From a virus: a stretch of 64,000 nt of DNA. The notes under the pieces were generated by a model, which saw only the letters and a program-made list of their open reading frames with translations, was not told where the DNA came from and searched no databases. The translations under genes were made by a program, and so were the position numbers. This document shows positions 1 through 64,000 of this stretch, piece by piece (positions within the stretch are counted from its first letter, which is position 1; each line of letters starts with the position of its first letter). The stretch lies in the IMG/VR virus record IMGVR_UViG_3300025520_000005, one strand, 5' to 3'.

Positions 1-12
1 GAGGTAATAACC

Positions 13-942
13 ATGCAAAGCAATTTCAATCCGCACAACATCATGGCTATGGGTGGTAACCAATTCGGCATGACCAGCGATGAACAATTGCTGGAACAGC
101 TGCGTTACATGTCGACTTACGGTACCCACAATCAGACTACTCTGATGTTGCTGCACGAGCTCCACTTGCGCGCCGCGCGGTCTTTCGGCAAGACCTTCGT
201 TCCTACCAAGGAAGTGCACGGTGACGCTTTCCTGTACACCTCGATCTTTAAGAATGGGGTTATGACCCACTTCTTCGTAGTCGAAAAAGAAACCAAACAG
301 AAGATCGATGAAATCTTCGAACGTACCAAAGTTGAAAACACTTTCGAAGACGAGTTCTCGGCTGAACGCATCGGTCTGCTGCTGGAACTCGGGGATGTCT
401 TCAACGTGATCTCAGTCAACGAACAAGGTAAACATATCGGCGGAGTCAACCGACGTGGGTTTGCCAGCCTGTTTGTAAGCAAAGGGTTCAATGAAGAATC
501 TCGTCACTCCTCGAAGGTGCTCCCGCTAGCAGTGGTGGAAGTTTCGACTTTGGCGGTCCTCAATAGTGACCCCAAGCACTTGGCTAATCAGCTGATGCAA
601 GACGCTACTCAAGTTATCCGTGATAATGATATCTTGATTCAGCTGGGGAATTATCTGAGTAATACTCGGGTAATAAAAGAGTACGGCGACGCAGTCGCGG
701 CACGACTGCGCGACAATGCGCTTGGGGCCGGGCCTAGTTTACCTACACAGATTCACCTTTTCCCTGCTGATGGATCTGCTCCGGTCAAACTCCTGGGTGG
801 TTTGACCGACAACTGGACCGCGGGGTTCATCAAACGCGAGCAGTACCCTCATCTGTTCCCTAACCCCGCAATGTACGCCAGTCCGGGCGGTATGATGGGT
901 GGGTTCAACGCGTTTGGCGCGGGCAAAGGTCCCTGGGCTTAA
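13..942 (+). CDS. Hypothetical phage protein with Gly/Met/Phe-rich termini
   Basis: 309 aa ORF, GAGG RBS upstream, followed by terminator; no recognised motif. Confidence 0.8.
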   Translation: MQSNFNPHNIMAMGGNQFGMTSDEQLLEQLRYMSTYGTHNQTTLMLLHELHLRAARSFGKTFVPTKEVHGDAFLYTSIFKNGVMTHFFVVEKETKQKIDEIFERTKVENTFEDEFSAERIGLLLELGDVFNVISVNEQGKHIGGVNRRGFASLFVSKGFNEESRHSSKVLPLAVVEVSTLAVLNSDPKHLANQLMQDATQVIRDNDILIQLGNYLSNTRVIKEYGDAVAARLRDNALGAGPSLPTQIHLFPADGSAPVKLLGGLTDNWTAGFIKREQYPHLFPNPAMYASPGGMMGGFNAFGAGKGPWA

Positions 943-951
943 CCTGGTAAT

Positions 952-981
952 TGAGAGGGGGTAATACTCCTCTCATTTTTT
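952..981 (+). terminator. Intrinsic terminator, GTAATA loop
   Basis: TGAGAGGGG-GTAATA-CTCCTCTCA then T run. Confidence 0.8.
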
Positions 982-1005
982 CTATCCTTTTGTTATGAGG
1001 CTTTT

Positions 1006-1764
1006 ATGAATCCCAATCTCGGTACTCATTTTACTCAACAGTGCCATCAGCACCCACATCTGGACCTGCAAGGGGCTTTTGATCCAACCACGGAAGAAGG
1101 GATCGTCAAGGGTCTCGGTGATTTGGTTCTGTGGGCTCCCTTTACGCATGTGGGGTATTCGGTTATCACTCAAGCGGTAGTCCTGATCAATCACCTCAAG
1201 GACTGTAACAAGCGTATTGGTGAAGATCCGTACCTGAAGCTGCGTAAGTTCGGGGAGGAAATGCTTAATCTTTTGGGGGTTCCTGACCACACTCTGCCCA
1301 AACAGATCTTCTTCTACAACTACCCCAATAACGAAGTTTACCTCGGGGTGCCGGGGAATCTGGAACAGAAACTGAACCCGTTTGTTGTGAAAGCAACCTT
1401 AGGGGCTACCGCTGTCGTAACGCTATCGCTGGAAGAAGCGATCGCCGCTACCAGACATAATACCGACATTATCCAAAGTCGTGTATTCGGCGCACCACTC
1501 CGCTCAGACCCGGTTTCTACCCGAGAGGTGGATTGGGAATTCACTCTGAACATTGGCGAGAATCCATTGGAATGGGAATTCAGAGCAGCGTTTGAAAAAG
1601 AACTTGAAAAGCTAGGTCGTCCTAGCACGGGAACAGAGTATCAAGACTTCAAAGACAAATTCAACCTGTCGGCCGTTTTGAACGATTCCAGTCGTCCCCT
1701 CATGGATTTCCACCTCTATTGTGTAAACCATCAGCTGTACTGGGAATGGGTTAACCGCGAGTAA
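1006..1764 (+). CDS. Hypothetical protein
   Basis: 252 aa ORF with GAGG RBS, bounded by terminators. Confidence 0.75.
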   Translation: MNPNLGTHFTQQCHQHPHLDLQGAFDPTTEEGIVKGLGDLVLWAPFTHVGYSVITQAVVLINHLKDCNKRIGEDPYLKLRKFGEEMLNLLGVPDHTLPKQIFFYNYPNNEVYLGVPGNLEQKLNPFVVKATLGATAVVTLSLEEAIAATRHNTDIIQSRVFGAPLRSDPVSTREVDWEFTLNIGENPLEWEFRAAFEKELEKLGRPSTGTEYQDFKDKFNLSAVLNDSSRPLMDFHLYCVNHQLYWEWVNRE

Positions 1765-1773
1765 TTGCTACAA

Positions 1774-1806
1774 GGAGGAGTGCTAACCCACTCCTCTTTT
1801 ATTTTT
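1774..1806 (+). terminator. Intrinsic terminator
   Basis: GAGGAGTG-CTAACC-CACTCCTC then T-rich tract. Confidence 0.75.
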
Positions 1807-1828
1807 GTACTGTAGGGAGTTTATTGAG

Positions 1829-2128
1829 ATGCCACCTAGAGAACCACCGCTTTTAATGAACAACTGTCAGATTAACCCAGACTGGGAACGGTGGTTGAAG
1901 ACCAATTACCCTAATCTATCTGCACGGGGTACTAATGCCAACGTTATGCTCAAGATGCTTCGGTTTCGGGCTACTATCGATATCGTGCTTAAAGAAAGTT
2001 GGAACGATTACTCCGAGGAAACCTTAGAGCTATTGAGGGAATGTCCCGAAGACTGGGAGTTGTTGATGACCCTGAATCCTCCTAAGCCAACCATGTTACA
2101 ACGGTTTATGCGTTTCATTAAACGCTAA
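1829..2128 (+). CDS. Small protein carrying NPxWxxW module
   Basis: PLLMNNCQINPDWERWL; ATG at 1829 preferred over the upstream start in the ORF track. Confidence 0.7.
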   Translation: MPPREPPLLMNNCQINPDWERWLKTNYPNLSARGTNANVMLKMLRFRATIDIVLKESWNDYSEETLELLRECPEDWELLMTLNPPKPTMLQRFMRFIKR

Positions 2129-2180
2129 ACTAAATAAACACTCTGACTAAATCCTATGCAAGTTACTTAAACTGAACTCT

Positions 2181-2912
2181 ATGGAGTCTCACATGGCTAA
2201 AGCATCTCGCGGTAATAACAACAACCCTACCCCAGCGACCCAGGGTAATGACGGCGCTGACAATAGCCAGGATAAGGTTGCGGATCTCGCGATTTCTTTC
2301 CCGGGCGATGTCAACGAAGGTATCGACGTGGTGATCGGTCTGCTGAAGGAACACTATCCTGATGTGGACGTCGACGAACTGCTGGTTCATCACTTCACCC
2401 TCGCCGATGCCGCTCCTGGCAGCCGTCTCCTGATCACCCTTCCGACCGACCTGGAAGAAGGTATCAGCGAAGTTGTGACTCAACTGAAAGCAGCCTACCA
2501 AGGTGCTGATGTTGACCTGGCGCTGGCTGAACGCTTCAAACCCGAAGCTGGTCCGGTCATCAACGAAGACAACGGCAACATCGACATCAACCAGGCTCCT
2601 CGTTTTGAACTGGCGTTCCCGCTGGATCATCTGGCTGACAACATCACCGAAGGCCTGTTGGCTGTTCAGACCGCCCTCGACGAACGCAGCGCTCCTGAAG
2701 GCGTGAACTTCCCGGAAGAGTTGGTCAACTTCCAGTTTCCGCTGACCGTGCTGGAACGCTACATCCAGGCTGTCCTGCTGCAAGAGCGTCGTCTGGAAGA
2801 TGTGGAACTGGTATTCGGCGATCCGTCCACCGACTCCCACCTGCGGACGCTGAACTTCTCGCGTTACCTCCAGGGCCTGGCGGATACCTTCTTCTACCTG
2901 CGTTTCCTGTAA
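2181..2912 (+). CDS. Acidic protein, possibly abundant or structural
   Basis: 243 aa, strong C-ending codon bias, disordered N-terminus. Confidence 0.75.
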   Translation: MESHMAKASRGNNNNPTPATQGNDGADNSQDKVADLAISFPGDVNEGIDVVIGLLKEHYPDVDVDELLVHHFTLADAAPGSRLLITLPTDLEEGISEVVTQLKAAYQGADVDLALAERFKPEAGPVINEDNGNIDINQAPRFELAFPLDHLADNITEGLLAVQTALDERSAPEGVNFPEELVNFQFPLTVLERYIQAVLLQERRLEDVELVFGDPSTDSHLRTLNFSRYLQGLADTFFYLRFL

Positions 2913-2925
2913 CTCGCACGCATAG

Positions 2926-2972
2926 CCTACCTCCAGCCCATAAGGCTGGAGGTAGGTACTATGTTTTTTTTT
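2926..2972. terminator. Terminator hairpin between convergent genes
   Basis: CCTACCTCCAGCC-CATAA-GGCTGGAGGTAGG, 13-bp perfect stem, T run. Confidence 0.8.
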
Positions 2973-2979
2973 GCTTCTG

Positions 2980-5900
2980 TTACGGCGTGAACGGCTGGAG
3001 GTCGGGATCGTTCTTCTTCGGATCTAACCCATCCTTGTTGTCGTCATTAGCGTTAGCATCAGACGGCTCATCGGCATTAGGTTCTTTCTCCTCTTCCTCC
3101 GGCTCCTCTTCTTCTTCCTCCGGCTCTGGTGTAGTGCCAAGACCGTCATCATCAGGCACAGGCTCATCGCCAGTCAGGGGTTCATCACCGCCATTCAGAG
3201 ACGTGTCATCGCCATTAGTCAAGCTAGGATCTGGTTCATCCTGTCCAGTAACCTTTTCCTTGGCTTTCTCCAGGTCTTGACCTGCTGCTTCAATCTTCTT
3301 CCAATGTTTCTTAAGCACGTCAGCGTCAGCTTTATCGATACCAATCATCATGGCAGCCAAGAACTCGCCTACGTTCTGGTGCTGTTGAACAACCTCGTTC
3401 ACCATAGACGCCAGACCACCACCTTCACCACCTGCCAATACATCATCAAACGGCATTGGAAGGTTGTAACGGATGTAAGCTTGCTTGAGGAATACAGACT
3501 GAATCTGACCCTTCAGCTTAGCAAGGCTATGAGGATCAACATCTTCTTCAGGGCTGTCGGCATCGCCCTTAATGAAGCCCAACAGCTTACCAACGTGGAG
3601 CAGCGTTCCATTGCCGCCCGCCATCTCCATCCAGTTCTTAACCAGATCGTTAACAACTTGAAGGCTGTCTTTGATCTTGTTGGTGGTTTCAATGCTGGTA
3701 GGAGTAGGAAGCTTACAAACAACGTTGCTGATGAAGTCCGCAAGGATGACATTGATCTGCTGTGCTTCGGATCCTTCCAATGGCTCGCCACTGTCAGGCT
3801 TCCACAGCTTCTTCATCTCACGGATCTTGGCAATCATCTCTTTCAGCAACGGGGCGTTAACGTACGCATGCTTACGCTGGAAGTCAGCCAGGAACCCACC
3901 CAACTCAGCTTGATAGCTAACCACTTGGTTAAGCAACATCTGGTGCTCAGCCAACGCCTCAATCTGGAAGTTGTTCTGATCGTCAGAGATATCCAGCCAG
4001 CTCTTTTGAAGCTGAAGGTAACTGGCGATCTTGTTCAACAGTTCGTTGCGACTGTTAGAGTCAACCCCAGGGAAGTTGTTGCGGTCCATGTGGTCGATCT
4101 GAACATCGTGGCCAGGGAAGTACGGGTTATCACCCGGATCTACCTTAACCGTCAACGACGCTTCCCGTAGCGAGTCAACCATCTGCGGAACAGACAACTG
4201 AGTCATCATCAGGATGTTGTGAACCGTCGGGTTCGCTTCGAAGAACGTGTTACGAGCGTTAGCAATGTCTGCCATGGGCTCGGGAGCGTTAGCGTTCAAA
4301 CGCACGGTCATCATGGAGTGAGGGGTTGCCTTCTCCAAGTTAGACAATGTGTCAGCCAAATCAAACATCGCCAGACGAGTGATGTGGGACTTCGCCATGT
4401 TTACCAAGGATTGGCCAATGCCCAAGCGGTTGAAGTTCAACGCCATGTAGGTAATAGCTTCTCCAGGGATGTACAAGCAACGAACACCTTGACCACGGAA
4501 CATGCGCTGCAAGAAGATCTTGTTGACCTCCTCGTCGATCTCAATGCTGATGTTGTCGCCCTTACCACCCAACACCGACGCACTGAATGCACGGATAAGG
4601 TTAGCTTTGGAAACTTCAGCAAACTCACGCATGTCGAAATCACATTCCTTACCTTCCTGTACTTTACGCAGGTTTTGGATAAGGCTGTTCATGCTACCGT
4701 TCTTCGGGTTACCGCCGGCTTTATCCTTGTTCGCACTGATCGACTGGTAGAACTCGAAGTCGTTAGTGTTCTTGAGGAAGCTACCGTCATCGGTATCCAG
4801 CAACGCGATGTAGTCAGGAGCGGTACGCCCATTACCACCGTTGAAGTGAATAGGGATCAAACACTCACTCGGCAGGTGGAACGTAAGACCACGACCGTAC
4901 GGGGCTGTATCAAGAGCGCCGCTAGGCTTAACGTACTGGATAAACTGCGAGGCAATATTCCGGCTACGGAACATCTGGGCACTGGCGTGCTCGATCTGCT
5001 CGTCGGTTAGGTTCTGAGTTTTAGGGGAAGAGTTGGCTGTCTTACCCTTGGTCACGTTACCCTTCTGGCCACCCTTGGTTGTATCCTTCTTCTTGGGTTC
5101 AGGCTTGTCGTCAGGATTCTTCTCGAGAGACTCACCAATCAACAGGTCCAGGCTTTCGAAACCAGAGACTTGTTTAACCCGTTCATCACGACGACCCGCA
5201 TTGATCTTTTGAAGGAACAAAGCTGAGGCGTTATCGGTGAAAGTAATGTTGATCAACTTATCAGGGTCTTCCGTATCACTGAAGAGACGGAACTCATCAC
5301 CGGCGTAGCTCGGACCTTTACCGAAGATACTTTCAATACCCGATACTTCCTGATAAGTTGCATGAGGGTTCTTGATGAAAGCACCCTTGTTCTTCAACAG
5401 AACTTTCTTATCAGCAGTGATCGTGAACTCTTTACTGAACTCGGCTTGGGCCTGACCGATGAAGCTTTCGACACCCGCTACCCCTGCATCCCGAAGCTGA
5501 CTACCGTTGATCAGGTAATCCAGACCAGGACGACTCAAGTTAAACAGTGCGTAACTCCCCGTATTAATGAGAAGATCACTCACTATTTTCTTCAAATCGG
5601 CCTCGATCTTATAGCCGTTAGTGTAGTAGGCATCCCAGATGGATAACAGTTCAGTATGCAATTTTGCACTTTTGTATGGCGAATTCTGGGTGTCGTAACT
5701 GAGAATTTTATCCTGTCGACCGTTGGGGTACAGCAGCATGGTCTGCCAAATGGTTTCGGCTTTCCCGATGTACGGAGTGATCGCACGAAGGTCAGTTGCA
5801 GCGTTGATGTTTTGGCTGATGATGTTACTCAGCTTCTCCAGCTTGAACTGACTGATCCCCTTATCCGTCTTGCCAGTGAGTTCATCTCGCTCAGGGGTAC

Positions 5901-6054
5901 GGGCGTTCTTGGGAACAGCACGAGCCAGAGTAGAAGCCAACGCAGGGTTTACAGCTTTAAGGTCACTCCGAACCTTTGACAGGTCAATGTTGCTATTACC
6001 GATCGTCAGATCTTTTGTATGTCTATTCACGACATTAAACCCCTTCGAGTCCAA
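2980..6054 (-). CDS. Large virion protein, probable portal (phiKZ gp129-like)
   Basis: 1024 aa, acidic tail, several (A/S)GxE candidate maturation sites, divergent from baseplate gene as recalled for phiKZ-like genomes; portal call from recall and context. Confidence 0.55.
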   Translation of the reverse strand: MDSKGFNVVNRHTKDLTIGNSNIDLSKVRSDLKAVNPALASTLARAVPKNARTPERDELTGKTDKGISQFKLEKLSNIISQNINAATDLRAITPYIGKAETIWQTMLLYPNGRQDKILSYDTQNSPYKSAKLHTELLSIWDAYYTNGYKIEADLKKIVSDLLINTGSYALFNLSRPGLDYLINGSQLRDAGVAGVESFIGQAQAEFSKEFTITADKKVLLKNKGAFIKNPHATYQEVSGIESIFGKGPSYAGDEFRLFSDTEDPDKLINITFTDNASALFLQKINAGRRDERVKQVSGFESLDLLIGESLEKNPDDKPEPKKKDTTKGGQKGNVTKGKTANSSPKTQNLTDEQIEHASAQMFRSRNIASQFIQYVKPSGALDTAPYGRGLTFHLPSECLIPIHFNGGNGRTAPDYIALLDTDDGSFLKNTNDFEFYQSISANKDKAGGNPKNGSMNSLIQNLRKVQEGKECDFDMREFAEVSKANLIRAFSASVLGGKGDNISIEIDEEVNKIFLQRMFRGQGVRCLYIPGEAITYMALNFNRLGIGQSLVNMAKSHITRLAMFDLADTLSNLEKATPHSMMTVRLNANAPEPMADIANARNTFFEANPTVHNILMMTQLSVPQMVDSLREASLTVKVDPGDNPYFPGHDVQIDHMDRNNFPGVDSNSRNELLNKIASYLQLQKSWLDISDDQNNFQIEALAEHQMLLNQVVSYQAELGGFLADFQRKHAYVNAPLLKEMIAKIREMKKLWKPDSGEPLEGSEAQQINVILADFISNVVCKLPTPTSIETTNKIKDSLQVVNDLVKNWMEMAGGNGTLLHVGKLLGFIKGDADSPEEDVDPHSLAKLKGQIQSVFLKQAYIRYNLPMPFDDVLAGGEGGGLASMVNEVVQQHQNVGEFLAAMMIGIDKADADVLKKHWKKIEAAGQDLEKAKEKVTGQDEPDPSLTNGDDTSLNGGDEPLTGDEPVPDDDGLGTTPEPEEEEEEPEEEEKEPNADEPSDANANDDNKDGLDPKKNDPDLQPFTP

Positions 6055-6056
6055 AT

Positions 6057-8333
6057 ATGGAAAATATTGAATTTGATGAATACGTAAGGGATACTCTAAG
6101 TTTAGCCCGAACCTTGGTTGTCAAGATTGAGGCGGTAGCCCTTAGGGAAAACAGTGTCCTGGAAGCTGCTGGGTACTACGTCTTAAATGACAAGAAGACC
6201 TGGCGCTACTATATGAACTTGAATGGAGACTACCACCCAACAGATGAGCCGATGTGGATTAAATCCATCGACACGGGTGAAGACATCCTCTTCAGTAAAG
6301 AGAACGTGGCCTTTCATATCGCCACATTCCGAGAATACGGGAAAGGCGGATACTGGTTTAAACGGATCAGTGATACCTATCCAGGCCAGGTAGAGTTGAT
6401 CAAAGGGATTTTGAAACCGATCCCGTACGAGACAACCATACCGGCTGAGAACTATAAAATCCTGAGCTGGAATAAAAACCTAGTACTGTGGAACGAGGAT
6501 CACCTGATCCCCAAGCTCCAACAGTTCATCAAGGGCATTGTTCCTCAGCTGTTTAACCATGAATACATTTACACCGATAACCTGATGCTGCCAGTCGCAG
6601 GGGTAATGATCCTCTACAAAGCAATCATCATGGAGATTGGTGCTATCCGTCATGAGTCTATTGGGAGCCGTCATGCCCACGATTTCTACATCTGGGCACG
6701 CATTGATTCGTACGGTGAGTTCTCAAGGTATAAAGAGAGCCTGACTCAGACTCAGACGATGTGGCTGTACGACAACATCGCTTGGCTCGATAACAACCCA
6801 GGGGCTCAGTACACCTTTGACTTAATGTTGGAGAACCTGTTATCGGCCGCTGGTATTCCGTTGGCTCGTTTCGACATGGTGGAAAACACCAAGAACCAGC
6901 TGGTTGATCTAACCCCTACACCGTTGTACAGGAAGATGAACCTTAACCTGCAAGATAAGTACGGGCTAGAACCGTCTTATATCACCACTCAGGGCATGAT
7001 CCTGAAAGAGCAGGGGTTGGCTAAGGATAACTACACCCAGTCCGCTATATGGCAAGACCACGCGCTTAGAAAAGCAACCCAGAGTCTTCACTCGGAGTTG
7101 CCGACCAAGGTGCTGGAATCCAAGATGATGGACTACACCAACAGGCATGCTAATACCAAGATGTCAGTGACGTTCAACAACTGGATTTATTTGGCGGGTA
7201 AAGGTTACTACAACGGTAAGGTACTGGTCCGAGACCCTAAGACGGGTAAAGACATCCGCTTTGCTGTAGGTGACGCGTATTACATCTGGAAACATCTGAC
7301 CAACATTGCCCGTGGTCGTGAGCAGATCTACATCTGCCCAGCGTATTACCAGAACGTCATGAAAGCCGTTCCACCATCACTGGATGAGTTGATCAACATT
7401 GGTGGTCCTCGGTTTATTCCGCTTTACATGGCTTTCGATATCCGTGCTCTGTGGGTTCCTCGTCAGATCTTTGTGTCTCCTGAGTTCTTGATGGAGCAGT
7501 CGGACGAGATTTATAACGTCATGTGGAAACACACGAAGTTGTACAGTCAGTTCTACGACCTCAACAAGCGCGCCAGGGTGAAGAACACGACGGAGTTGAT
7601 GTACGAGTCAGGGTTTGTTCAACTGACGACTGCAACCACCTACCAGGACCTCCTGAACCGTTATGAGTTGGACGTTAGTGAGCACTCTCCAGAAGAAGCC
7701 CAGTATTTTGCTTGGGAAGTCTTTAAACGAGTGACTGGGTGGGATACCAGTTCTAATCCGTCACTGCGAGTTCGTCAAAGCGCATTGATCGACATCATGA
7801 TGGCGTTGTCTTCTTACACGATTCAAACCGTGAAGGAAATGGATGACGGTACTGATGTCACGGAACTCCCGAATGAGATCTTTGTTGGGGATAGCCGTTG
7901 GACAGGACCTGGTAATGCGTCGGATGGTGACTTCACCAACGTAGGGACGAAAGATCCAAGTAATCTTGATACCAGTTACATCATGGACCACACGATCGTC
8001 GTGACCATGCCGGACGAGTTCAAGACGAACGCTGAAGCGGACCTGCTTGTTGAGATCCCTACCATTGAAGGTATCGTCCCGGTAGACCTAGAACCAGACC
8101 TGATGTATTACGCCGTTCGCATCCAGGACACGTCGTATATCAGACGCTTGCCAGAACCAGATCCAGATCTTCCTGAAACAGATTACGGTCGATTGGTATG
8201 GCCTAAGCGAGAAGCTGCGAAGACGATCCCGGAAACGGACTATGACCGTCTGGTGTGGCCTGCGCGGGAACCTACCATTGTTATTCCAGAGACTACTTAT
8301 GGGCGCTTGCAATGGCCTGACGAGACACCATGA
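6057..8333 (+). CDS. Virion structural protein, probable baseplate wedge (phiKZ gp128-like)
   Basis: 758 aa in structural cluster; C-terminal triple peptide repeat. Confidence 0.55.
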   Translation: MENIEFDEYVRDTLSLARTLVVKIEAVALRENSVLEAAGYYVLNDKKTWRYYMNLNGDYHPTDEPMWIKSIDTGEDILFSKENVAFHIATFREYGKGGYWFKRISDTYPGQVELIKGILKPIPYETTIPAENYKILSWNKNLVLWNEDHLIPKLQQFIKGIVPQLFNHEYIYTDNLMLPVAGVMILYKAIIMEIGAIRHESIGSRHAHDFYIWARIDSYGEFSRYKESLTQTQTMWLYDNIAWLDNNPGAQYTFDLMLENLLSAAGIPLARFDMVENTKNQLVDLTPTPLYRKMNLNLQDKYGLEPSYITTQGMILKEQGLAKDNYTQSAIWQDHALRKATQSLHSELPTKVLESKMMDYTNRHANTKMSVTFNNWIYLAGKGYYNGKVLVRDPKTGKDIRFAVGDAYYIWKHLTNIARGREQIYICPAYYQNVMKAVPPSLDELINIGGPRFIPLYMAFDIRALWVPRQIFVSPEFLMEQSDEIYNVMWKHTKLYSQFYDLNKRARVKNTTELMYESGFVQLTTATTYQDLLNRYELDVSEHSPEEAQYFAWEVFKRVTGWDTSSNPSLRVRQSALIDIMMALSSYTIQTVKEMDDGTDVTELPNEIFVGDSRWTGPGNASDGDFTNVGTKDPSNLDTSYIMDHTIVVTMPDEFKTNAEADLLVEIPTIEGIVPVDLEPDLMYYAVRIQDTSYIRRLPEPDPDLPETDYGRLVWPKREAAKTIPETDYDRLVWPAREPTIVIPETTYGRLQWPDETP
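8172..8318 (+). repeat. Three 57-nt-period coding repeats, PET(D/T)Y(G/D)RL(V/Q)WP
   Basis: Units begin at 8172, 8229 and 8286. Confidence 0.9.
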
Positions 8334-8731
8334 TGAGCAAAGCACTCGATTGGGTTAGACGTGATTTTTGTAGGCTGAATAATCTAAGCCCAGACCACCC
8401 ACTGGAAGTGGTGCAGCATGGACGCTCACCGCGTAATGACTTCCAGTTCACTGTTGATGGCCCCGGGTTCTCCCACGTTGGTTTCACTTTGGAACTGATC
8501 AACCTAAGACCATACTCCAGCTACGTTCCGTTGACCCTGGATAGAGAGTGGAAAGATAAGCCCGCTCTCCTTACCCGCGAAACTCTGTGCCGCTGGTTCA
8601 ACAGTAAAACAGGTTTGGGTTTAGTACCGGATGATATCGGGAGTATCTTGATTGACAGCGATCGTGTAACGGTCGTTAGTTCGGCAAATTCTATGCGTTT
8701 TAAACACACCTTTTCAATGCGATTTAAATAA
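8330..8731 (+). CDS. Small virion structural protein
   Basis: 133 aa, ATGA overlap with upstream gene; TGLGLVPDDI...SMRF resembles jumbo-phage tail/baseplate paralogue domain. Confidence 0.55.
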   Translation: MMSKALDWVRRDFCRLNNLSPDHPLEVVQHGRSPRNDFQFTVDGPGFSHVGFTLELINLRPYSSYVPLTLDREWKDKPALLTRETLCRWFNSKTGLGLVPDDIGSILIDSDRVTVVSSANSMRFKHTFSMRFK

Positions 8732-8743
8732 GGAATTCTTGTT

Positions 8744-9691
8744 ATGGCTCTCAGTGCCAACGAATTAGCAGACCTGAACCGTTCCGAGATCCCTGCTCAG
8801 ACGGTCACCAACACCTCGATCGGTTATGTTCTGAACAAATGTATCGCCACCAACCAGCCGTTCACTGTGCCTCGTTGGACTACCCTGAACGAGAACTACA
8901 AAGTACTGGCTGAAGAAAGCCTGGGTCCTAAGGCCAGTCGTGACTTTGAGTTGAAACTCTTCGGCGTGGGTGTCCGTGGTTCCAACTGTGTCGGTCAGGA
9001 CAGTCGCGGTGTTTCCAAGTACCAGGTGAACCAACACCAGCCGATCGACGCCAACCTCTTCACGGCGATCCCGTTCATTGCTCGTCCGATCACTGAAGAT
9101 CTGGATAGTTTCAACCGGGCCAAGTACCGCATGCGCACCATCGAAGAACGCAACGGTGTGGAATACGCGTTCTATTGGTTGAAGCTGATCGACTTCTCCC
9201 GTTACAACCCACACGAAGTGGAAGTAGAGCGGGATCCTGTTACCGGTGAAGAAAGTACCAACCCGTACATCCACACTGAAGACAACCTGAAGAACCCTCA
9301 ACCGGTTCCGCTCACCAGCGAAGGTACAGTCCCAGTGAGCAACGTGTACGTGAACAGTTCGGCTATCCTGGATGCCACGCTGCACACTGCCGATTTGCGT
9401 GAGATGTCACTGGCATGCAAAATCTATTACAACGATGCAAGTTATGCGTCGATCAACGAGATTGGTATTGCCTACGGTATTGACGTTGAACACCGTGGCG
9501 CTATCGGCGGTGCTGGCACCATCCAGTACACTGAGGCGGCCAGTGCCATCTTCGCTCACTACATCACTGAGCGCGATGGTCGTAACGCACTGACCAACAC
9601 CCAGATCAACGCAGCCCTCGATCACGGTGCCAGTGCTCCAATGCTCATCCATACCGTGGCGAATTCGTCGGCAGCGGGCCAAGGTAACTGA
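8744..9691 (+). CDS. Virion structural protein (baseplate region)
   Basis: 315 aa, AGGA RBS, structural operon context. Confidence 0.55.
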   Translation: MALSANELADLNRSEIPAQTVTNTSIGYVLNKCIATNQPFTVPRWTTLNENYKVLAEESLGPKASRDFELKLFGVGVRGSNCVGQDSRGVSKYQVNQHQPIDANLFTAIPFIARPITEDLDSFNRAKYRMRTIEERNGVEYAFYWLKLIDFSRYNPHEVEVERDPVTGEESTNPYIHTEDNLKNPQPVPLTSEGTVPVSNVYVNSSAILDATLHTADLREMSLACKIYYNDASYASINEIGIAYGIDVEHRGAIGGAGTIQYTEAASAIFAHYITERDGRNALTNTQINAALDHGASAPMLIHTVANSSAAGQGN

Positions 9692-9693
9692 GT

Positions 9694-10296
9694 ATGGAAG
9701 TACCAGACATCCTTAAAGGAGAACCCCACCTTCCGCTGACTCCGTCGATGACATTGTCCGAAGCTCTGCCTTTGGTCAACATGTTCTATCAGACGACCCT
9801 CAGCTCGGTGGACTTCTCCGAATCCCAAGTCTTTGAAGGACCAGACGGTCTTTTGGTCTTGGAAGCCCGCTCGGCAGAGACCGGGGAAGTACTGATCCGT
9901 TTCGTTAATCAGAATATTAATGTACCGCAGGCTGCACGGCGTTTGACCCTGACTAACCCGCTGGCTGCTGATACCAAGTGGTTGGCTCCGTTTGTTGTGG
10001 TCGACGATCCCTCTGAGCTTGCGTTCCTGGACGAGTTAGGTTCAGGCAACACTTACTCCACCCTTAGCGACAACACGCTCGCCTGGAAGCTTGCAACGCT
10101 TCTGAACGAGTATCACGTCGCGGGGCATTGGCGAGCCAGTACCTTCGCTGATTATAGCGCGGCTGGTTTTGAATTGGTCTATAAGGGGCCTAGTGGTGAG
10201 GAAACTGATGAATACCTGATCGGGGATTCTGACATGGTCGCTGTTCTCAGATTCCACCACGGTGTTAATAAAGGAATGCTTTGTTTGAAATCCTAA
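9694..10296 (+). CDS. Probable virion structural protein
   Basis: 200 aa, operon context only. Confidence 0.5.
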   Translation: MEVPDILKGEPHLPLTPSMTLSEALPLVNMFYQTTLSSVDFSESQVFEGPDGLLVLEARSAETGEVLIRFVNQNINVPQAARRLTLTNPLAADTKWLAPFVVVDDPSELAFLDELGSGNTYSTLSDNTLAWKLATLLNEYHVAGHWRASTFADYSAAGFELVYKGPSGEETDEYLIGDSDMVAVLRFHHGVNKGMLCLKS

Positions 10297-10889
10297 AATC
10301 CCCCGATTGTGCACGGGTCATCTCGATGGACCAATCGACTTCGTGCATGGGGGTGAGTGTCTTTGATGTCAACCTCGTGAAGCCGGCGCCGATAAAGCTC
10401 CAGTACATGAACACCATTTTTGGTGACAAGTTGCTCTACGACATTCCCGTGCAGTTCGATGATTTGGGTAGTACCAAGGTGCTTGCTCGCAGTTGGGCAA
10501 TGGCTCGTTCTCTCAACATGCTTATTCAGGTGTTTGAACCAGACATGGGGATTGGTGAGGATAACTTCCTTGGGATGTCCCCTGGTACCTTTAAGCAGTT
10601 GATTCAATTGACGGCAATACTGCGGGAACCGTTTGTGGCTAACGATGTTCATTTCTCCTTGGTTCTTCCTCGACTGGCAAAGTCTATTGTAGGCGCTGAC
10701 TTTAAAGGGAGTACTAAGGACGATGTACGGATTGGGCTCATGAACTACCCGTACTTAGATAGTAACGGGATTGATCTCTCCATCGTGGACGAACACAGTT
10801 CCGACAGTGGGGCTATTGGACTTTGGCGATGCGAGAAGTTGGCCCGAGATCACGGAGTATTTATCGGTGACCAACAATTCGCAAAATAG
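10281..10889 (+). CDS. RuvC-like Holliday junction resolvase
   Basis: Acidic catalytic pattern SMDQSTSCMG / GED / DEHSSDSGAIG. Confidence 0.75.
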   Translation: MFEILKSPDCARVISMDQSTSCMGVSVFDVNLVKPAPIKLQYMNTIFGDKLLYDIPVQFDDLGSTKVLARSWAMARSLNMLIQVFEPDMGIGEDNFLGMSPGTFKQLIQLTAILREPFVANDVHFSLVLPRLAKSIVGADFKGSTKDDVRIGLMNYPYLDSNGIDLSIVDEHSSDSGAIGLWRCEKLARDHGVFIGDQQFAK

Positions 10890-11265
10890 TGACGATACGT
10901 CGAGTGACGATGACAGTTCTGGAACACCTGTTCACCCCCCGGTTGGTATGGAACGCGAGATCCTGGGTAAGTGGACAGTCTTCCTGCGTAACTTCGGGGG
11001 GATCATTGCAGTACTGGTGGTGAGCTTTATGGGGGTGTTCAACTCCTACACCATCCACGTATCGGTCAGTGAGCACAACATTTGGCCAAGCGAGATGTCG
11101 ATGTTTATTATGGTTGTAGGTCCCGTCTTGTGTTCGTGGCAGTTCATGAACGTAAGTAAGACCCTGACCACGATCTTCCAGGGAGCAGGTGATCTCACCA
11201 AGTTTCGCGAACGCGTAGCTGGGTTCATTGCTCCTAGTAGCAAGGACGATTCGAAGCAGGATTAA
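10867..11265 (+). CDS. Two-TM membrane protein, holin candidate
   Basis: GTG at 10867 with GGAG upstream; hydrophobic segments GGIIAVLVVSFMGVF and MFIMVVGPVLCSW; adjacent to spanins. Confidence 0.45.
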   Translation: MTNNSQNSDDTSSDDDSSGTPVHPPVGMEREILGKWTVFLRNFGGIIAVLVVSFMGVFNSYTIHVSVSEHNIWPSEMSMFIMVVGPVLCSWQFMNVSKTLTTIFQGAGDLTKFRERVAGFIAPSSKDDSKQD

Positions 11266-11276
11266 AGACAGCATCC

Positions 11277-11307
11277 ACCCTACCCAGCCTTGTGGGCTGG
11301 GTAGGGT
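11277..11307. terminator. Hairpin between convergent genes
   Basis: ACCCTACCCAGCC-TTGTG-GGCTGGGTAGGGT, 13-bp stem. Confidence 0.75.
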
Positions 11308-11324
11308 AGTTGTTTGCATGTCTA

Positions 11325-11801
11325 TCACTTGCCAGTGTTACTGGGTAAAGCCTCGACTAAGTCGGTAATCGTCTGCACCAACTGCGTCACCGTCCGTTGC
11401 CCGACGTAGAGTTCAGTGTTGGTCTCATCCAATTTCCGAGTGGCGTTAATTAACAACACACGAGTAACCCGGTAGCAGCCTTCCTTTGATTTGGGGCTCA
11501 ACTGCGGGTCCGTGCAGTCATTCGCCTCCAAGAAAGCATAGAGCTTACTTAGGAGGAGGGGTGGTGGCTCCTTCGCCGTTGTCAAGAGCTCCGGTGGCAC
11601 TTCGGTCAACTTTGATCGTAACCCGGTCATTTGTGACTTGTACAGATTTAGCTGGACCTGTTCCGCCTTTACTTCCAGGTATGTCGACCCCTCCGAGACC
11701 TTTGGATTGCTCGAACATGCTGTTAACGACAGCATTAAAAGGATCATTAGCATCGAGACCGTACCGCCCCAGAAGCTGCTGATTAAGCGAATTGATTTCA
11801 T
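11325..11801 (-). CDS. Outer-membrane lipoprotein, o-spanin candidate
   Basis: Signal peptide with lipobox LSLTA-C, Pro-rich patch, overlaps i-spanin candidate. Confidence 0.7.
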   Translation of the reverse strand: MKSIRLISSFWGGTVSMLMILLMLSLTACSSNPKVSEGSTYLEVKAEQVQLNLYKSQMTGLRSKLTEVPPELLTTAKEPPPLLLSKLYAFLEANDCTDPQLSPKSKEGCYRVTRVLLINATRKLDETNTELYVGQRTVTQLVQTITDLVEALPSNTGK

Positions 11802-12063
11802 TACGACTCCCTTGCGCTTGCGCTAAAAGAACTTGATGAAGTTCGGCTGTAGACTTGGCGATCTTCTCCCAGTTCGCCGCAGATTGCTTCATGCTATCAG
11901 CCACTTGACTGATGCCTTCCATGCTTTCTTTCGACAGACTGGTTTGACGCGGCCAGACAGTGTTAAGAAGCATCAATCCCAATAAGGCCAACAACAGCCC
12001 GATGATGATTGTCCCTTTAATACTTTCCTTCATGCCAGTTTCCTCTTCATCGCTAATAGCCAT
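11545..12063 (-). CDS. Inner-membrane i-spanin candidate
   Basis: Single N-terminal TM then predicted coiled coil; overlaps the lipoprotein gene in another frame. Confidence 0.65.
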   Translation of the reverse strand: MAISDEEETGMKESIKGTIIIGLLLALLGLMLLNTVWPRQTSLSKESMEGISQVADSMKQSAANWEKIAKSTAELHQVLLAQAQGSRNEINSLNQQLLGRYGLDANDPFNAVVNSMFEQSKGLGGVDIPGSKGGTGPAKSVQVTNDRVTIKVDRSATGALDNGEGATTPPPK

Positions 12064-12066
12064 GAG

Positions 12067-13314
12067 TTAGTTCTCTTGTATCACACTTCGAATCGAGAGT
12101 AAGTAAGCAGTGTTGAGCTTACTCGGTTTAAACCGGTTCGTATAACCGTGATGAAGATCACCACCGTTACCAGTGCCCGTTGTCCAGTTGAGGTAGAGCC
12201 GTTGATTACCTAAGTCAGTGTTGAGTATCCTTCGGTTAATGATGCGGTAAGTGAAGTACTTGGGAAGCATCCCATCCGCGGTTAGCAAAGGCAGTGCTTT
12301 GGTTTCCCGGGTTTCGTACGTGAAGGGTGACTTGTACGCTTGGACCGGATCCAGAGAAACGTACAGGTGCGGGTTGTCAGCTACGATTAAGAAAGTCGAC
12401 GGATGAGAGAGCAGAGCTTTCCAGAACTTCTCGGTACTGAAGAAGTCTTTACCTACTACTTCACGATCCTTATCGATAACGCCTTCCAAATCGATGAAAC
12501 GTTTCGAATCGAAGATACGAGTAAACCAATCCACTCGTTCAGTCCGAATAGCCAACATCTTTTCAGACACCATGTTAATGACGTCGTTCAAGTACAGGCG
12601 ACCACCGATGCTCATCCACACGGTCTTGTTCAGAAGAGAGACCGGAGTCTTCAAGTGAACGAAGATGTGAGTGTCAGCATTCTCAAAGATAACGTCTTCT
12701 GGTTTGAAGCCGTAGGTCTTGAGCTTGGTCATGGTGTTCAGGTTGATGCAACACGCATGACAGTTATCGTTAATACGGAAGTTCTTACCCGCATTCAGCA
12801 AGTACAGTCCCGTCTTATCCGCAACAGCCCGCGTTAAGTGTCCGTTAAACGTCCACAGGCAGCGCTCAGCCAACGCAGTGTAGTCAACCGCAGAGTTATC
12901 AGTCTTGTAGACCCGAATGTCCTTAGCGCTTGCTATATCCAAATGTTCTTGCCTGTCCATCGCCATCCCAGCATCACCCGGATACAGGGTGAACCACTTG
13001 TACTGGATATCGTGCAACGTGGCCCAGCGGTATTCTGTTCCTGGGAGAGTGTTACTGGTTTTCAAGACTACTGTAGCCTTGGTGTCCAGCCACTGTTGAA
13101 TAGTCCCAGTAAACGAAATCAGTTCGTTAACGTAGTCCAACATATCAATGGAAACGTCACGGTTATACAGTGAATCTGTAACAACAATAATCAGCTCGCT
13201 GAACGTAATCGGCAGCGCTTTGGTCTGAAGGGCCGAAATGTCAACGATCTCTTGCCCTTCTGGGACCAGCTGGTTGATCCCAACAGCCCGTTTATACGTG
13301 TACATAAAGGACAA
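12067..13314 (-). CDS. Virion structural protein
   Basis: 415 aa; position in phiKZ-like tail module. Confidence 0.5.
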   Translation of the reverse strand: MSFMYTYKRAVGINQLVPEGQEIVDISALQTKALPITFSELIIVVTDSLYNRDVSIDMLDYVNELISFTGTIQQWLDTKATVVLKTSNTLPGTEYRWATLHDIQYKWFTLYPGDAGMAMDRQEHLDIASAKDIRVYKTDNSAVDYTALAERCLWTFNGHLTRAVADKTGLYLLNAGKNFRINDNCHACCINLNTMTKLKTYGFKPEDVIFENADTHIFVHLKTPVSLLNKTVWMSIGGRLYLNDVINMVSEKMLAIRTERVDWFTRIFDSKRFIDLEGVIDKDREVVGKDFFSTEKFWKALLSHPSTFLIVADNPHLYVSLDPVQAYKSPFTYETRETKALPLLTADGMLPKYFTYRIINRRILNTDLGNQRLYLNWTTGTGNGGDLHHGYTNRFKPSKLNTAYLLSIRSVIQEN

Positions 13315-13401
13315 ACTCCTGGACGATTCTATGAAATCCTGACCCCCTATAGCTCACTATAGGAACCTTTTATATGGGGTATTAGTCATAAAATACCTTT
13401 A

Positions 13402-14175
13402 ATGCCTTTCTTTGGAGATAGTCTCATGGCCTTGGTTACTTACCCTTGGAACCCCTTCCAGGAACGTGTTGACTGCATCATCACCCCGCCAGAAGTGATT
13501 AAACCTTCGGCGCAGGATGTTCGTCGTGAATTCGTTCCTCGTTATGCACCGTTCTTCGCTAAAGATTTCAAGCTGTATAAGCAAGGCAGTAACACTCCAC
13601 TGGTTCTTGGTGTTGACTACGCCTTTGCTCACCCGTTCGGTCAGTTCGTTAAGAAGTACAACCGTAACGTCTACGGTTCTGTTGTCATGCTTAAGCAGAT
13701 CGACGCTGTTCTGACGGCCACTTACTCGACCATCGGCGCACCGTTCGTTCTCAATGAGGCTGCGTACGCCACACTGGTAGCCAACATTGTTAACAGTCCA
13801 CGTCAAGCGTACTGGAGTGACTTGACCGGAGTCCCGCCTGCGTTCCCGTCGGATCCACATGATCACCCCGCTACATTGTCGTACGACTACCTGGACATGA
13901 TGTCTCACCTCGAGAACTTGATCCTGGTAATGTCGGGTACTGATACAGGCGCAGGCGAACTGACCCTTAAGCAGTTGGTGGAAGAGCACATCGCTAAAGG
14001 CCTTCCTGAGGCCCACAAAGCGACACCTGACTCTATTGGTCTGGACTTGGTGGCTAACGCCCCTAAAGCAACACTGGAAGACCTCCTGGGTAACAGCGAT
14101 AACTCCATGGTGAGTGTTAAGGTCCTCAAGGAAGCCTTCCGTCTGTACGCCCAAGATAAACTCGATTTGAACTGA
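13402..14175 (+). CDS. Virion protein homologous to N-terminal domain of tail-fibre-like paralogues
   Basis: PPAFPSDPHDHP matches PLVFPPTLHPH and PPTLPASKHSH in the next two genes. Confidence 0.6.
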   Translation: MPFFGDSLMALVTYPWNPFQERVDCIITPPEVIKPSAQDVRREFVPRYAPFFAKDFKLYKQGSNTPLVLGVDYAFAHPFGQFVKKYNRNVYGSVVMLKQIDAVLTATYSTIGAPFVLNEAAYATLVANIVNSPRQAYWSDLTGVPPAFPSDPHDHPATLSYDYLDMMSHLENLILVMSGTDTGAGELTLKQLVEEHIAKGLPEAHKATPDSIGLDLVANAPKATLEDLLGNSDNSMVSVKVLKEAFRLYAQDKLDLN

Positions 14176-14179
14176 GGTA

Positions 14180-17100
14180 TTGGCAATGCAGACTCCAATC
14201 GTCAGAGAGTTTCGTGACGACATTCTGAATAAGAATATCGAGAACCAAGTCCGAGGGGAACCATTCACTACGGAAACCCCTGGACTGTACACCCGGATTA
14301 TTGTTCCGGTGCATTCGCCATTCTTCATCAAGAGCTTGAAACTGTATTTCAAGAATGGCGAGCCAATGACTGAAGAGCATTGGGAAATCTTCAAGATCAT
14401 GCCTGGACTGACAGCTCTTGCGGCTCAGGGTGTTGCGTGTATGATCCGTTTGAAAGACCCTGCTATTGTAGAAGGTCTTTTGGATTATGATGTAGTGGGT
14501 GAGTTTACGTTGTTCGATACCGCCATGATGAACCTGGTGACGTCGACAACTGAAGATGACCGGATGATTGACTTCTTCAACCTGAAGGATCGTCCGCTTG
14601 TTTTCCCGCCTACACTTCACCCCCATTCGTTGCTGTACGACATCATGGCGTTTCAGGATACGATCCACTTGCTGGATTCGCTCAGTGAGTATTCCCGTTT
14701 TCTAGGAACTCCGTTGATCGAGACCAAGATCTCGCAATACTTCTCGAACTTTAACCATTACCTGGCGCTGTACAAAACCCAGTTGATGAAGTTCCTGGCT
14801 GATCACAAGAATACCTACAACGAACACGGGATCAAGGCGATCCAAGTGGGTCTGGAAAAGGTTGATAACTTTGAGACAGCAGTAGAACCTATTGATCTGT
14901 TGAGTGGTCGTAAAGACATGCACCTGACAGTTCAAGGGTTGGCTACTATTGTTAACCAGACAGGGTTCGACTCGGGAGAGTATCTGGCTAAGGGTACACT
15001 TCCAATCAGTCAGTTCGGTAACGCCAACTTCATTCCTCCGTCTATTGACGGTTCGTTCGAAGGGTTTGGTGGGATAACCGAGACCGCAGCAATGTGTCTC
15101 GAAGATGATGGTTCGATCACCTTCCTGTGGAACCGCATGGATGGTCGGGTTACTGGTTTGTATTACAGTGTCATGACTAACGCTGAGGATTACACCAAAA
15201 CCCTCCTGAGGTACACCGGCTTTAAATACGAACACCCGCGGTTTAACGTGGACAATGCCAGTGTTGACCGGATTGCTCAGGGAAGTGGGGACGAGGTGAT
15301 CTTGGTGGGGGACAGTACTAAAAACCTGTACTACCTCGGCGTGACCAACGGTTCTTTGGACCCGGCGAAACACGTTTACTCTAAGGTAGACCTACAGCCC
15401 ATTGTCGCGGCGATCTTTTCGATTGACGTAACCCCTAAATACCTGTTCCCGTTTCTTAGCATCGCTTTGATGGGTGAGTGGATCTACTTGATTCAGTCGT
15501 CAACAGCAGGCACTCCGGTTCCTGCGGGTATCGGGAACCCAATGAACCACAAGCACTTCTTCCGGGTGCGGTTAGCGGATGTGCAAGCAACAATCGACGT
15601 CACTCCGGTGAAACAGAACGTTAGCTTTATCAACGCTGACGGGCAGCAGTTCACCAACTCCCCGTTTTACCGTTGGTATGAGCAAGTCCTAACTGCTGAT
15701 AAGACACAAACGCTCAAATGTCTGCTGACTTTCAACCAACCCACGAACGGGGTAATCGGTAACTACCGTAGCCTTCCTGTATGGGTGGCGGAAGATCCTA
15801 GCCGCAAAGGCATCTTTGCGATGAAGTTCCTGTCAGCGTATTACGCTTCTCAGGCGCAGAACGGGATCAACCAGCAACTCAACCTTGTTCCCGAAATCAA
15901 CTATGACTTCGATCCTAACACTGGGGTCATGACACTGAAGTCTAAGACTGCTATTCCCCCGATGGTCAACTGGGGTCGTCCTGATTTCTATGATCCAGCC
16001 TACGTGCAAAACATTAGCCCGTTCTACGGACTGGTGTTTACCTACGCGGGTCAGGGGAGTAACGTGCTGGCGGATGGTCGTATTGTTGCTTCAGGGGCAC
16101 GGGGATTCAGTGGGTTCCCTCGGTTGGGGATACAACTCCAGGTTGTTAACGCGAAAAGTAAGTACGCCACCGTCTCCAAGTTCTTTGGGCGCGGTTTCGA
16201 AGAACTGACCATGTACGGTCTGTGGGACGAAGTCATCAGCAGTCCTTTGGAATCATCCATCAACGTACGGGCTATGCAATACCGTCCAGGTGGTGAGTTC
16301 TACATTGCTGCGGGTAAGAATGTTCTTTCGGACTTATATCTGTACTGGAAAGATATCTCGGGTAAATTTGCCTATCGCCCTGAGGTGACCAACCTGTACG
16401 TCCCCAATATCGTTTCTCGGCCTTTGACTCAAGCGATTCGCCGAGTTGATTGTTTGCCAGGCATCGGTGGCGTGACGGTGAGTGTTCCTTCTTCTCAGTT
16501 GGATGCTTACGGGATAGAGGTAGGTGAGTCCATGTTCTGCATGAGCGCTCAGAAGAAAGACTACCGCTATACTGACAAGGGAACCGGTTGGACATCGCCT
16601 GTTGGGGATAACGACATCTTGTTGATCAGTGACTTCAACCGCAGGGTAGAGCAGAACGGACAAGTGACTATTGTCCCGACTAAAGAAATACTTTACTCAG
16701 CGGCTATTGTTGAACAACTGAAGAACCAGGTCGAATTCCCTGCTATCAAGAACCAGGCTCGGTCTTGCATTGTAACAGTGAGCGACCCGACCTTCTCGTC
16801 CTTGGCTCGTTTTGGTTGGTTACCGGTTACTGTGGTTATCACGTACGTCAACGCGGAAGGCACTCTCGACCGTGACGACATGTACTCTACGTGCATGACG
16901 ATCAGTCCGACTTACACGGATGATGCCAATGGCCGTAAGTTGGTAACCGGGTTTACGTTGCTGGATAAGTATCACTTCACCGTAAAGGGGGGTGCTATTG
17001 ACCAGATCCGTATCTTCAATGGAATGGGGGCCTCACCTGAAAGCCCGCAGAGTACACTGGGGCCGATGCGGACGTATTACTACCTCAATGGTAATTCGCT

Positions 17101-17752
17101 GAAAGTCCACGTCAACTCGGGGGTAATCGGTAACTCCACAGGTGACTCCTACACCACCAACCACAACTTCACCTATAACGACCGCAGCACCCAACGCTGG
17201 TCAAGTAGCGCGCCGCAGAACAACTCCAGTTCGGGGGGTGGTGTTTTCATTACTCCAGATAACGGCATCGCGACGATGTATGACTGGACCGCGACGACGG
17301 GTGGCGCTGGTACCATTGTTAATGGTGCTGTTAACAAGCCATTGGTTGGTTCGGTCTATCCAGAGGTTGGTTGGGCTATCTTCTTCAAATCAGATATCCG
17401 GGTTGCCTTCAATGGCAAAGAATACACCCTCCCGGCCGGGATCATTGATTTGAGGGATATTGATCCTTCTCCAGGAAACAAGGTGTTCTACATCTATGCC
17501 CTGTTGAAGAACGACATCCCGATTTATGAAGTGACCCAAGAGAAGCGGTTGGAGAACCCCTTCACTGTTTGGGTAGGGAAGATCACGACTAACACCAGTC
17601 AGATCATCACCATTGAACGGTTTAACGTCTTTACCATTAACGGTAGCCGCATTTCTGAAATTAAGCGAGGGAACAGCATCCCTGCAACTTCTGGATTGGT
17701 CAACGCAGAAGGGCAGATCCCTTGGTTACGCTCTGATGAAATGCTGCAATAA
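14180..17752 (+). CDS. Large tail fibre/baseplate protein (phiKZ gp145/146-like)
   Basis: 1190 aa; paralogue of 17761..21525 (GSFEG and IDLRDID blocks shared). Confidence 0.65.
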   Translation: MAMQTPIVREFRDDILNKNIENQVRGEPFTTETPGLYTRIIVPVHSPFFIKSLKLYFKNGEPMTEEHWEIFKIMPGLTALAAQGVACMIRLKDPAIVEGLLDYDVVGEFTLFDTAMMNLVTSTTEDDRMIDFFNLKDRPLVFPPTLHPHSLLYDIMAFQDTIHLLDSLSEYSRFLGTPLIETKISQYFSNFNHYLALYKTQLMKFLADHKNTYNEHGIKAIQVGLEKVDNFETAVEPIDLLSGRKDMHLTVQGLATIVNQTGFDSGEYLAKGTLPISQFGNANFIPPSIDGSFEGFGGITETAAMCLEDDGSITFLWNRMDGRVTGLYYSVMTNAEDYTKTLLRYTGFKYEHPRFNVDNASVDRIAQGSGDEVILVGDSTKNLYYLGVTNGSLDPAKHVYSKVDLQPIVAAIFSIDVTPKYLFPFLSIALMGEWIYLIQSSTAGTPVPAGIGNPMNHKHFFRVRLADVQATIDVTPVKQNVSFINADGQQFTNSPFYRWYEQVLTADKTQTLKCLLTFNQPTNGVIGNYRSLPVWVAEDPSRKGIFAMKFLSAYYASQAQNGINQQLNLVPEINYDFDPNTGVMTLKSKTAIPPMVNWGRPDFYDPAYVQNISPFYGLVFTYAGQGSNVLADGRIVASGARGFSGFPRLGIQLQVVNAKSKYATVSKFFGRGFEELTMYGLWDEVISSPLESSINVRAMQYRPGGEFYIAAGKNVLSDLYLYWKDISGKFAYRPEVTNLYVPNIVSRPLTQAIRRVDCLPGIGGVTVSVPSSQLDAYGIEVGESMFCMSAQKKDYRYTDKGTGWTSPVGDNDILLISDFNRRVEQNGQVTIVPTKEILYSAAIVEQLKNQVEFPAIKNQARSCIVTVSDPTFSSLARFGWLPVTVVITYVNAEGTLDRDDMYSTCMTISPTYTDDANGRKLVTGFTLLDKYHFTVKGGAIDQIRIFNGMGASPESPQSTLGPMRTYYYLNGNSLKVHVNSGVIGNSTGDSYTTNHNFTYNDRSTQRWSSSAPQNNSSSGGGVFITPDNGIATMYDWTATTGGAGTIVNGAVNKPLVGSVYPEVGWAIFFKSDIRVAFNGKEYTLPAGIIDLRDIDPSPGNKVFYIYALLKNDIPIYEVTQEKRLENPFTVWVGKITTNTSQIITIERFNVFTINGSRISEIKRGNSIPATSGLVNAEGQIPWLRSDEMLQ

Positions 17753-17760
17753 GTAACCGA

Positions 17761-20700
17761 ATGCGCGCGGGACTGACCATCCCGCTCGTTTCTAAGGCTG
17801 AGATTATGGACAAGCTTCAAGCAGTGCAGTTTGATGTACGTGGGACTCGAGCAGAGAACCGGGTACTCCGTGAAAAGATTCCCCTTAAGTACAAAGATTG
17901 TCCGTGGGTTGTTCCTAATGGGTCGCCATACTTCGCCGAGGGTGAGCTGGTAGACTTGTTCAACGAAGCCGGTGGTCGTTTGAACCTCGGCACAGATTAT
18001 TGGTTTGAAGGGGAGTTTGAACCCTTCTGTGAAGCAACCGGTCGGAGCATTTGTTCGTTCGTTAAGTTGTCGGACAAAGTACTGGCTGAAAATGAATTCG
18101 TTTCGATGACCTACCAGAGCATCGGTGCCTGGTTCGTTCCTCGTAACAGCATTGATGAATGGGTACGCGAGATCTACATCGGCAAGATCCCTATCCCATG
18201 GTCCAAAGTTTATAACGTCCCGCCAACACTTCCTGCCAGCAAGCACTCCCACTCCATCAAAACGGAGATTGGTGACTGGTACGAGTTGACTTTCTTCTTC
18301 ATGTATCTCGCGAACTATTACAGTACTCGGGATCCTGCTGTCTACACCGAAGCTGATCGTGTCATTAACGAAAGCTTCGCAAAGTTGAAGGAAGTTAAAG
18401 CTGCTCAGTTGGCTCGGATTAACAACCACGATAAAGATTATGGTGACCCTCACCAGATCACCAAGTTCCATTTGCAGTTGGGTAACCACGACAACTTCGA
18501 TACGGCCACTCCTGCACAGGATTTGGCAGGTGCCGCGGCTAACCTGCTGAGTACACCCGAAGGGGTAATGCAGCTCGCTGATAAGTACACCGTAGAGAAC
18601 GACGGGATTATGCGTAACGGTGTACTCCCTGTCAGCTACTTCGGTAACGGAGGGTACATCCCACCGACCATTCTCGGTTCTTTTGAAGGTCTGGGTAGTC
18701 TGTCGGAATGTATGGGGATGTGTGTTGAGGCCAGTGGTCGACTGGTTACGATCCAGAACCACTTTGATGGCCGTACTGAGGGGTTGTACTTTTCGATCCT
18801 GAGCGACTACAAGAACCCACTGGATCCGAAGAACCCGTACCGGTTTGATTACACAGCCTACCGTTACGAACCACCAGTTCTGACCAACAGTGGCATTAAA
18901 GCGAACCACATCGTTGCGGGTAGTGGTAATGACATCATCATGGTGGGTAAGACGGACCCACTTAATTTCGCAGGTGATCGTTGGTTCATCGCGCTGACTA
19001 ACGATAGCTTCGACCCTAGTGGTCACCGTTATATCGAAGTCAACATGAAGCCTATCTTTGCCACCTTTGGGAATCCGGATTCCTTAGGTACTTGGGGAGG
19101 CTACTTGTACCACGGGCGCATGATGATTTACCTGCTCGATCAGTACGCCTACTTGGCCGTTGATGGTCTTCTCATGCCTTATGGTCAAGCAGGTCGTATG
19201 AGTTACTGGCGCATTCCTCGTCAGGCGATGATCGATGGTACTCCTGCAACGTGGGAATTGGTCAAGCTCACCTACCAGGATTGGGATGGAGTACAGTACA
19301 ACAATGTTAACTATTGGGAGTTTGCTCAAAAGACGGTGAATAATGGCGTTCTCTCTAAATGGGGGCGTTATAACTTCACCACTATCCGACCCGCCCCTTA
19401 CCTTGGTCAGTTTTCTCGACGGCTCTTTACGTTATTTGCGAAGAAGCCAGGAGTGGCCAACACGTTCTACATGAACTTCATTGCTTATACTTTCTTGGAT
19501 TATCAGCCTGAAGGAAAGGGGGTGAACAACTCGGCTACCATTACCAACATGGTGTACGAGTTCAATATCGTCACCGGGGTGATGACACTGGTCTACAAAC
19601 AACCCCCGCTCAACATTGATTACCTGAATGATAACCAAACCGAAGTGTTTACGGATCGTGAGAAATGGATACAGTGGTACAACGCACTCGTTCGATATAC
19701 TGTGGCGGCTGTTATCATCACCCCCAACGGCGAACGGCTGGCCTCAATCACTGGGTCCCAACAGGAGCAGACTGTTCTAAACTCGGTTATTGAGTATACC
19801 CAGTTCCAGTATGTTGGAGGCGGTGGGTTGGTAACCAGTCGTGCTGACTTGTTGAAGGGAAGCGTGGGAACAGATCGCGTTCGTCAGTCTTCTGTTTGGG
19901 AACGTGGTCGTAATCTACTGACTCCAATTGTCACAGGTATCGGTAACCGACAATTGGCGTACGAAGCAGGGGGTGAGAACTTTATGACTTATCCCACTAC
20001 CTTTGATCCAGTTAAGGGCGGTCCACTGCCGAAAGTGGTGGCTCGAAATGTCTCCGGTGATTATGCGGTTCGTCCAGAGGTCCTCAACCGATTTAAGGCT
20101 CCCTTGTATAGCCGCCCTCTGACTAACGCTGTTTTTGATACCAACATGGACCACTCTACCGGGGCTATCTCGATCACTGGGACTGCCGCTGAGTTGGCTT
20201 CGCGTGGCATCGAGCAGGGTAACATGGGGTTGAGCTATTGCGGGTGGTCAGCGAGACATGATGGTTATCCGTCCATGCTCGAGATGCCTGTTAAAGGTCA
20301 AGTTCCGTTTCGGGCTCCTAACGAGACAGGGGCTTTCATTAGTTTCCCTAAGACCTATCGTCGGGAATTAGACGTAGGAGCACAGAAAGTAAACTACATT
20401 CCTAATGATTATTACGGGGTGTCGGTAGCCGCTCGAAACAAAATTCGTTCTTTGATATCAGTGGGTCAACAGGGTCCTTGGTGGGCTTTTGAACTGGCGA
20501 TGCTGAACGCAGAACAGGGTGGTATGTTCGGCGGGTTGAATTGCGCATTGCTTAAACTCAAATACCCTACTGTCGCGGACGGGAGTGCCCCAACTTGGGA
20601 TGGACAGGTCTTTTTGGTTGTCCCAGTGGTTGAACCCCCTAACGCTAACCATCCTGGTCTGTATTTGATTACTGACTTTCAGGTACTGGGGCAGTCAGTT

Positions 20701-21525
20701 AAAAACGTTCCGCAGGAGTTCATGTACGGCACCCCCAATACGCAGGGGGTAATGGTCCATTATTACAACCGCCCGTTGTTGAGTATCTACAGGTCGGGGA
20801 ATATATTGCAGTGCACTTGGTTCTCGGGGTTTACCTATATCAGCGGTAGCCTCTTTATGGATCAAACCCTGTTCACTGTTAACCTGGGGAACAACTCCTT
20901 CAATGGCGCAGTGGCCACCTACATTCCTTGGAACACGGGGGAGTACGTGGTTAACATTCCTAAGGTTGGGCGTAGTCGAGTCACCCTAACCAACCCAGAT
21001 ACCTACCAAGGAAAACCAACTGATCTGGCTGGTCCTAATGAAACCAGTGATAGTTCGGGGGGTGCCGCCAGGATCTTCCCGGTTCCTCGAGCTGGTGGGG
21101 GAACAGATTACTACGCAACCGTGACGAGTTATCCAGAGACAGGTTGGGCGGTGTTCTTCCTCGAAGAAGTGGCTGTGATGGTGCAGGGTACTTTGTACCG
21201 TGCTTCGACCGGAACGGTTGACCTCCGTGACATCGATACTGATCCACGGAATAAAACGTTCTATGTTTACATCACGATCGAGGACACTACGGCGAAGTAC
21301 ATCTTCTCTACGGTGAAACTGCGTAAGGGTAGTGCGGTGATGTTGGTGGCGGTTATTACCACTAACGAGAAGCAGATCCTCACGCTGGAACGTCGTACTC
21401 CGTTTATGGTAGCGGACTACGAGCTGAGCTTTGTGCGGGATGGCGGTATTATCCCAATCAGTTCTGGTTTCCCTCAGGACAATGGTGTCTTCAAGTTCGT
21501 CAAGGCGAGTGAGTTGCTGCCTTAA
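17761..21525 (+). CDS. Large tail fibre/baseplate protein, paralogue 2
   Basis: 1254 aa; shared YPExGWAxFF and DLRDID..P.NK.FY.Y blocks. Confidence 0.65.
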   Translation: MRAGLTIPLVSKAEIMDKLQAVQFDVRGTRAENRVLREKIPLKYKDCPWVVPNGSPYFAEGELVDLFNEAGGRLNLGTDYWFEGEFEPFCEATGRSICSFVKLSDKVLAENEFVSMTYQSIGAWFVPRNSIDEWVREIYIGKIPIPWSKVYNVPPTLPASKHSHSIKTEIGDWYELTFFFMYLANYYSTRDPAVYTEADRVINESFAKLKEVKAAQLARINNHDKDYGDPHQITKFHLQLGNHDNFDTATPAQDLAGAAANLLSTPEGVMQLADKYTVENDGIMRNGVLPVSYFGNGGYIPPTILGSFEGLGSLSECMGMCVEASGRLVTIQNHFDGRTEGLYFSILSDYKNPLDPKNPYRFDYTAYRYEPPVLTNSGIKANHIVAGSGNDIIMVGKTDPLNFAGDRWFIALTNDSFDPSGHRYIEVNMKPIFATFGNPDSLGTWGGYLYHGRMMIYLLDQYAYLAVDGLLMPYGQAGRMSYWRIPRQAMIDGTPATWELVKLTYQDWDGVQYNNVNYWEFAQKTVNNGVLSKWGRYNFTTIRPAPYLGQFSRRLFTLFAKKPGVANTFYMNFIAYTFLDYQPEGKGVNNSATITNMVYEFNIVTGVMTLVYKQPPLNIDYLNDNQTEVFTDREKWIQWYNALVRYTVAAVIITPNGERLASITGSQQEQTVLNSVIEYTQFQYVGGGGLVTSRADLLKGSVGTDRVRQSSVWERGRNLLTPIVTGIGNRQLAYEAGGENFMTYPTTFDPVKGGPLPKVVARNVSGDYAVRPEVLNRFKAPLYSRPLTNAVFDTNMDHSTGAISITGTAAELASRGIEQGNMGLSYCGWSARHDGYPSMLEMPVKGQVPFRAPNETGAFISFPKTYRRELDVGAQKVNYIPNDYYGVSVAARNKIRSLISVGQQGPWWAFELAMLNAEQGGMFGGLNCALLKLKYPTVADGSAPTWDGQVFLVVPVVEPPNANHPGLYLITDFQVLGQSVKNVPQEFMYGTPNTQGVMVHYYNRPLLSIYRSGNILQCTWFSGFTYISGSLFMDQTLFTVNLGNNSFNGAVATYIPWNTGEYVVNIPKVGRSRVTLTNPDTYQGKPTDLAGPNETSDSSGGAARIFPVPRAGGGTDYYATVTSYPETGWAVFFLEEVAVMVQGTLYRASTGTVDLRDIDTDPRNKTFYVYITIEDTTAKYIFSTVKLRKGSAVMLVAVITTNEKQILTLERRTPFMVADYELSFVRDGGIIPISSGFPQDNGVFKFVKASELLP

Positions 21526-21532
21526 ATGAAAT

Positions 21533-21556
21533 AAGGGGAGGTTCGCCTCCCCTTTA
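21533..21556 (+). terminator. TTCG-loop hairpin
   Basis: AAGGGGAGG-TTCG-CCTCCCCTT, short T tail. Confidence 0.6.
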
Positions 21557-21560
21557 CCGA

Positions 21561-24458
21561 TTGGAGCTGTCTATGATTATTTATGGTGGAGAGCCGCCGT
21601 TCATCGAGAAGCCGGAACCCCGGTTCGGGGAAGTAATCCTCCGACTCGACCAAATGGCTTATGAGGTAGAGCAGAAGGTTCACAGTTTTAACGAGGGTAC
21701 TAAAGAAGCCTTGCTTTTGTTTACTCAGAACTTGGCTCAATTTGTTACCGATGTGGTTATTCCAATCGACGCTCACTTGAATCAGGTAGGTCCTGTACAC
21801 GGCGAGACCAAAGCCAGCATCGGGTTGAGCAAGAAGGATAACTACCGTACGGCGACGTTCCAGGAACAACGGACACTGACACCGGTATTGGCTTACGTTA
21901 CGCCGCAAGGGGCCAACCAGGCCTTTGTAGACCGTAATGCGGCTAACCCTCTGGTAGCTAGCGAGTACCAGCAGAACAATGTGTTGCAGTTTGCTTCTTA
22001 TTTCTACACCAACGAATTCCCGGTGATGACTCCCACGGTCGTGCAACCGAGTCGTTACTTCGATTCCAATGCGCCGGTGGCGATGATCTTCAACGATGAT
22101 CGGATTGTTTATTCCCCATCATCGAACAAAGCGGTGTACCAGACTGACGTTGGTTTCATCAGTTCCCCTACCAAGGCACGTAAGGCTGCACGGCTGGCCG
22201 AGATCCCTAACCTGCAATACCGGATGATCCCGGGTGGTTGGAACAATAGCGGCGCAGTCACTGCTGATAGCAGGGTAACACTGTTCAAACCATTGGCTGA
22301 TAAGAAGATCTTTACCTACAAGGATAACCTGGGTGACCCACCAGGTCCGAAGAGCTTCCTGTTGTACACCAGTTACATCGGCACAGCTTACCGTGGGTTG
22401 TCAGTTTTCCCGTTGGTCACTGGAGAGACTACGTTCACCTTGCTCCACAAGTTCTTTAAGGTGGATGCATTCGAAACAGACCCAACCCTCAACCCACAGA
22501 TTGCTTCGTCCTATCCGGCCTTGTTTACTTTGATGGGTCGGACCTTGTCCGCTCCGCTACAAGACGGGCATGCGGTAGACATTCGGAACTTCGTCAACCT
22601 GGCAGCAGGTCAGTCGATCCGGATTGGTGTAGAGAGTGGCGCCTTGCAAGTCAGCGTTGGGTTGTACTGGGCTGCTCGTGATTACGAGATCCGGATGTTT
22701 GTTTCCGTTCCGGTAGTCGTCACTGGCAATGGGCTCACCAAGTACTTGGCGATCAACTACGTAGTGTCGTTTGTCCCGGGTACTTTGGTTCCTGGTGGTT
22801 CGGGGACTGTCACGGTAATGGGGACTCGTGTTCCTGATAACCTTGACGCTACCCTGACACCAGTTGCTGGTTCGCAGTATCTCTTTACTCGGGATCTGCT
22901 CAACTACAACGACCCGTCTGTGCTTCCGGGTGTGGTGTTGGCGTCTGGCGACGTGGTGCGCTCTATTTCCACCAAGAACGGTGTTCGGGTAAAGCGTTAT
23001 AAGTCTGGCTTTGCTGGCTTTGCTGGATGGATTGCAGGACCGCGTCCTAAGGTCGACCCTCGCCTTGTTCGGACGGAACTCTACACTCCCGCCAGGCATA
23101 GTCCATTTGGTCTCGTACCTGAACGGATTATCCCCCTCACTAACCTTAATGAAACGTGGTATTTGGTATATGGACTTGACAACGGCACGGGCGCCTACCG
23201 CTGGACAGAAGTTCGCTGGGATTCCGAAAGCATTGTTGGAGGTGTCTCTGGTTCACGGATTGGGGTTAGATCTCCAACAGGTCTCAGCGTGTTCAGGAAG
23301 ATTGATAACCTCCCTAAAAGCCTCTCGATTATCGCCGATAAAACCGCTAGTGGTGTTGAGATTAATTCTCTTGCTTTCACACCCCAAAATGGTTACAAGG
23401 CCAACACAACGTTTGGCTACGCCAACGGAATGGTCTCGTTGGGTGCAGCGGTCGCGCTTTCCCCAGCTACGCTGAACCGTTTGAAAGGTGCAGGGAAGAA
23501 GGTGATGACTAACGCCAAGACCTTTAACCCGGGTATTCCGACTGTTGCTCGTGAAGTGACAACTCAGGTTTACGCCTTGACCCAGAGCAAAGCGGTAGTG
23601 ATCATCTCTGATGGTTACAGTTACGCTGAAGCAGGCGTGTTCTCCTACAACGTTGCCGGTGGACTATTCAGTCTCATCTTCAGCAATGCAGCAGACCTGC
23701 CAATGCAACGGGTTACTCCAAACAGTAACGTGTTGTCCGGTCTTAATCGGGAATCCAAAACAGGTGACGGTGTCTGGGCTTCTTCCAGTGATCTGTTGGC
23801 TTCTCGAGTGAACGCAGATGTTTACGATGTAGTCATTACTCGCCCTTTCGGGGACTTGTACGGTGACCTGTCGTTCAGACTGGGTTCGATGACATCGGAC
23901 GCTCCAACGTTCGGACCTTCGGCGGTTAACCAGGCTCGGTTGTATGCGGGTCAGTCGCTCATTGATGCAGTAGACGAACTCCACCCACCAATCTTGATTC
24001 CGAAGAAAGGGGTGTACCAAGTCTCTCCTGCTGCGATCACCGCGACCTCTACTGTTATGGCTGAGGTGAGTGGGGCTGGGACGCTTGACCCTTATGAGGT
24101 TAATGAGGGTGGCTGGGTACGTATCCCTGGTGGGTCTAAGGTAGTGCTCGGTGGTACGGTCTACTTCTTGGACCGTGACTACCCGGTGCGTGTAAAGGAA
24201 GTGGGCACTTCGTACTGCTACCTGCAACGTATCGGTCAAGTACTGCTTGCCATTGCCTCCGACGTGATGCGTGAGGTTAGTAACAACGAAGTAATGTTTG
24301 GGACTTCGGTGAATGGAGTGCTTACTGTCAACGAGTCGTATATCGTAATGGATAAGCACGTTGTCCGTTCGGGACGTCGTGGTTCGGCTATTCCCATGTT
24401 CGAGGACAACGGTGGGTTGGGGACTAACAAGTTCTTTACACAGCGAGATGTTAGTTAA
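21561..24458 (+). CDS. Large tail-associated protein, distant paralogue
   Basis: 965 aa; HGETKASIGLSKKDNY matches HGIKAIQVGLEKVDNF; C-terminal GSAIP. Confidence 0.55.
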   Translation: MELSMIIYGGEPPFIEKPEPRFGEVILRLDQMAYEVEQKVHSFNEGTKEALLLFTQNLAQFVTDVVIPIDAHLNQVGPVHGETKASIGLSKKDNYRTATFQEQRTLTPVLAYVTPQGANQAFVDRNAANPLVASEYQQNNVLQFASYFYTNEFPVMTPTVVQPSRYFDSNAPVAMIFNDDRIVYSPSSNKAVYQTDVGFISSPTKARKAARLAEIPNLQYRMIPGGWNNSGAVTADSRVTLFKPLADKKIFTYKDNLGDPPGPKSFLLYTSYIGTAYRGLSVFPLVTGETTFTLLHKFFKVDAFETDPTLNPQIASSYPALFTLMGRTLSAPLQDGHAVDIRNFVNLAAGQSIRIGVESGALQVSVGLYWAARDYEIRMFVSVPVVVTGNGLTKYLAINYVVSFVPGTLVPGGSGTVTVMGTRVPDNLDATLTPVAGSQYLFTRDLLNYNDPSVLPGVVLASGDVVRSISTKNGVRVKRYKSGFAGFAGWIAGPRPKVDPRLVRTELYTPARHSPFGLVPERIIPLTNLNETWYLVYGLDNGTGAYRWTEVRWDSESIVGGVSGSRIGVRSPTGLSVFRKIDNLPKSLSIIADKTASGVEINSLAFTPQNGYKANTTFGYANGMVSLGAAVALSPATLNRLKGAGKKVMTNAKTFNPGIPTVAREVTTQVYALTQSKAVVIISDGYSYAEAGVFSYNVAGGLFSLIFSNAADLPMQRVTPNSNVLSGLNRESKTGDGVWASSSDLLASRVNADVYDVVITRPFGDLYGDLSFRLGSMTSDAPTFGPSAVNQARLYAGQSLIDAVDELHPPILIPKKGVYQVSPAAITATSTVMAEVSGAGTLDPYEVNEGGWVRIPGGSKVVLGGTVYFLDRDYPVRVKEVGTSYCYLQRIGQVLLAIASDVMREVSNNEVMFGTSVNGVLTVNESYIVMDKHVVRSGRRGSAIPMFEDNGGLGTNKFFTQRDVS

Positions 24459-24471
24459 AGCGTAATAGACC

Positions 24472-24505
24472 CTACCCCTACTCCGGTCGCCCGGAGTAGG
24501 GGTAG
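24472..24505. terminator. Hairpin between convergent genes
   Basis: CTACCCCTACTCCGG-TCGC-CCGGAGTAGGGGTAG, 15-bp perfect stem. Confidence 0.75.
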
Positions 24506-24518
24506 TAAGTCTTCAAAG

Positions 24519-25502
24519 TCATTCGACTGGAGGTTGTGGGACAGGCAAAGGAGGACCCGATATGTCGTTACCTCCACGGACGCCGGTATGTCCGTGCATA
24601 TCAAGATCATTCATAGCGGACTTAATCCCACTAAGACCTTGGACAATACCCTGGCTAACAGTGTTACCTGTTTGCTTGGTACTACCGTCATGGTTTAGGT
24701 TGCCCTTCAGATTAACTTCACCTTCCCAGTTAGTTTTCCCGATAGCGATGTTGGCAGTGGCGGCTTTGATATTGATATCAGTCGCTTGCAGGTTAAACGT
24801 CTTAGTCAGTATGCTAACACTCTCCTCCCCATTGAGGAGCACCGACTCGGGCGCAAGAATGGTAACCTTTTTCTTATCCACCCCAATAAGTGTTTCTTCC
24901 TTGTTGGTGTAGATAAACTTACTGTTAAAGTCATCCATGACTAGGGCACTTTTGTTAGTCCCCACCATTTCGATACGACCAGTTTGACCACTGACCCTAA
25001 CCTCAAACCCAGACTTCTCCCCATTACTCTGTGACGTCCTGAGAGAAGCTTCCCCCTTAGCGGTATCCATGGTAATGGTGTAGAAGTTGTCAACGTTGAA
25101 CTCAGTGTTCTCGTCGAGGGTCGGGTTAGCTTGGAAACCCCAGATGACCGTTTCAAGTCTATGTGTCTCTGCACTAAATCCACTGGTAGTCCAATAGAGC
25201 GTACTTTGTCCGCTCACCTGATACAAGGACACCTGACTACCTTCACGAACCATCGGTGCGGTCAGTCGGTTGGGCTCACCAAAGGAGTTCCATTTAGCCG
25301 GCTTAACGTTACTGATTAACGCAGAGACCTTAGTCGGCTCGCCGTTAGCATTAACCGCACTTTCTTCTTTTGTCTCAGTTACCGCAACTGTACGACCATC
25401 TGCCATGGGTGAGTCTTTGGGCACATGGACGAAGATTTCGCCTGTATTGGTCTGTTTTGTTGCCGCAACAGTACCCACTCCCAGCCAATTAATTAAGTTC
25501 AT
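24519..25502 (-). CDS. Baseplate central spike (gpV/gp138-like)
   Basis: Beta-strand-rich repeats and C-terminal HxH tip motif DMHGHTGV. Confidence 0.7.
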   Translation of the reverse strand: MNLINWLGVGTVAATKQTNTGEIFVHVPKDSPMADGRTVAVTETKEESAVNANGEPTKVSALISNVKPAKWNSFGEPNRLTAPMVREGSQVSLYQVSGQSTLYWTTSGFSAETHRLETVIWGFQANPTLDENTEFNVDNFYTITMDTAKGEASLRTSQSNGEKSGFEVRVSGQTGRIEMVGTNKSALVMDDFNSKFIYTNKEETLIGVDKKKVTILAPESVLLNGEESVSILTKTFNLQATDINIKAATANIAIGKTNWEGEVNLKGNLNHDGSTKQTGNTVSQGIVQGLSGIKSAMNDLDMHGHTGVRGGNDISGPPLPVPQPPVE

Positions 25503-25552
25503 ACACTGGGACCCATTATTTAGAGAAGTAAACTTTTTAGAAGACCTATACC

Positions 25553-28015
25553 ATGCTGACTAAATTGATTCTTGAGAATTACATCCCGTTACAGAAAAAT
25601 GGGATTAATTATGTTGAGCTGGACCTGGCCCATATGGTCAATCTGTTCGTTGCACAGAACGGTGTAGGTAAAACAAGTATTCTGAAAGAATGTAATCAAC
25701 TTCCTCCCGAAGCCGCTGACTTTGAAGCCGGCGGACGTAAGTACGGCGAGTGGAAGATTGAAGGCAAGCACTACATCTTTGATTCCCGCACTGGGGTCTC
25801 CGATGGGCACTCGTTCAAACTGAACGGCGTGGAACTGAACAAGGGCGGTACCTTCATGGCTCAGAAAGAGCTGTGCTGGACTCACTTCAGGTTGGACCGT
25901 CCTCGGGTTAAGTTCTTGACAGGTTTGAAAGTTTACGACCTGTTCAGCAACTTGACTCCAACGCGCCGTAAAGAGATCCTGCTGTGGCTCTATCCGAATG
26001 ACACCAGTTATGCCATGCGGGTCTTCAACAAGCTCAAAACAGAGCGTAACGAGCTTAAAGCTGTATTGAAGAACCAAGTCTCCCGATATGCTGATGAGAG
26101 CGACAAGCTTAAGCGCATTACGGAGTGCGGGGTAGAGGAACTGGAAACCCGCATCAAGTACATCGACGAGGAACTTCGTAAGTCTCTGCTTCTCAGGGGT
26201 TCGTTGGAAGAGTACAAGATCCATCCAGCGCTGCGTCAGAAGATCGAACAATTCGAATACCTGTCAACACAACTGACGGTTAACAAGGTGAGCGGGTTCA
26301 TCGAGTCCGAAGACGAGCTGGTGACCGGGATTGAGATGACCGAACGGTTGATCGCTAGCTACGAAGCCAACATCGCTTCTATTCAGCACACCATCGGTGA
26401 GAACGCAGGGTTGTTGGAGGGAGTAGAAGAATACTTGCAAGATCCTCTCTTGTTCCAGAACCAAGCGGATCAGATAGAAACCGAGATGGAGAAGCTACAA
26501 CAGTCCATCAAGGAACATACGGTCATCCTGAGTGATCAAGTGGTGTTCAATGAACCAGAGTCTGATTTAAAGGGTCTGGATTTGGTGTACGACTCGTTCG
26601 TAGCACAATTGCACTGCGTGGTCAATGCTAATGACAGTAGCATCAATGGAGCCATCTACAAACAGATGGAAATCCAGCTGAATAGCCTGAACAACCGCAT
26701 CCGAGATTATGAGGGTAAACTCTCTGCGGCAAGTCACCAGCTTAAACATTACAACAGTGCAGAAGCGGTTGAATGTCCTGAATGCAAACACAACTTTAAA
26801 GTAGGGGTGAATGAAAAGGATGTTCATCGACTAAAGGCTGATGTGGTGAGCTGGACAACAGCACTCGGTAGCTTGGAAAAAGAACGAGATGTAGTTGCCG
26901 AGAAACTGGACAACGACCGGAGCTGGTATGAGAGCATGGTTGCTTTGCATCAGTTCTGTCGTCTACGTAATGACGCTCCTTGCCTGAGTGTATTGGTGAA
27001 AGAGTTTAACGTAGGTAAGAACGACGTATCCCACCTCTTGAACGCGCTCAGAGCCTATAAGGGACGTTTCGATGCCAGTCAACGCATCAAGTCCTTGATG
27101 GAAGAGAAGAACCTCATAGAGACCCGTATAGGGCTTATGAATAGAGACAACGTTCTGGATGTTGCAGCGTTCGTAGAAGGTTGGGAACGTGAACTGGTCA
27201 GGGATCAGAACAAACTTTCCTTCTACACCCGTCGGCTTAAAACCTTTACAGGTCGTTTGGCGGTTATCCGTAACTACTCGGCTGACTTGATTAAGTTGAA
27301 TGAACTGAAAGAAGAGATCTTCCAAGGTTTGTACGATGAAGGTTATGTTAAGTTCCGTAAGCAGTTGGATGAACGTATCAGCATCTTGACCGAAGAGAAA
27401 GAAGATAATCTAAGGTCCATTATTACCAGTCGTTCTTTGTCGGCTGTCGTCGATTCCATCCATGATGAAGTTCAACGGTTGCGGAAACGCATGATCATCG
27501 TTGAGACCTGGATGGATAAACTGTGTCCTAATAAAGGATTCATTGGGAAACTGTTGACGGACTTTATCAAGACCTTTTGCGGTAACGCTAATGCGATGAT
27601 TCAAGAAGTCTGGAACACACCACTTTATGTGAAGCCCTGTAATAAAGCAAACGGTGACTTGACGTATAAGTTCCCGGTTGTGGTTGGGGATTCCAAGCCG
27701 GTGCCAGATATGTCCGACTGTAGTTTAGGTCAGACAGGGATCATTGACTTCGCGATGCGTCTTACTGCGTTGATTTACCATGGGTACTTCCCGTTGATCA
27801 TGGATGAAGTGGGGACAAACCTGGACGAGGTTAAGCGGACACGGTTCTTTAACTTTGTTCGGGAGCTGGCTCAGAAGAAAGACGCTCGTCAGATTTTCTG
27901 TGTCAGTCATTATCTATCTAGTTTTGGTGTGTTTTCGAAACCGAATGTGGTCGCCATGAAACATGATGGCTTGACACTGCCTGCGGAACCGAATCGGAAT
28001 CACACCATAAATTAA
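25553..28015 (+). CDS. sbcC: SbcC/Rad50-like SMC ATPase
   Basis: Walker A AQNGVGKTS, zinc hook CPEC, signature CSLGQ, Walker B LIMDE, H-loop VSH, coiled coils. Confidence 0.9.
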   Translation: MLTKLILENYIPLQKNGINYVELDLAHMVNLFVAQNGVGKTSILKECNQLPPEAADFEAGGRKYGEWKIEGKHYIFDSRTGVSDGHSFKLNGVELNKGGTFMAQKELCWTHFRLDRPRVKFLTGLKVYDLFSNLTPTRRKEILLWLYPNDTSYAMRVFNKLKTERNELKAVLKNQVSRYADESDKLKRITECGVEELETRIKYIDEELRKSLLLRGSLEEYKIHPALRQKIEQFEYLSTQLTVNKVSGFIESEDELVTGIEMTERLIASYEANIASIQHTIGENAGLLEGVEEYLQDPLLFQNQADQIETEMEKLQQSIKEHTVILSDQVVFNEPESDLKGLDLVYDSFVAQLHCVVNANDSSINGAIYKQMEIQLNSLNNRIRDYEGKLSAASHQLKHYNSAEAVECPECKHNFKVGVNEKDVHRLKADVVSWTTALGSLEKERDVVAEKLDNDRSWYESMVALHQFCRLRNDAPCLSVLVKEFNVGKNDVSHLLNALRAYKGRFDASQRIKSLMEEKNLIETRIGLMNRDNVLDVAAFVEGWERELVRDQNKLSFYTRRLKTFTGRLAVIRNYSADLIKLNELKEEIFQGLYDEGYVKFRKQLDERISILTEEKEDNLRSIITSRSLSAVVDSIHDEVQRLRKRMIIVETWMDKLCPNKGFIGKLLTDFIKTFCGNANAMIQEVWNTPLYVKPCNKANGDLTYKFPVVVGDSKPVPDMSDCSLGQTGIIDFAMRLTALIYHGYFPLIMDEVGTNLDEVKRTRFFNFVRELAQKKDARQIFCVSHYLSSFGVFSKPNVVAMKHDGLTLPAEPNRNHTIN

Positions 28016-28019
28016 TAAA

Positions 28020-28029
28020 CCTACATTAT
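28020..28029 (+). promoter_or_regulatory. Putative phage early promoter motif
   Basis: CCTACATTAT; one of nine intergenic copies; resembles phiKZ early TATATTAC. Confidence 0.6.
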
Positions 28030-28045
28030 CAATAGGACCTAAGAA

Positions 28046-28339
28046 ATGGGATCCCAACAAGTACATACCGCCGCAATGGCGCAAAACGGGGGGTTGACGA
28101 TTGTCGCCCCTGGTAACGGCGGAGCTGGTCAGGTAATGCTCAGTTTCGTTCGTAACTCAGCCAATGAACTCACTGCCATCATCGCCTTCGGTGGCTCCAA
28201 CCAAGCGTTGGTCACCTTTGACGCTTACGGCACTGCACCGGTTAGCTACTCGTTGTATAACCCTGCTCCTAACCAGTTTATCGAGCAGTCTGTACAGAAC
28301 ATTGTACAACAACTAAGTGGGTACATCCCACAAATGTAG
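28046..28339 (+). CDS. Small hypothetical protein
   Basis: 97 aa directly after promoter motif and AGGA RBS. Confidence 0.65.
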   Translation: MGSQQVHTAAMAQNGGLTIVAPGNGGAGQVMLSFVRNSANELTAIIAFGGSNQALVTFDAYGTAPVSYSLYNPAPNQFIEQSVQNIVQQLSGYIPQM

Positions 28340-28349
28340 AGAGATCGTT

Positions 28350-28799
28350 ATGGACAAGACAGCAGTGATTGAACGTTACAGGACTCTGTTGAACGAACTC
28401 GACGAGCCCGCGCACAGTGTCGTACTTTCGTCTGGAAGTGCGCTGGTACTTTTGGGTGTTCGATCAGCAACCAATGATTTGGATGCGGATATTCCCGAAG
28501 GTACTTTCAAGATGTTTGAACGTAGCGGGAAGTTTCCTGTGTTGCCAGCGGCCGAAGGGGATGGCAGGCACCTCAAGTTCGATAAGGATGTTGATCTCAG
28601 CGTCCTTGATACCGATCGTGGGGTTGTTTGCTTGAATGGGGTTTGGTCGTACAGCCCGAGTGAGTTGTTGGCGCAGAAGCGCTATTTGTCCAAGTCACCG
28701 GAACGTAGCGAAAGCAAACGCGCTGCTGATTTGTTGGATATCGTTGCTTTGGAATCATTAATTAAAGATCGTAGCCTTACGGCCCGAGCATTGGCGTAG
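28350..28799 (+). CDS. Minimal nucleotidyltransferase-fold protein
   Basis: SGSALVLLGVRSATNDLDAD (GS...DxD) and C-terminal K..R...K...D..DI. Confidence 0.65.
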   Translation: MDKTAVIERYRTLLNELDEPAHSVVLSSGSALVLLGVRSATNDLDADIPEGTFKMFERSGKFPVLPAAEGDGRHLKFDKDVDLSVLDTDRGVVCLNGVWSYSPSELLAQKRYLSKSPERSESKRAADLLDIVALESLIKDRSLTARALA

Positions 28800-28804
28800 A
28801 CAGT

Positions 28805-29296
28805 ATGACACTTAACACAGAAACAGTAGTCGCAGTATTGGGCATGGTAAGTATCCGTGAGAGCATTCCTGAGACGGCTTTTGTCTTTGGTGGTTCTTCG
28901 GCGCTGGTTGTACAGGGATTACGTGAATCGTGCGAGAAGTTATCGGTCTGGGTTAGCAGGGATTACTTTGGTTCACTGTGTGAGGCACACGGTGTTACCA
29001 ATCATCCGATGACCGACACGTTAGTAACACTGGAACTGGAACGTTGCGCTGGTAACGAACCTATTTTGGTGGATGTGCGTGAACGTAACCCTTACTTCGG
29101 TATTGTACATCTGAAAGGAGAGTTGGAGGGCGTCGCGGTATTTGACGATATCACTCTCACTATTCAGAAACGTAACGAGCATACTAAACTGAAAGAAAGT
29201 TCTGCCCCAGAGGATGAGGTTCAGTTAGTGGTACGTGACATTCAAATTCTGAATGCACGTCTGGCTGAAAAGAACAAGGTGAAGGAAGTCGCCTAA
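28805..29296 (+). CDS. Degenerate nucleotidyltransferase-fold paralogue
   Basis: GGSSALVVQGLRE conserved, DxD replaced by EKLSV. Confidence 0.5.
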   Translation: MTLNTETVVAVLGMVSIRESIPETAFVFGGSSALVVQGLRESCEKLSVWVSRDYFGSLCEAHGVTNHPMTDTLVTLELERCAGNEPILVDVRERNPYFGIVHLKGELEGVAVFDDITLTIQKRNEHTKLKESSAPEDEVQLVVRDIQILNARLAEKNKVKEVA

Positions 29297-29302
29297 GGAG
29301 GT

Positions 29303-29322
29303 GTCAGGGGGTAACCCCTGAC
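29303..29322 (+). terminator. GTAA-loop hairpin
   Basis: GTCAGGGG-GTAA-CCCCTGAC; weak U tail. Confidence 0.5.
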
Positions 29323-29354
29323 CCTTACCATTTATAGTGCATCGGAGAATTTTC

Positions 29355-31370
29355 ATGGCTAGTAATTCGCCTAATGAACGCATGCGTTTCCTTGACGAGG
29401 CTATGCGCCTGCACGACTGGAAGTATCACGTAGAAGAAGCACCGGAGATCGAGAACGACCAGTATGACGAACTCGAACGTGAATTCCGTGCTTTGTGTGA
29501 TCAGTACCCTGAACTGGCAATGCAATTCGAAAGCCACAGCAAGGTAGTCCCTATTGATATTCCTGCTGACGGTCCGCTGGAAGTAATCCGGTTTACCGAA
29601 GCTATGCTCAGTGCCAAGAAGATCCACACCATTGAGCAGTTGGAAAAGTTTATCACTACTTTTCCAGAGGGTACCAAGTTCGTCTATGAAGTGAAACTGG
29701 ACGGGCTGTCTCTCAAGTTACTCTACAACAAGGGTGTCCTTTCCAAAATGGTTACTCGTGGTTCAGGGATGGTGGGTGAAGACGTTACTCACGCTTATCC
29801 TCTTTTCCATCAGGGGGTTATTCCTCTGGAGATCAGAACTGACCTGGACGAGTTGGAACTGCGCGGTGAAGCCTGGATCAGTATCAAGGACTATCTGGAT
29901 TACAACGCATCGGTTTCTGATGACGAGAAAAAGAAGGATCCTCGCAATGCAGTCAGCGGTTGGGTTAGAACACACGTAGACCGTATGGACCATAAGGTAT
30001 TGAATACCTTACAGTTTTCGGTTTATTGGTCGAACGAAACCTTTGGTCTCGATAGCTACAAAGAGATGAAAGCAAAGTTGGCCAGCATGGGGTTTGATAC
30101 GCCTCAGGAAGTCACCAAAGACCACATCATCATGAACTTGCGGAGTGATCTGATTCCGACTGACGGGATCATGGTGAAGGTAGACGATTTGAAGATCCAG
30201 CATGAAGTCGGTGTGACTAGCCGTCATCCTCGTTGGAGTGTGGGGTATAAGTTCCCCCCAGCCGAAGGTACCCCGATAGTCGAAGCCGTAGAGTGGAGTA
30301 CCAGTGGTTACGGGCGTGTGGTCCCTGTGGTGATTTATTCCCCGATTAAGTTGGGCGGGGTAATGTGTTCAAGGGCATCCTTGGATAACTACGGGACCTT
30401 CATGGAGTTGGGTTTGGGGGTTGGTGATATCATTTCCGTAACTCGGAACAATGATGTTATTCCTCGAGTAAACAACATCCACGAAGTCGGTAGCAATGAA
30501 CCGCTGGAAGCTCCTACAGAGTGCCCTAGCTGTTCTTCCATGTTGGAGGTCAGGATAGGTAAGACTGGTTCCGATCTCGTCTGTAACAACACTGCCGGCT
30601 GTCCTGGACAGTTAGTAGGTCGTACGGTGAACATGGGTGACAAGTTCGGCTTTGATATCGATGGATTGGGTCCAGCTATTGTTCAGGATCTGGTTGATCG
30701 CGGTTATATCAAGCAGCCGGCTGATGTGTTCAGCCTTAAGGGTGTGGCGTTTAACCTAATCTCTGACGCGTTGAAAGCGAACATTGAAAAGGCCCGAGTC
30801 CAGCCATTGCACCGTTTCATTAAAGCATTGGGTCTACCGGATATCGGTATTGTCCTGTCTACTCGTATCGCCAATGCAATTACCGGTGATACGGATGGAT
30901 TTGCTCGTTCTATGGTTATGGCTTATTTGGAAAATGAGGACAAAGACTTGTTTAAGTCGATGTTTGAAGTACTCATGTCCAAGGTCAGTTTCTTGAACAG
31001 CATTTACGGTATATCCGGTGGTATTGCTATGAGTGTGGTTCGTTCTGTTGAATCCCCCATGTTTGACGACAATTTCTGCGCACTTGTGGATAACGTCGTT
31101 ATTGACTTCACTCCTTTGGGTGAGGTAGGCGGGTTCAAGGTAGCGATGACTGGATCATTTGATCAAGGTAAGAAAGCTTTGATTGATGTGTTTGCAAAGG
31201 AGGGTGTTGAACTGAGCGATAAGCTCACGATGGATTGTAAGTACCTGATTGTAGGTGAACGACCTGGTAAAAGTAAACTGTTAAAATCAACTGAGAACGG
31301 TATACCTACGCTGGATGTGAACGACTATTCAAGCGTCCAGGACCTCATTAATTTCATCAAGGAAAACTGA
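29355..31370 (+). CDS. ligA: NAD-dependent DNA ligase
   Basis: EVKLDG, ELRGEA, PRNAVSG, DGIMVK, GYKF motifs; Cys4 zinc finger; C-terminal BRCT. Confidence 0.95.
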   Translation: MASNSPNERMRFLDEAMRLHDWKYHVEEAPEIENDQYDELEREFRALCDQYPELAMQFESHSKVVPIDIPADGPLEVIRFTEAMLSAKKIHTIEQLEKFITTFPEGTKFVYEVKLDGLSLKLLYNKGVLSKMVTRGSGMVGEDVTHAYPLFHQGVIPLEIRTDLDELELRGEAWISIKDYLDYNASVSDDEKKKDPRNAVSGWVRTHVDRMDHKVLNTLQFSVYWSNETFGLDSYKEMKAKLASMGFDTPQEVTKDHIIMNLRSDLIPTDGIMVKVDDLKIQHEVGVTSRHPRWSVGYKFPPAEGTPIVEAVEWSTSGYGRVVPVVIYSPIKLGGVMCSRASLDNYGTFMELGLGVGDIISVTRNNDVIPRVNNIHEVGSNEPLEAPTECPSCSSMLEVRIGKTGSDLVCNNTAGCPGQLVGRTVNMGDKFGFDIDGLGPAIVQDLVDRGYIKQPADVFSLKGVAFNLISDALKANIEKARVQPLHRFIKALGLPDIGIVLSTRIANAITGDTDGFARSMVMAYLENEDKDLFKSMFEVLMSKVSFLNSIYGISGGIAMSVVRSVESPMFDDNFCALVDNVVIDFTPLGEVGGFKVAMTGSFDQGKKALIDVFAKEGVELSDKLTMDCKYLIVGERPGKSKLLKSTENGIPTLDVNDYSSVQDLINFIKEN

Positions 31371-31372
31371 GC

Positions 31373-32830
31373 ATGACTGATAAGAAAGCCGACAAGGTAA
31401 TCGACGAAGCGGTCAAGGAAGTCGCTACTAAAGTCAAGAAGGTAGTCGAGGCTGATAAACCCCTTGTGGCTGAACCTACCATTCGTCCTGCGTCTCCACA
31501 GATCCGACAAGAGTTCGGTAGCCGTCGGACCAACAGTCGTCTGAAGAAGTCGGTTGAGAGCGCCAAACAACTCGGTGCTACTGTAACCGAAGTGGACGCG
31601 GTCAAGGGTCCTAGTGTTGTCATTGCCGGTATGCGCATCAGTCCTATCGCCACTGGCCTCAAGCCCACCGGTGGATCGGGTGACGTGTATGTCTACGAAG
31701 GTAAGGAGTTCTACCTTCCTAACCACCTGATGTATAACCCACACACCCGCAACGGGTTTGACGCCGACGAGCCTTGGGTGGCCAGAACCACGTATAAAGC
31801 TCCCGAAATGTCGTTGTTTGTTTTCGTGTATGACAACGAAACGTTTCATATCCTGATGGACGATCATTCGTCCTTTACCCGGGATGCCGAAGGTTACTAC
31901 CCGCGGACCAAGAGCGGCCAGTTGATCATGATCAACTCGACCAGTCGCAATGACCAGTTCGTTAACCAGGCAGTTCTGGCCAACGTCGAGTCCGAGAACA
32001 ACATCCTCAACCAGAGCCACCTCATCGTGAACTCTAACCGGGTTGGACCGGAACGCGGCTGGGGTGGTTCGGGCCCGTTCAAATTGGGTTCCAAGCGTCA
32101 GAAGTACTCTGACCTTCGCTTGAAGAAGGTGGATGCTATTGACTCCCAATTGACTCGTGGTCGTTACTTCTCCTGCAACTTCACGTCCAGCGCTATCGAC
32201 GGCTCCAGTACCCAAGAAAGTGATCTCAGTCATACCTACCTGACCGAGACCCGTATTAAGGGTGGTCGCATTACCCTCACCGGGCTGAATGGTGAGAAGG
32301 TGGATATCTCTGCTGTCGGCGATGTGCTGGTGAAAGGGGTTGGTCGCATGGAGGGCCAGCAGTGGTCCTTCCCGAGCGTTCACGTTACCAATCGCTTTGC
32401 TTTCACAGAAATCGATTACACCGCCCGGAACGATCGCGGTATCAAGATGGTACGGGTTGACGAAAAGAATGTTGAACTCGCAGTCAACTTCTGGGGTGAG
32501 CACCTTAAGCTGGCGATCGACACGCCTCGCCATACCGTGGAAGTAGTCGTCCGCGACAGCCTTCGTGAAGACAAGGATAAGAAGGCAGAACCCCTTCCTT
32601 TCCAAGGTCCTTTCGGCGGTGGTTACATGGGTCCATTCCAGTCTCAGCTGGGTAGCCGTGGCTTTGCTGGTGAGAAGCCGGGTGAAACTATCCGTAACTT
32701 CATGGAAACCTACATCGTTGACCAAGTGGTGTCTCGCTTGGCCATGATCCAGTTGCTGGATGAAGTAGAAGCTACCGCTAAAGACCTCGCCGGTCGTCGT
32801 GGTGGTGAATACCTCGACTACCTCGAATAA
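31373..32830 (+). CDS. Hypothetical protein, paralogue A
   Basis: 485 aa; shares KMVRVDE.NV block with 32890..34218. Confidence 0.75.
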   Translation: MTDKKADKVIDEAVKEVATKVKKVVEADKPLVAEPTIRPASPQIRQEFGSRRTNSRLKKSVESAKQLGATVTEVDAVKGPSVVIAGMRISPIATGLKPTGGSGDVYVYEGKEFYLPNHLMYNPHTRNGFDADEPWVARTTYKAPEMSLFVFVYDNETFHILMDDHSSFTRDAEGYYPRTKSGQLIMINSTSRNDQFVNQAVLANVESENNILNQSHLIVNSNRVGPERGWGGSGPFKLGSKRQKYSDLRLKKVDAIDSQLTRGRYFSCNFTSSAIDGSSTQESDLSHTYLTETRIKGGRITLTGLNGEKVDISAVGDVLVKGVGRMEGQQWSFPSVHVTNRFAFTEIDYTARNDRGIKMVRVDEKNVELAVNFWGEHLKLAIDTPRHTVEVVVRDSLREDKDKKAEPLPFQGPFGGGYMGPFQSQLGSRGFAGEKPGETIRNFMETYIVDQVVSRLAMIQLLDEVEATAKDLAGRRGGEYLDYLE

Positions 32831-32842
32831 CACCCCCTGTAC

Positions 32843-32868
32843 CTGAGTAACCCCTAGGGGTTACTCAG
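32843..32868. repeat. 26-bp perfect palindrome
   Basis: CTGAGTAACCCCTAGGGGTTACTCAG. Confidence 0.9.
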
Positions 32869-32889
32869 TGTTTACCTAAGGAAAAGAAA

Positions 32890-34218
32890 ATGACCAAGAA
32901 AACTGATACCAAAGCAGAAGCCACCACCTCGGTCGTTGCACCCGTCACCAAACGCATTGGTAGCCCAGGGGTGATCGCCATCGGCGGTACCGTCCTAGTC
33001 CCCATTGCTCAATTTGATAAGATCAATGGACCGATCTATCATAATGATATACTGCTGATGGATTATGACTTTACTGTAATTGGGGACCTAAAAGCCAAAC
33101 TCAATCTGTACTCATACAGTGTAAACATGGACGGTAAGACAACAGCGCTTGACCTGTTCATTTTGGCGGATGAGTTGTCGTCCCTTGATATTGAGATCCC
33201 GACTCATTTGGATTTCCAGGACGACTCGTTCAGTGTTATAACTCTGGTTAACTCAGCCAGTAAGAACGACTATTTCCGCGGGACGGTGATGTTGGTTAAC
33301 GTTGACACATCTGAGAGCGCGTTCGAGGATTCTATTATTCGGTTACAGGGTCACTTTTATGGTGAGACCTACGAGAACGCTCCGAAGAACCCAATCCAGC
33401 GTCGTATTGCAATCTATGACGTCGATGCAGTAAAGCTACAGTTTAAAGGTCGTCAGTTACCACCAGGGAACTACCACCATTCAGATTTGTTCGAGAACGT
33501 GTTTGTTCGAGGTGAACGGGAAGACGACAAGCGCACGGTAAGTATCCTTAACAGTACCCTTCGTTACAACAGTTTCCGTGAAGGGGATATCAGTATCGTG
33601 GGTTCAACGGTTAGTTCTACCGGGTTCCATTTTACTGGTGACGTCAAGTTAAATAACGTTACTGTAGATGCCGAGTATTTAGGGGATTTCCCTAGCGTTT
33701 ACCTGGCCAGCAAATTTGACTTGACCAATATCGACGTCGCGGGGGTCAATCCGGCAAAAATGGTTCGTGTGGATGAGGATAACGTGATCATCACTCTTCC
33801 TCCAGCCAGGAAGGAATACATTGCGGGTAGTTTAAACCACAGACTCTGCACAATGTCGTTCCGTAACCCACGTTCCCGCCGCGGTCTGCGTAATCAGGTT
33901 AAGGATGTACTTTTCGGTGACGTCATGCCGAGCGAGATGGAAGAAAGCGTAGTGGACTACTTCGTAGAAACCGTGATGTCTCGTTGCAGCATGATGAACT
34001 TGATAGACAGCGCCCGGCGTCTGTTGGCCGGTAATCTGTTGGGTGTTAAAGACGAAGCGAAGAAAAGCCTCCGTCGCGAAATGGGTCCCATGCAACGTGA
34101 ACAAACTGCGTCTGTTGACGGACTCCCTGTCCCTAGACTGTCTGACTATGGCACGTCTACCAGTTTAGCAAATGAATACGACAAGACCATTTATATTGAT
34201 AGTGTCGGTAAATTTTAA
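32890..34218 (+). CDS. Hypothetical protein, paralogue B
   Basis: 442 aa; shares blocks with 31373..32830. Confidence 0.75.
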   Translation: MTKKTDTKAEATTSVVAPVTKRIGSPGVIAIGGTVLVPIAQFDKINGPIYHNDILLMDYDFTVIGDLKAKLNLYSYSVNMDGKTTALDLFILADELSSLDIEIPTHLDFQDDSFSVITLVNSASKNDYFRGTVMLVNVDTSESAFEDSIIRLQGHFYGETYENAPKNPIQRRIAIYDVDAVKLQFKGRQLPPGNYHHSDLFENVFVRGEREDDKRTVSILNSTLRYNSFREGDISIVGSTVSSTGFHFTGDVKLNNVTVDAEYLGDFPSVYLASKFDLTNIDVAGVNPAKMVRVDEDNVIITLPPARKEYIAGSLNHRLCTMSFRNPRSRRGLRNQVKDVLFGDVMPSEMEESVVDYFVETVMSRCSMMNLIDSARRLLAGNLLGVKDEAKKSLRREMGPMQREQTASVDGLPVPRLSDYGTSTSLANEYDKTIYIDSVGKF

Positions 34219-34231
34219 TTACGAGGTGTAA

Positions 34232-34723
34232 ATGTCTAAGCCTAAGCAAGATCATTACATCATCTATACGGATGGTGCTTGTAAGGGCAACCCAGGGCCC
34301 GGTGGCTATGGGGTCTATGCTCAGCTGGGGGATACGGTGACCGAGCTGAGCAAGGGCTACAAGCATACTACAAACAACCGTATGGAGGTGATGGCAGTAA
34401 TCGCGGCACTGGAAGAGTTCGGCCCGGGGATTAAGGTCGATATCTACACAGACTCTGATTACACCATCAAGGCAGCCACCAAATGGATTAAAGGTTGGGC
34501 TCGCAACAACTGGGTTACTTACAACACAGGGTTGCCTGTGAAGAACCGTGATCTCCACATGGTCTTCAACGAGCTCCTGAAACTGAACAAGGTTAAGTTC
34601 CATTGGGTTAGGGGGCACTCGGGTAACTTCGGTAACGAGAAGGCTGACAAATTGGCTTCAGATGCTTGTGCCAATCCGGAAACAATCGATGTAGGGTATA
34701 TGCGGTCAATAGGGGCTATTTAA
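34232..34723 (+). CDS. rnhA: Ribonuclease HI
   Basis: YTDGACKGNPGPGG, TNNRME, TDSDY, VRGHSG.FGNEKAD. Confidence 0.97.
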   Translation: MSKPKQDHYIIYTDGACKGNPGPGGYGVYAQLGDTVTELSKGYKHTTNNRMEVMAVIAALEEFGPGIKVDIYTDSDYTIKAATKWIKGWARNNWVTYNTGLPVKNRDLHMVFNELLKLNKVKFHWVRGHSGNFGNEKADKLASDACANPETIDVGYMRSIGAI

Positions 34724-34735
34724 GCCCCACTTTAA

Positions 34736-35191
34736 TTGGAAAAGGAGAAGGGGATGGATGGTACCGTTGTTGTAGAGAACAATACCGTCGTACTTGCGTT
34801 ATTTGAAAAGGTCATGAAGATCAACACAAAGCGCAAGCACGTAAGCATTCGGAATAAATACGCAATCGGGATTGTTCGGAAAGACCAAGAGATTCTAATC
34901 TTCGACTATGACCGTTCGGCTCGACCCTTGGCAAAGATCAAGAAAGCCGGAAAGGTTATGGTGTTACGATTAGGGTTTGAAATTGCTGAAACTATAACTG
35001 TACTGCAAAACCTGGTTCGTATTCTTAAGGCGGTGGCAGAGCCTAAGGAAGCGCAACCAGTAGAGCGTCCTGTGCACTATCCTCAAATTGCTTCACCTGT
35101 AAGCGATCCTTGTAGTTCGATAGGGATCAACAAAGACGGCAAGGTCCTTGTAATGAACAACACGCAATTCAAGACCAGGGCCGAGGCATGA
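34736..35191 (+). CDS. Hypothetical protein
   Basis: Operon-coupled ORF; start may be the downstream ATG after AGGAG. Confidence 0.65.
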   Translation: MEKEKGMDGTVVVENNTVVLALFEKVMKINTKRKHVSIRNKYAIGIVRKDQEILIFDYDRSARPLAKIKKAGKVMVLRLGFEIAETITVLQNLVRILKAVAEPKEAQPVERPVHYPQIASPVSDPCSSIGINKDGKVLVMNNTQFKTRAEA

Positions 35192-35538
35192 GTCCTCTCA
35201 GTAAAAAGCCCGATCTGTTCGCACTAAATAATAAAGCCAACCAGGAGCCTGTAATGTATTACTTTTTTAAGCACAAGGGGGTATGGCGGTATAAGTGTCC
35301 GGGGCGGGTTAGCGCGGACACGGTCGACACCTTTGCGATAGAGCGCGTGTTGGGTGTCATGGGTGGTCCTGAAGTTATTGTGGTTCGAAAGCAACCAGAT
35401 GGCAAGGTTTATCACATCAACGTTAAGAACGGGTTCATTGACAAAGTTGAACGTCTTGACCCTATTGTTGGTGAGTTGGCTGATGGTATTGAGTACATTG
35501 AAGTAAACGAATTTCACGCTAAGGAAATCACCCTATGA
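35188..35538 (+). CDS. Hypothetical protein
   Basis: ATGA overlaps at both ends. Confidence 0.65.
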   Translation: MSPLSKKPDLFALNNKANQEPVMYYFFKHKGVWRYKCPGRVSADTVDTFAIERVLGVMGGPEVIVVRKQPDGKVYHINVKNGFIDKVERLDPIVGELADGIEYIEVNEFHAKEITL

Positions 35539-36260
35539 CCGTTCAAGAGAATCTTCCGCTTTCATTGCACCATGTCGACGCCGAGTGGGTTAATCAGCGC
35601 GCTAAAGAGCTGAGTGACTCCCGTGGCCACAAACGCCCTGACGTTAAGGGTGCTTTGTCTGACGCCGCTGATAAGTTTATGGATGAGGTTGGGGATAACC
35701 TCGATGATTCCCGTGATTTGGTTGTTTATCAACCCTCCGGTGATTCTGATCCGTACATCATTGCTGTTCCGATTAAAGACGCCATTACGCTCCAGCCAAT
35801 GGCCGCGACTGTAGAACCACTCCCTCCGGTACCTTTCAAGTTGCACGAGGTACCCAACACCATCCAGGAAGATTTCGAGAATGCTCTTTTCGAAACCGAA
35901 GTAGGGGCAACCCCTTCTGAACTGGCAAAGGACTCTGACGGTCGTTACCTCAGCAGTCGTATTCGTCTCTTGTGGTTCGGGTTCAACCTCTACCACCAGA
36001 AAATGACCATGGCTCGCCGTACTGAATTCCGTGAGGCTTACCACAAGCCATTGGGGAGTTACATCGTCGGTAAGGTGTTCGAGAACGGCGGGACTATCTT
36101 CACCAAGGTACCTACTCGTTTCCGCACCAAAGCCCTGGCGTTCGAGGAAGCTAACCGCCTCCTGGATGAGCACGGTGAGGCGTGGGGAGTTTGGCGCTGC
36201 GTTGACATCCTTGGTAAGGGTGACGTAAAGCCGGTCGAAGAAGACGCTCACAATGAATGA
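35535..36260 (+). CDS. Hypothetical protein
   Basis: 241 aa, coupled ORF. Confidence 0.7.
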   Translation: MTVQENLPLSLHHVDAEWVNQRAKELSDSRGHKRPDVKGALSDAADKFMDEVGDNLDDSRDLVVYQPSGDSDPYIIAVPIKDAITLQPMAATVEPLPPVPFKLHEVPNTIQEDFENALFETEVGATPSELAKDSDGRYLSSRIRLLWFGFNLYHQKMTMARRTEFREAYHKPLGSYIVGKVFENGGTIFTKVPTRFRTKALAFEEANRLLDEHGEAWGVWRCVDILGKGDVKPVEEDAHNE

Positions 36261-36663
36261 GAACGTATGCACTTACGTCGGTAGTCGTTATGGCGAGGGG
36301 GTCACCGAAGAGTCAGTTAAAGATTTGACGGTTAAGGACCTTTACGAGGAACTGGCTAGCAAGACGCTGGTTCTTCGGGCTTGGTTCTTTCCGGGGTCTG
36401 AAGTTGTGGTACGGACTTCTTCTCCCAATGAAGGTCCTTTGGCGGTCCATATCTTTGACTTCAGAACTCGTCTTGACCCTGTAGTTATTGTAATGAAAAA
36501 AGACGATGTTCTGCACGTGCATTTGGTGGCTGACCACCGTTTCCAGGAACCCGCGGTAAAGGCTTTCATGAAAGCGGTATTGGAAATGCACAAGAAGCTT
36601 CCGGTCTACGATCCGGCCGCGGTTAAGGCACCCCCTGGGTTTTGCGCCCAGCTAAAAGAGTAA
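36253..36663 (+). CDS. Hypothetical protein
   Basis: 136 aa, coupled ORF. Confidence 0.65.
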   Translation: MNENVCTYVGSRYGEGVTEESVKDLTVKDLYEELASKTLVLRAWFFPGSEVVVRTSSPNEGPLAVHIFDFRTRLDPVVIVMKKDDVLHVHLVADHRFQEPAVKAFMKAVLEMHKKLPVYDPAAVKAPPGFCAQLKE

Positions 36664-36700
36664 AGGGATTTTATAGTCCTTAACTCGACCGGGAACTGAC

Positions 36701-37129
36701 ATGGCGGCTAGTAAAGCAAGTTTTGTCCAAGTCCTGTTGCAAGAACCAGAGCGAAGTGAAATCCTAGGGTTGTTGGTACAGGCACATTTTGAAATGCCCA
36801 AGTATCCCCTTCATTGTACAGTGATGTATGACGATCGGGAACTGGATCAGCCGTTGTGTACTGTAAACCCTAATAAGGTCTACGAGGCTACGATTCAGAA
36901 CGTTGAAGTGCTTGGTGACGGGTTAGTGTTCCATTTGATCTCTCCTTCATTGGTAGAGGAACACCTGCGGTTGAAAGACCGGGGTTATCAGTCGTCCTTT
37001 GGTGCTTATCTTCCTCATATGTCCATGGCGTATAAGTTTGATAAGTACGAGGTCCTTAAAGCAGACTTCTTGTTTGCTAGCTGGGCTGGGCGTAAGTTAA
37101 CCTTCAGCGAGCAGCAGTTTGGTGATTAA
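36701..37129 (+). CDS. 2H phosphoesterase, Acb1 (T4 gp57B)-like anti-CBASS nuclease candidate
   Basis: Two HxT/S motifs LHCTVMYD and YLPHMSMAY, 142 aa, spacing and LVFHL.S..L...H.....G....F..Y.PH pattern like Acb1. Confidence 0.75.
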   Translation: MAASKASFVQVLLQEPERSEILGLLVQAHFEMPKYPLHCTVMYDDRELDQPLCTVNPNKVYEATIQNVEVLGDGLVFHLISPSLVEEHLRLKDRGYQSSFGAYLPHMSMAYKFDKYEVLKADFLFASWAGRKLTFSEQQFGD

Positions 37130-37138
37130 TAGGCAATA

Positions 37139-37164
37139 CCTACCCAGTCCTAGGACTGGGTAGG
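37139..37164. terminator. 26-bp perfect palindrome / terminator
   Basis: CCTACCCAGTCCTAGGACTGGGTAGG followed by T-rich tract. Confidence 0.75.
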
Positions 37165-37207
37165 GTCTATTATGCATTTTAATTTTTAAGTTGCAGATTG
37201 GTTCAAG

Positions 37208-37217
37208 TCTATATTAC
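37208..37217 (+). promoter_or_regulatory. Putative early promoter motif
   Basis: TCTATATTAC in AT-rich intergenic region. Confidence 0.7.
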
Positions 37218-37279
37218 TCGTGTGAATAAACAACGCAATGTTTTAACTCATTGTCTGTTAACTGTATTGGAGAATCGTT

Positions 37280-38644
37280 ATGACCGTTACTAAAGCTCAA
37301 GCTGTATTCGCTGATTCGATGGAACTGGTTAAAGAGCGTATCAAAGCTCTCCAGGCGGAAAAGAAATCCCGCAACGAAGTTCTGATCGAACTGAACAAAC
37401 TGATTCACGATCCTGAACTGTTCGCTCAGAAGCAGCGCGCCAACGCAGTTCGTGACATCAACAAAGCCTTCGGTCTGAAAGTCAGCATGAATGAAATCAA
37501 GCGGGCTATCAAAACCGTGAACACCGCGAAGCCCGAGTCGGCTACTCCGGTGGATGGTCTGAGCGGCAAAGCCACTCTGGACCTCGAGCAACATGCTCAT
37601 AAAGGCCCGGCTGAAACAGGAACTACCAAAGCTCCTGCTGCTGCGACTGCCGCTAAACCTGCTAGTAGCAAACGTGGCCAATCGGTCGCTAAACCTGCCG
37701 CTACCAAACCCACCGCTCCCGCCAACTCGAACACCACTCAGGAAGATACCACCATGCGCTCCGTCAAAGAAACCCTGCAAGCCGTATCCGACCGCATCAA
37801 CGTCGACGCTCCTCAGTCCCACGAGCAGAAGGTCTCCGCCCTGACCTCGATTCTGGCCGGCGCCGGTGCAACCACCGAAGAAGCTCGCATCGAACTGATC
37901 AATGGCTTCATCGCCGCCAACCCGGCTCTGGCCGGGACCTGGAACCTGATGAAGGCTTACCCACAAGGTGAGCACGGCGTCGTCGGTACTCTGGTCGCCT
38001 ACCTGGAAATCGATCCGGACAACAAGGCCAAGTTCGACAGCTACCTGGCTCCTGTTGCCGGCGTTGAAGAACCTGCCGCTCCTGCTGCCGCATTCGTTGC
38101 ACCGGTTGCCGACCTCGGTACCGCTGCTGCCACGGCCGCAATCAACGCCGCTTCTGCGGCCAACCCTCCATCCCCTGGCAATACCGCCAAACCAGAAGTC
38201 GCCGTGGAAGTCCAAGTGGCTGCCAGCGGCGTGAAGGAAAAGTTCATGACCACAATCCGCGGCAATCGTGAAACCGGCTTTTCCAGCGGCACAGTAGCCG
38301 CAGCTACCGCACTCGTTGGCGGTGGCCTGGAAATGGCTTTCAAAGGCAGTGCCTCCATCGGTGCCGGCGTCGGTACCGCTGTGGGTGCTACTGGCGCTTA
38401 CTTCCTGGGTAACGCTACCGAGAAGCTGATGGAAACCGAAACCGGTCGTTACCTGCTGGCTGGTGCCATCGGCGTCGTTGCCGGTGGTCTGGGTAGCCGT
38501 CTGGGCCGTGAAGTGCAAGGCAAGTACGTGATGCCAGCGATCGAATCCGCCGGCGTCCTGGAAACCCTGCCGACCACTCCTGCCGTTCAACCGGGCGGCC
38601 TGGTGGCCAACCCTGAAGCACTGCTGGGCATGTTCAACCTGTAA
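37280..38644 (+). CDS. Ala/Pro/Thr-rich protein with C-terminal glycine-zipper membrane helices
   Basis: GxxxG runs in GAGVGTAVGATG and AGAIGVVAGGLG; strong C-ending codon bias; stand-alone unit. Confidence 0.75.
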   Translation: MTVTKAQAVFADSMELVKERIKALQAEKKSRNEVLIELNKLIHDPELFAQKQRANAVRDINKAFGLKVSMNEIKRAIKTVNTAKPESATPVDGLSGKATLDLEQHAHKGPAETGTTKAPAAATAAKPASSKRGQSVAKPAATKPTAPANSNTTQEDTTMRSVKETLQAVSDRINVDAPQSHEQKVSALTSILAGAGATTEEARIELINGFIAANPALAGTWNLMKAYPQGEHGVVGTLVAYLEIDPDNKAKFDSYLAPVAGVEEPAAPAAAFVAPVADLGTAAATAAINAASAANPPSPGNTAKPEVAVEVQVAASGVKEKFMTTIRGNRETGFSSGTVAAATALVGGGLEMAFKGSASIGAGVGTAVGATGAYFLGNATEKLMETETGRYLLAGAIGVVAGGLGSRLGREVQGKYVMPAIESAGVLETLPTTPAVQPGGLVANPEALLGMFNL

Positions 38645-38667
38645 TCTGTAACTGACATCCCCTTTAT

Positions 38668-38695
38668 AGGGAACCTTCGGGTTCCCTTATTTTTT
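38668..38695 (+). terminator. Intrinsic terminator, UUCG loop
   Basis: AGGGAACC-TTCG-GGTTCCCT-TATTTTTT. Confidence 0.9.
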
Positions 38696-38715
38696 AGTTC
38701 AAGAGAGTAAATGAG

Positions 38716-39108
38716 ATGACTGCTAATTTTTCTGTTGTGCAAGTTCAAGTCAAAAACGAGTCCGGGACTGTCCTGCTCTATGTTAAACGGATTGAAGGTA
38801 TCTTGGGGATGCCGGGTGCTATTGATTTTTGTACAAACCCATGGGAAGCCGATCGCCCGACTCTCTGCAACAGTTTGTTCGATGAAGTCTATCACGAGCT
38901 CAATAACGAACGTGATAACAACTACGTTTACGACCGCCTGCGCAATAACGAGGGCTGTGGTCACGGTGCTCAGCTTGTTCAAGTGCATCGGGTCGATGTT
39001 GTTCGTAATGGGTGGAACGTCGAAGTTAACGTTTCCAAGAGCTCAGCGAGGTTGGCTATTCAGGCGTTGGCTAAATCGACCAACAAAATCGTTGTTCTCA
39101 AATTCTAA
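38716..39108 (+). CDS. Hypothetical protein
   Basis: 130 aa ORF. Confidence 0.6.
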   Translation: MTANFSVVQVQVKNESGTVLLYVKRIEGILGMPGAIDFCTNPWEADRPTLCNSLFDEVYHELNNERDNNYVYDRLRNNEGCGHGAQLVQVHRVDVVRNGWNVEVNVSKSSARLAIQALAKSTNKIVVLKF

Positions 39109-39118
39109 TTAAAGAGGG

Positions 39119-39661
39119 GTGGTTATGAGCGAGTCTATTCATGACGCGATGTACCAAGCGACACTTAAGGATATGCTGGAACACTTTGGACGGAAGATTC
39201 TTAAGCCAGCCCGTGACATGCATCAATGGGGTAACTATGAATGGCCTCTGGGTGAATATGTTATCTCGGTAAAGTTCTCTGAAAACACTCAGGACACGCT
39301 CGTTCCCTTTATCATTTCTGAGACCGGAACAGATGCGGTATTACGCGGCTGGTTTGATATAAAGACGATGGTTCTTTCCAACCTCGATTATCCATCAGTG
39401 AAACACATCAACAACCTGTGCCATCGGCTGTGGAATATACTGCAAATGACCGAAGAGCCAGTTCCTCAGACACTTCCAAGTCCTCCAGCGATGCTCTTAA
39501 CCAACATGACCGACATCAACGATGAATGGATCGAATGGTATCGGCAGGAGAACCCGGGCACTTCCTACGCCAAGGCTATTCATACGGCTTTGGCACAGAT
39601 GACCGAAGAGTACAGAAAGCTCAAGGCTGTTGTCGATAAGTACTCCATCAACCGTTACTGA
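39119..39661 (+). CDS. Protein with C-terminal NPxWxxW-type module
   Basis: PAMLLTNMTDINDEWIEWYRQENPGTSYAKA. Confidence 0.7.
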   Translation: MVMSESIHDAMYQATLKDMLEHFGRKILKPARDMHQWGNYEWPLGEYVISVKFSENTQDTLVPFIISETGTDAVLRGWFDIKTMVLSNLDYPSVKHINNLCHRLWNILQMTEEPVPQTLPSPPAMLLTNMTDINDEWIEWYRQENPGTSYAKAIHTALAQMTEEYRKLKAVVDKYSINRY

Positions 39662-39671
39662 TCTATCTGGT

Positions 39672-39693
39672 CTGCCTAGGGATCCCTAGGCAG
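39672..39693. repeat. 22-bp perfect palindrome, probable terminator
   Basis: CTGCCTAGGGATCCCTAGGCAG followed by T-rich tract. Confidence 0.8.
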
Positions 39694-39725
39694 GCTACCT
39701 TTTCATACTTTCATTTATTTTTAAG

Positions 39726-39735
39726 CCTACATTAT
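39726..39735 (+). promoter_or_regulatory. Putative early promoter motif
   Basis: CCTACATTAT. Confidence 0.6.
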
Positions 39736-39772
39736 TAGTCTGTAGGTAAACTTATTAACTGAGGATAGTCCG

Positions 39773-40537
39773 ATGAAAAAAGAAGTTGAAGTAAACAAGA
39801 CCTTGGCTGCTGCTGGTGATCGCCCTCTTCCCGGTTCCAACATTGACGACGTTATTAATACCCTGGAAGCAGCACTGTCAAAAGTTCCCGCAAATATCCT
39901 AAAGAAGGCTCTGCCAACTAACCTGGATATTAAAGTTGTACTGGATGAACTACGCTGGGTAGCCAATCGCTTTCATGTATTCGAACACGGTCTCATTCGA
40001 ATCGCTCAGGGAACAACGATTGACGAACTAACACAGATTCTCGATACACGTGCAAGCGTCCTCTATTGGCTGTTCGATCGTGATAACGAAGGTCCTTCTA
40101 ATGAAGAGATCATTGCGCTGTGTAAACAGAGCAATAACCCCAAGTTCACTGATACTATCACCTTCCGTCGTCCGCCGGGATATAAAGGCGGTGAACCGTT
40201 GAAGTTGATGAGCGCTGCGCTGGATGCCATTCGCATTTACGAGCGTAACTATGGTCCGTTTATTCCTCAACCGGAATACCTGATCGCTCTGGAGCAAGAG
40301 GACGGTGGTGTTCGTCGGTTCGTTAACCCGGACTGGGTCGAGTGGTGGACTGAATACTCTGACCGCATCGTACACCCGTTGAACGAAGTGGAGAACCGTC
40401 TGCGAGAATCTTTCAAAGACCGTCCTCATTTGACTGCACTGGATGTCCGGGTTAAACATACACCTGAAGTACACGAAATCTTCAATGACGATGTTGAGCG
40501 TCATGAAATCATTGTTTCTTATCAAGCCTTCTTGTAA
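39773..40537 (+). CDS. Protein with NPxWxxW module
   Basis: GGVRRFVNPDWVEWW. Confidence 0.75.
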   Translation: MKKEVEVNKTLAAAGDRPLPGSNIDDVINTLEAALSKVPANILKKALPTNLDIKVVLDELRWVANRFHVFEHGLIRIAQGTTIDELTQILDTRASVLYWLFDRDNEGPSNEEIIALCKQSNNPKFTDTITFRRPPGYKGGEPLKLMSAALDAIRIYERNYGPFIPQPEYLIALEQEDGGVRRFVNPDWVEWWTEYSDRIVHPLNEVENRLRESFKDRPHLTALDVRVKHTPEVHEIFNDDVERHEIIVSYQAFL

Positions 40538-40555
40538 TCTAGGAGTATTTTTGTT

Positions 40556-41005
40556 ATGACCGATACAACCATCGCTGACGGTGCTGCGGGAACCTTCCTG
40601 GTCCCTACTGGATTCGAAGATTCCAAGGATTTCCACGAGTACTGGAAAAAGGTGTACATGTTCATTGCAACTGAGAGCGCGTTCCCTCAGCTGGTGTTCG
40701 CAACGAACGACAACATCTTCAAGCCTCTCCAAGGTCGGGTTATCTCTATCCAAAACGGTTACTGGAAACCGCGTGACGGCAGTGCCCAATCGATCCTTCT
40801 GTGCTTTATCGAACACAAGGGGGAGGAGACAGAGCAGCTGTTCAACATCATGACCCTCGAAAACGGCACGGGCGAGGTGCTTGTAATGACCACCAATACC
40901 AAGACGATCTTCACTGAGGAGGATCGGCTGGTAGTAGAAAGCTGTGTGATCTCGCTCAAAGAGTATCTCCGCATTGTTCCAGTAACTAAACCCACTGCCC
41001 ATTAA
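40556..41005 (+). CDS. Hypothetical protein
   Basis: AGGAG RBS; resembles C-terminal half of the next gene. Confidence 0.7.
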   Translation: MTDTTIADGAAGTFLVPTGFEDSKDFHEYWKKVYMFIATESAFPQLVFATNDNIFKPLQGRVISIQNGYWKPRDGSAQSILLCFIEHKGEETEQLFNIMTLENGTGEVLVMTTNTKTIFTEEDRLVVESCVISLKEYLRIVPVTKPTAH

Positions 41006-41021
41006 CAGGAGCAATACCGTT

Positions 41022-41885
41022 ATGACGGATACCCAAGTAGACGCCCCAATCTTCGGTGGCTTTGTCAAATACGACATTATCATCGAAGTCAAAACACTCT
41101 GCCGTAAGAGCAAGACCACTACGTGGGCTGAGCTGGTTCAGAACGGGTTTGCTGTAGGTGATCACAAATGGGATGAAAGCGACCTCGTTATCCAGACCTC
41201 CGGTATGGGTCATGCTCGCATGGGTCTGTTGACGAGTTACATGACCGACATGCACCGCTACATGAATCCACAGGTCGCCAAGGCTATTTTGCCCGAGCTG
41301 GAGGGTTCTGCTAACGGTCTGGGACACATCGTGCTGGTGGGTTATAAGGAGGGGAGTGATAAGACAGAGCCGTTGATTACTGTTCTCTTCGAGTTCACTC
41401 AACAGCCAGGCGGGAAAATCAAAGTATCCAAGGCAGCTCAGGATTACTTCGCCAAGGAAGCAGAGCTCAAGAAAGCTGAGGCTAACTCGATTACGTGGGT
41501 CCGTGATCTGCACGCCGAGCTCGAAGCTTACAAGGATAAGCATCAGGGCACCCCCCTTCTCGTGTACACGAATGATCCAGAGGTCCCGGCTTGTCTACGC
41601 GGTCGTAAATTCTCTCCGGCTCTCACTCGTGCCTACTTCGATGTCACCGGAAAGAAAACCGCAACTATCCATATCCGTGAGCACACTGCCAAGACTGAAG
41701 GGATAACCCCTCCTTATCTTTTCAGTCTTGTTGCGGAAGAGGGCGAAGACGGTAAGCTATGGATCAGCTACGAGGGCGAAGCAGACTTGAATGAGGATGA
41801 GTATACGACAGTGCAAGAAGTCCTTCTTGCACTTAAGGACGTAGTCACTAACCTGACCCCGCCACACGGCATCATCGAGCACTAA
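41022..41885 (+). CDS. Hypothetical protein
   Basis: AGGAG RBS, 287 aa. Confidence 0.7.
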   Translation: MTDTQVDAPIFGGFVKYDIIIEVKTLCRKSKTTTWAELVQNGFAVGDHKWDESDLVIQTSGMGHARMGLLTSYMTDMHRYMNPQVAKAILPELEGSANGLGHIVLVGYKEGSDKTEPLITVLFEFTQQPGGKIKVSKAAQDYFAKEAELKKAEANSITWVRDLHAELEAYKDKHQGTPLLVYTNDPEVPACLRGRKFSPALTRAYFDVTGKKTATIHIREHTAKTEGITPPYLFSLVAEEGEDGKLWISYEGEADLNEDEYTTVQEVLLALKDVVTNLTPPHGIIEH

Positions 41886-41951
41886 GTTGTAACCAAGGGG
41901 ATCATCGTATTGGTCCCCTGATCTTTAACCTTCTAGTAGAGTATTACCGCA

Positions 41952-42371
41952 ATGAAGCGGATGGTTGTTTACGTTAAGCGTCTCTTTTCTTTATACATGA
42001 CTCCTACTGGCTTTGGGTCTTCCCCGGACAGCGGATTCGAACCCATTCAAGATATTCATTACATTCCAGCCAGTGATGAACCATCCTTGTTTGGCGATGG
42101 ACCCGATGGTATTAACAATAACTGGCTGGCATGGTATTTCAAGAACAACACTAATAAAGGTTATGTCGCCGCAATAATGACGGCTAACCAAATACGCATG
42201 GGGCTTAACTGCGAACCGCCGCGTGTTTACAACAAGCGCTACCTTCCCCCTATTCTCGTGGGTCCCTCTAAACTGATTTCTCTTGAGTGGGTTATCTGGT
42301 ACCACTACGAGTTCAGTGTAGGTCTGGAGGACGCACATCAAACTGCTGTTAGCATTACAGGAAAAGAATGA
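41952..42371 (+). CDS. Protein with two NPxWxxW-type modules
   Basis: EPSLFGDGPDGINNNWLAWY and PPILVGPSKLISLEWVIWY. Confidence 0.65.
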   Translation: MKRMVVYVKRLFSLYMTPTGFGSSPDSGFEPIQDIHYIPASDEPSLFGDGPDGINNNWLAWYFKNNTNKGYVAAIMTANQIRMGLNCEPPRVYNKRYLPPILVGPSKLISLEWVIWYHYEFSVGLEDAHQTAVSITGKE

Positions 42372-42670
42372 TGGACAAGGTTCCTTTGATTGACTTGAAA
42401 ACTGGACGTTTAAATTTCGAGTGGGTCTATTGTTATTCCAAGGAAAACAACTGCGACGTTATTGCAGCCTTTAGAGAAGGGATGAACCAACTCGGTAATC
42501 TGTACATCCAGCTTAAGGACTTTCAACAGAAGTTCCTCGAGAGTCCACACGAAATGCTGCGTGAGTACGAAGTTTACTGCGGTGGGCAGCATGAGTTAGA
42601 CAGGCGCTTGGATGCACGGCGCCAAACCCCTAACAAGAATGCTCCAAGGCCACCAGTGATTTGCGATTAA
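42368..42670 (+). CDS. Protein with N-terminal NPxWxxW-type module
   Basis: VPLIDLKTGRLNFEWVYCYSKENNCDVIAA. Confidence 0.7.
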   Translation: MMDKVPLIDLKTGRLNFEWVYCYSKENNCDVIAAFREGMNQLGNLYIQLKDFQQKFLESPHEMLREYEVYCGGQHELDRRLDARRQTPNKNAPRPPVICD

Positions 42671-42681
42671 CATAATAGACC

Positions 42682-42712
42682 CTACCTACTGCACCTAAGG
42701 TGCAGTAGGTAG
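42682..42712. terminator. Hairpin between convergent genes
   Basis: CTACCTACTGCACC-TAA-GGTGCAGTAGGTAG, 14-bp stem. Confidence 0.75.
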
Positions 42713-42724
42713 TCACGTCTTTCT

Positions 42725-43822
42725 TTAACCGCTGATAACGCTGAAATAACGGTTGATCATGTTGCTGATCCGGCGGATGTTCTCGCAGGTAACACGCAGT
42801 TGTTTGATCGCTTCGGTAGTCAACTTCAGGATCAGGCGGCAAGCCTTCAAGTCCTTGTTGAACTTGTCCTGGTTAGCCTGACGCAGGTCTTTACGACCTA
42901 CCAATTCTTCCAGCTTCTTGATCTGACTGATCACGTCAGCCTTGATACCGCGGCTGATAGAAGCGGATTCGCTTTCCAGTTCGGTAAGGGCTTTCTGTAG
43001 GTCAGCCTGAGTGCGAGCAGCATCGTTCAGGGTACGCATGCCCTGAGGGATACGAACCCACTTTTCGATTTCATGACTGGCGTTGTGTTTCATTGCCGCC
43101 GCGTAGGTCTTGTACATGTCGTGGAATGCGGTCCCCACGAACTCGGCGCTGTGGTCTGCGGTAACAACGGATTGGTACGTCTTGTACTCTTCAAGCGCGC
43201 GTTGACAGACGTCGTCGAGCCCTTTTTGCATACGGCTGTTGATCTTGACAAAACGCTCGACCACTTCCTTGATCACCTGTTGTTGTTCAGGTGCGGGAAG
43301 AGCTTTGACGTCTTTCAGCTTGTGCTTGAGTTCTTGAGCTTCCGACTTCTCGCTCGGGGAAGTTTGGGAAGCATTAATGAACGCTTCGAGATCAGCTTGA
43401 GAACGATGAAGCTGTTTAGCCAGATCTTCGCCTTGCAGAACACGGTGACCTGTGAGGGCTGCGAGGTTGGCTTGGTTCTGTTTGAGGACCGATTCAGTTT
43501 CCTGAACAATGTTTTTGCTGCGGTCACCACCACTCCCCAAACCGAAGAAGTTCAGGATAGCATTGAACATCTTCTTGATGTATTCCCAAACCTTGCTAGC
43601 ACCTTCGCCGATGGACGAGAAGAAGCCTTCGTTGCCCGCGATACGCTGACGGTAGGAAACGTCACCAGTGCCGTTCAAAACACCCCACATGTAATGCTGA
43701 GCGCGGGAAAGACCCTCGGTCCCTGCAACGTCGGTCAACGTATCGCTCAGTGCGTCAAACACTTCGTCGATATGTTCCGAGTCGTGTAATTCGGTATTAT
43801 CGCTATCAATAACCATGTCCAT
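42725..43822 (-). CDS. Probable internal head (ejection) protein with cleavable propeptide
   Basis: Acidic N-terminus, AGTEG and AGNEG sites, then amphipathic FFSSIGEGASKVWEYIKKMF helix typical of phiKZ inner-head paralogues. Confidence 0.6.
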   Translation of the reverse strand: MDMVIDSDNTELHDSEHIDEVFDALSDTLTDVAGTEGLSRAQHYMWGVLNGTGDVSYRQRIAGNEGFFSSIGEGASKVWEYIKKMFNAILNFFGLGSGGDRSKNIVQETESVLKQNQANLAALTGHRVLQGEDLAKQLHRSQADLEAFINASQTSPSEKSEAQELKHKLKDVKALPAPEQQQVIKEVVERFVKINSRMQKGLDDVCQRALEEYKTYQSVVTADHSAEFVGTAFHDMYKTYAAAMKHNASHEIEKWVRIPQGMRTLNDAARTQADLQKALTELESESASISRGIKADVISQIKKLEELVGRKDLRQANQDKFNKDLKACRLILKLTTEAIKQLRVTCENIRRISNMINRYFSVISG

Positions 43823-43908
43823 GTAATGCTCCGCGGTCTTTATTTGGGGTTGATGTTAACATAAAATATCACCCCGCCAATAATCTATAAACTGTAAGGA
43901 AAACTGTT

Positions 43909-44505
43909 ATGAAACCTTTTGTATTTGATCCAACCTTGGAAGCTGTAGAACAGGAACGTCAGATCATTGGCTGGTTCCGTGACTACCCTCCGAAGAACGC
44001 CAAAGCTCTACTTAACCGTGTTTTGCAGATCTATCACATGGTTCCAGACTTTGCTCAGAAGTCGTTCTGCAACACCCTGTTGAACGGTAACGTTAAAGAT
44101 CCAATGGCGGTACTGGCTCAGTTTATCTATGAGATGGATTCGGTTCCACAACTCATCGAACAGCTGAAGCGTGAAGGTAACCACGGGATGGTTATCTACC
44201 GTCAGAAGTTTTACGGGATCAGCTTGGTTACTAACAAGAAGTGGCTGAGCAAGAAAGATTTACACCCGTGGACCCCCGAACAAGAAACCGAAATCTGCGA
44301 ACAAGCACTGGATCAGTGGATGATCGAGAACCGCGTTCAGCACTTCACTGAAAAGGTTGTGTTGTTTCAGCAGTATGGGTTTTCTGGAGTGGCTCGTTTA
44401 ATGGACGTCAAGATGGACGATGAGTCTTGGGAAGAGGTTAAGAAACTTAAGATCACCGATCAACTGGCCAAGTACCTGAACCCGGAGCCTGAACATGAAG
44501 ACTGA
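43909..44505 (+). CDS. Hypothetical protein
   Basis: AAGGA RBS, 198 aa. Confidence 0.7.
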   Translation: MKPFVFDPTLEAVEQERQIIGWFRDYPPKNAKALLNRVLQIYHMVPDFAQKSFCNTLLNGNVKDPMAVLAQFIYEMDSVPQLIEQLKREGNHGMVIYRQKFYGISLVTNKKWLSKKDLHPWTPEQETEICEQALDQWMIENRVQHFTEKVVLFQQYGFSGVARLMDVKMDDESWEEVKKLKITDQLAKYLNPEPEHED

Positions 44506-45190
44506 TAAGCCAACACCGGAGTACCTTGATACTTTCCTTAAGCGTCTGACAGACAAGGAATTGAATGAGCTTATTGTTACACGAGCCCACCACGACAACC
44601 GGGTTCCGATTGAGTTCGCTTCCTACACCAGTGGGGTTAGCTGCGGGATAGATAATGATGGGTATAAGCTGGCTGTGATAGAAGCCGCTCGCCGGGCCGA
44701 AAGAAACTTTGAAGGACTTGGGTTATCTCCACAGGCCCTTGAGTTACTTAAGCCCGGTCGTAAAGTTAAAGATAACACCGACCCTATCATTGAACTCAAC
44801 CGTCTTGCGGCTGGGGCGGTTGAAAGACCCTTTAGTAAACGGATAGGTCAGCGAGAGGATGATGAGGTCAATCCAGTAACTCTCTTGAAGGGGTTTGATA
44901 TCCCGTTGACCAGTCCTTACGGGGCTACTCGTCCTTCGCCTTGGTTCAAAGAGCAGCGGGACGGTCGCAAAACCCCTTCTACTGAACGCTTCGAAAAGTT
45001 TGTAAAGGAAGTTCCTATCCACGAACTCTTTGAGATGGGCGATCTGATTGTAGATAATCCAGTTGTACGTGGGCTGGGTGGTTATCATTCTTTGGCACTG
45101 AATCAAAGTGAGACGGTTTATCATACTGATCTCCCGCTTATCTATGGAGAGATCAAGTCTCGGTTTAAACAAATGGGGGTGGTGAAATGA
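44495..45190 (+). CDS. Hypothetical protein
   Basis: Coupled ORF, 231 aa. Confidence 0.65.
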   Translation: MKTDKPTPEYLDTFLKRLTDKELNELIVTRAHHDNRVPIEFASYTSGVSCGIDNDGYKLAVIEAARRAERNFEGLGLSPQALELLKPGRKVKDNTDPIIELNRLAAGAVERPFSKRIGQREDDEVNPVTLLKGFDIPLTSPYGATRPSPWFKEQRDGRKTPSTERFEKFVKEVPIHELFEMGDLIVDNPVVRGLGGYHSLALNQSETVYHTDLPLIYGEIKSRFKQMGVVK

Positions 45191-45468
45191 GTTTTACATC
45201 TATTAGCTTTTCCATGGGTGACGGATCAAAGGGATGGAGTGGTGCTTCGTTTAAACCCGAGCCGTCACGATTCCCGTTTGCTTGGCCGGATGAAGATAAG
45301 TATCGGGCTATCTTCGAACGTAAGTACGAGATCAAACCAGGGCAAGTAATCACCTGCCGTCGGGAGGGTGACTTCCTTCGGTTCACCAGACGGGAGTTGA
45401 TCGGCGTCTACTACCACTATGCCCCGCTGGAAAGTGTTTACAGTCCGGTTAAGAAACTGCTGTGGTGA
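45187..45468 (+). CDS. Hypothetical protein
   Basis: ATGA overlap, 93 aa. Confidence 0.6.
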   Translation: MSFTSISFSMGDGSKGWSGASFKPEPSRFPFAWPDEDKYRAIFERKYEIKPGQVITCRREGDFLRFTRRELIGVYYHYAPLESVYSPVKKLLW

Positions 45469-45617
45469 CAAGGGTCCCGGTCGGTAAAGATCACTGCGGT
45501 AGAACAATCTACTCGGTTACTTATGGTCATGGCATTGAGTTTGGGGTTTATATAAAGGACATCTTCTGGTTGTATTGGGATTTGTCCTTTGAACCTTATT
45601 TGGGGGTAAACAAATGA
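45465..45617 (+). CDS. 50-aa ORF missing from the ORF track
   Basis: GTGA overlap upstream, ATGA overlap downstream; MTRVPVGKDHCGRTIYSVTYGHG... Confidence 0.55.
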   Translation: MTRVPVGKDHCGRTIYSVTYGHGIEFGVYIKDIFWLYWDLSFEPYLGVNK

Positions 45618-46072
45618 GTAACTTTTTGAAGGACTTGGGGATAGCAGTATTACCTCCCCACGTGTTAAAGCTTCCTTTTATCGGGTCGTTTATTAACGGC
45701 GGGCATTACATCGCTCATCCTTCAGAGCCACCACTCTTTAGCCGGAAAGAAGCTCACTACAATGAGATCTGGACGGACTGGTTGTGGTTTGTTATGAAGT
45801 ACGATCCTGATAACGGGGATAACTTTGACTATCGTGTTCACAAGTGCGATCCAGAGTATCACGAAGTACTCCGCAACATGGCTCAGAAGTTAGGCGAGGC
45901 CATCCTGAGTGATCTGGAGAAGCCAGGGATTATCCTCCCCAAGCAACCTCCTAGACTCTGGACCACTAATGGGCGATACGTTTCCCATGCGTGGGTACTG
46001 GATACTGCAAGACGGGATAACATGCCTATTCACGAGGCGGTTGCATTGGGCTGTTCGATGAGACCTACTTAA
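45614..46072 (+). CDS. Protein with two NPxWxxW-type modules
   Basis: PPLFSRKEAHYNEIWTDW and PPRLWTTNGRYVSHAWV. Confidence 0.65.
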   Translation: MSNFLKDLGIAVLPPHVLKLPFIGSFINGGHYIAHPSEPPLFSRKEAHYNEIWTDWLWFVMKYDPDNGDNFDYRVHKCDPEYHEVLRNMAQKLGEAILSDLEKPGIILPKQPPRLWTTNGRYVSHAWVLDTARRDNMPIHEAVALGCSMRPT

Positions 46073-46075
46073 GTT

Positions 46076-46315
46076 ATGGAAAAGACGATGAAGAAATATG
46101 CGGTTTCGATCATTGTTGTAATTGTTCTTGTGATAGCGGGATTGTTCTTACCGAGGTTAGTCGAAGCCATCACAACCTTATCATGTGTAGATGATATCGT
46201 TGAAGGTACTTCGGTTTCGTTGTGCACGGGGGAGCTCGATACCGCTGAATGCAATGCCCGTCTTGCTGAAGAAAAGACTGAGGCTTATAAACGAGCCGTA
46301 GAGAAATGTTCATGA
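46076..46315 (+). CDS. Small single-TM protein with Cys-rich exterior part
   Basis: Hydrophobic N-terminal helix, four Cys. Confidence 0.6.
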   Translation: MEKTMKKYAVSIIVVIVLVIAGLFLPRLVEAITTLSCVDDIVEGTSVSLCTGELDTAECNARLAEEKTEAYKRAVEKCS

Positions 46316-46336
46316 GACTTAAGCGAGGACGCTAGC

Positions 46337-46588
46337 ATGATCTACGACCACCTTTTACGTGAGTGTTTACGTAATGTCTCTTTACCGGTATTGCGCAAAG
46401 TAGACGGTAGTATAAACCCTGACTGGAGAAGACTTAAAAGTTTCATTGAAGAGCGTGAAATTCCGCAAGAGGAGATCGACAAAGAAATCGCTCACGATGA
46501 TCGGATCATTGACGAGATGGTCGGACTCTTACCCGCTCCACAATACCCATTACCTGAAGATAAGGAACGAACTTTCCATGAACGTTAA
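46337..46588 (+). CDS. Small protein with NPxW module
   Basis: LPVLRKVDGSINPDWRRL. Confidence 0.65.
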   Translation: MIYDHLLRECLRNVSLPVLRKVDGSINPDWRRLKSFIEEREIPQEEIDKEIAHDDRIIDEMVGLLPAPQYPLPEDKERTFHER

Positions 46589-46838
46589 GAAAGTACGTTG
46601 GCGTATCCAGCGAGAACTGGATTCAGTACTTAATAGCCATTTCGTGTTGGACGTTAAGAAACAACCGGTTCTCCCTATGGAGGACCAAGACCGAACCGAG
46701 TGGTTGTTGTGGTGTTGCTTTACCTATAGCTGCACCATGCAAGAAGCTAACCATCGTTACAAGCACAACGTGGGGATGATGAAGCGAATGGCGGAGAACA
46801 TCAGAAAACGCCGGAAGACTAAGTCCGCTAAGGTTTAA
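46578..46838 (+). CDS. Small protein with degenerate WxxW module
   Basis: ATG at 46578 after AAGGA; QPVLPMEDQDRTEWLLWCCFTYSCTMQEA. Confidence 0.6.
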   Translation: MNVKKVRWRIQRELDSVLNSHFVLDVKKQPVLPMEDQDRTEWLLWCCFTYSCTMQEANHRYKHNVGMMKRMAENIRKRRKTKSAKV

Positions 46839-46856
46839 CTTGTAGTTCTATTCAGG

Positions 46857-46866
46857 CCTACATTAC
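46857..46866 (+). promoter_or_regulatory. Putative early promoter motif
   Basis: CCTACATTAC-TAGG. Confidence 0.65.
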
Positions 46867-46904
46867 TAGGACGTAATACCTTACATTGATTTTGTTACCG
46901 AGGA

Positions 46905-47723
46905 TTGTTTATGCATTACCTTAATGATGAAGAAAAGAAAATCGTGACGTACTCTAACCGGCACGCATTCCCTCCTCGTCCATTAACGGATATCGAGAAG
47001 ACGCTTGCTCGGATCATGTTTGTGCGGGACATCCCGACTGACACCAAAGGCGACATCCTCGCCAAGGTGGACGAGATCAACCTGTTGGTTAACAAGCTCA
47101 AAGAACTCACCGCTAATAACCGTCTGGCGGACAAAGTGAAATCCGCGTTGGTTTCTCCTGATACGTTCGACGAGTTCACCGAGGGTTACCCCTACGCCAA
47201 GTACAACTACATTATTAACGGCAACCCTAAGTTGTCTACGCTGGTGCAGTTAGCGATCGACGGGTTCAGTGAGGTGCAGGTCCAACAACTGATGCGCTGG
47301 GTATCCCAGGTTGCCTTTGCGTTCTACGCGGGTCTACCCAAAGGTATCGACACCTTTATCTGGACACCGCACACCCGGCACTACCACACCCATGCCATGT
47401 TCCAGGCTACGAAGGACAAAGCCTTCTACGGTTATACTCTTCCGCCTCAAGAACAAACCCTGATTAACACTCTCTTCGCTGATAAGGGCGTCGATAGTCG
47501 TCCGGGTGGTAACCTGTGGGCAATGCATCACGTTCGCCGTACAGAGCTCCACAAGCAGCCTGAGGTATGGGCTCGCATGGGGTGGGGCGACATCGCTAAA
47601 GAAGTCTTCAACACAGGTCTGGAAATGAACTTTGGTTATGATCTTGCCAACGGTCCTTACTGGTTCCTGGAGTTGCGTCACGAGAAGACCAACAGCCGTC
47701 TGCGCTTCATTGTCGAGGGATGA
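46905..47723 (+). CDS. Hypothetical protein
   Basis: 272 aa, GAGG RBS; His-rich patch HTRHYHTH. Confidence 0.7.
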   Translation: MFMHYLNDEEKKIVTYSNRHAFPPRPLTDIEKTLARIMFVRDIPTDTKGDILAKVDEINLLVNKLKELTANNRLADKVKSALVSPDTFDEFTEGYPYAKYNYIINGNPKLSTLVQLAIDGFSEVQVQQLMRWVSQVAFAFYAGLPKGIDTFIWTPHTRHYHTHAMFQATKDKAFYGYTLPPQEQTLINTLFADKGVDSRPGGNLWAMHHVRRTELHKQPEVWARMGWGDIAKEVFNTGLEMNFGYDLANGPYWFLELRHEKTNSRLRFIVEG

Positions 47724-48067
47724 GTTACATGTCGGGAAACATCGAACCGCAATTCATCAAGAAGAACGGCGAGCCTAATCCTAACTGGATCCAATGGCAT
47801 ATGACGGTGACTGGTTGTGATGAGAACAAAGCTCGTTACAACTGGTGGGTAAAGGTTCGTGAGATGGAAGAACCTGCGTTGATGACCGCTAATGAAAAGC
47901 CTAACCCGATCTGGGTTGCTTGGTGGCGTGGGCATAAGGGTTGCAGTAACAATGTAGCCCTGAACACCTGCAAAGCCAAGATCGCGGGTACCTGGGTTCC
48001 TAATAAGCGGGCTAACCAATGGTTGGACCAAAAGAAAACGATTCGCCAGATGAAGGAACTTGATTAA
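47720..48067 (+). CDS. Protein built of two tandem NPxWxxW modules
   Basis: EPQFIKKNGEPNPNWIQWHMTVTGCDENKA and EPALMTANEKPNPIWVAWWRGHKGCSNNVA. Confidence 0.75.
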   Translation: MSYMSGNIEPQFIKKNGEPNPNWIQWHMTVTGCDENKARYNWWVKVREMEEPALMTANEKPNPIWVAWWRGHKGCSNNVALNTCKAKIAGTWVPNKRANQWLDQKKTIRQMKELD

Positions 48068-48402
48068 TGAACAAAAGTCCTTTTGAGAAATACCAGATCA
48101 GGGATCAACAGCCTATCGGGGATCAGTTGGCTGAAGCTGCTGTAAATGCTTCTTATGCCCGATCCGTTCCGACTGCTGCTGGTCGCGAAGCACCCCTCCC
48201 GACAGGGCGTATCTTTACAGGTCTTCTCGGGTTGCTGAATGCTGGAGTCAATAGTCCTTATTCGATTCCCGCTGAAGTCCGAACACGGGTCCACGTAAGA
48301 ATCACTATGGCCAGTCTCATGGGGAAGTCTTTGGAACAACCCTACGTTGACAGTTTGGTCAGTTTTAACAAGCAAGCGAAAAAGTTCCGTAAACGTTTAT
48401 AA
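48067..48402 (+). CDS. Hypothetical protein
   Basis: TAATG coupling. Confidence 0.6.
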   Translation: MNKSPFEKYQIRDQQPIGDQLAEAAVNASYARSVPTAAGREAPLPTGRIFTGLLGLLNAGVNSPYSIPAEVRTRVHVRITMASLMGKSLEQPYVDSLVSFNKQAKKFRKRL

Positions 48403-48428
48403 TCCCTTAACTGACAAAGGATACTGTT

Positions 48429-48851
48429 ATGAAGAAGTCGATTGTTGTAGTACTTGCACTGGCATTCTCTATGGGTGCTCATGCAAACGGTTACATGTGT
48501 AAAGACTACACCGATAACCTGGTGAACATTGCAGCGGCCAGTATCGAAGAAGGTTCGCTGGAAGACGCGCCGGTTAAAGGCATGGTAACCCACATCCGTA
48601 CCAACCCGGATGGCTACACCGTTGTACAGAACGACCGGTTCAAGAAAGACCTGAAGTTCACCAACGATCGCTTCAAGCAGCTCCCTCAGTACGCTAGCAG
48701 TAGCAAAGGGATGATCTTCAAGAAGACCGACGGCAACGGCATGTCGTACTTCATTGTCCTGACAACACCCAAGGACGAGAAGGTTGGTGAGAAACCAGAA
48801 ACCAATCCAATTAACCGTATGGTGACGTTGGGTAACTGCTCTGCACAATAA
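48429..48851 (+). CDS. Secreted/periplasmic protein
   Basis: Sec signal MKKSIVVVLALAFSMGAHA; Cys near each end of the mature chain. Confidence 0.7.
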   Translation: MKKSIVVVLALAFSMGAHANGYMCKDYTDNLVNIAAASIEEGSLEDAPVKGMVTHIRTNPDGYTVVQNDRFKKDLKFTNDRFKQLPQYASSSKGMIFKKTDGNGMSYFIVLTTPKDEKVGEKPETNPINRMVTLGNCSAQ

Positions 48852-48856
48852 TCGAA

Positions 48857-48898
48857 TGAGGGGAGGTAATACTCCCCTTACTCCTTTCTTTATTTTTT
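48857..48898 (+). terminator. Intrinsic terminator, GTAATA loop
   Basis: TGAGGGGAG-GTAATA-CTCCCCTTA then T-rich tract. Confidence 0.75.
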
Positions 48899-48908
48899 GG
48901 GAATTAAC

Positions 48909-49382
48909 ATGGGTATTCACTACACTTACAACTCCAACACAGGTCTGGTTAAGAACCTGATGTCGAAGCACCTGGATCGTGGCTTTATCCAAACCTTCTT
49001 GGTTGAAGCAGCGTTATTGGGTAAGACGGATAAAGATTACAAAATGGAAGTAGTCGAGGAGAAGTGTAAAGACTTGTCTGACGCCACGTTTACCTTTGTA
49101 CTGGCATTGGATGGAACGGAGTTGGCGGGGGTATTGGCAGTAGCGGCTAACGATCCTCGAGAGATCCAGATGCTTTGGGTTGAAGAACGGTACCGTAAGC
49201 GCGGGGTAGCGGCTAAGCTGGTCTTGATGCTGAGAAACGAAACTAGACTCCCCCTGAAGGTAGAGTGCCTTAAAGGTAATCTTGGTGCTTTGAAGTTCTA
49301 CGAAGAACAGGGTTTCGAATTCGTGGATAAAGCTCGTTATCCAGGTAACCTGGTGGGGTACACAAAAGTTAAGCTTAGGTAA
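48909..49382 (+). CDS. GNAT-family N-acetyltransferase
   Basis: Motif A LWVEERYRKRGVA, motif B NLGALKFYEEQGF. Confidence 0.9.
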   Translation: MGIHYTYNSNTGLVKNLMSKHLDRGFIQTFLVEAALLGKTDKDYKMEVVEEKCKDLSDATFTFVLALDGTELAGVLAVAANDPREIQMLWVEERYRKRGVAAKLVLMLRNETRLPLKVECLKGNLGALKFYEEQGFEFVDKARYPGNLVGYTKVKLR

Positions 49383-49390
49383 TATTCAGG

Positions 49391-49400
49391 TCTATATTAC
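49391..49400 (+). promoter_or_regulatory. Putative early promoter motif
   Basis: TCTATATTAC. Confidence 0.7.
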
Positions 49401-49429
49401 CTGGGTAGATTAATACAAAGGAATTAATT

Positions 49430-49669
49430 ATGCTGACCTTGCAACTGATCGCTTTGTTCATACCAGCACTGTTCACAATGATCGCGTACTGGATGAACGA
49501 CACTTGCCTGAACGCACTGCCCAAGCATGCGTTTGCAGAATCGCGCCGTCATGTCCGCTGGGGGCTGATCTACCTGCTTGCAATCCTTATTCAACTGGGG
49601 ATGGCCAGTTACATGACAGTCCACCTGATCGAAAAACAACACCAACAATCCATTGCATACGGGAAATAA
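49430..49669 (+). CDS. Small two-TM membrane protein
   Basis: Two hydrophobic helices; AAGGA RBS. Confidence 0.65.
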   Translation: MLTLQLIALFIPALFTMIAYWMNDTCLNALPKHAFAESRRHVRWGLIYLLAILIQLGMASYMTVHLIEKQHQQSIAYGK

Positions 49670-50228
49670 CATGCGCACTCTTTTTGCCGACCGCCGGCTC
49701 ATCCCATCCTTCATCAGTCGTTCCGTGATCTTCTCTCGCCGCGCAACGGTTAACGAGAAGAACATCTTCGTTACTCGACTGGAGCTCGAGTTTGGTACCA
49801 ATGGTAGCATTGGTCTGAAAACCGTTATTCCGCTTAATGCTCCGGCCCACGCTACCACTCTCGAGGCTATTGTTGCTCATAACGACTCAGTCGATGAGAA
49901 GTTCGTGGCTCACATGAAAACGATCGGTGAATACATCCGGGTGTTTGATGAAACTATCGCTTGGATTCAAGAACCTGATCGTCGTTTCAACTTGGCTTCT
50001 ACGATTGGGTTCAACCCGCTGTTCATTCACGGGACCTGGTCGGAAAAAGAAGTAAGGATCGAAGTATTCGCTCGCTCCACCCGGGAGCTTAACTTGGGCT
50101 TTGAAACAGGTAACTCGGGTCAGATGATCTACGGGTTACAACGACTCACTGATATTCGTGAAGCGTTGGCTGAATACCAGCAGCACTTCGGCGAGATCAA
50201 GATGTCCAGCGTTACCAAACAAAACTAA
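49653..50228 (+). CDS. Hypothetical protein
   Basis: About 185-191 aa; weak similarity to next gene. Confidence 0.65.
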   Translation: MHTGNNMRTLFADRRLIPSFISRSVIFSRRATVNEKNIFVTRLELEFGTNGSIGLKTVIPLNAPAHATTLEAIVAHNDSVDEKFVAHMKTIGEYIRVFDETIAWIQEPDRRFNLASTIGFNPLFIHGTWSEKEVRIEVFARSTRELNLGFETGNSGQMIYGLQRLTDIREALAEYQQHFGEIKMSSVTKQN

Positions 50229-50257
50229 TTACACACTTTTACCTTAGGGGTATAGCA

Positions 50258-50797
50258 ATGAAACTTTTTAACCGTAACGAAATCACCGGCCGCTCCTACG
50301 TAGTTCAATCGTCCGCTACCAAATGCAACACTGGTCGGATCGCATTGAGCGTTGGTGTTCGTCTGCAAGAGAAAGGTCGTCTGTTCCGTACCAACGTTCT
50401 GAACTTCGACGGTACCTGCATCAAGTCGCTGACCAAAGTACTGGCCAGTCACTGCACCGAAGTAGCTGAACTGGCTGGTGCTATGACCGAGATCCGTGAA
50501 TGGTGTGAATCCCGTCGTAACGTTGCACTGCCTGCTGGTCAAGACACTGTCAGCATCACCAAAGTCGTTGAGCAAGAATGGCCAACGATGTTCTACGCTG
50601 TTCAGACCAATACCCGTATCGACGTTTACATCTACGGTCGTGATCTGGAAAAAGCTTCTATTGGTTTCCGTAAAGATCGTACTGACAGTTACAGCAACTG
50701 GAAGGACGAAATGGATGGCATCATCAACAACTTCTGGACTCACCTGGAAGAGGTTGAAGGTCTCCGCATGCAAGACCTGATCAACGCTGCTGTATAA
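50258..50797 (+). CDS. Hypothetical protein
   Basis: 179 aa, strong C-ending codon bias. Confidence 0.7.
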   Translation: MKLFNRNEITGRSYVVQSSATKCNTGRIALSVGVRLQEKGRLFRTNVLNFDGTCIKSLTKVLASHCTEVAELAGAMTEIREWCESRRNVALPAGQDTVSITKVVEQEWPTMFYAVQTNTRIDVYIYGRDLEKASIGFRKDRTDSYSNWKDEMDGIINNFWTHLEEVEGLRMQDLINAAV

Positions 50798-50820
50798 CTA
50801 ATAACTTTTTCCTTATAAGG

Positions 50821-51309
50821 ATGCTACTCATGAAACGTTTTATTGCTTTGCTTACTGTACTGTTGTCCTTTAGCGTTCACGCAGAAACCGTCTTGATCTG
50901 CCAAGAGTGGGGTTACGCTAACTCACCCGAAGGCTTCCATGACATCAAACTGGAGAAGGTGGAAACCACGTTCAGCGTCTCTGATGAGCGGGTGGTGAAA
51001 CTTCCAGTGGGAACCCGATTCACCAAAGTTGATCCTGAGACAGTAGGTCTGGCTGACATGCAGGCTGAGACTTACAAGGTCGGCTTGGAGCTGCTGTATA
51101 TCTACAAGTTTGAAGGCGCTACCAAAGTGGGTATCAGTCACCTGGTGGAAGAAAGCGATGTATTCTTCGGAGATAAAGAGTTGTACTCCGATTGCAGCTA
51201 TTCAGAAGTAAGGGCACAAGGGGGAAGTCACGATGGCACTGCTTCCAAATCATTGTTTGTTGTTGAAGCCGGAAGAGTACATCGCGCTCCGCAAGTATAC
51301 CGTTTTTAA
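50821..51309 (+). CDS. Secreted/periplasmic protein
   Basis: Signal MKRFIALLTVLLSFSVHA; Cys pair (LIC...SDC). Confidence 0.65.
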   Translation: MLLMKRFIALLTVLLSFSVHAETVLICQEWGYANSPEGFHDIKLEKVETTFSVSDERVVKLPVGTRFTKVDPETVGLADMQAETYKVGLELLYIYKFEGATKVGISHLVEESDVFFGDKELYSDCSYSEVRAQGGSHDGTASKSLFVVEAGRVHRAPQVYRF

Positions 51310-51460
51310 TGTGAAGGCGGTGACACCCTCCGGGGTGCTCATCGCCCACGGTACACATTGCTTTTTTATTCGCGGTAAGAAGACCGGGATTAAGCGCGGT
51401 GACTCACTTACATGGTGGAAGAACACGCTCGTCCCTAAAGACCAGCCGCTTTATATTTGA
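51233..51460 (+). CDS. Small basic protein
   Basis: 75 aa, overlaps the 3' end of the upstream gene, fills the gap to the next gene. Confidence 0.45.
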   Translation: MALLPNHCLLLKPEEYIALRKYTVFNVKAVTPSGVLIAHGTHCFFIRGKKTGIKRGDSLTWWKNTLVPKDQPLYI

Positions 51461-51470
51461 GGGAATATTT

Positions 51471-51893
51471 ATGTCTGAAGTTATTAGTGTTCAGCCTACG
51501 GGTGAGCCAAAGGAAACTCTGTTCTCTGGCGCTCGAATCTTCAACCCTGATCCGACCACGGGTGAAGCTTGGATCGAGCTTCCACTGAGCATCTACTACC
51601 AGCAAGACCCTACGGATCTCTGGCGTCTGGCTGGTGCCGCACTGATCGAGGCGCGGCGTCTTGGATACACCTCTCCAAGCATGGGTCACCCTTCTTCGTT
51701 GGTGGGTGAGGTTCGTCGTTGGTTCCGGGATAACTACACCCTGAACTACGAAATCCAGAATCCTGACCAAATGGTCTGGCTGGTAGTCCGTCCGGGTCGA
51801 GAGAACCTTTTGTTTAAACGGCACGACGATCACTGTGGCATGAGTGAGTACGTTCCCATTAATCGCTGGTCTATCAAGGTAATTCCAAAATGA
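51471..51893 (+). CDS. Hypothetical protein
   Basis: ATG at 51471 after GAGGG. Confidence 0.65.
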   Translation: MSEVISVQPTGEPKETLFSGARIFNPDPTTGEAWIELPLSIYYQQDPTDLWRLAGAALIEARRLGYTSPSMGHPSSLVGEVRRWFRDNYTLNYEIQNPDQMVWLVVRPGRENLLFKRHDDHCGMSEYVPINRWSIKVIPK

Positions 51894-52372
51894 GCAAGCG
51901 CTCTAATGCTTTGGGGACCTTTATCGATTCCCTCGTGGTGGCTTTCGATGTTGGCGGTGAGGAACTCCGTCTTTATGTTGATACCAGTGAACTCCCCGGT
52001 AACGCCTTCCCGGATCGCGGGAGTCCTCTGAACTTCAAGATCAAAGGGATGCGTGGACATTCTTTCTTGGGACTAGAGGAATTCAACAATCCGGATGCCT
52101 ACGCGGATATCTTTGTTCCTATCTGGGGAACCGCTCACGAAATCCACTACGATATTGAAGTCAAGATGGTCATAGAACGCGGGATCGTCGTAATGGAGGA
52201 AAGCAGCATTAAGGCTTCCCACCTGAGTCTCTTTCATGACGGTACCGTAGTTCCTCTCGAAGACTACGACCAGGATATCCTGAAACCCTTCAAGGAGGGT
52301 CGAGTGGTGAACGGAATTGTAAGAACCGTAGTTAAGGGGAATAAATCATGGACAAAGGGGAGTGAGTCATGA
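51890..52372 (+). CDS. Hypothetical protein
   Basis: ATGA coupling. Confidence 0.65.
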   Translation: MSKRSNALGTFIDSLVVAFDVGGEELRLYVDTSELPGNAFPDRGSPLNFKIKGMRGHSFLGLEEFNNPDAYADIFVPIWGTAHEIHYDIEVKMVIERGIVVMEESSIKASHLSLFHDGTVVPLEDYDQDILKPFKEGRVVNGIVRTVVKGNKSWTKGSES

Positions 52373-52881
52373 AACCGAGTATTACTTTTGCACTGAACGG
52401 CTTGTTCAAAGAAAGTAACGGTGATCCGGATAACTTCTGGTTTGCGGTACATGGACAGTTCAAGTTTGTAGAGGCTCGTGGTGAGTGGCCATTGATACAA
52501 CGCTCTGGGCATATTCTTAATGAGCTTCGTCCGTTCTTCGAATGTAACAATGTTTACGATCTGCTGCGCAAAGACGATGAGGACATTCGTCTGGTGTTGC
52601 AAGAACGTAAGGCTTACTCGGGGATGACTCTCAAACTGACTGACGAGGTAAAGGGAATCTTTCCTAAACCCTCGTGGTTCGTTCAGCGCCAGCCTAAACT
52701 GGACGATTGGAAAGGATTGATGCCTCTTCAAAACACCTTCATCTTTGTGTGGCCAACTGAGGATGATACCCATTGCATATGGGGCGATACTCGACAAGCG
52801 GATGGTATCGTACACGTTGTTCACAAGATCAAACCGACCGAACGTGGGCTAACTCCCCATGCGCCGTACGCTGATTGGTAA
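52369..52881 (+). CDS. Hypothetical protein
   Basis: ATGA coupling. Confidence 0.65.
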   Translation: MKPSITFALNGLFKESNGDPDNFWFAVHGQFKFVEARGEWPLIQRSGHILNELRPFFECNNVYDLLRKDDEDIRLVLQERKAYSGMTLKLTDEVKGIFPKPSWFVQRQPKLDDWKGLMPLQNTFIFVWPTEDDTHCIWGDTRQADGIVHVVHKIKPTERGLTPHAPYADW

Positions 52882-52967
52882 GTCATCCAGTAATCTGTAA
52901 GTAACAACCCCATGATAGAGCGGGCTTAACGGCCTGCTTTATTTTTTGTTTTCTAGTTACTTTCAAA

Positions 52968-52977
52968 CCTACATTAT
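52968..52977 (+). promoter_or_regulatory. Putative early promoter motif
   Basis: AAA-CCTACATTAT-TAGGTTGAAT, downstream of terminator hairpin at about 52919..52947. Confidence 0.65.
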
Positions 52978-53011
52978 TAGGTTGAATCAACAACATTTGT
53001 TTTATTGAGGA

Positions 53012-53392
53012 TTGTTTGTTATGGGGCTTTATGATGAAGTAAGTGTAGCAGAGGGTAATAAGGTTAAGATCCCTCACCCTAAGACACTGTACCAGACCAA
53101 TAGTTTGGACAGTGCCATGAGAGACCTGTCGATTGATAAAGATGGGTTTATCAGCTACAACGCTGAGCCTGAGCGGGTGATTAGCCCTCTCGAGTTTGAA
53201 CTGTACGGGGAGGACCACACCGGGTACCACCGGAAATACCTTCTCTCGGTTATCATGAACAAGATCGAGGCTGTGTGGGAAAAAGAAGATGACGGTACCT
53301 ACACCGAGATCTACCTTAACCCAGGTATTAAGCTCGCGGCTAAACGCATGGCCCACAACATGACCCCACTTCACGGGAGGACGTCTAAATGA
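53012..53392 (+). CDS. Hypothetical protein
   Basis: GAGG RBS. Confidence 0.65.
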   Translation: MFVMGLYDEVSVAEGNKVKIPHPKTLYQTNSLDSAMRDLSIDKDGFISYNAEPERVISPLEFELYGEDHTGYHRKYLLSVIMNKIEAVWEKEDDGTYTEIYLNPGIKLAAKRMAHNMTPLHGRTSK

Positions 53393-53955
53393 ACCTTAAG
53401 ACTATTTTACCGTCAGTTGCAAGTGCAAATGGTAACTGGTTCAACAAGAGCGATTATTGGTTCCGCTGGTCCCGTTGCTTGGTCAGAGCTGATGGCAATG
53501 ACCGGGCAATAGACATCTCCGTCGAACCGATGAACTTCGTCGATCTGGACCACGCCAAGCGTTACTCCGATTACGAACTGAACAAGTTCCTGGAGATGCG
53601 GATTCGCCAACACCGTACTCACCAACCGGAACATCGTTTCTCGATGGAGCTCCCTGGTAGTACGGCCGACTACGTTAAACAGTTGGTTGGGGAAGAACTG
53701 TTTAACTTCCTCATCCATGAAGATATCCTCAGCGAGATCGACATGGACAAACTGGCTTATTACGATCGCTGTGATAACTGGCCATGGGGTGGTGGTATTC
53801 CCTTTGCCATGGTCTGTAAGGATCGTGACAAGTATCCGCTGATTATTAACCACTGGATCAAAGTTATGGCGAAAGAGGTACATTACCTCAAAGTCCAAGA
53901 CGACGACATGATCCGCCGTTATAACGATTACCTCAAACAGGAACCTGCGCAATGA
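53389..53955 (+). CDS. Hypothetical protein
   Basis: ATGA coupling. Confidence 0.65.
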   Translation: MNLKTILPSVASANGNWFNKSDYWFRWSRCLVRADGNDRAIDISVEPMNFVDLDHAKRYSDYELNKFLEMRIRQHRTHQPEHRFSMELPGSTADYVKQLVGEELFNFLIHEDILSEIDMDKLAYYDRCDNWPWGGGIPFAMVCKDRDKYPLIINHWIKVMAKEVHYLKVQDDDMIRRYNDYLKQEPAQ

Positions 53956-54608
53956 TACTGACATTACTCTTGATATTCAGCCTTCTCTTCGACGGCAGTT
54001 ACCACCTGCTGGAATGGAAGTGCAAACAGTTGATCGCCAAAGGGGGTAACCACTCCCAATGGGTTAAGCTCAACAACCTGAAAGAACAACTCAGACCTTG
54101 GAAGGGATTCATGTTGTTCCTAGATCCTCTCCTGATAATGGCGATTGCTCAAAACTGGATGGATGCTAACTATCCTTGGCCTGTGTGGGCGATTGGTGGG
54201 CTGATTGGCATAGTGTGCAGCTATAACAGCCTGCTTCGTTATGTCCCCAGGTTCTACCGTGCTCGCTTTGTGAAAAGCACCAACCCTGATCACAACGCCA
54301 AGTGGTTACTGAGCTGTGTCCGTAATAGCCTGGGCCACGCGATCCAGTCTGATTACCCGCGGACCCATGCCTTCTTCCGGCTAGCTGGGCGGTTGTTCGT
54401 TTGCAACACCATCGGGCACCGCTGGACTAACTGGGAAGCCGTCAAGTACGGTGACTTCGGTAACAGTCGTAAATGCAAACTCTGCCTGGTGAACGAGACC
54501 AAGCAGCATGGTGAAAGTCGCTATTGCGAAACCCACTCCCGGACCTGGAGAAAGATTGTTAACCCTAACTCCGTGTTCCGTCGTGTGTATATCAAACCTG
54601 ATAACTAG
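53952..54608 (+). CDS. Membrane protein with C-terminal Cys/His zinc-ribbon-like segment
   Basis: TM segments, then CNTIGHRW...CKLC...CETH. Confidence 0.6.
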   Translation: MILTLLLIFSLLFDGSYHLLEWKCKQLIAKGGNHSQWVKLNNLKEQLRPWKGFMLFLDPLLIMAIAQNWMDANYPWPVWAIGGLIGIVCSYNSLLRYVPRFYRARFVKSTNPDHNAKWLLSCVRNSLGHAIQSDYPRTHAFFRLAGRLFVCNTIGHRWTNWEAVKYGDFGNSRKCKLCLVNETKQHGESRYCETHSRTWRKIVNPNSVFRRVYIKPDN

Positions 54609-54617
54609 GAGATCACC

Positions 54618-54899
54618 ATGCCTTTCTGGGCAATGCTGTTAGAAGGCTCGTTGTACCTACTGATTCCCATTTTCGTCTACTATTACGTTTTGTTCTGTAT
54701 GGCGCATGGGAAATTCAACCGGGTGTTCAAGATCACCGAAGACGCCAATACTTTTGGTCGGGTGGACGAACTCCGGAGTATCAATCGAGAGTTGGCTCGT
54801 TTAGGTAAACGACTGACTTACGTGTTGGTAGTACTGATGATCGTTATTGCAATGTTTACTTATCTTTGGGCAGTGCCCCACTCGCGAGGAGAAATCTAA
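54618..54899 (+). CDS. Small two-TM membrane protein
   Basis: AGGAG RBS; two hydrophobic helices. Confidence 0.65.
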   Translation: MPFWAMLLEGSLYLLIPIFVYYYVLFCMAHGKFNRVFKITEDANTFGRVDELRSINRELARLGKRLTYVLVVLMIVIAMFTYLWAVPHSRGEI

Positions 54900-55285
54900 T
54901 GAAGCAGAAGGAAATGTTGAAGTGCGACTTCGCCGAAATGGTGGAATACCTGACTGATCCGGATAACGTTTGGAATCCAGAGAAGTACATTCCGAGCCGC
55001 TCGATGCATGGTCACTCCTTCGGTAAAGAGAGCCAGATCCGCTTTCAATACGTTCGTGGGGCGGCTTACGCAGAAGGTTATGTAGGGAACTGGAAGTTCA
55101 TGTTGTACTACAGCAACCTTCAAGGCTGGCAGCTGCATTGGACAGGTACGCTTACAGGTGGGGTATATCCCGAACCTCAAGTACGTACCTTTTCTCCTGA
55201 TTCCGCTGCCGAGTTGTTGTTAACGGTAAGGGAACGCGCCGCCTACATTCCTCCAAACCCTGATCGTCTTAAGGACAAACGTTAA
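54899..55285 (+). CDS. Hypothetical protein
   Basis: TAATG coupling at 54899. Confidence 0.65.
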   Translation: MKQKEMLKCDFAEMVEYLTDPDNVWNPEKYIPSRSMHGHSFGKESQIRFQYVRGAAYAEGYVGNWKFMLYYSNLQGWQLHWTGTLTGGVYPEPQVRTFSPDSAAELLLTVRERAAYIPPNPDRLKDKR

Positions 55286-55545
55286 TGGCTCAGATCAAGA
55301 TCCAGCAGAAAATTCCAATGAAGGCCTTCAAGGCCGTTAGCGACCAGCTCAGGTCCGAGGGGATCCACATCATCTCCAAGGCTACTTTTGCGCGCGGTGA
55401 AGTTAAGTCTGACGAGACCCGTGGTCGTGTGGTATCTGCGTTTAATCTCGGCGCCAAAATCGCGCTGGACGTGCAGTCGTCGTTTAACTGCTCGGAAAGC
55501 CGTTTCGAAAAACTGGGTGACGTATATTACCTGGTAACGAAGTAA
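55285..55545 (+). CDS. Hypothetical protein
   Basis: TAATG coupling. Confidence 0.65.
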   Translation: MAQIKIQQKIPMKAFKAVSDQLRSEGIHIISKATFARGEVKSDETRGRVVSAFNLGAKIALDVQSSFNCSESRFEKLGDVYYLVTK

Positions 55546-55611
55546 ATTGGTTAATTACTCTTCCCAGCCTAACCAGCTGGGAGGGGGGATACCTTTATTT
55601 TTCTCAAGGAG

Positions 55612-56304
55612 TTGATCATGTCAGGTCCTACATTGATAGAACTCGGTAAGGCCTGGTTACCAGAGCTTTATAGCTACGACACTACACGGGCTGACTGTAC
55701 TTTCTACAACATGTCCATTAAACCGGGTACTGTTGGAACTGTCTGGACAGGTGGGGTAGTTACTAAGCAGGGTAAGAAAGGTTTCATCTGGGATGCGTCG
55801 TTTAACATCCGTTATGGAAACACCACGGTCCACTTGCATTCAGATGTCAACGACCAGCAGCTTAAACGGTTCAAGAAGAAGCTCATTACCCTTCGTAATG
55901 CACTCCGAACGTTTGTTAAAGAGAGCAAACGAAGGATTGCTAAACCTGCCGCTCACCCTCTTGAATTCAAACGGGAGTGGTTGAACGAGCTGAACGAGAA
56001 TACCCCTTATACCGGGTACTTCTTTTACGAGCTACACCCCAATGGTGGTGGTAAGTTCTTTATTGCAGACTGTTCTCGGTCGATTAACCTGTGGGCTGAT
56101 TATTACGGTTATCACACTGATGATGTTACCCGTAATGTCGAAATGGGGTTCCTAGAAAGAAAGTGGGAATGGTTAGAAGAAATTGCAGTTCAGTTGAGTA
56201 TTGCAATTGAATCTATCAAAAAGTTGAACGCGCGACATCGTAATGGGGAGTTGATTAACCAACTGCCTAAAGACAGTGACAAAGTTGTTATCACAAAGTT
56301 CTAA
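55612..56304 (+). CDS. Hypothetical protein
   Basis: AAGGAG RBS, 230 aa. Confidence 0.65.
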   Translation: MIMSGPTLIELGKAWLPELYSYDTTRADCTFYNMSIKPGTVGTVWTGGVVTKQGKKGFIWDASFNIRYGNTTVHLHSDVNDQQLKRFKKKLITLRNALRTFVKESKRRIAKPAAHPLEFKREWLNELNENTPYTGYFFYELHPNGGGKFFIADCSRSINLWADYYGYHTDDVTRNVEMGFLERKWEWLEEIAVQLSIAIESIKKLNARHRNGELINQLPKDSDKVVITKF

Positions 56305-56313
56305 GGAAAGGTA

Positions 56314-56433
56314 ATGTTTCGGAAACACGTAGTGCCAGGTTTGATGCTTAGCCTGTTAAGGGTTGTTGGTGTAGGGGTTATTTTGTTCCTGCTGCTGAAC
56401 CTCGGAAAGATCCAAGCGGTGTTGGAACAGTAG
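56314..56433 (+). CDS. 39-aa single-TM microprotein missing from the ORF track
   Basis: AAGGAAAGG RBS; MFRKHVVPGLMLSLLRVVGVGVILFLLLNLGKIQAVLEQ. Confidence 0.6.
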   Translation: MFRKHVVPGLMLSLLRVVGVGVILFLLLNLGKIQAVLEQ

Positions 56434-56444
56434 AAAAAATTAAA

Positions 56445-56454
56445 CCTATATTAC
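56445..56454 (+). promoter_or_regulatory. Putative early promoter motif upstream of chaperonin
   Basis: AAA-CCTATATTAC-TAGGTT. Confidence 0.7.
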
Positions 56455-56485
56455 TAGGTTGTAAGCACCTTATTTATTTCTGCAA

Positions 56486-58150
56486 GTGGAGATTATGATG
56501 ACTGACAAAATTTTGCTGGGTGATGATGCAACGTCTTTGATCGACTCAGTACTGTCGAAAGTTGAAACGGCGGTAACTTCCACGATGGGTCCTGATGGTC
56601 AAGTGGCATTGATCGGTAGCGGTCAGTCTAGCTGGACCACCAAAGACGGTGTGACGGTTGCGCGTGCTTTGCAGTTCTCTTCCGACGAAGAAGAAATCAT
56701 CAACCGAATCATCTCCGAACCGGCTATCAAAACCGACGACGAGTGTGGTGATGGCACCACGACCACTATCAAGCTGACTGCGGTCATCTATCGTCTGCTG
56801 CGTGAAGACCCAAGCTTCAAAGGTCGGAAGCGCGTAGAGGACGTCGTAGCCAAGCTGATCGCCACGTTGAAAGACCAGGCCATCTTCCCCAAGCTGGACG
56901 ACGAGCTGCTGTACAAAGTGGCGTTGACTACGTCCAACCAGGAACGCGAACTGGCTTCTCAGGTAATGGCGATTTATCGCAGTGCCGAGAAAGGCTATCC
57001 TGACGTCGAGATCAAACCAGGCCGTGGTGCTGTTGACGAGGTCGAACGTGTTGATGGTCGCGTGATCAACATGTACTTCGCTGACCAGTGGTTTGCGGGC
57101 AACAACAACGCCAGCCAGGTAAAACTGGATAGCTACATCCCGGTGATCGTAGACGATCGTATTCTTCGCGCTAATCCTCAAGATTTCTTTGATGGTATCG
57201 TGAACATCCGGAAGCAGTTCCAGGACAATACCCGGCCATCGGGCATCTCCCAGCCACCGATTGTTCTCGTAGTTCGCAGTATCGAGAAAGACCCGATCAA
57301 CATGCTGGCTAACCTGCTGGTAAACGATGCGCGGCTGAAGGAATACAACACCAACGGTATTCCTGGCGTTATTGTTGCAATGACCAACTTGGGTGGCGGT
57401 CTGGGTGCCGCTGAGATGCAGGACATTGGTAGCATCCTGGGCGCTCCTTACGTCAACGGTCTGGAAGGTCTGCGTTCCGCGCAAGCCAGTATCAGTACCA
57501 CTCCGCTGACCATCGGTGTCGCGCGGTCATCCATTCGTGAACTGAAGCCAGAAGACGTGGCTCGTATCGATGTTCGTATCGACGCTATCGAGAAAGAGAT
57601 CGCTGGTTACAGCTACTCCGATCGGTTCACTACCCGGGCTCGTATTAACGAACGTCGCATCCGTCGTCTCCGTGGCGAGGTTGTAACCATCCTGGTGGGC
57701 GGTGAGACCAACCAAGAGATCAAAGAGCGTGTAGACCGTTATCAGGACGTTGTAAAGGCTGTTCGTAGCGCCCTGGAGAACGGTGTGTTGCCTGGTTGCG
57801 GCATGGGTCTTATTGACGCGGCTCGTGAGGTTTACGCAGCCCTGGACAACGAAATGGATCGGCATATCGTAGAGACCATCGGTCTCAGCATTTACCGCCA
57901 TTTGATGACTCCTCACCTCCCCTTCAATCAAGGTGAACTGAACATCCTTCAGGTCCTTCCTATCATCAACATTGCTACTGGTGAGAAGATGGACGCGGAT
58001 GACATGGAGAACATGGCGGTGTGGGATACTGCGTTCGCAACGATCACTGCATTGAAGGGTGGTTTCCAAACGGCTCAGATCTTGGCCACGGCGAGTTCTG
58101 TGTTCAGTACCGTCAAGTTGCACGGTCGCACAGCCAGCGTTGGTCAATAA
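56486..58150 (+). CDS. groEL: GroEL-like phage chaperonin (EL gp146 type)
   Basis: STMGP, TTKDGVTVAR, GDGTTT, GGET..E.KER.DR..D, GVLPG motifs; SNQ..LA and RAR.NERRIR.LRG blocks like EL gp146. Confidence 0.92.
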   Translation: MEIMMTDKILLGDDATSLIDSVLSKVETAVTSTMGPDGQVALIGSGQSSWTTKDGVTVARALQFSSDEEEIINRIISEPAIKTDDECGDGTTTTIKLTAVIYRLLREDPSFKGRKRVEDVVAKLIATLKDQAIFPKLDDELLYKVALTTSNQERELASQVMAIYRSAEKGYPDVEIKPGRGAVDEVERVDGRVINMYFADQWFAGNNNASQVKLDSYIPVIVDDRILRANPQDFFDGIVNIRKQFQDNTRPSGISQPPIVLVVRSIEKDPINMLANLLVNDARLKEYNTNGIPGVIVAMTNLGGGLGAAEMQDIGSILGAPYVNGLEGLRSAQASISTTPLTIGVARSSIRELKPEDVARIDVRIDAIEKEIAGYSYSDRFTTRARINERRIRRLRGEVVTILVGGETNQEIKERVDRYQDVVKAVRSALENGVLPGCGMGLIDAAREVYAALDNEMDRHIVETIGLSIYRHLMTPHLPFNQGELNILQVLPIINIATGEKMDADDMENMAVWDTAFATITALKGGFQTAQILATASSVFSTVKLHGRTASVGQ

Positions 58151-58157
58151 AGGTAAA

Positions 58158-58195
58158 GGGAGAGGGGTAACACCCTCTCCTACCCTTTTATTTTT
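58158..58195 (+). terminator. Intrinsic terminator, GTAACA loop
   Basis: GGAGAGGG-GTAACA-CCCTCTCC then T tract. Confidence 0.8.
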
Positions 58196-58238
58196 GCTTC
58201 CTGCTGGGTTAATCTTATACTGACTAGGAGGCCTGATC

Positions 58239-58859
58239 ATGGCTGGGATTATTCCACTTGCAACACTGTTCCTGAACAAGTTTGTAGAAGTAAACCTGGA
58301 ACGTTATAAAGACGACCCAGAGATGCTGCCTTTATTCCAGAACTTGGAACTGGGTGACATCATTATTTCTGATCTGGTTCCTGGAGTTGCCGAAGCTCAA
58401 GTAGCGACGGTCTCTTCTGATAACCGCAATTTCCGAGGTATCCTGCAACGCTGGTTACCTGCTTTCCTGGATAAGCCTGAACCCTACGCGCTGAAGAACC
58501 CCGCTAACCCACTTGCCAGCATCAATGATTTGCTCGAGCAAGAAATACCGGGTGTTTACGGTTACATGAGCGAGGGTGAGGTATTCCCGGGAATGGTACT
58601 GCCGAGCTCAACCTTGGCAGGTACTCTGGAGGTTAATGCTAAGGCGACCTTCCAAAGTAATTTCGGATACGCCATTGATGACAGTGAACTGACCATCGGT
58701 GCTAACTCATTGTCTGTGACGATGAACGCTTACACTCGTGGGTCTATTCCCTTTGTGGTTGCTAAAGGTGGGGTTATGGTTATCCCTCCTACCGACTACA
58801 AGCGTCTGGCTCATCCGGAAGACAAGTTCCCCTACACCGTCGATCCCGATTCCGTTTGA
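58239..58859 (+). CDS. Isolated probable virion structural protein
   Basis: NFGYAIDDSEL...YTRGSI resembles 8330..8731 domain; IPPTDYKRLAHP matches the baseplate repeat. Confidence 0.5.
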   Translation: MAGIIPLATLFLNKFVEVNLERYKDDPEMLPLFQNLELGDIIISDLVPGVAEAQVATVSSDNRNFRGILQRWLPAFLDKPEPYALKNPANPLASINDLLEQEIPGVYGYMSEGEVFPGMVLPSSTLAGTLEVNAKATFQSNFGYAIDDSELTIGANSLSVTMNAYTRGSIPFVVAKGGVMVIPPTDYKRLAHPEDKFPYTVDPDSV

Positions 58860-58871
58860 TTTCTATTAACA

Positions 58872-58904
58872 CTACTATCCAAGGCGTAATGCCTTGGATA
58901 GTAG
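58872..58904. terminator. 14-bp-stem hairpin
   Basis: CTACTATCCAAGGC-GTAAT-GCCTTGGATAGTAG. Confidence 0.75.
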
Positions 58905-58944
58905 GTTATTTGTGCAAGTGCGTTAATGTTAGCGTTTCTTCAAA

Positions 58945-58954
58945 CCTATATTAC
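58945..58954 (+). promoter_or_regulatory. Putative early promoter motif
   Basis: AAA-CCTATATTAC-CTAGGTGAAT. Confidence 0.7.
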
Positions 58955-59038
58955 CTAGGTGAATACGCTTTGGTATTTAATAACTAACCAGAGTATCTTT
59001 TGCAATTAAGTTTGGTTCTTACCAAAGGGTAGACTATC

Positions 59039-59608
59039 ATGCAAGCCATTTTACCAGATTTTCAGGAGAGCCGAATCAAGAAGGACCGATTTGATAACAT
59101 CCACGAGGACATTACTCCTGGTCAAGTTGTCAAAACCTTCAAAGCCTTTGGCGAAGATTTCGTTGCTAAGTTCAAGCAGGCGGATTTGCCTAACGCTTTG
59201 CTTGTTGAGTTCGCTCACGCTATCGAACACCTCGACAACATCATGGAGATGGACAACTTCCCAACGGATCGGTTGATCACTACTCCTGACGTTATTAACT
59301 TCGGGGAACAAGCTATCTCTGCACTGACAGCCAATCGTGAGATCGGTCGGGGTGTAGCGGTCAGTGAGAATGTCCTGAACAACATTCAGGAGTTCTTCGA
59401 CATGAAGTACGTTAAGACGATCCACATGGTTCTGGAGAAATTCAAGATCAAGGGGATCAGCTTTGTAATGGATGGCATCCCTGCATTTGTCGGGTTGACC
59501 TACCAAACGAATCACGCTCGCTTCGGTGTTCTGTCGTATCGAGTGTTTGATGAAAAAGACGGTAACCCAGGACTGCATATCCCTTTCCTGATTAACCGTT
59601 TGCTGTAA
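59039..59608 (+). CDS. Hypothetical protein
   Basis: 189 aa after promoter motif. Confidence 0.7.
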   Translation: MQAILPDFQESRIKKDRFDNIHEDITPGQVVKTFKAFGEDFVAKFKQADLPNALLVEFAHAIEHLDNIMEMDNFPTDRLITTPDVINFGEQAISALTANREIGRGVAVSENVLNNIQEFFDMKYVKTIHMVLEKFKIKGISFVMDGIPAFVGLTYQTNHARFGVLSYRVFDEKDGNPGLHIPFLINRLL

Positions 59609-59649
59609 CGCTGTAATCTCGCTTTATTAACTGCAAAAGGATTGTTCAG

Positions 59650-60396
59650 ATGACTGTACCGGAAAACATCGAAAAACAAGAGCCCAGCCCACAGCAGGTT
59701 AACGTCCCTGCTCGCTTGAAGTTGAGTGATGAGGAGATCCTCAAGAAGTACTCGTTCCCTCACTCTCCGCCACCTATCGGTTCGGAGGAAGAAGCCCTGC
59801 TGAATGGCGCGTTGGCTAACCAGCGTCTGCGGCAAGCAGCTAACAGCCGTAAAGCCACTGACAGGGACCTGGAAGCAGTCCTGAAATCTGGTGGTAGCCT
59901 CGATGCAGGTGAGCGCGCAAGACTTGCCCTGGAGATCCACGGACAGCTTAAGAAGAACAAACGGCGTAGTCGACTGATCTTTTGGTCCGGCTGGGTGTTC
60001 TTTCTTTCGTTGATCGGCGGGTTGTCCTTCCTGGCTTACGTTTACGCGATGAACAACATTCGCAGTGAGCGTTACACCATCCCGTATACCTGCAAGTTTG
60101 TGTACGGAAATGGCGAGCTGGAAGGTCGCCGTAGTTTGAGCCTTCCGGTCAAGTCTCTCAGTGGTTGGCGTTGGACTCCACCATGGTCGATGGTGGATGA
60201 GCGAGTAGAAATTGTTCTGCCAGGTGACCCTATCATCTTTGTTGGGGTGGATAACAAAGGCAAGACGTGGCGTAAAGAGTACAACAAAGGGGAGTTTGGT
60301 ACAGCGATTCTTCCTAACTCGCAAACGTACTGGATAGTGGGCAAGAGCGCTAAAGAAACCACAGTCATCCAACATGCTGATTTTTGTAATAAGTAG
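59650..60396 (+). CDS. Single-pass membrane protein
   Basis: Basic KKNKRRSR then TM LIFWSGWVFFLSLIGGLSFLAYVYAM; beta-rich C-terminal domain with two Cys. Confidence 0.7.
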   Translation: MTVPENIEKQEPSPQQVNVPARLKLSDEEILKKYSFPHSPPPIGSEEEALLNGALANQRLRQAANSRKATDRDLEAVLKSGGSLDAGERARLALEIHGQLKKNKRRSRLIFWSGWVFFLSLIGGLSFLAYVYAMNNIRSERYTIPYTCKFVYGNGELEGRRSLSLPVKSLSGWRWTPPWSMVDERVEIVLPGDPIIFVGVDNKGKTWRKEYNKGEFGTAILPNSQTYWIVGKSAKETTVIQHADFCNK

Positions 60397-60399
60397 TTC

Positions 60400-61041
60400 T
60401 TGGGGTATTGGGGAAGCACTATGTTGAAATTAGCGTACGCTGCATCGACTCAGGATTTAACGCCTTACAGTACTGGCAGTATTCGAATCGACAAAATAAC
60501 AGGGATGCCTCCTGCCGCTTACAAACGGACCATGGCAACACGTTCACCTGATCATGTGACAGGTCCTCGGTGGATTACTCTCCGCCCTGGTCTGTCCTCT
60601 GGGATCCTTTTCTACGGGGTTATCCGTGGGGAGACGGGGATCCTGGTTTGTATTTCCAGTCGTCAGCAAAGTCGCTACTACTGGTTAGGTAACGTGAAAC
60701 GTGAAACAGTGATCATCGATGCACCCAGTCAGACTATCGACGAGGTTATTGAAAACCTCTTCCGTGGTCTATTGACTAACGACAGTCCGTCTTTTGTAGC
60801 TTTTTATCGCAACATTGCGCATTTGGTATCGAGTCACTTTGTAACTGAAAACGTCCATAAATCCTTTACGGTCGAGGGGTCCTTTAAGCAAGTAGGACCG
60901 TCATTCATTGCTGAAATTGAATGGCGACCCAGAGCTCCAGCGGAACTTATTGTTTCGAGTACGTTGGATCAAAAGCACTTCCGTAAAGTTTCACTTCTGT
61001 CTCATCCTATTGCCGAGGTGCATAAACAATGTCATCGGTAA
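60400..61041 (+). CDS. Hypothetical protein
   Basis: Start probably ATG at 60421; possible distant paralogue of the next two genes. Confidence 0.6.
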   Translation: MGYWGSTMLKLAYAASTQDLTPYSTGSIRIDKITGMPPAAYKRTMATRSPDHVTGPRWITLRPGLSSGILFYGVIRGETGILVCISSRQQSRYYWLGNVKRETVIIDAPSQTIDEVIENLFRGLLTNDSPSFVAFYRNIAHLVSSHFVTENVHKSFTVEGSFKQVGPSFIAEIEWRPRAPAELIVSSTLDQKHFRKVSLLSHPIAEVHKQCHR

Positions 61042-61050
61042 GGAGTTATT

Positions 61051-61794
61051 ATGTCTATTGTTCGGTCCACGCTTCCAGCGATCCAATCTGTAACAGTTCG
61101 TAAACGCGAACCGGTTCCTGTGCCAACGGTCGAACCTCAAGTAGAGTTTGAAGTAGAACTCGACCTGAGTGCTCTGACCCTGGGTAAAGACTTCCATGCC
61201 GAGCTCAGTACTCAACTGGGTTTGATGGGTTCTTTTGTCGGGAGCGATGTACGTCGTTGCTTGGCTATTGATGTCACCAACGGTAAACCGGCTCTGCGTG
61301 CTAACAAGACCAACCTGATGATGCCGTTTGAAGACCCCATCATCTTGTACACGGTCTTGAAAGCTGTTGATCGTAATCTCCGTATTACGGTTATCGGAAC
61401 CACCAACCAGACCTATTACGCGGTCTGTAAGGAGAACTCGGGGTATTACTTCATTATCTGCCAAAGCTCGGTAGATTTGAAAGAGTCCGTGGTCAACCTG
61501 TATTCCAACAGTTTGAACAAAGGCTCGTCGGTATTCAACCGTACTGTCGATCCAATCCCTGGGTTGTTCACAGGGCTGTTCCGTTGCATTAAAGAAGAGT
61601 TGTTGATCCAGCAGTTTACCGTGAAGAGCTTCAGTGATACTCCGGTGAGCGTGCGGGTGTATATCGACAGTAAGAACCCGAAGAAGAACATGATCAGCGT
61701 GAGCGGATGGGTTCATGACTTGGATTTGGATGTTTATCCGTCCGAGCAGATTCAAAGGGGTTATTTTAGCCGACCCCAAATAAAGGCTGAGTGA
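61051..61794 (+). CDS. Hypothetical protein, paralogue of 61791..62825
   Basis: Shared blocks described under findings. Confidence 0.7.
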   Translation: MSIVRSTLPAIQSVTVRKREPVPVPTVEPQVEFEVELDLSALTLGKDFHAELSTQLGLMGSFVGSDVRRCLAIDVTNGKPALRANKTNLMMPFEDPIILYTVLKAVDRNLRITVIGTTNQTYYAVCKENSGYYFIICQSSVDLKESVVNLYSNSLNKGSSVFNRTVDPIPGLFTGLFRCIKEELLIQQFTVKSFSDTPVSVRVYIDSKNPKKNMISVSGWVHDLDLDVYPSEQIQRGYFSRPQIKAE

Positions 61795-62825
61795 ACCGTA
61801 AGAACAACTACACCTTAATTAGAAAGGAACTCCAGATGAACAACGTTAACGTTGCTGTAGGTAAGAAAGCTGATGCGGTTGCCAAGATCGTTGAGACTGC
61901 CAGTGCGCCGGCCCTCAATGTCGTTAAGAAAGATCAACTGTTTCAACTGGTTAGCGAGCTGACACGCGCTGACCTTATCGCCGCGGGTGCAACTGAAGAA
62001 GAGCTGAACCTCAAGCACGACCGCATCATCGCAATCGACGCTGACAACGCTAAACTGGTGTTCGGCAAGGTTATCAAAGGCAAGATCCGTGACGTTCTGG
62101 TTGAAGGTCAAATCCTGGGTACTGCGGCACTGGTAAGCGCGGAACTGGATTACAAGATCGTGATCGTGTTCACCAGCACCCGTACCTACTTCACGTTACT
62201 GCCAGGCGGCAAGGTGTTCGGGTTCTACATCCCGAACGTGTCCAAGAACGCCCAGGAAGCGGTACTGAACCTGATCTCCAACAACCTGGCCCGTGGCAAG
62301 GACACCTTCGAGAAGACCTGCAACCGTCTGTACCCGAAGGCTCTGTTCCTCTGGGAGCTGTTGACCGCGGTCACTCCAGAAGACGCCGTACTGGAAATGT
62401 CGGTGACCAGCGCTGCTCGTGGTGATGCGGTCAAGGTTCCGGCGAAGTTGTTCTTCTACCGTGACCAGCGCTCGAAAACCATTCTGAGCATCGGCGGCTA
62501 CTGCTACGACCTCAACTTCAAGGAATACCCGGGTAACTTCCAGGATGCTTTCCGTCGGGTGAAAACCAACGAAGGTAAGGTCAAACAGAAGTTGAACGTA
62601 CTTACCTTCGAGAAGTCGGCTCAGTTCAAGCCCAAGCAGAAGTCCCGTGTTGACCGCGCTACAATGGTCATGGCTTCCGGCGTTGTTCTGACTGGCGGCT
62701 TGACCCCTGGCAGTCTTCCTTTCAACCCTGACGCGCCTGTACAGGAAGTGAAGGAAAAGCCAGCCAAGGAAAAGAAGGTGGTCGAGAAGAAAGCCCCCGC
62801 CAAAGAAGGCAAGAAAAAGAAGTAA
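61791..62825 (+). CDS. Hypothetical protein with Lys-rich tail
   Basis: Start probably ATG at 61836; histone-like KKVVEKKAPAKEGKKKK end. Confidence 0.7.
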   Translation: MNRKNNYTLIRKELQMNNVNVAVGKKADAVAKIVETASAPALNVVKKDQLFQLVSELTRADLIAAGATEEELNLKHDRIIAIDADNAKLVFGKVIKGKIRDVLVEGQILGTAALVSAELDYKIVIVFTSTRTYFTLLPGGKVFGFYIPNVSKNAQEAVLNLISNNLARGKDTFEKTCNRLYPKALFLWELLTAVTPEDAVLEMSVTSAARGDAVKVPAKLFFYRDQRSKTILSIGGYCYDLNFKEYPGNFQDAFRRVKTNEGKVKQKLNVLTFEKSAQFKPKQKSRVDRATMVMASGVVLTGGLTPGSLPFNPDAPVQEVKEKPAKEKKVVEKKAPAKEGKKKK

Positions 62826-62836
62826 CTGGGTAATGG

Positions 62837-62880
62837 CCTAAGCGGGTAACTCCGCTTAGGTTTACTTTTCTTTATTTTTG
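62837..62880 (+). terminator. Intrinsic terminator, GTAACT loop
   Basis: CCTAAGCGG-GTAACT-CCGCTTAGG then T tract. Confidence 0.8.
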
Positions 62881-62890
62881 GAACTCGATC

Positions 62891-63433
62891 ATGAACGAAG
62901 TAATCAAAGAACTCCCTCCACTGGAAGGTGACCTGATCGCCATTCTGGGCCGCCCTAACTTTCAATGCGCTAACCTGGCCAATGCCTTGCGTCTGAAAGG
63001 GCAGGACATTCCGTTCAAGTCGGAAGAAGAACAAGCTGCGGTTATCCACTTCACCCTGAACCAGTACCTGAAAGACAGCGTAAACTGGGCTCAGCTGTGC
63101 CGTCAGGAACTGGCCACCGGCTTTGCTCAATGTAACGACCGTATGGCGTTCGGCAGTGTCAGTCATATCGGTAAGGCGTGCAGTCTTATTTCCGTGACTG
63201 TCATGAAGCGTGAAGGGCAGGATAACTTCCCGGAAAACTTCAGTATCAAAGGTATCTTCAAGAAGCCGTATGTGCTTGAAGACGGTATCTTCTTTACTGA
63301 CGACGCGCATGCTGCCAAAGCCATCATCCAGAATCTGAAAGCAGGCGAGGTACTTGACGTTGAACTCCTGCCAGAAGGTTGGATGACCTACGATCAGTTC
63401 TTCGCCAAGCTGGACGAGCAACACAAGGCTTAA
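62891..63433 (+). CDS. Phage accessory protein with ILGRPNF.C domain
   Basis: ILGRPNFQC..LA..LR..G..I..K.EEEQAAVIH recalled from prophage accessory proteins; distinct C-terminal half. Confidence 0.6.
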   Translation: MNEVIKELPPLEGDLIAILGRPNFQCANLANALRLKGQDIPFKSEEEQAAVIHFTLNQYLKDSVNWAQLCRQELATGFAQCNDRMAFGSVSHIGKACSLISVTVMKREGQDNFPENFSIKGIFKKPYVLEDGIFFTDDAHAAKAIIQNLKAGEVLDVELLPEGWMTYDQFFAKLDEQHKA

Positions 63434-63442
63434 CCAACTCTG

Positions 63443-63478
63443 AATAAGGTAGGGGGTAACACCTCTACCTTATTTTTT
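63443..63478 (+). terminator. Intrinsic terminator, GTAACA loop
   Basis: AATAAGGTAGGGG-GTAACA-CCTCTACCTTATT-TTTT. Confidence 0.8.
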
Positions 63479-63497
63479 GTTCCTATTTGTTTTAAAA

Positions 63498-63507
63498 CCT
63501 ATATTAC
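63498..63507 (+). promoter_or_regulatory. Putative early promoter motif
   Basis: AAAA-CCTATATTAC. Confidence 0.7.
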
Positions 63508-63555
63508 TCAAACGTATAGCCATCCGGTTATCGCAATCCACCTAAGGAATACTTC

Positions 63556-64000
63556 ATGAAACTTCGCAACTGGCTCCCTACCAAATACCTGACCGAAGAA
63601 AATCCCGTAATCGGTCTGAGCTTTGAAGTCGGCTATGCCCGTCTTGCAGTAATGGTTGGTCAAACGGTCATTCACACCATGTCTAACATGATCCGAGCAG
63701 ACTACGACAGTCAGATCTTCAACTGTGTTCCAGCATGGATGTATCAAAAACGTGCGCCTTACTCAGACATTATCAATAAGCATCATCCGATGAGTGGTGG
63801 GTTGCGCCGCCAAGACACTGACAAGTTTGAAGTTCATTCAGCACTCACTCCTCGTCATCGGAGTTATCTCGGTCCAGTGGGTGATGCTTATTTGTACACA
63901 GGTACCCTCCAGCATACTGGTAAGCGCCTTTATATTGAACATGAATTTATCACGTCAGAGCTGCTTAACTTGCGTCGTAAGCGTAAACTAACTGACTCAC
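63556..64000 (+). CDS. ORF truncated by the window end (absent from track)
   Basis: AAGGA RBS, ATG at 63556, open to 64000: MKLRNWLPTKYLTEENPVIG... Confidence 0.7.
   Translation, partial: MKLRNWLPTKYLTEENPVIGLSFEVGYARLAVMVGQTVIHTMSNMIRADYDSQIFNCVPAWMYQKRAPYSDIINKHHPMSGGLRRQDTDKFEVHSALTPRHRSYLGPVGDAYLYTGTLQHTGKRLYIEHEFITSELLNLRRKRKLTDS

What the first reader, a model, noticed from the sequence alone, without database searches (positions are those of the whole stretch)
39119..48067. A short P-x-L...G-x-x-N-P-x-W-x-x-W module shared by many unrelated small proteins
Seen: near-identical geometry in proteins with no other visible similarity. 39119 PAMLLTNMTDINDEWIEWYRQENPGTSYAKA; 39773 GVRRFVNPDWVEWW; 41952 EPSLFGDGPDGINNNWLAWY and PPILVGPSKLISLEWVIWYHYEFSVGLEDA; 42368 VPLIDLKTGRLNFEWVYCYSKENNCDVIAA; 45614 PPLFSRKEAHYNEIWTDW and PPRLWTTNGRYVSHAWVLDTARRDNMPIHEA; 46337 LPVLRKVDGSINPDW; 46578 QPVLPMEDQDRTEWLLWCCFTYSCTMQEA; 47720 two copies; plus the outlier at 1829. 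That is 12 copies in 9 genes, at N-terminal, internal and C-terminal positions. Many continue into a second helix (x4-5-[GNS]-[CTV]-x-x-x-x-A). Inference: a mobile mini-domain (beta-hairpin plus Trp helix, perhaps with a helix-turn-helix) that docks diverse cargo domains onto one hub, such as a host or phage complex, membrane, or nucleus import machinery. I know no described family matching it.
Basis: partly seen in the sequence, partly recalled or inferred. Interest (0 to 1): 0.88.

Follow-up and report, generated by a model that had tools for sequence, protein, structure and literature searches.

The report
New Trp-core mini-domain in jumbo phage
A roughly 40-residue protein module not found in the domain libraries searched (a small hairpin plus two helices around a W-x-x-W-Y core) is repeated in many small proteins of phage-EL-like giant phages; the family is real, but what it binds is unknown.

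Summary
All 12 quoted segments exist. The window is a distant relative of Pseudomonas jumbo phage EL.

Iterative searches seeded with a single module, run against reversed and shuffled decoys, recover six modules in four genes (1829, 39119, 41952 x2, 47720 x2) and EL gp084 and gp133. The family-wide profile adds a seventh (42368).

A profile search of 1.84 billion proteins found 49 further clusters, from 210-240 kb phage contigs where checked. Against that family profile the seven score P <= 2e-9. B, E1, F and G score 6e-5 to 5e-4, and E2 scores 0.01. The best of 70 other window ORFs scores 0.0097.

AlphaFold models of two different proteins give the same layout: beta-bridge, 10-11-residue helix, 3-5-residue turn, then a helix of 13 or more residues. 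Pfam, NCBIfam, PHROGs, PDB sequences and fold searches give no match.

The conserved residues look like a fold core (W/W/Y against A and a small residue). Module charge ranges from -5 to +8. I therefore favour a self-folding binding scaffold diversified among probably early accessory proteins.

A single shared hub is untested. A phage-nucleus import tag is disfavoured, because one copy sits in PaBG, a jumbo phage outside the phiKZ group.

The parts
1829..2128 (+). Gene O (99 aa). N-terminal module at about 1835-1966. This is the outlier copy.
   Evidence: jackhmmer core member. hhalign against A7 gives P 1.2e-11. The orthologue in G001 sits at the same relative place.
39119..39661 (+). Gene A (180 aa). 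An N-terminal alpha/beta domain is followed by a C-terminal module (39476-39607) that runs into a long helix.
   Evidence: Core member. P 4e-16. The AF2 model has pLDDT 81, with bridges at residues 126 and 133, helix 135-144 and helix 150-177. The module is the best-conserved part of the family alignment A6.
39773..40537 (+). Gene B (254 aa). Probable degenerate module around 40301-40426; only the NPDWVEWW core is recognisable.
   Evidence: hhalign P 6e-5, or 1.1e-4 as a single sequence. HMM score 7-11 bits in all three orthologues. The homologue in L026 keeps a full module of 19.7 bits.
41952..42371 (+). Gene C (139 aa). Two modules, at 42072-42203 and 42240-42368.
   Evidence: Core members. 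P 2.9e-10 and 4.7e-13.
42368..42670 (+). Gene D (100 aa). N-terminal module at 42374-42499.
   Evidence: 21.5 bits with the family-wide HMM, against a decoy maximum of 8-11. hhalign P 1.7e-9. The gene is absent from G001.
45614..46072 (+). Gene E (152 aa), a paralogue of C. E1 (45722-45847) is a probable module. E2 (45941-46066) is a weak module at the position of C2.
   Evidence: E1 has P 8e-5 and E2 has P 0.01. The N-termini of C and E align. The two share homologues in L021, L025 and L026.
46337..46588 (+). Gene F (83 aa). Possible module at 46376-46501, with the hairpin and first Trp only.
   Evidence: hhalign P 1.6e-4. HMM score 8.3 bits. An orthologue was found only in L003.
46578..46838 (+). 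Gene G (86 aa, pI 10). Possible module at 46656-46781, with the W-x-x-W ... S-C-T-x-x-x-A spacing kept.
   Evidence: hhalign P 5e-4, in register with A7 columns 16-34. The HMM score is only 5 bits, which is noise level.
47720..48067 (+). Gene H (115 aa, pI 9.4), orthologue of EL gp133. Two back-to-back modules (47738-47869 and 47864-47995) followed by a basic C-terminal helix.
   Evidence: tblastn to EL gp133. P 1.9e-15 and 1.7e-18. AF2 pLDDT 82, pTM 0.65. The BFVD model of EL gp133 superposes at TM 0.83 by target.
39726..39736 (+). EL-type promoter-like motif CCTACATTATT, about 35 nt upstream of gene B.
   Evidence: The motif is enriched: 10 sites against 1.6 expected. It matches the predicted EL promoter WTTTYAAACCTACATTATY listed in PMC7058600.
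46857..46867 (+). EL-type promoter-like motif CCTACATTACT upstream of gene 46905-47723, which precedes H.

Best explanation
What it is. This is a genuine protein domain of about 40 residues that I found in none of the libraries searched. Its consensus is [PD]-E-P-x-L-[IFL]-x3-G-x-[IPL]-N-x-x-W-[VIL]-x-W-Y-x4-G-[VCT]-S-x3-A-x3-[AGC]-x2-[RK]-I.

Fold. A tight hairpin is followed by a helix of 10-11 residues. A turn of 3-5 residues (C-cap Gly, N-cap Ser/Thr) then leads into a second helix.

Core (inferred). The bulky W, [VIL], W and Y on one face of helix 1 probably pack against the invariant Ala and a small residue four positions later on helix 2. On this reading the conserved signature is the fold's core, not a shared binding epitope.

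Spread. The domain has been duplicated, fused to different flanking domains and diversified in a fast-turning-over block of small, probably early, accessory genes of EL-like jumbo phages. The window carries 7 to 12 copies and its relatives 3 to 12.

Mechanism (inferred). It most likely works as a compact self-folding binding scaffold whose variable surface gives each paralogue its own partner. The consistently basic two-module gp133 type (gene H here) may bind nucleic acid.

Shown: the family, its distribution, its predicted secondary structure and its absence from domain libraries. Inferred: core packing, early expression and binding function.
For: Family reality.

Conservation across phages that share only about 34% identity in a virion protein.

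Family logo: E 95%, P 100%, N/S 96%, W 100%, W 88%, Y/F/W 94%, A 93%, small residue 73%. Net charge per module runs from -5 to +8.

The secondary structure is in the same register in three modules from two proteins. An independently predicted EL gp133 model superposes at TM 0.83.

Varied architectures and copy numbers.

Gene turnover: D and F are missing in G001, and EL has only gp133 in the equivalent block.

EL-type promoter motifs lie upstream of two units of the cluster.

The gp133-type proteins have pI 8.8-10.2, while the other window carriers except O (7.8) and G (10.0) have pI 5.0-6.4.

No library match.
Against: No partner, ligand or phenotype is known for any member. Glu at position 2 is 95% conserved and is not an obvious core residue, so it could be part of a common binding site. 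In the A family the module surface is nearly invariant, which fits a specific conserved partner. I could not inspect model coordinates, so the burial of the Trp residues is inferred from sequence periodicity only. The early timing rests on a promoter motif, not on expression data.
Confidence: 0.45

Rival explanations
1. Shared address tag. All modules bind one hub, either a host complex or a phage complex, and so recruit different cargo domains to the same place. Tandem copies would act as bivalent adaptors or decoys.
For: One signature sits on many different flanking domains. An invariant charged Glu and exposed-type aromatics are possible. The module occurs in two unrelated P. aeruginosa jumbo phages, EL and PaBG, which would fit a host target.
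Against: The conserved positions read as a hydrophobic core plus caps. The surface and charge vary widely. Many carriers are almost nothing but modules, so they have no cargo. A nucleus-import hub is unlikely: the module is absent from phiKZ, 201phi2-1 and RisingSun and present in non-phiKZ PaBG, and known import uses surface patches rather than terminal signals.
Confidence: 0.2
2. Nucleic-acid-binding motif. The module would be a divergent helix-turn-helix (or ribbon-helix-helix-like) DNA/RNA-binding unit, and the family a set of small phage regulators or DNA-coating proteins.
For: Helix, G-x-S/T turn, helix. Many of the top but non-significant Foldseek and VIA rows are HTH DNA binders: MarR, MerR, AraC, homeodomains, IHF. 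The gp133-type proteins are uniformly basic.
Against: No Pfam HTH or RHH model recurs among 49 members even at E 10; the only HTH row is one member to HTH_Tnp_Tc5 at E 0.025. All structural hits have E > 1 or Z <= 4.9. Many modules are acidic: A is about -4 by hand count and the family range is -5 to +8. The residue before the turn Gly is polar, not the hydrophobic residue of classical HTH motifs. The beta-bridges are i/i+6-7 within a module rather than a strand paired between modules as in RHH.
Confidence: 0.2
3. Obligate pairing or dimerisation element. Modules would bury their aromatic face against a second module, in cis in tandem proteins and in trans in single-copy ones.
For: Tandem copies have a fixed 42-residue period. 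pTM is 0.65 for H, and the same two-module arrangement appears in an independent EL gp133 model.
Against: The excess of two-copy proteins is a score-threshold bias. Unbiased scans of relatives find more single-module ORFs than double ones. The homodimer prediction gave no verdict, which counts neither way.
Confidence: 0.12
4. Chance resemblance or composition artefact picked out by eye.
For: G, E2 and F are individually near noise with plain HMMs.
Against: Decoy-controlled iterative searches, 49 independent clusters in a 1.84-billion-protein library, and conservation in EL and PaBG.
Confidence: 0.01

Closest known systems
Pseudomonas phage EL gp133 (YP_418166) and gp084 (YP_418117), annotated as hypothetical proteins
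   Same: True homologues. gp133 is the two-module orthologue of gene H (35% identity, tblastn E 6e-7, structure TM 0.83). gp084 carries one C-terminal module.
   Different: EL has only 3 modules in 2 genes, while the window has 7 certain and up to 12. No function is known for either EL protein.
Helix-turn-helix and homeodomain-like DNA-binding motifs
   Same: Two helices joined by a short Gly-containing turn. Weak structural resemblance only (Z 3.0-3.5 to homeodomains; Foldseek rows with E > 1).
   Different: No sequence-profile match. There is no third helix. An extra N-terminal hairpin is present. The residue before the turn Gly is polar. Many copies are acidic.
Ribbon-helix-helix (Arc/CopG/MetJ) domains
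   Same: Similar size (about 40-45 aa), the order strand - helix - G-x-S/T - helix, and occurrence as pairs.
   Different: The predicted bridges are within one module rather than between two strands of a dimer. No Pfam RHH hit. Single copies are common.
Lineage-specific expansions of small domains in jumbo phages, for example the roughly 35-copy zinc ribbon of Bacillus phage G (PMC7824862)
   Same: One small domain multiplied within one jumbo-phage lineage, function unknown, suggested to be binding or regulatory.
   Different: A different fold with no metal ligands, here also fused to varied flanking domains and clustered in one block.
Capsid-targeting sequence of T4 internal proteins (from my own knowledge, not tested)
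   Same: A shared short element on otherwise diverse small proteins encoded in a hyperplastic region.
   Different: The T4 element is a strictly N-terminal, cleaved peptide. This is a folded domain found at any position and often in tandem.

Membership tests
Any Pfam, NCBIfam or PHROG family | A significant profile match | tested here: not met
   No relevant hit for the 9 window proteins. No family recurs among 49 family members even at E <= 10.
Classical helix-turn-helix DNA-binding domains | Profile match to an HTH family, or a significant structural match to an HTH domain | tested here: not met
   No significant or recurrent Pfam HTH hit; one member matches HTH_Tnp_Tc5 at E 0.025. Foldseek E > 1 and VIA Z <= 3.6 for H and <= 4.9 for A.
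Classical helix-turn-helix DNA-binding domains | Helix, 3-4-residue Gly turn, helix | tested here: inconclusive
   AF2 gives an 11-residue helix, a 3-residue turn with Gly and a 13-residue helix in H, and a 5-residue turn in A. I could not measure the inter-helix angle.
Ribbon-helix-helix (Arc/MetJ/CopG) | An N-terminal strand that pairs with the strand of a second unit to form the ribbon | tested here: inconclusive
   DSSP shows only isolated bridges at W-10/W-11 and W-4 in each module, which fits an intra-module hairpin best. Bridge partners could not be read out.
Ribbon-helix-helix (Arc/MetJ/CopG) | Helix A - G-x-S/T/N - helix B loop signature | tested here: met
   Positions 25-27 are G 47% / [VCT] / S+T 65%, followed by Ala 93% four residues later.
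Chimallivirus nuclear-import determinants (PicA/Imp cargo) | Restricted to nucleus-forming phages and shared among their imported proteins | tested here: not met
   No copy in phiKZ, 201phi2-1 or RisingSun, and one copy in PaBG, which lies outside the phiKZ group. The literature reports surface-patch recognition, not a terminal signal sequence.
EL gp133/gp084 module family (defined here, alignment A7) | Match to the family profile well above decoys and above other window ORFs | tested here: met
   P <= 2e-9 for O, A, C1, C2, D, H1 and H2. P 6e-5 to 5e-4 for B, E1, F and G. P 0.01 for E2. Background best is 0.0097.

The most novel reading that the evidence does not exclude
The module is a common address tag. 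Its invariant E-P...N..W..WY face would bind one hub, plausibly a Pseudomonas host complex given its presence in both EL-like phages and the unrelated PaBG. A whole battery of early phage proteins would then be delivered to the same cellular site, and the module-only tandem proteins would act as competitors or bivalent bridges.
Probability: 0.17. Interest if true: 0.8.

Novelty: new variant of a known kind. Interest (0 to 1): 0.5.

Why it matters
Jumbo phages of the EL lineage devote up to a dozen small genes in one fast-changing block to proteins built on this module, yet no member has a name, a solved structure or a known function.

Defining the family turns a set of ORFans into one tractable problem. 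One structure, one interaction screen and one Trp-to-Ala mutant series, feasible in the cultivable EL / P. aeruginosa system through gp133 and gp084, would inform dozens of proteins.

If the copies share a target, that target would be a new host-takeover node. If they do not, the module is a natural minimal binding scaffold of about 40 residues.

Tried and rejected
- **Library searches.** Pfam, PHROGs and NCBIfam scans gave nothing. PDB sequence profiles gave only chance hits.
- **Fold searches.** I searched with the H and A models in pdb, afdb_clusters, pdb_via_wide, atlas and BFVD. Only EL gp133 was significant (gp084 ranked 4th at E 0.97). Recurrent DUF6321 rows have TM 0.25-0.3 and no sequence support.
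- **ESM Atlas feature search.** No usable hit.
- **Homodimer prediction of A residues 112-180.** No verdict, so it is not evidence either way.
- **Even copy number as a sign of obligate pairing.** Dropped. The two-copy excess is a summed-score bias, and unbiased scans show mostly single copies.
- **Link to the EL-type phage chaperonin.** Dropped. Phage OBP, which from my own knowledge also encodes a chaperonin, has no module.
- **Ribbon-helix-helix reading.** Attractive on spacing, but the predicted bridges are intra-module.
- **phiKZ-type prohead-protease site (S/A/G-x-E) before the module.** The residue two positions before Glu is not S/A/G-enriched, by eye on A7.
- **Search for chimallin in PaBG using phiKZ gp054.** Uninformative, because it did not find EL's own either.
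- **DNA-level repeats among module-coding segments.** None, so there is no recent cassette duplication.
- **Leave-one-gene-out with only the 12 window segments.** It separated O, A, C and H from background, left B marginal and did not separate D-G. More sequences were needed.
- **Artefacts.** P0014 and P0049 are repeat-protein artefacts and were excluded.


Full report
**Setting.** The window belongs to a phiKZ/EL-type jumbo phage. Its 1254-aa virion protein is 34% identical to that of Pseudomonas phage EL. The order NAD-ligase ... GroEL-like chaperonin matches EL gp122 ... gp146. I recovered three closer relatives:
- L003, a 28-kb Logan contig, about 83% identical for gene H.
- G001/L004, a complete 234.5-kb IMG/VR genome, about 66% identical for gene H.
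- Several 209-237-kb metagenomic contigs with the same Acb1 ... acetyltransferase layout.

- An HMM of the 12 segments finds nothing else in the six-frame window.
- A leave-one-gene-out test on those 12 alone separated O, A, C and H from background, left B marginal, and did not separate D-G.
The best decoy scores 5.6 bits.
- jackhmmer seeded with a single module (O, A or H2), run against window and relative ORFs mixed with reversed and shuffled decoys, converges on O, A, C1, C2, H1, H2 and EL gp084/gp133. It picked up 0, 0 and 2 decoy domains respectively.

**Wider family.** I searched the core alignment (A3) against 1.84 billion representative proteins.
- This gave 51 hits at E <= 1e-3. Forty-nine show the motif and two are repeat artefacts.
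- The hits carry one to four modules, at either end or internally, next to different flanking sequences.
- None of the ten clusters checked has an informative name, and several sit on 220-240-kb contigs.

**Grading the window's copies.** I used an 89-module HMM and the 59-module alignment A7.
- D becomes unambiguous, at 21.5 bits. The best of 30,870 shuffled decoys scores 11.3 bits.
- hhalign against A7 gives P <= 2e-9 for the seven core modules.
- The weaker copies score 6e-5 (B), 8e-5 (E1), 1.6e-4 (F), 5e-4 (G) and 0.01 (E2).
- The best of 70 other window ORFs is 0.0097, so the P-values behave as expected.
- B's homologue in L026 has a complete module.
- E shares full-length homologues with C, and its N-terminus aligns with C's. 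E is therefore a diverged paralogue of C.

My grading is seven certain, three probable (B, E1, E2) and two possible (F, G).

**Anatomy.**
- The family logo is [PD]-E-P-x-L-[IFL]-x3-G-x-[IPL]-N-x-x-W-[VIL]-x-W-Y-x4-G-[VCT]-S-x3-A-x3-[AGC]-x2-[RK]-I.
- AlphaFold2 of H (pLDDT 82) and of A (pLDDT 81) gives the same elements in register with the first Trp. Bridges fall at W-10/-11 and W-4. A helix runs from W-2 to W+7/8. A turn of 3-5 residues follows, and a second helix starts at W+12/13.
- The BFVD model of EL gp133 superposes on H at TM 0.83 by target, so two independent predictions agree on the two-module arrangement.
- No other significant structural or sequence match exists. Low-scoring rows are generic two-helix motifs, many from HTH proteins.

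**Distribution.**
- EL has three modules.
- G001 has the orthologues of the window's copies, minus D and F.
- L021, L025 and L026 carry 10-12 modules in 6-10 ORFs within 11-20 kb of the same region.
- phiKZ, 201phi2-1, RisingSun, LAh10 and OBP show none, with the caveat of a loose pre-filter in that tool.
- One excellent copy (49.6 bits) lies in an unannotated 117-aa TTG-start ORF of phage PaBG. PaBG's own genome paper places it far from phiKZ-like phages and reports sigma factors rather than phage multisubunit RNA polymerases (PMC7412058).

**Function.**
- The neighbouring genes give no functional clue: none matches Pfam, and only one matches PHROGs, all of unknown function.
- The conserved positions are what a 40-residue fold needs: Pro and Leu in the first strand, the hairpin Gly, an N-cap Asn, W/[VIL]/W/Y on one face of helix 1, the Gly and Ser/Thr caps, and an invariant Ala with a small residue four positions later on helix 2.
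- I read this as large knobs packing on small holes, that is, a core signature. This is an inference from sequence periodicity, because I could not inspect model coordinates.
- Net charge per module runs from -5 to +8.
- The gp133-type two-module proteins are always basic (pI 8.8-10.2). A to F are acidic or near neutral.
- EL-type promoter-like motifs (CCTACATTAYT, the EL counterpart of phiKZ's TATATTAC in PMC7058600) lie upstream of gene B and of the unit containing H. That phiKZ's motif marks early genes is from my own knowledge.
- Together with the gene turnover, this suggests a diversifying set of early accessory proteins built on one scaffold. The basic tandem type is a candidate nucleic-acid binder.

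The single-hub docking model remains possible. The 95%-conserved Glu, the near-invariant module surface within the A family and the EL/PaBG host overlap all speak for it. Nothing here tests it. Its nucleus-import form is disfavoured.

**Novelty.** I found no described family, no named homologue in the clusters checked, and no mention in the comparative jumbo-phage survey I searched. The phenomenon, a lineage-specific expansion of a small domain in a jumbo phage, has precedents. The domain itself appears to be new.

Noticed in passing
L022 1282-1635 (+), which is NC_022096.1 about 10735-11088 (-), phage PaBG: An unannotated 117-aa ORF with a TTG start that overlaps the stop of gp018. It ends in a near-consensus module (PEPALRAANGRPNVDWIKWYRATTGCGLKEA).
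   Followed up: partly
window 28020, 37210, 39726, 46857, 49393, 52968, 55523, 56445, 58947, 63498 (all + strand): The promoter-like motif C[CT]TA[CT]ATTA[CT] is strongly enriched: 6 exact TATATTAC against 0.9 expected, and 10 CCTACATTAYT-like sites against 1.6. It matches the predicted EL and phiKZ promoters listed in PMC7058600.
   Followed up: partly
L003 19877-20339 (relative's contig, just after the chaperonin gene): The close relative carries an IS605 OrfB / Cas12f-like TnpB gene next to its chaperonin. I did not see such a gene at the equivalent place in the window, but the ORFs there were not scanned.
   Followed up: no
window 41900-48100: Near-identical DNA (45-67% of sampled words) occurs in wastewater, dairy, food, leaf/plant and freshwater metagenomes. 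In all, 12 studies hold at least part of the stretch, including a subsurface sample that may be the window's source. This is a widespread phage whose habitats suggest an environmental Pseudomonas-type host.
   Followed up: no
window 39119-39475 and alignment A6: The N-terminal domain of the A family (helix, five-strand meander, helix; conserved G-x-Y-Q-W-P-L-G) is duplicated in the 290-aa members. It has only weak fold matches to unnamed proteins.
   Followed up: partly
L026 1-193 (relative); window 36701-37129: The relative's gene at the position of the window's 142-aa ORF carries a precomputed Pfam Acb1 (PF23474) hit.
   Followed up: no
L015 (PQ516283.1, phage vB_PQ1): The homologue of the 1254-aa virion protein is split into seven annotated CDSs, and the 184-kb record has 488 features. 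This looks like a frameshift-ridden assembly.
   Followed up: no
window 42725-43822 (-): The only minus-strand gene inside the cluster (365 aa) matches several unknown-function PHROGs, with phrog_21850 at E 2e-30. It is therefore much more widely conserved than its neighbours.
   Followed up: no
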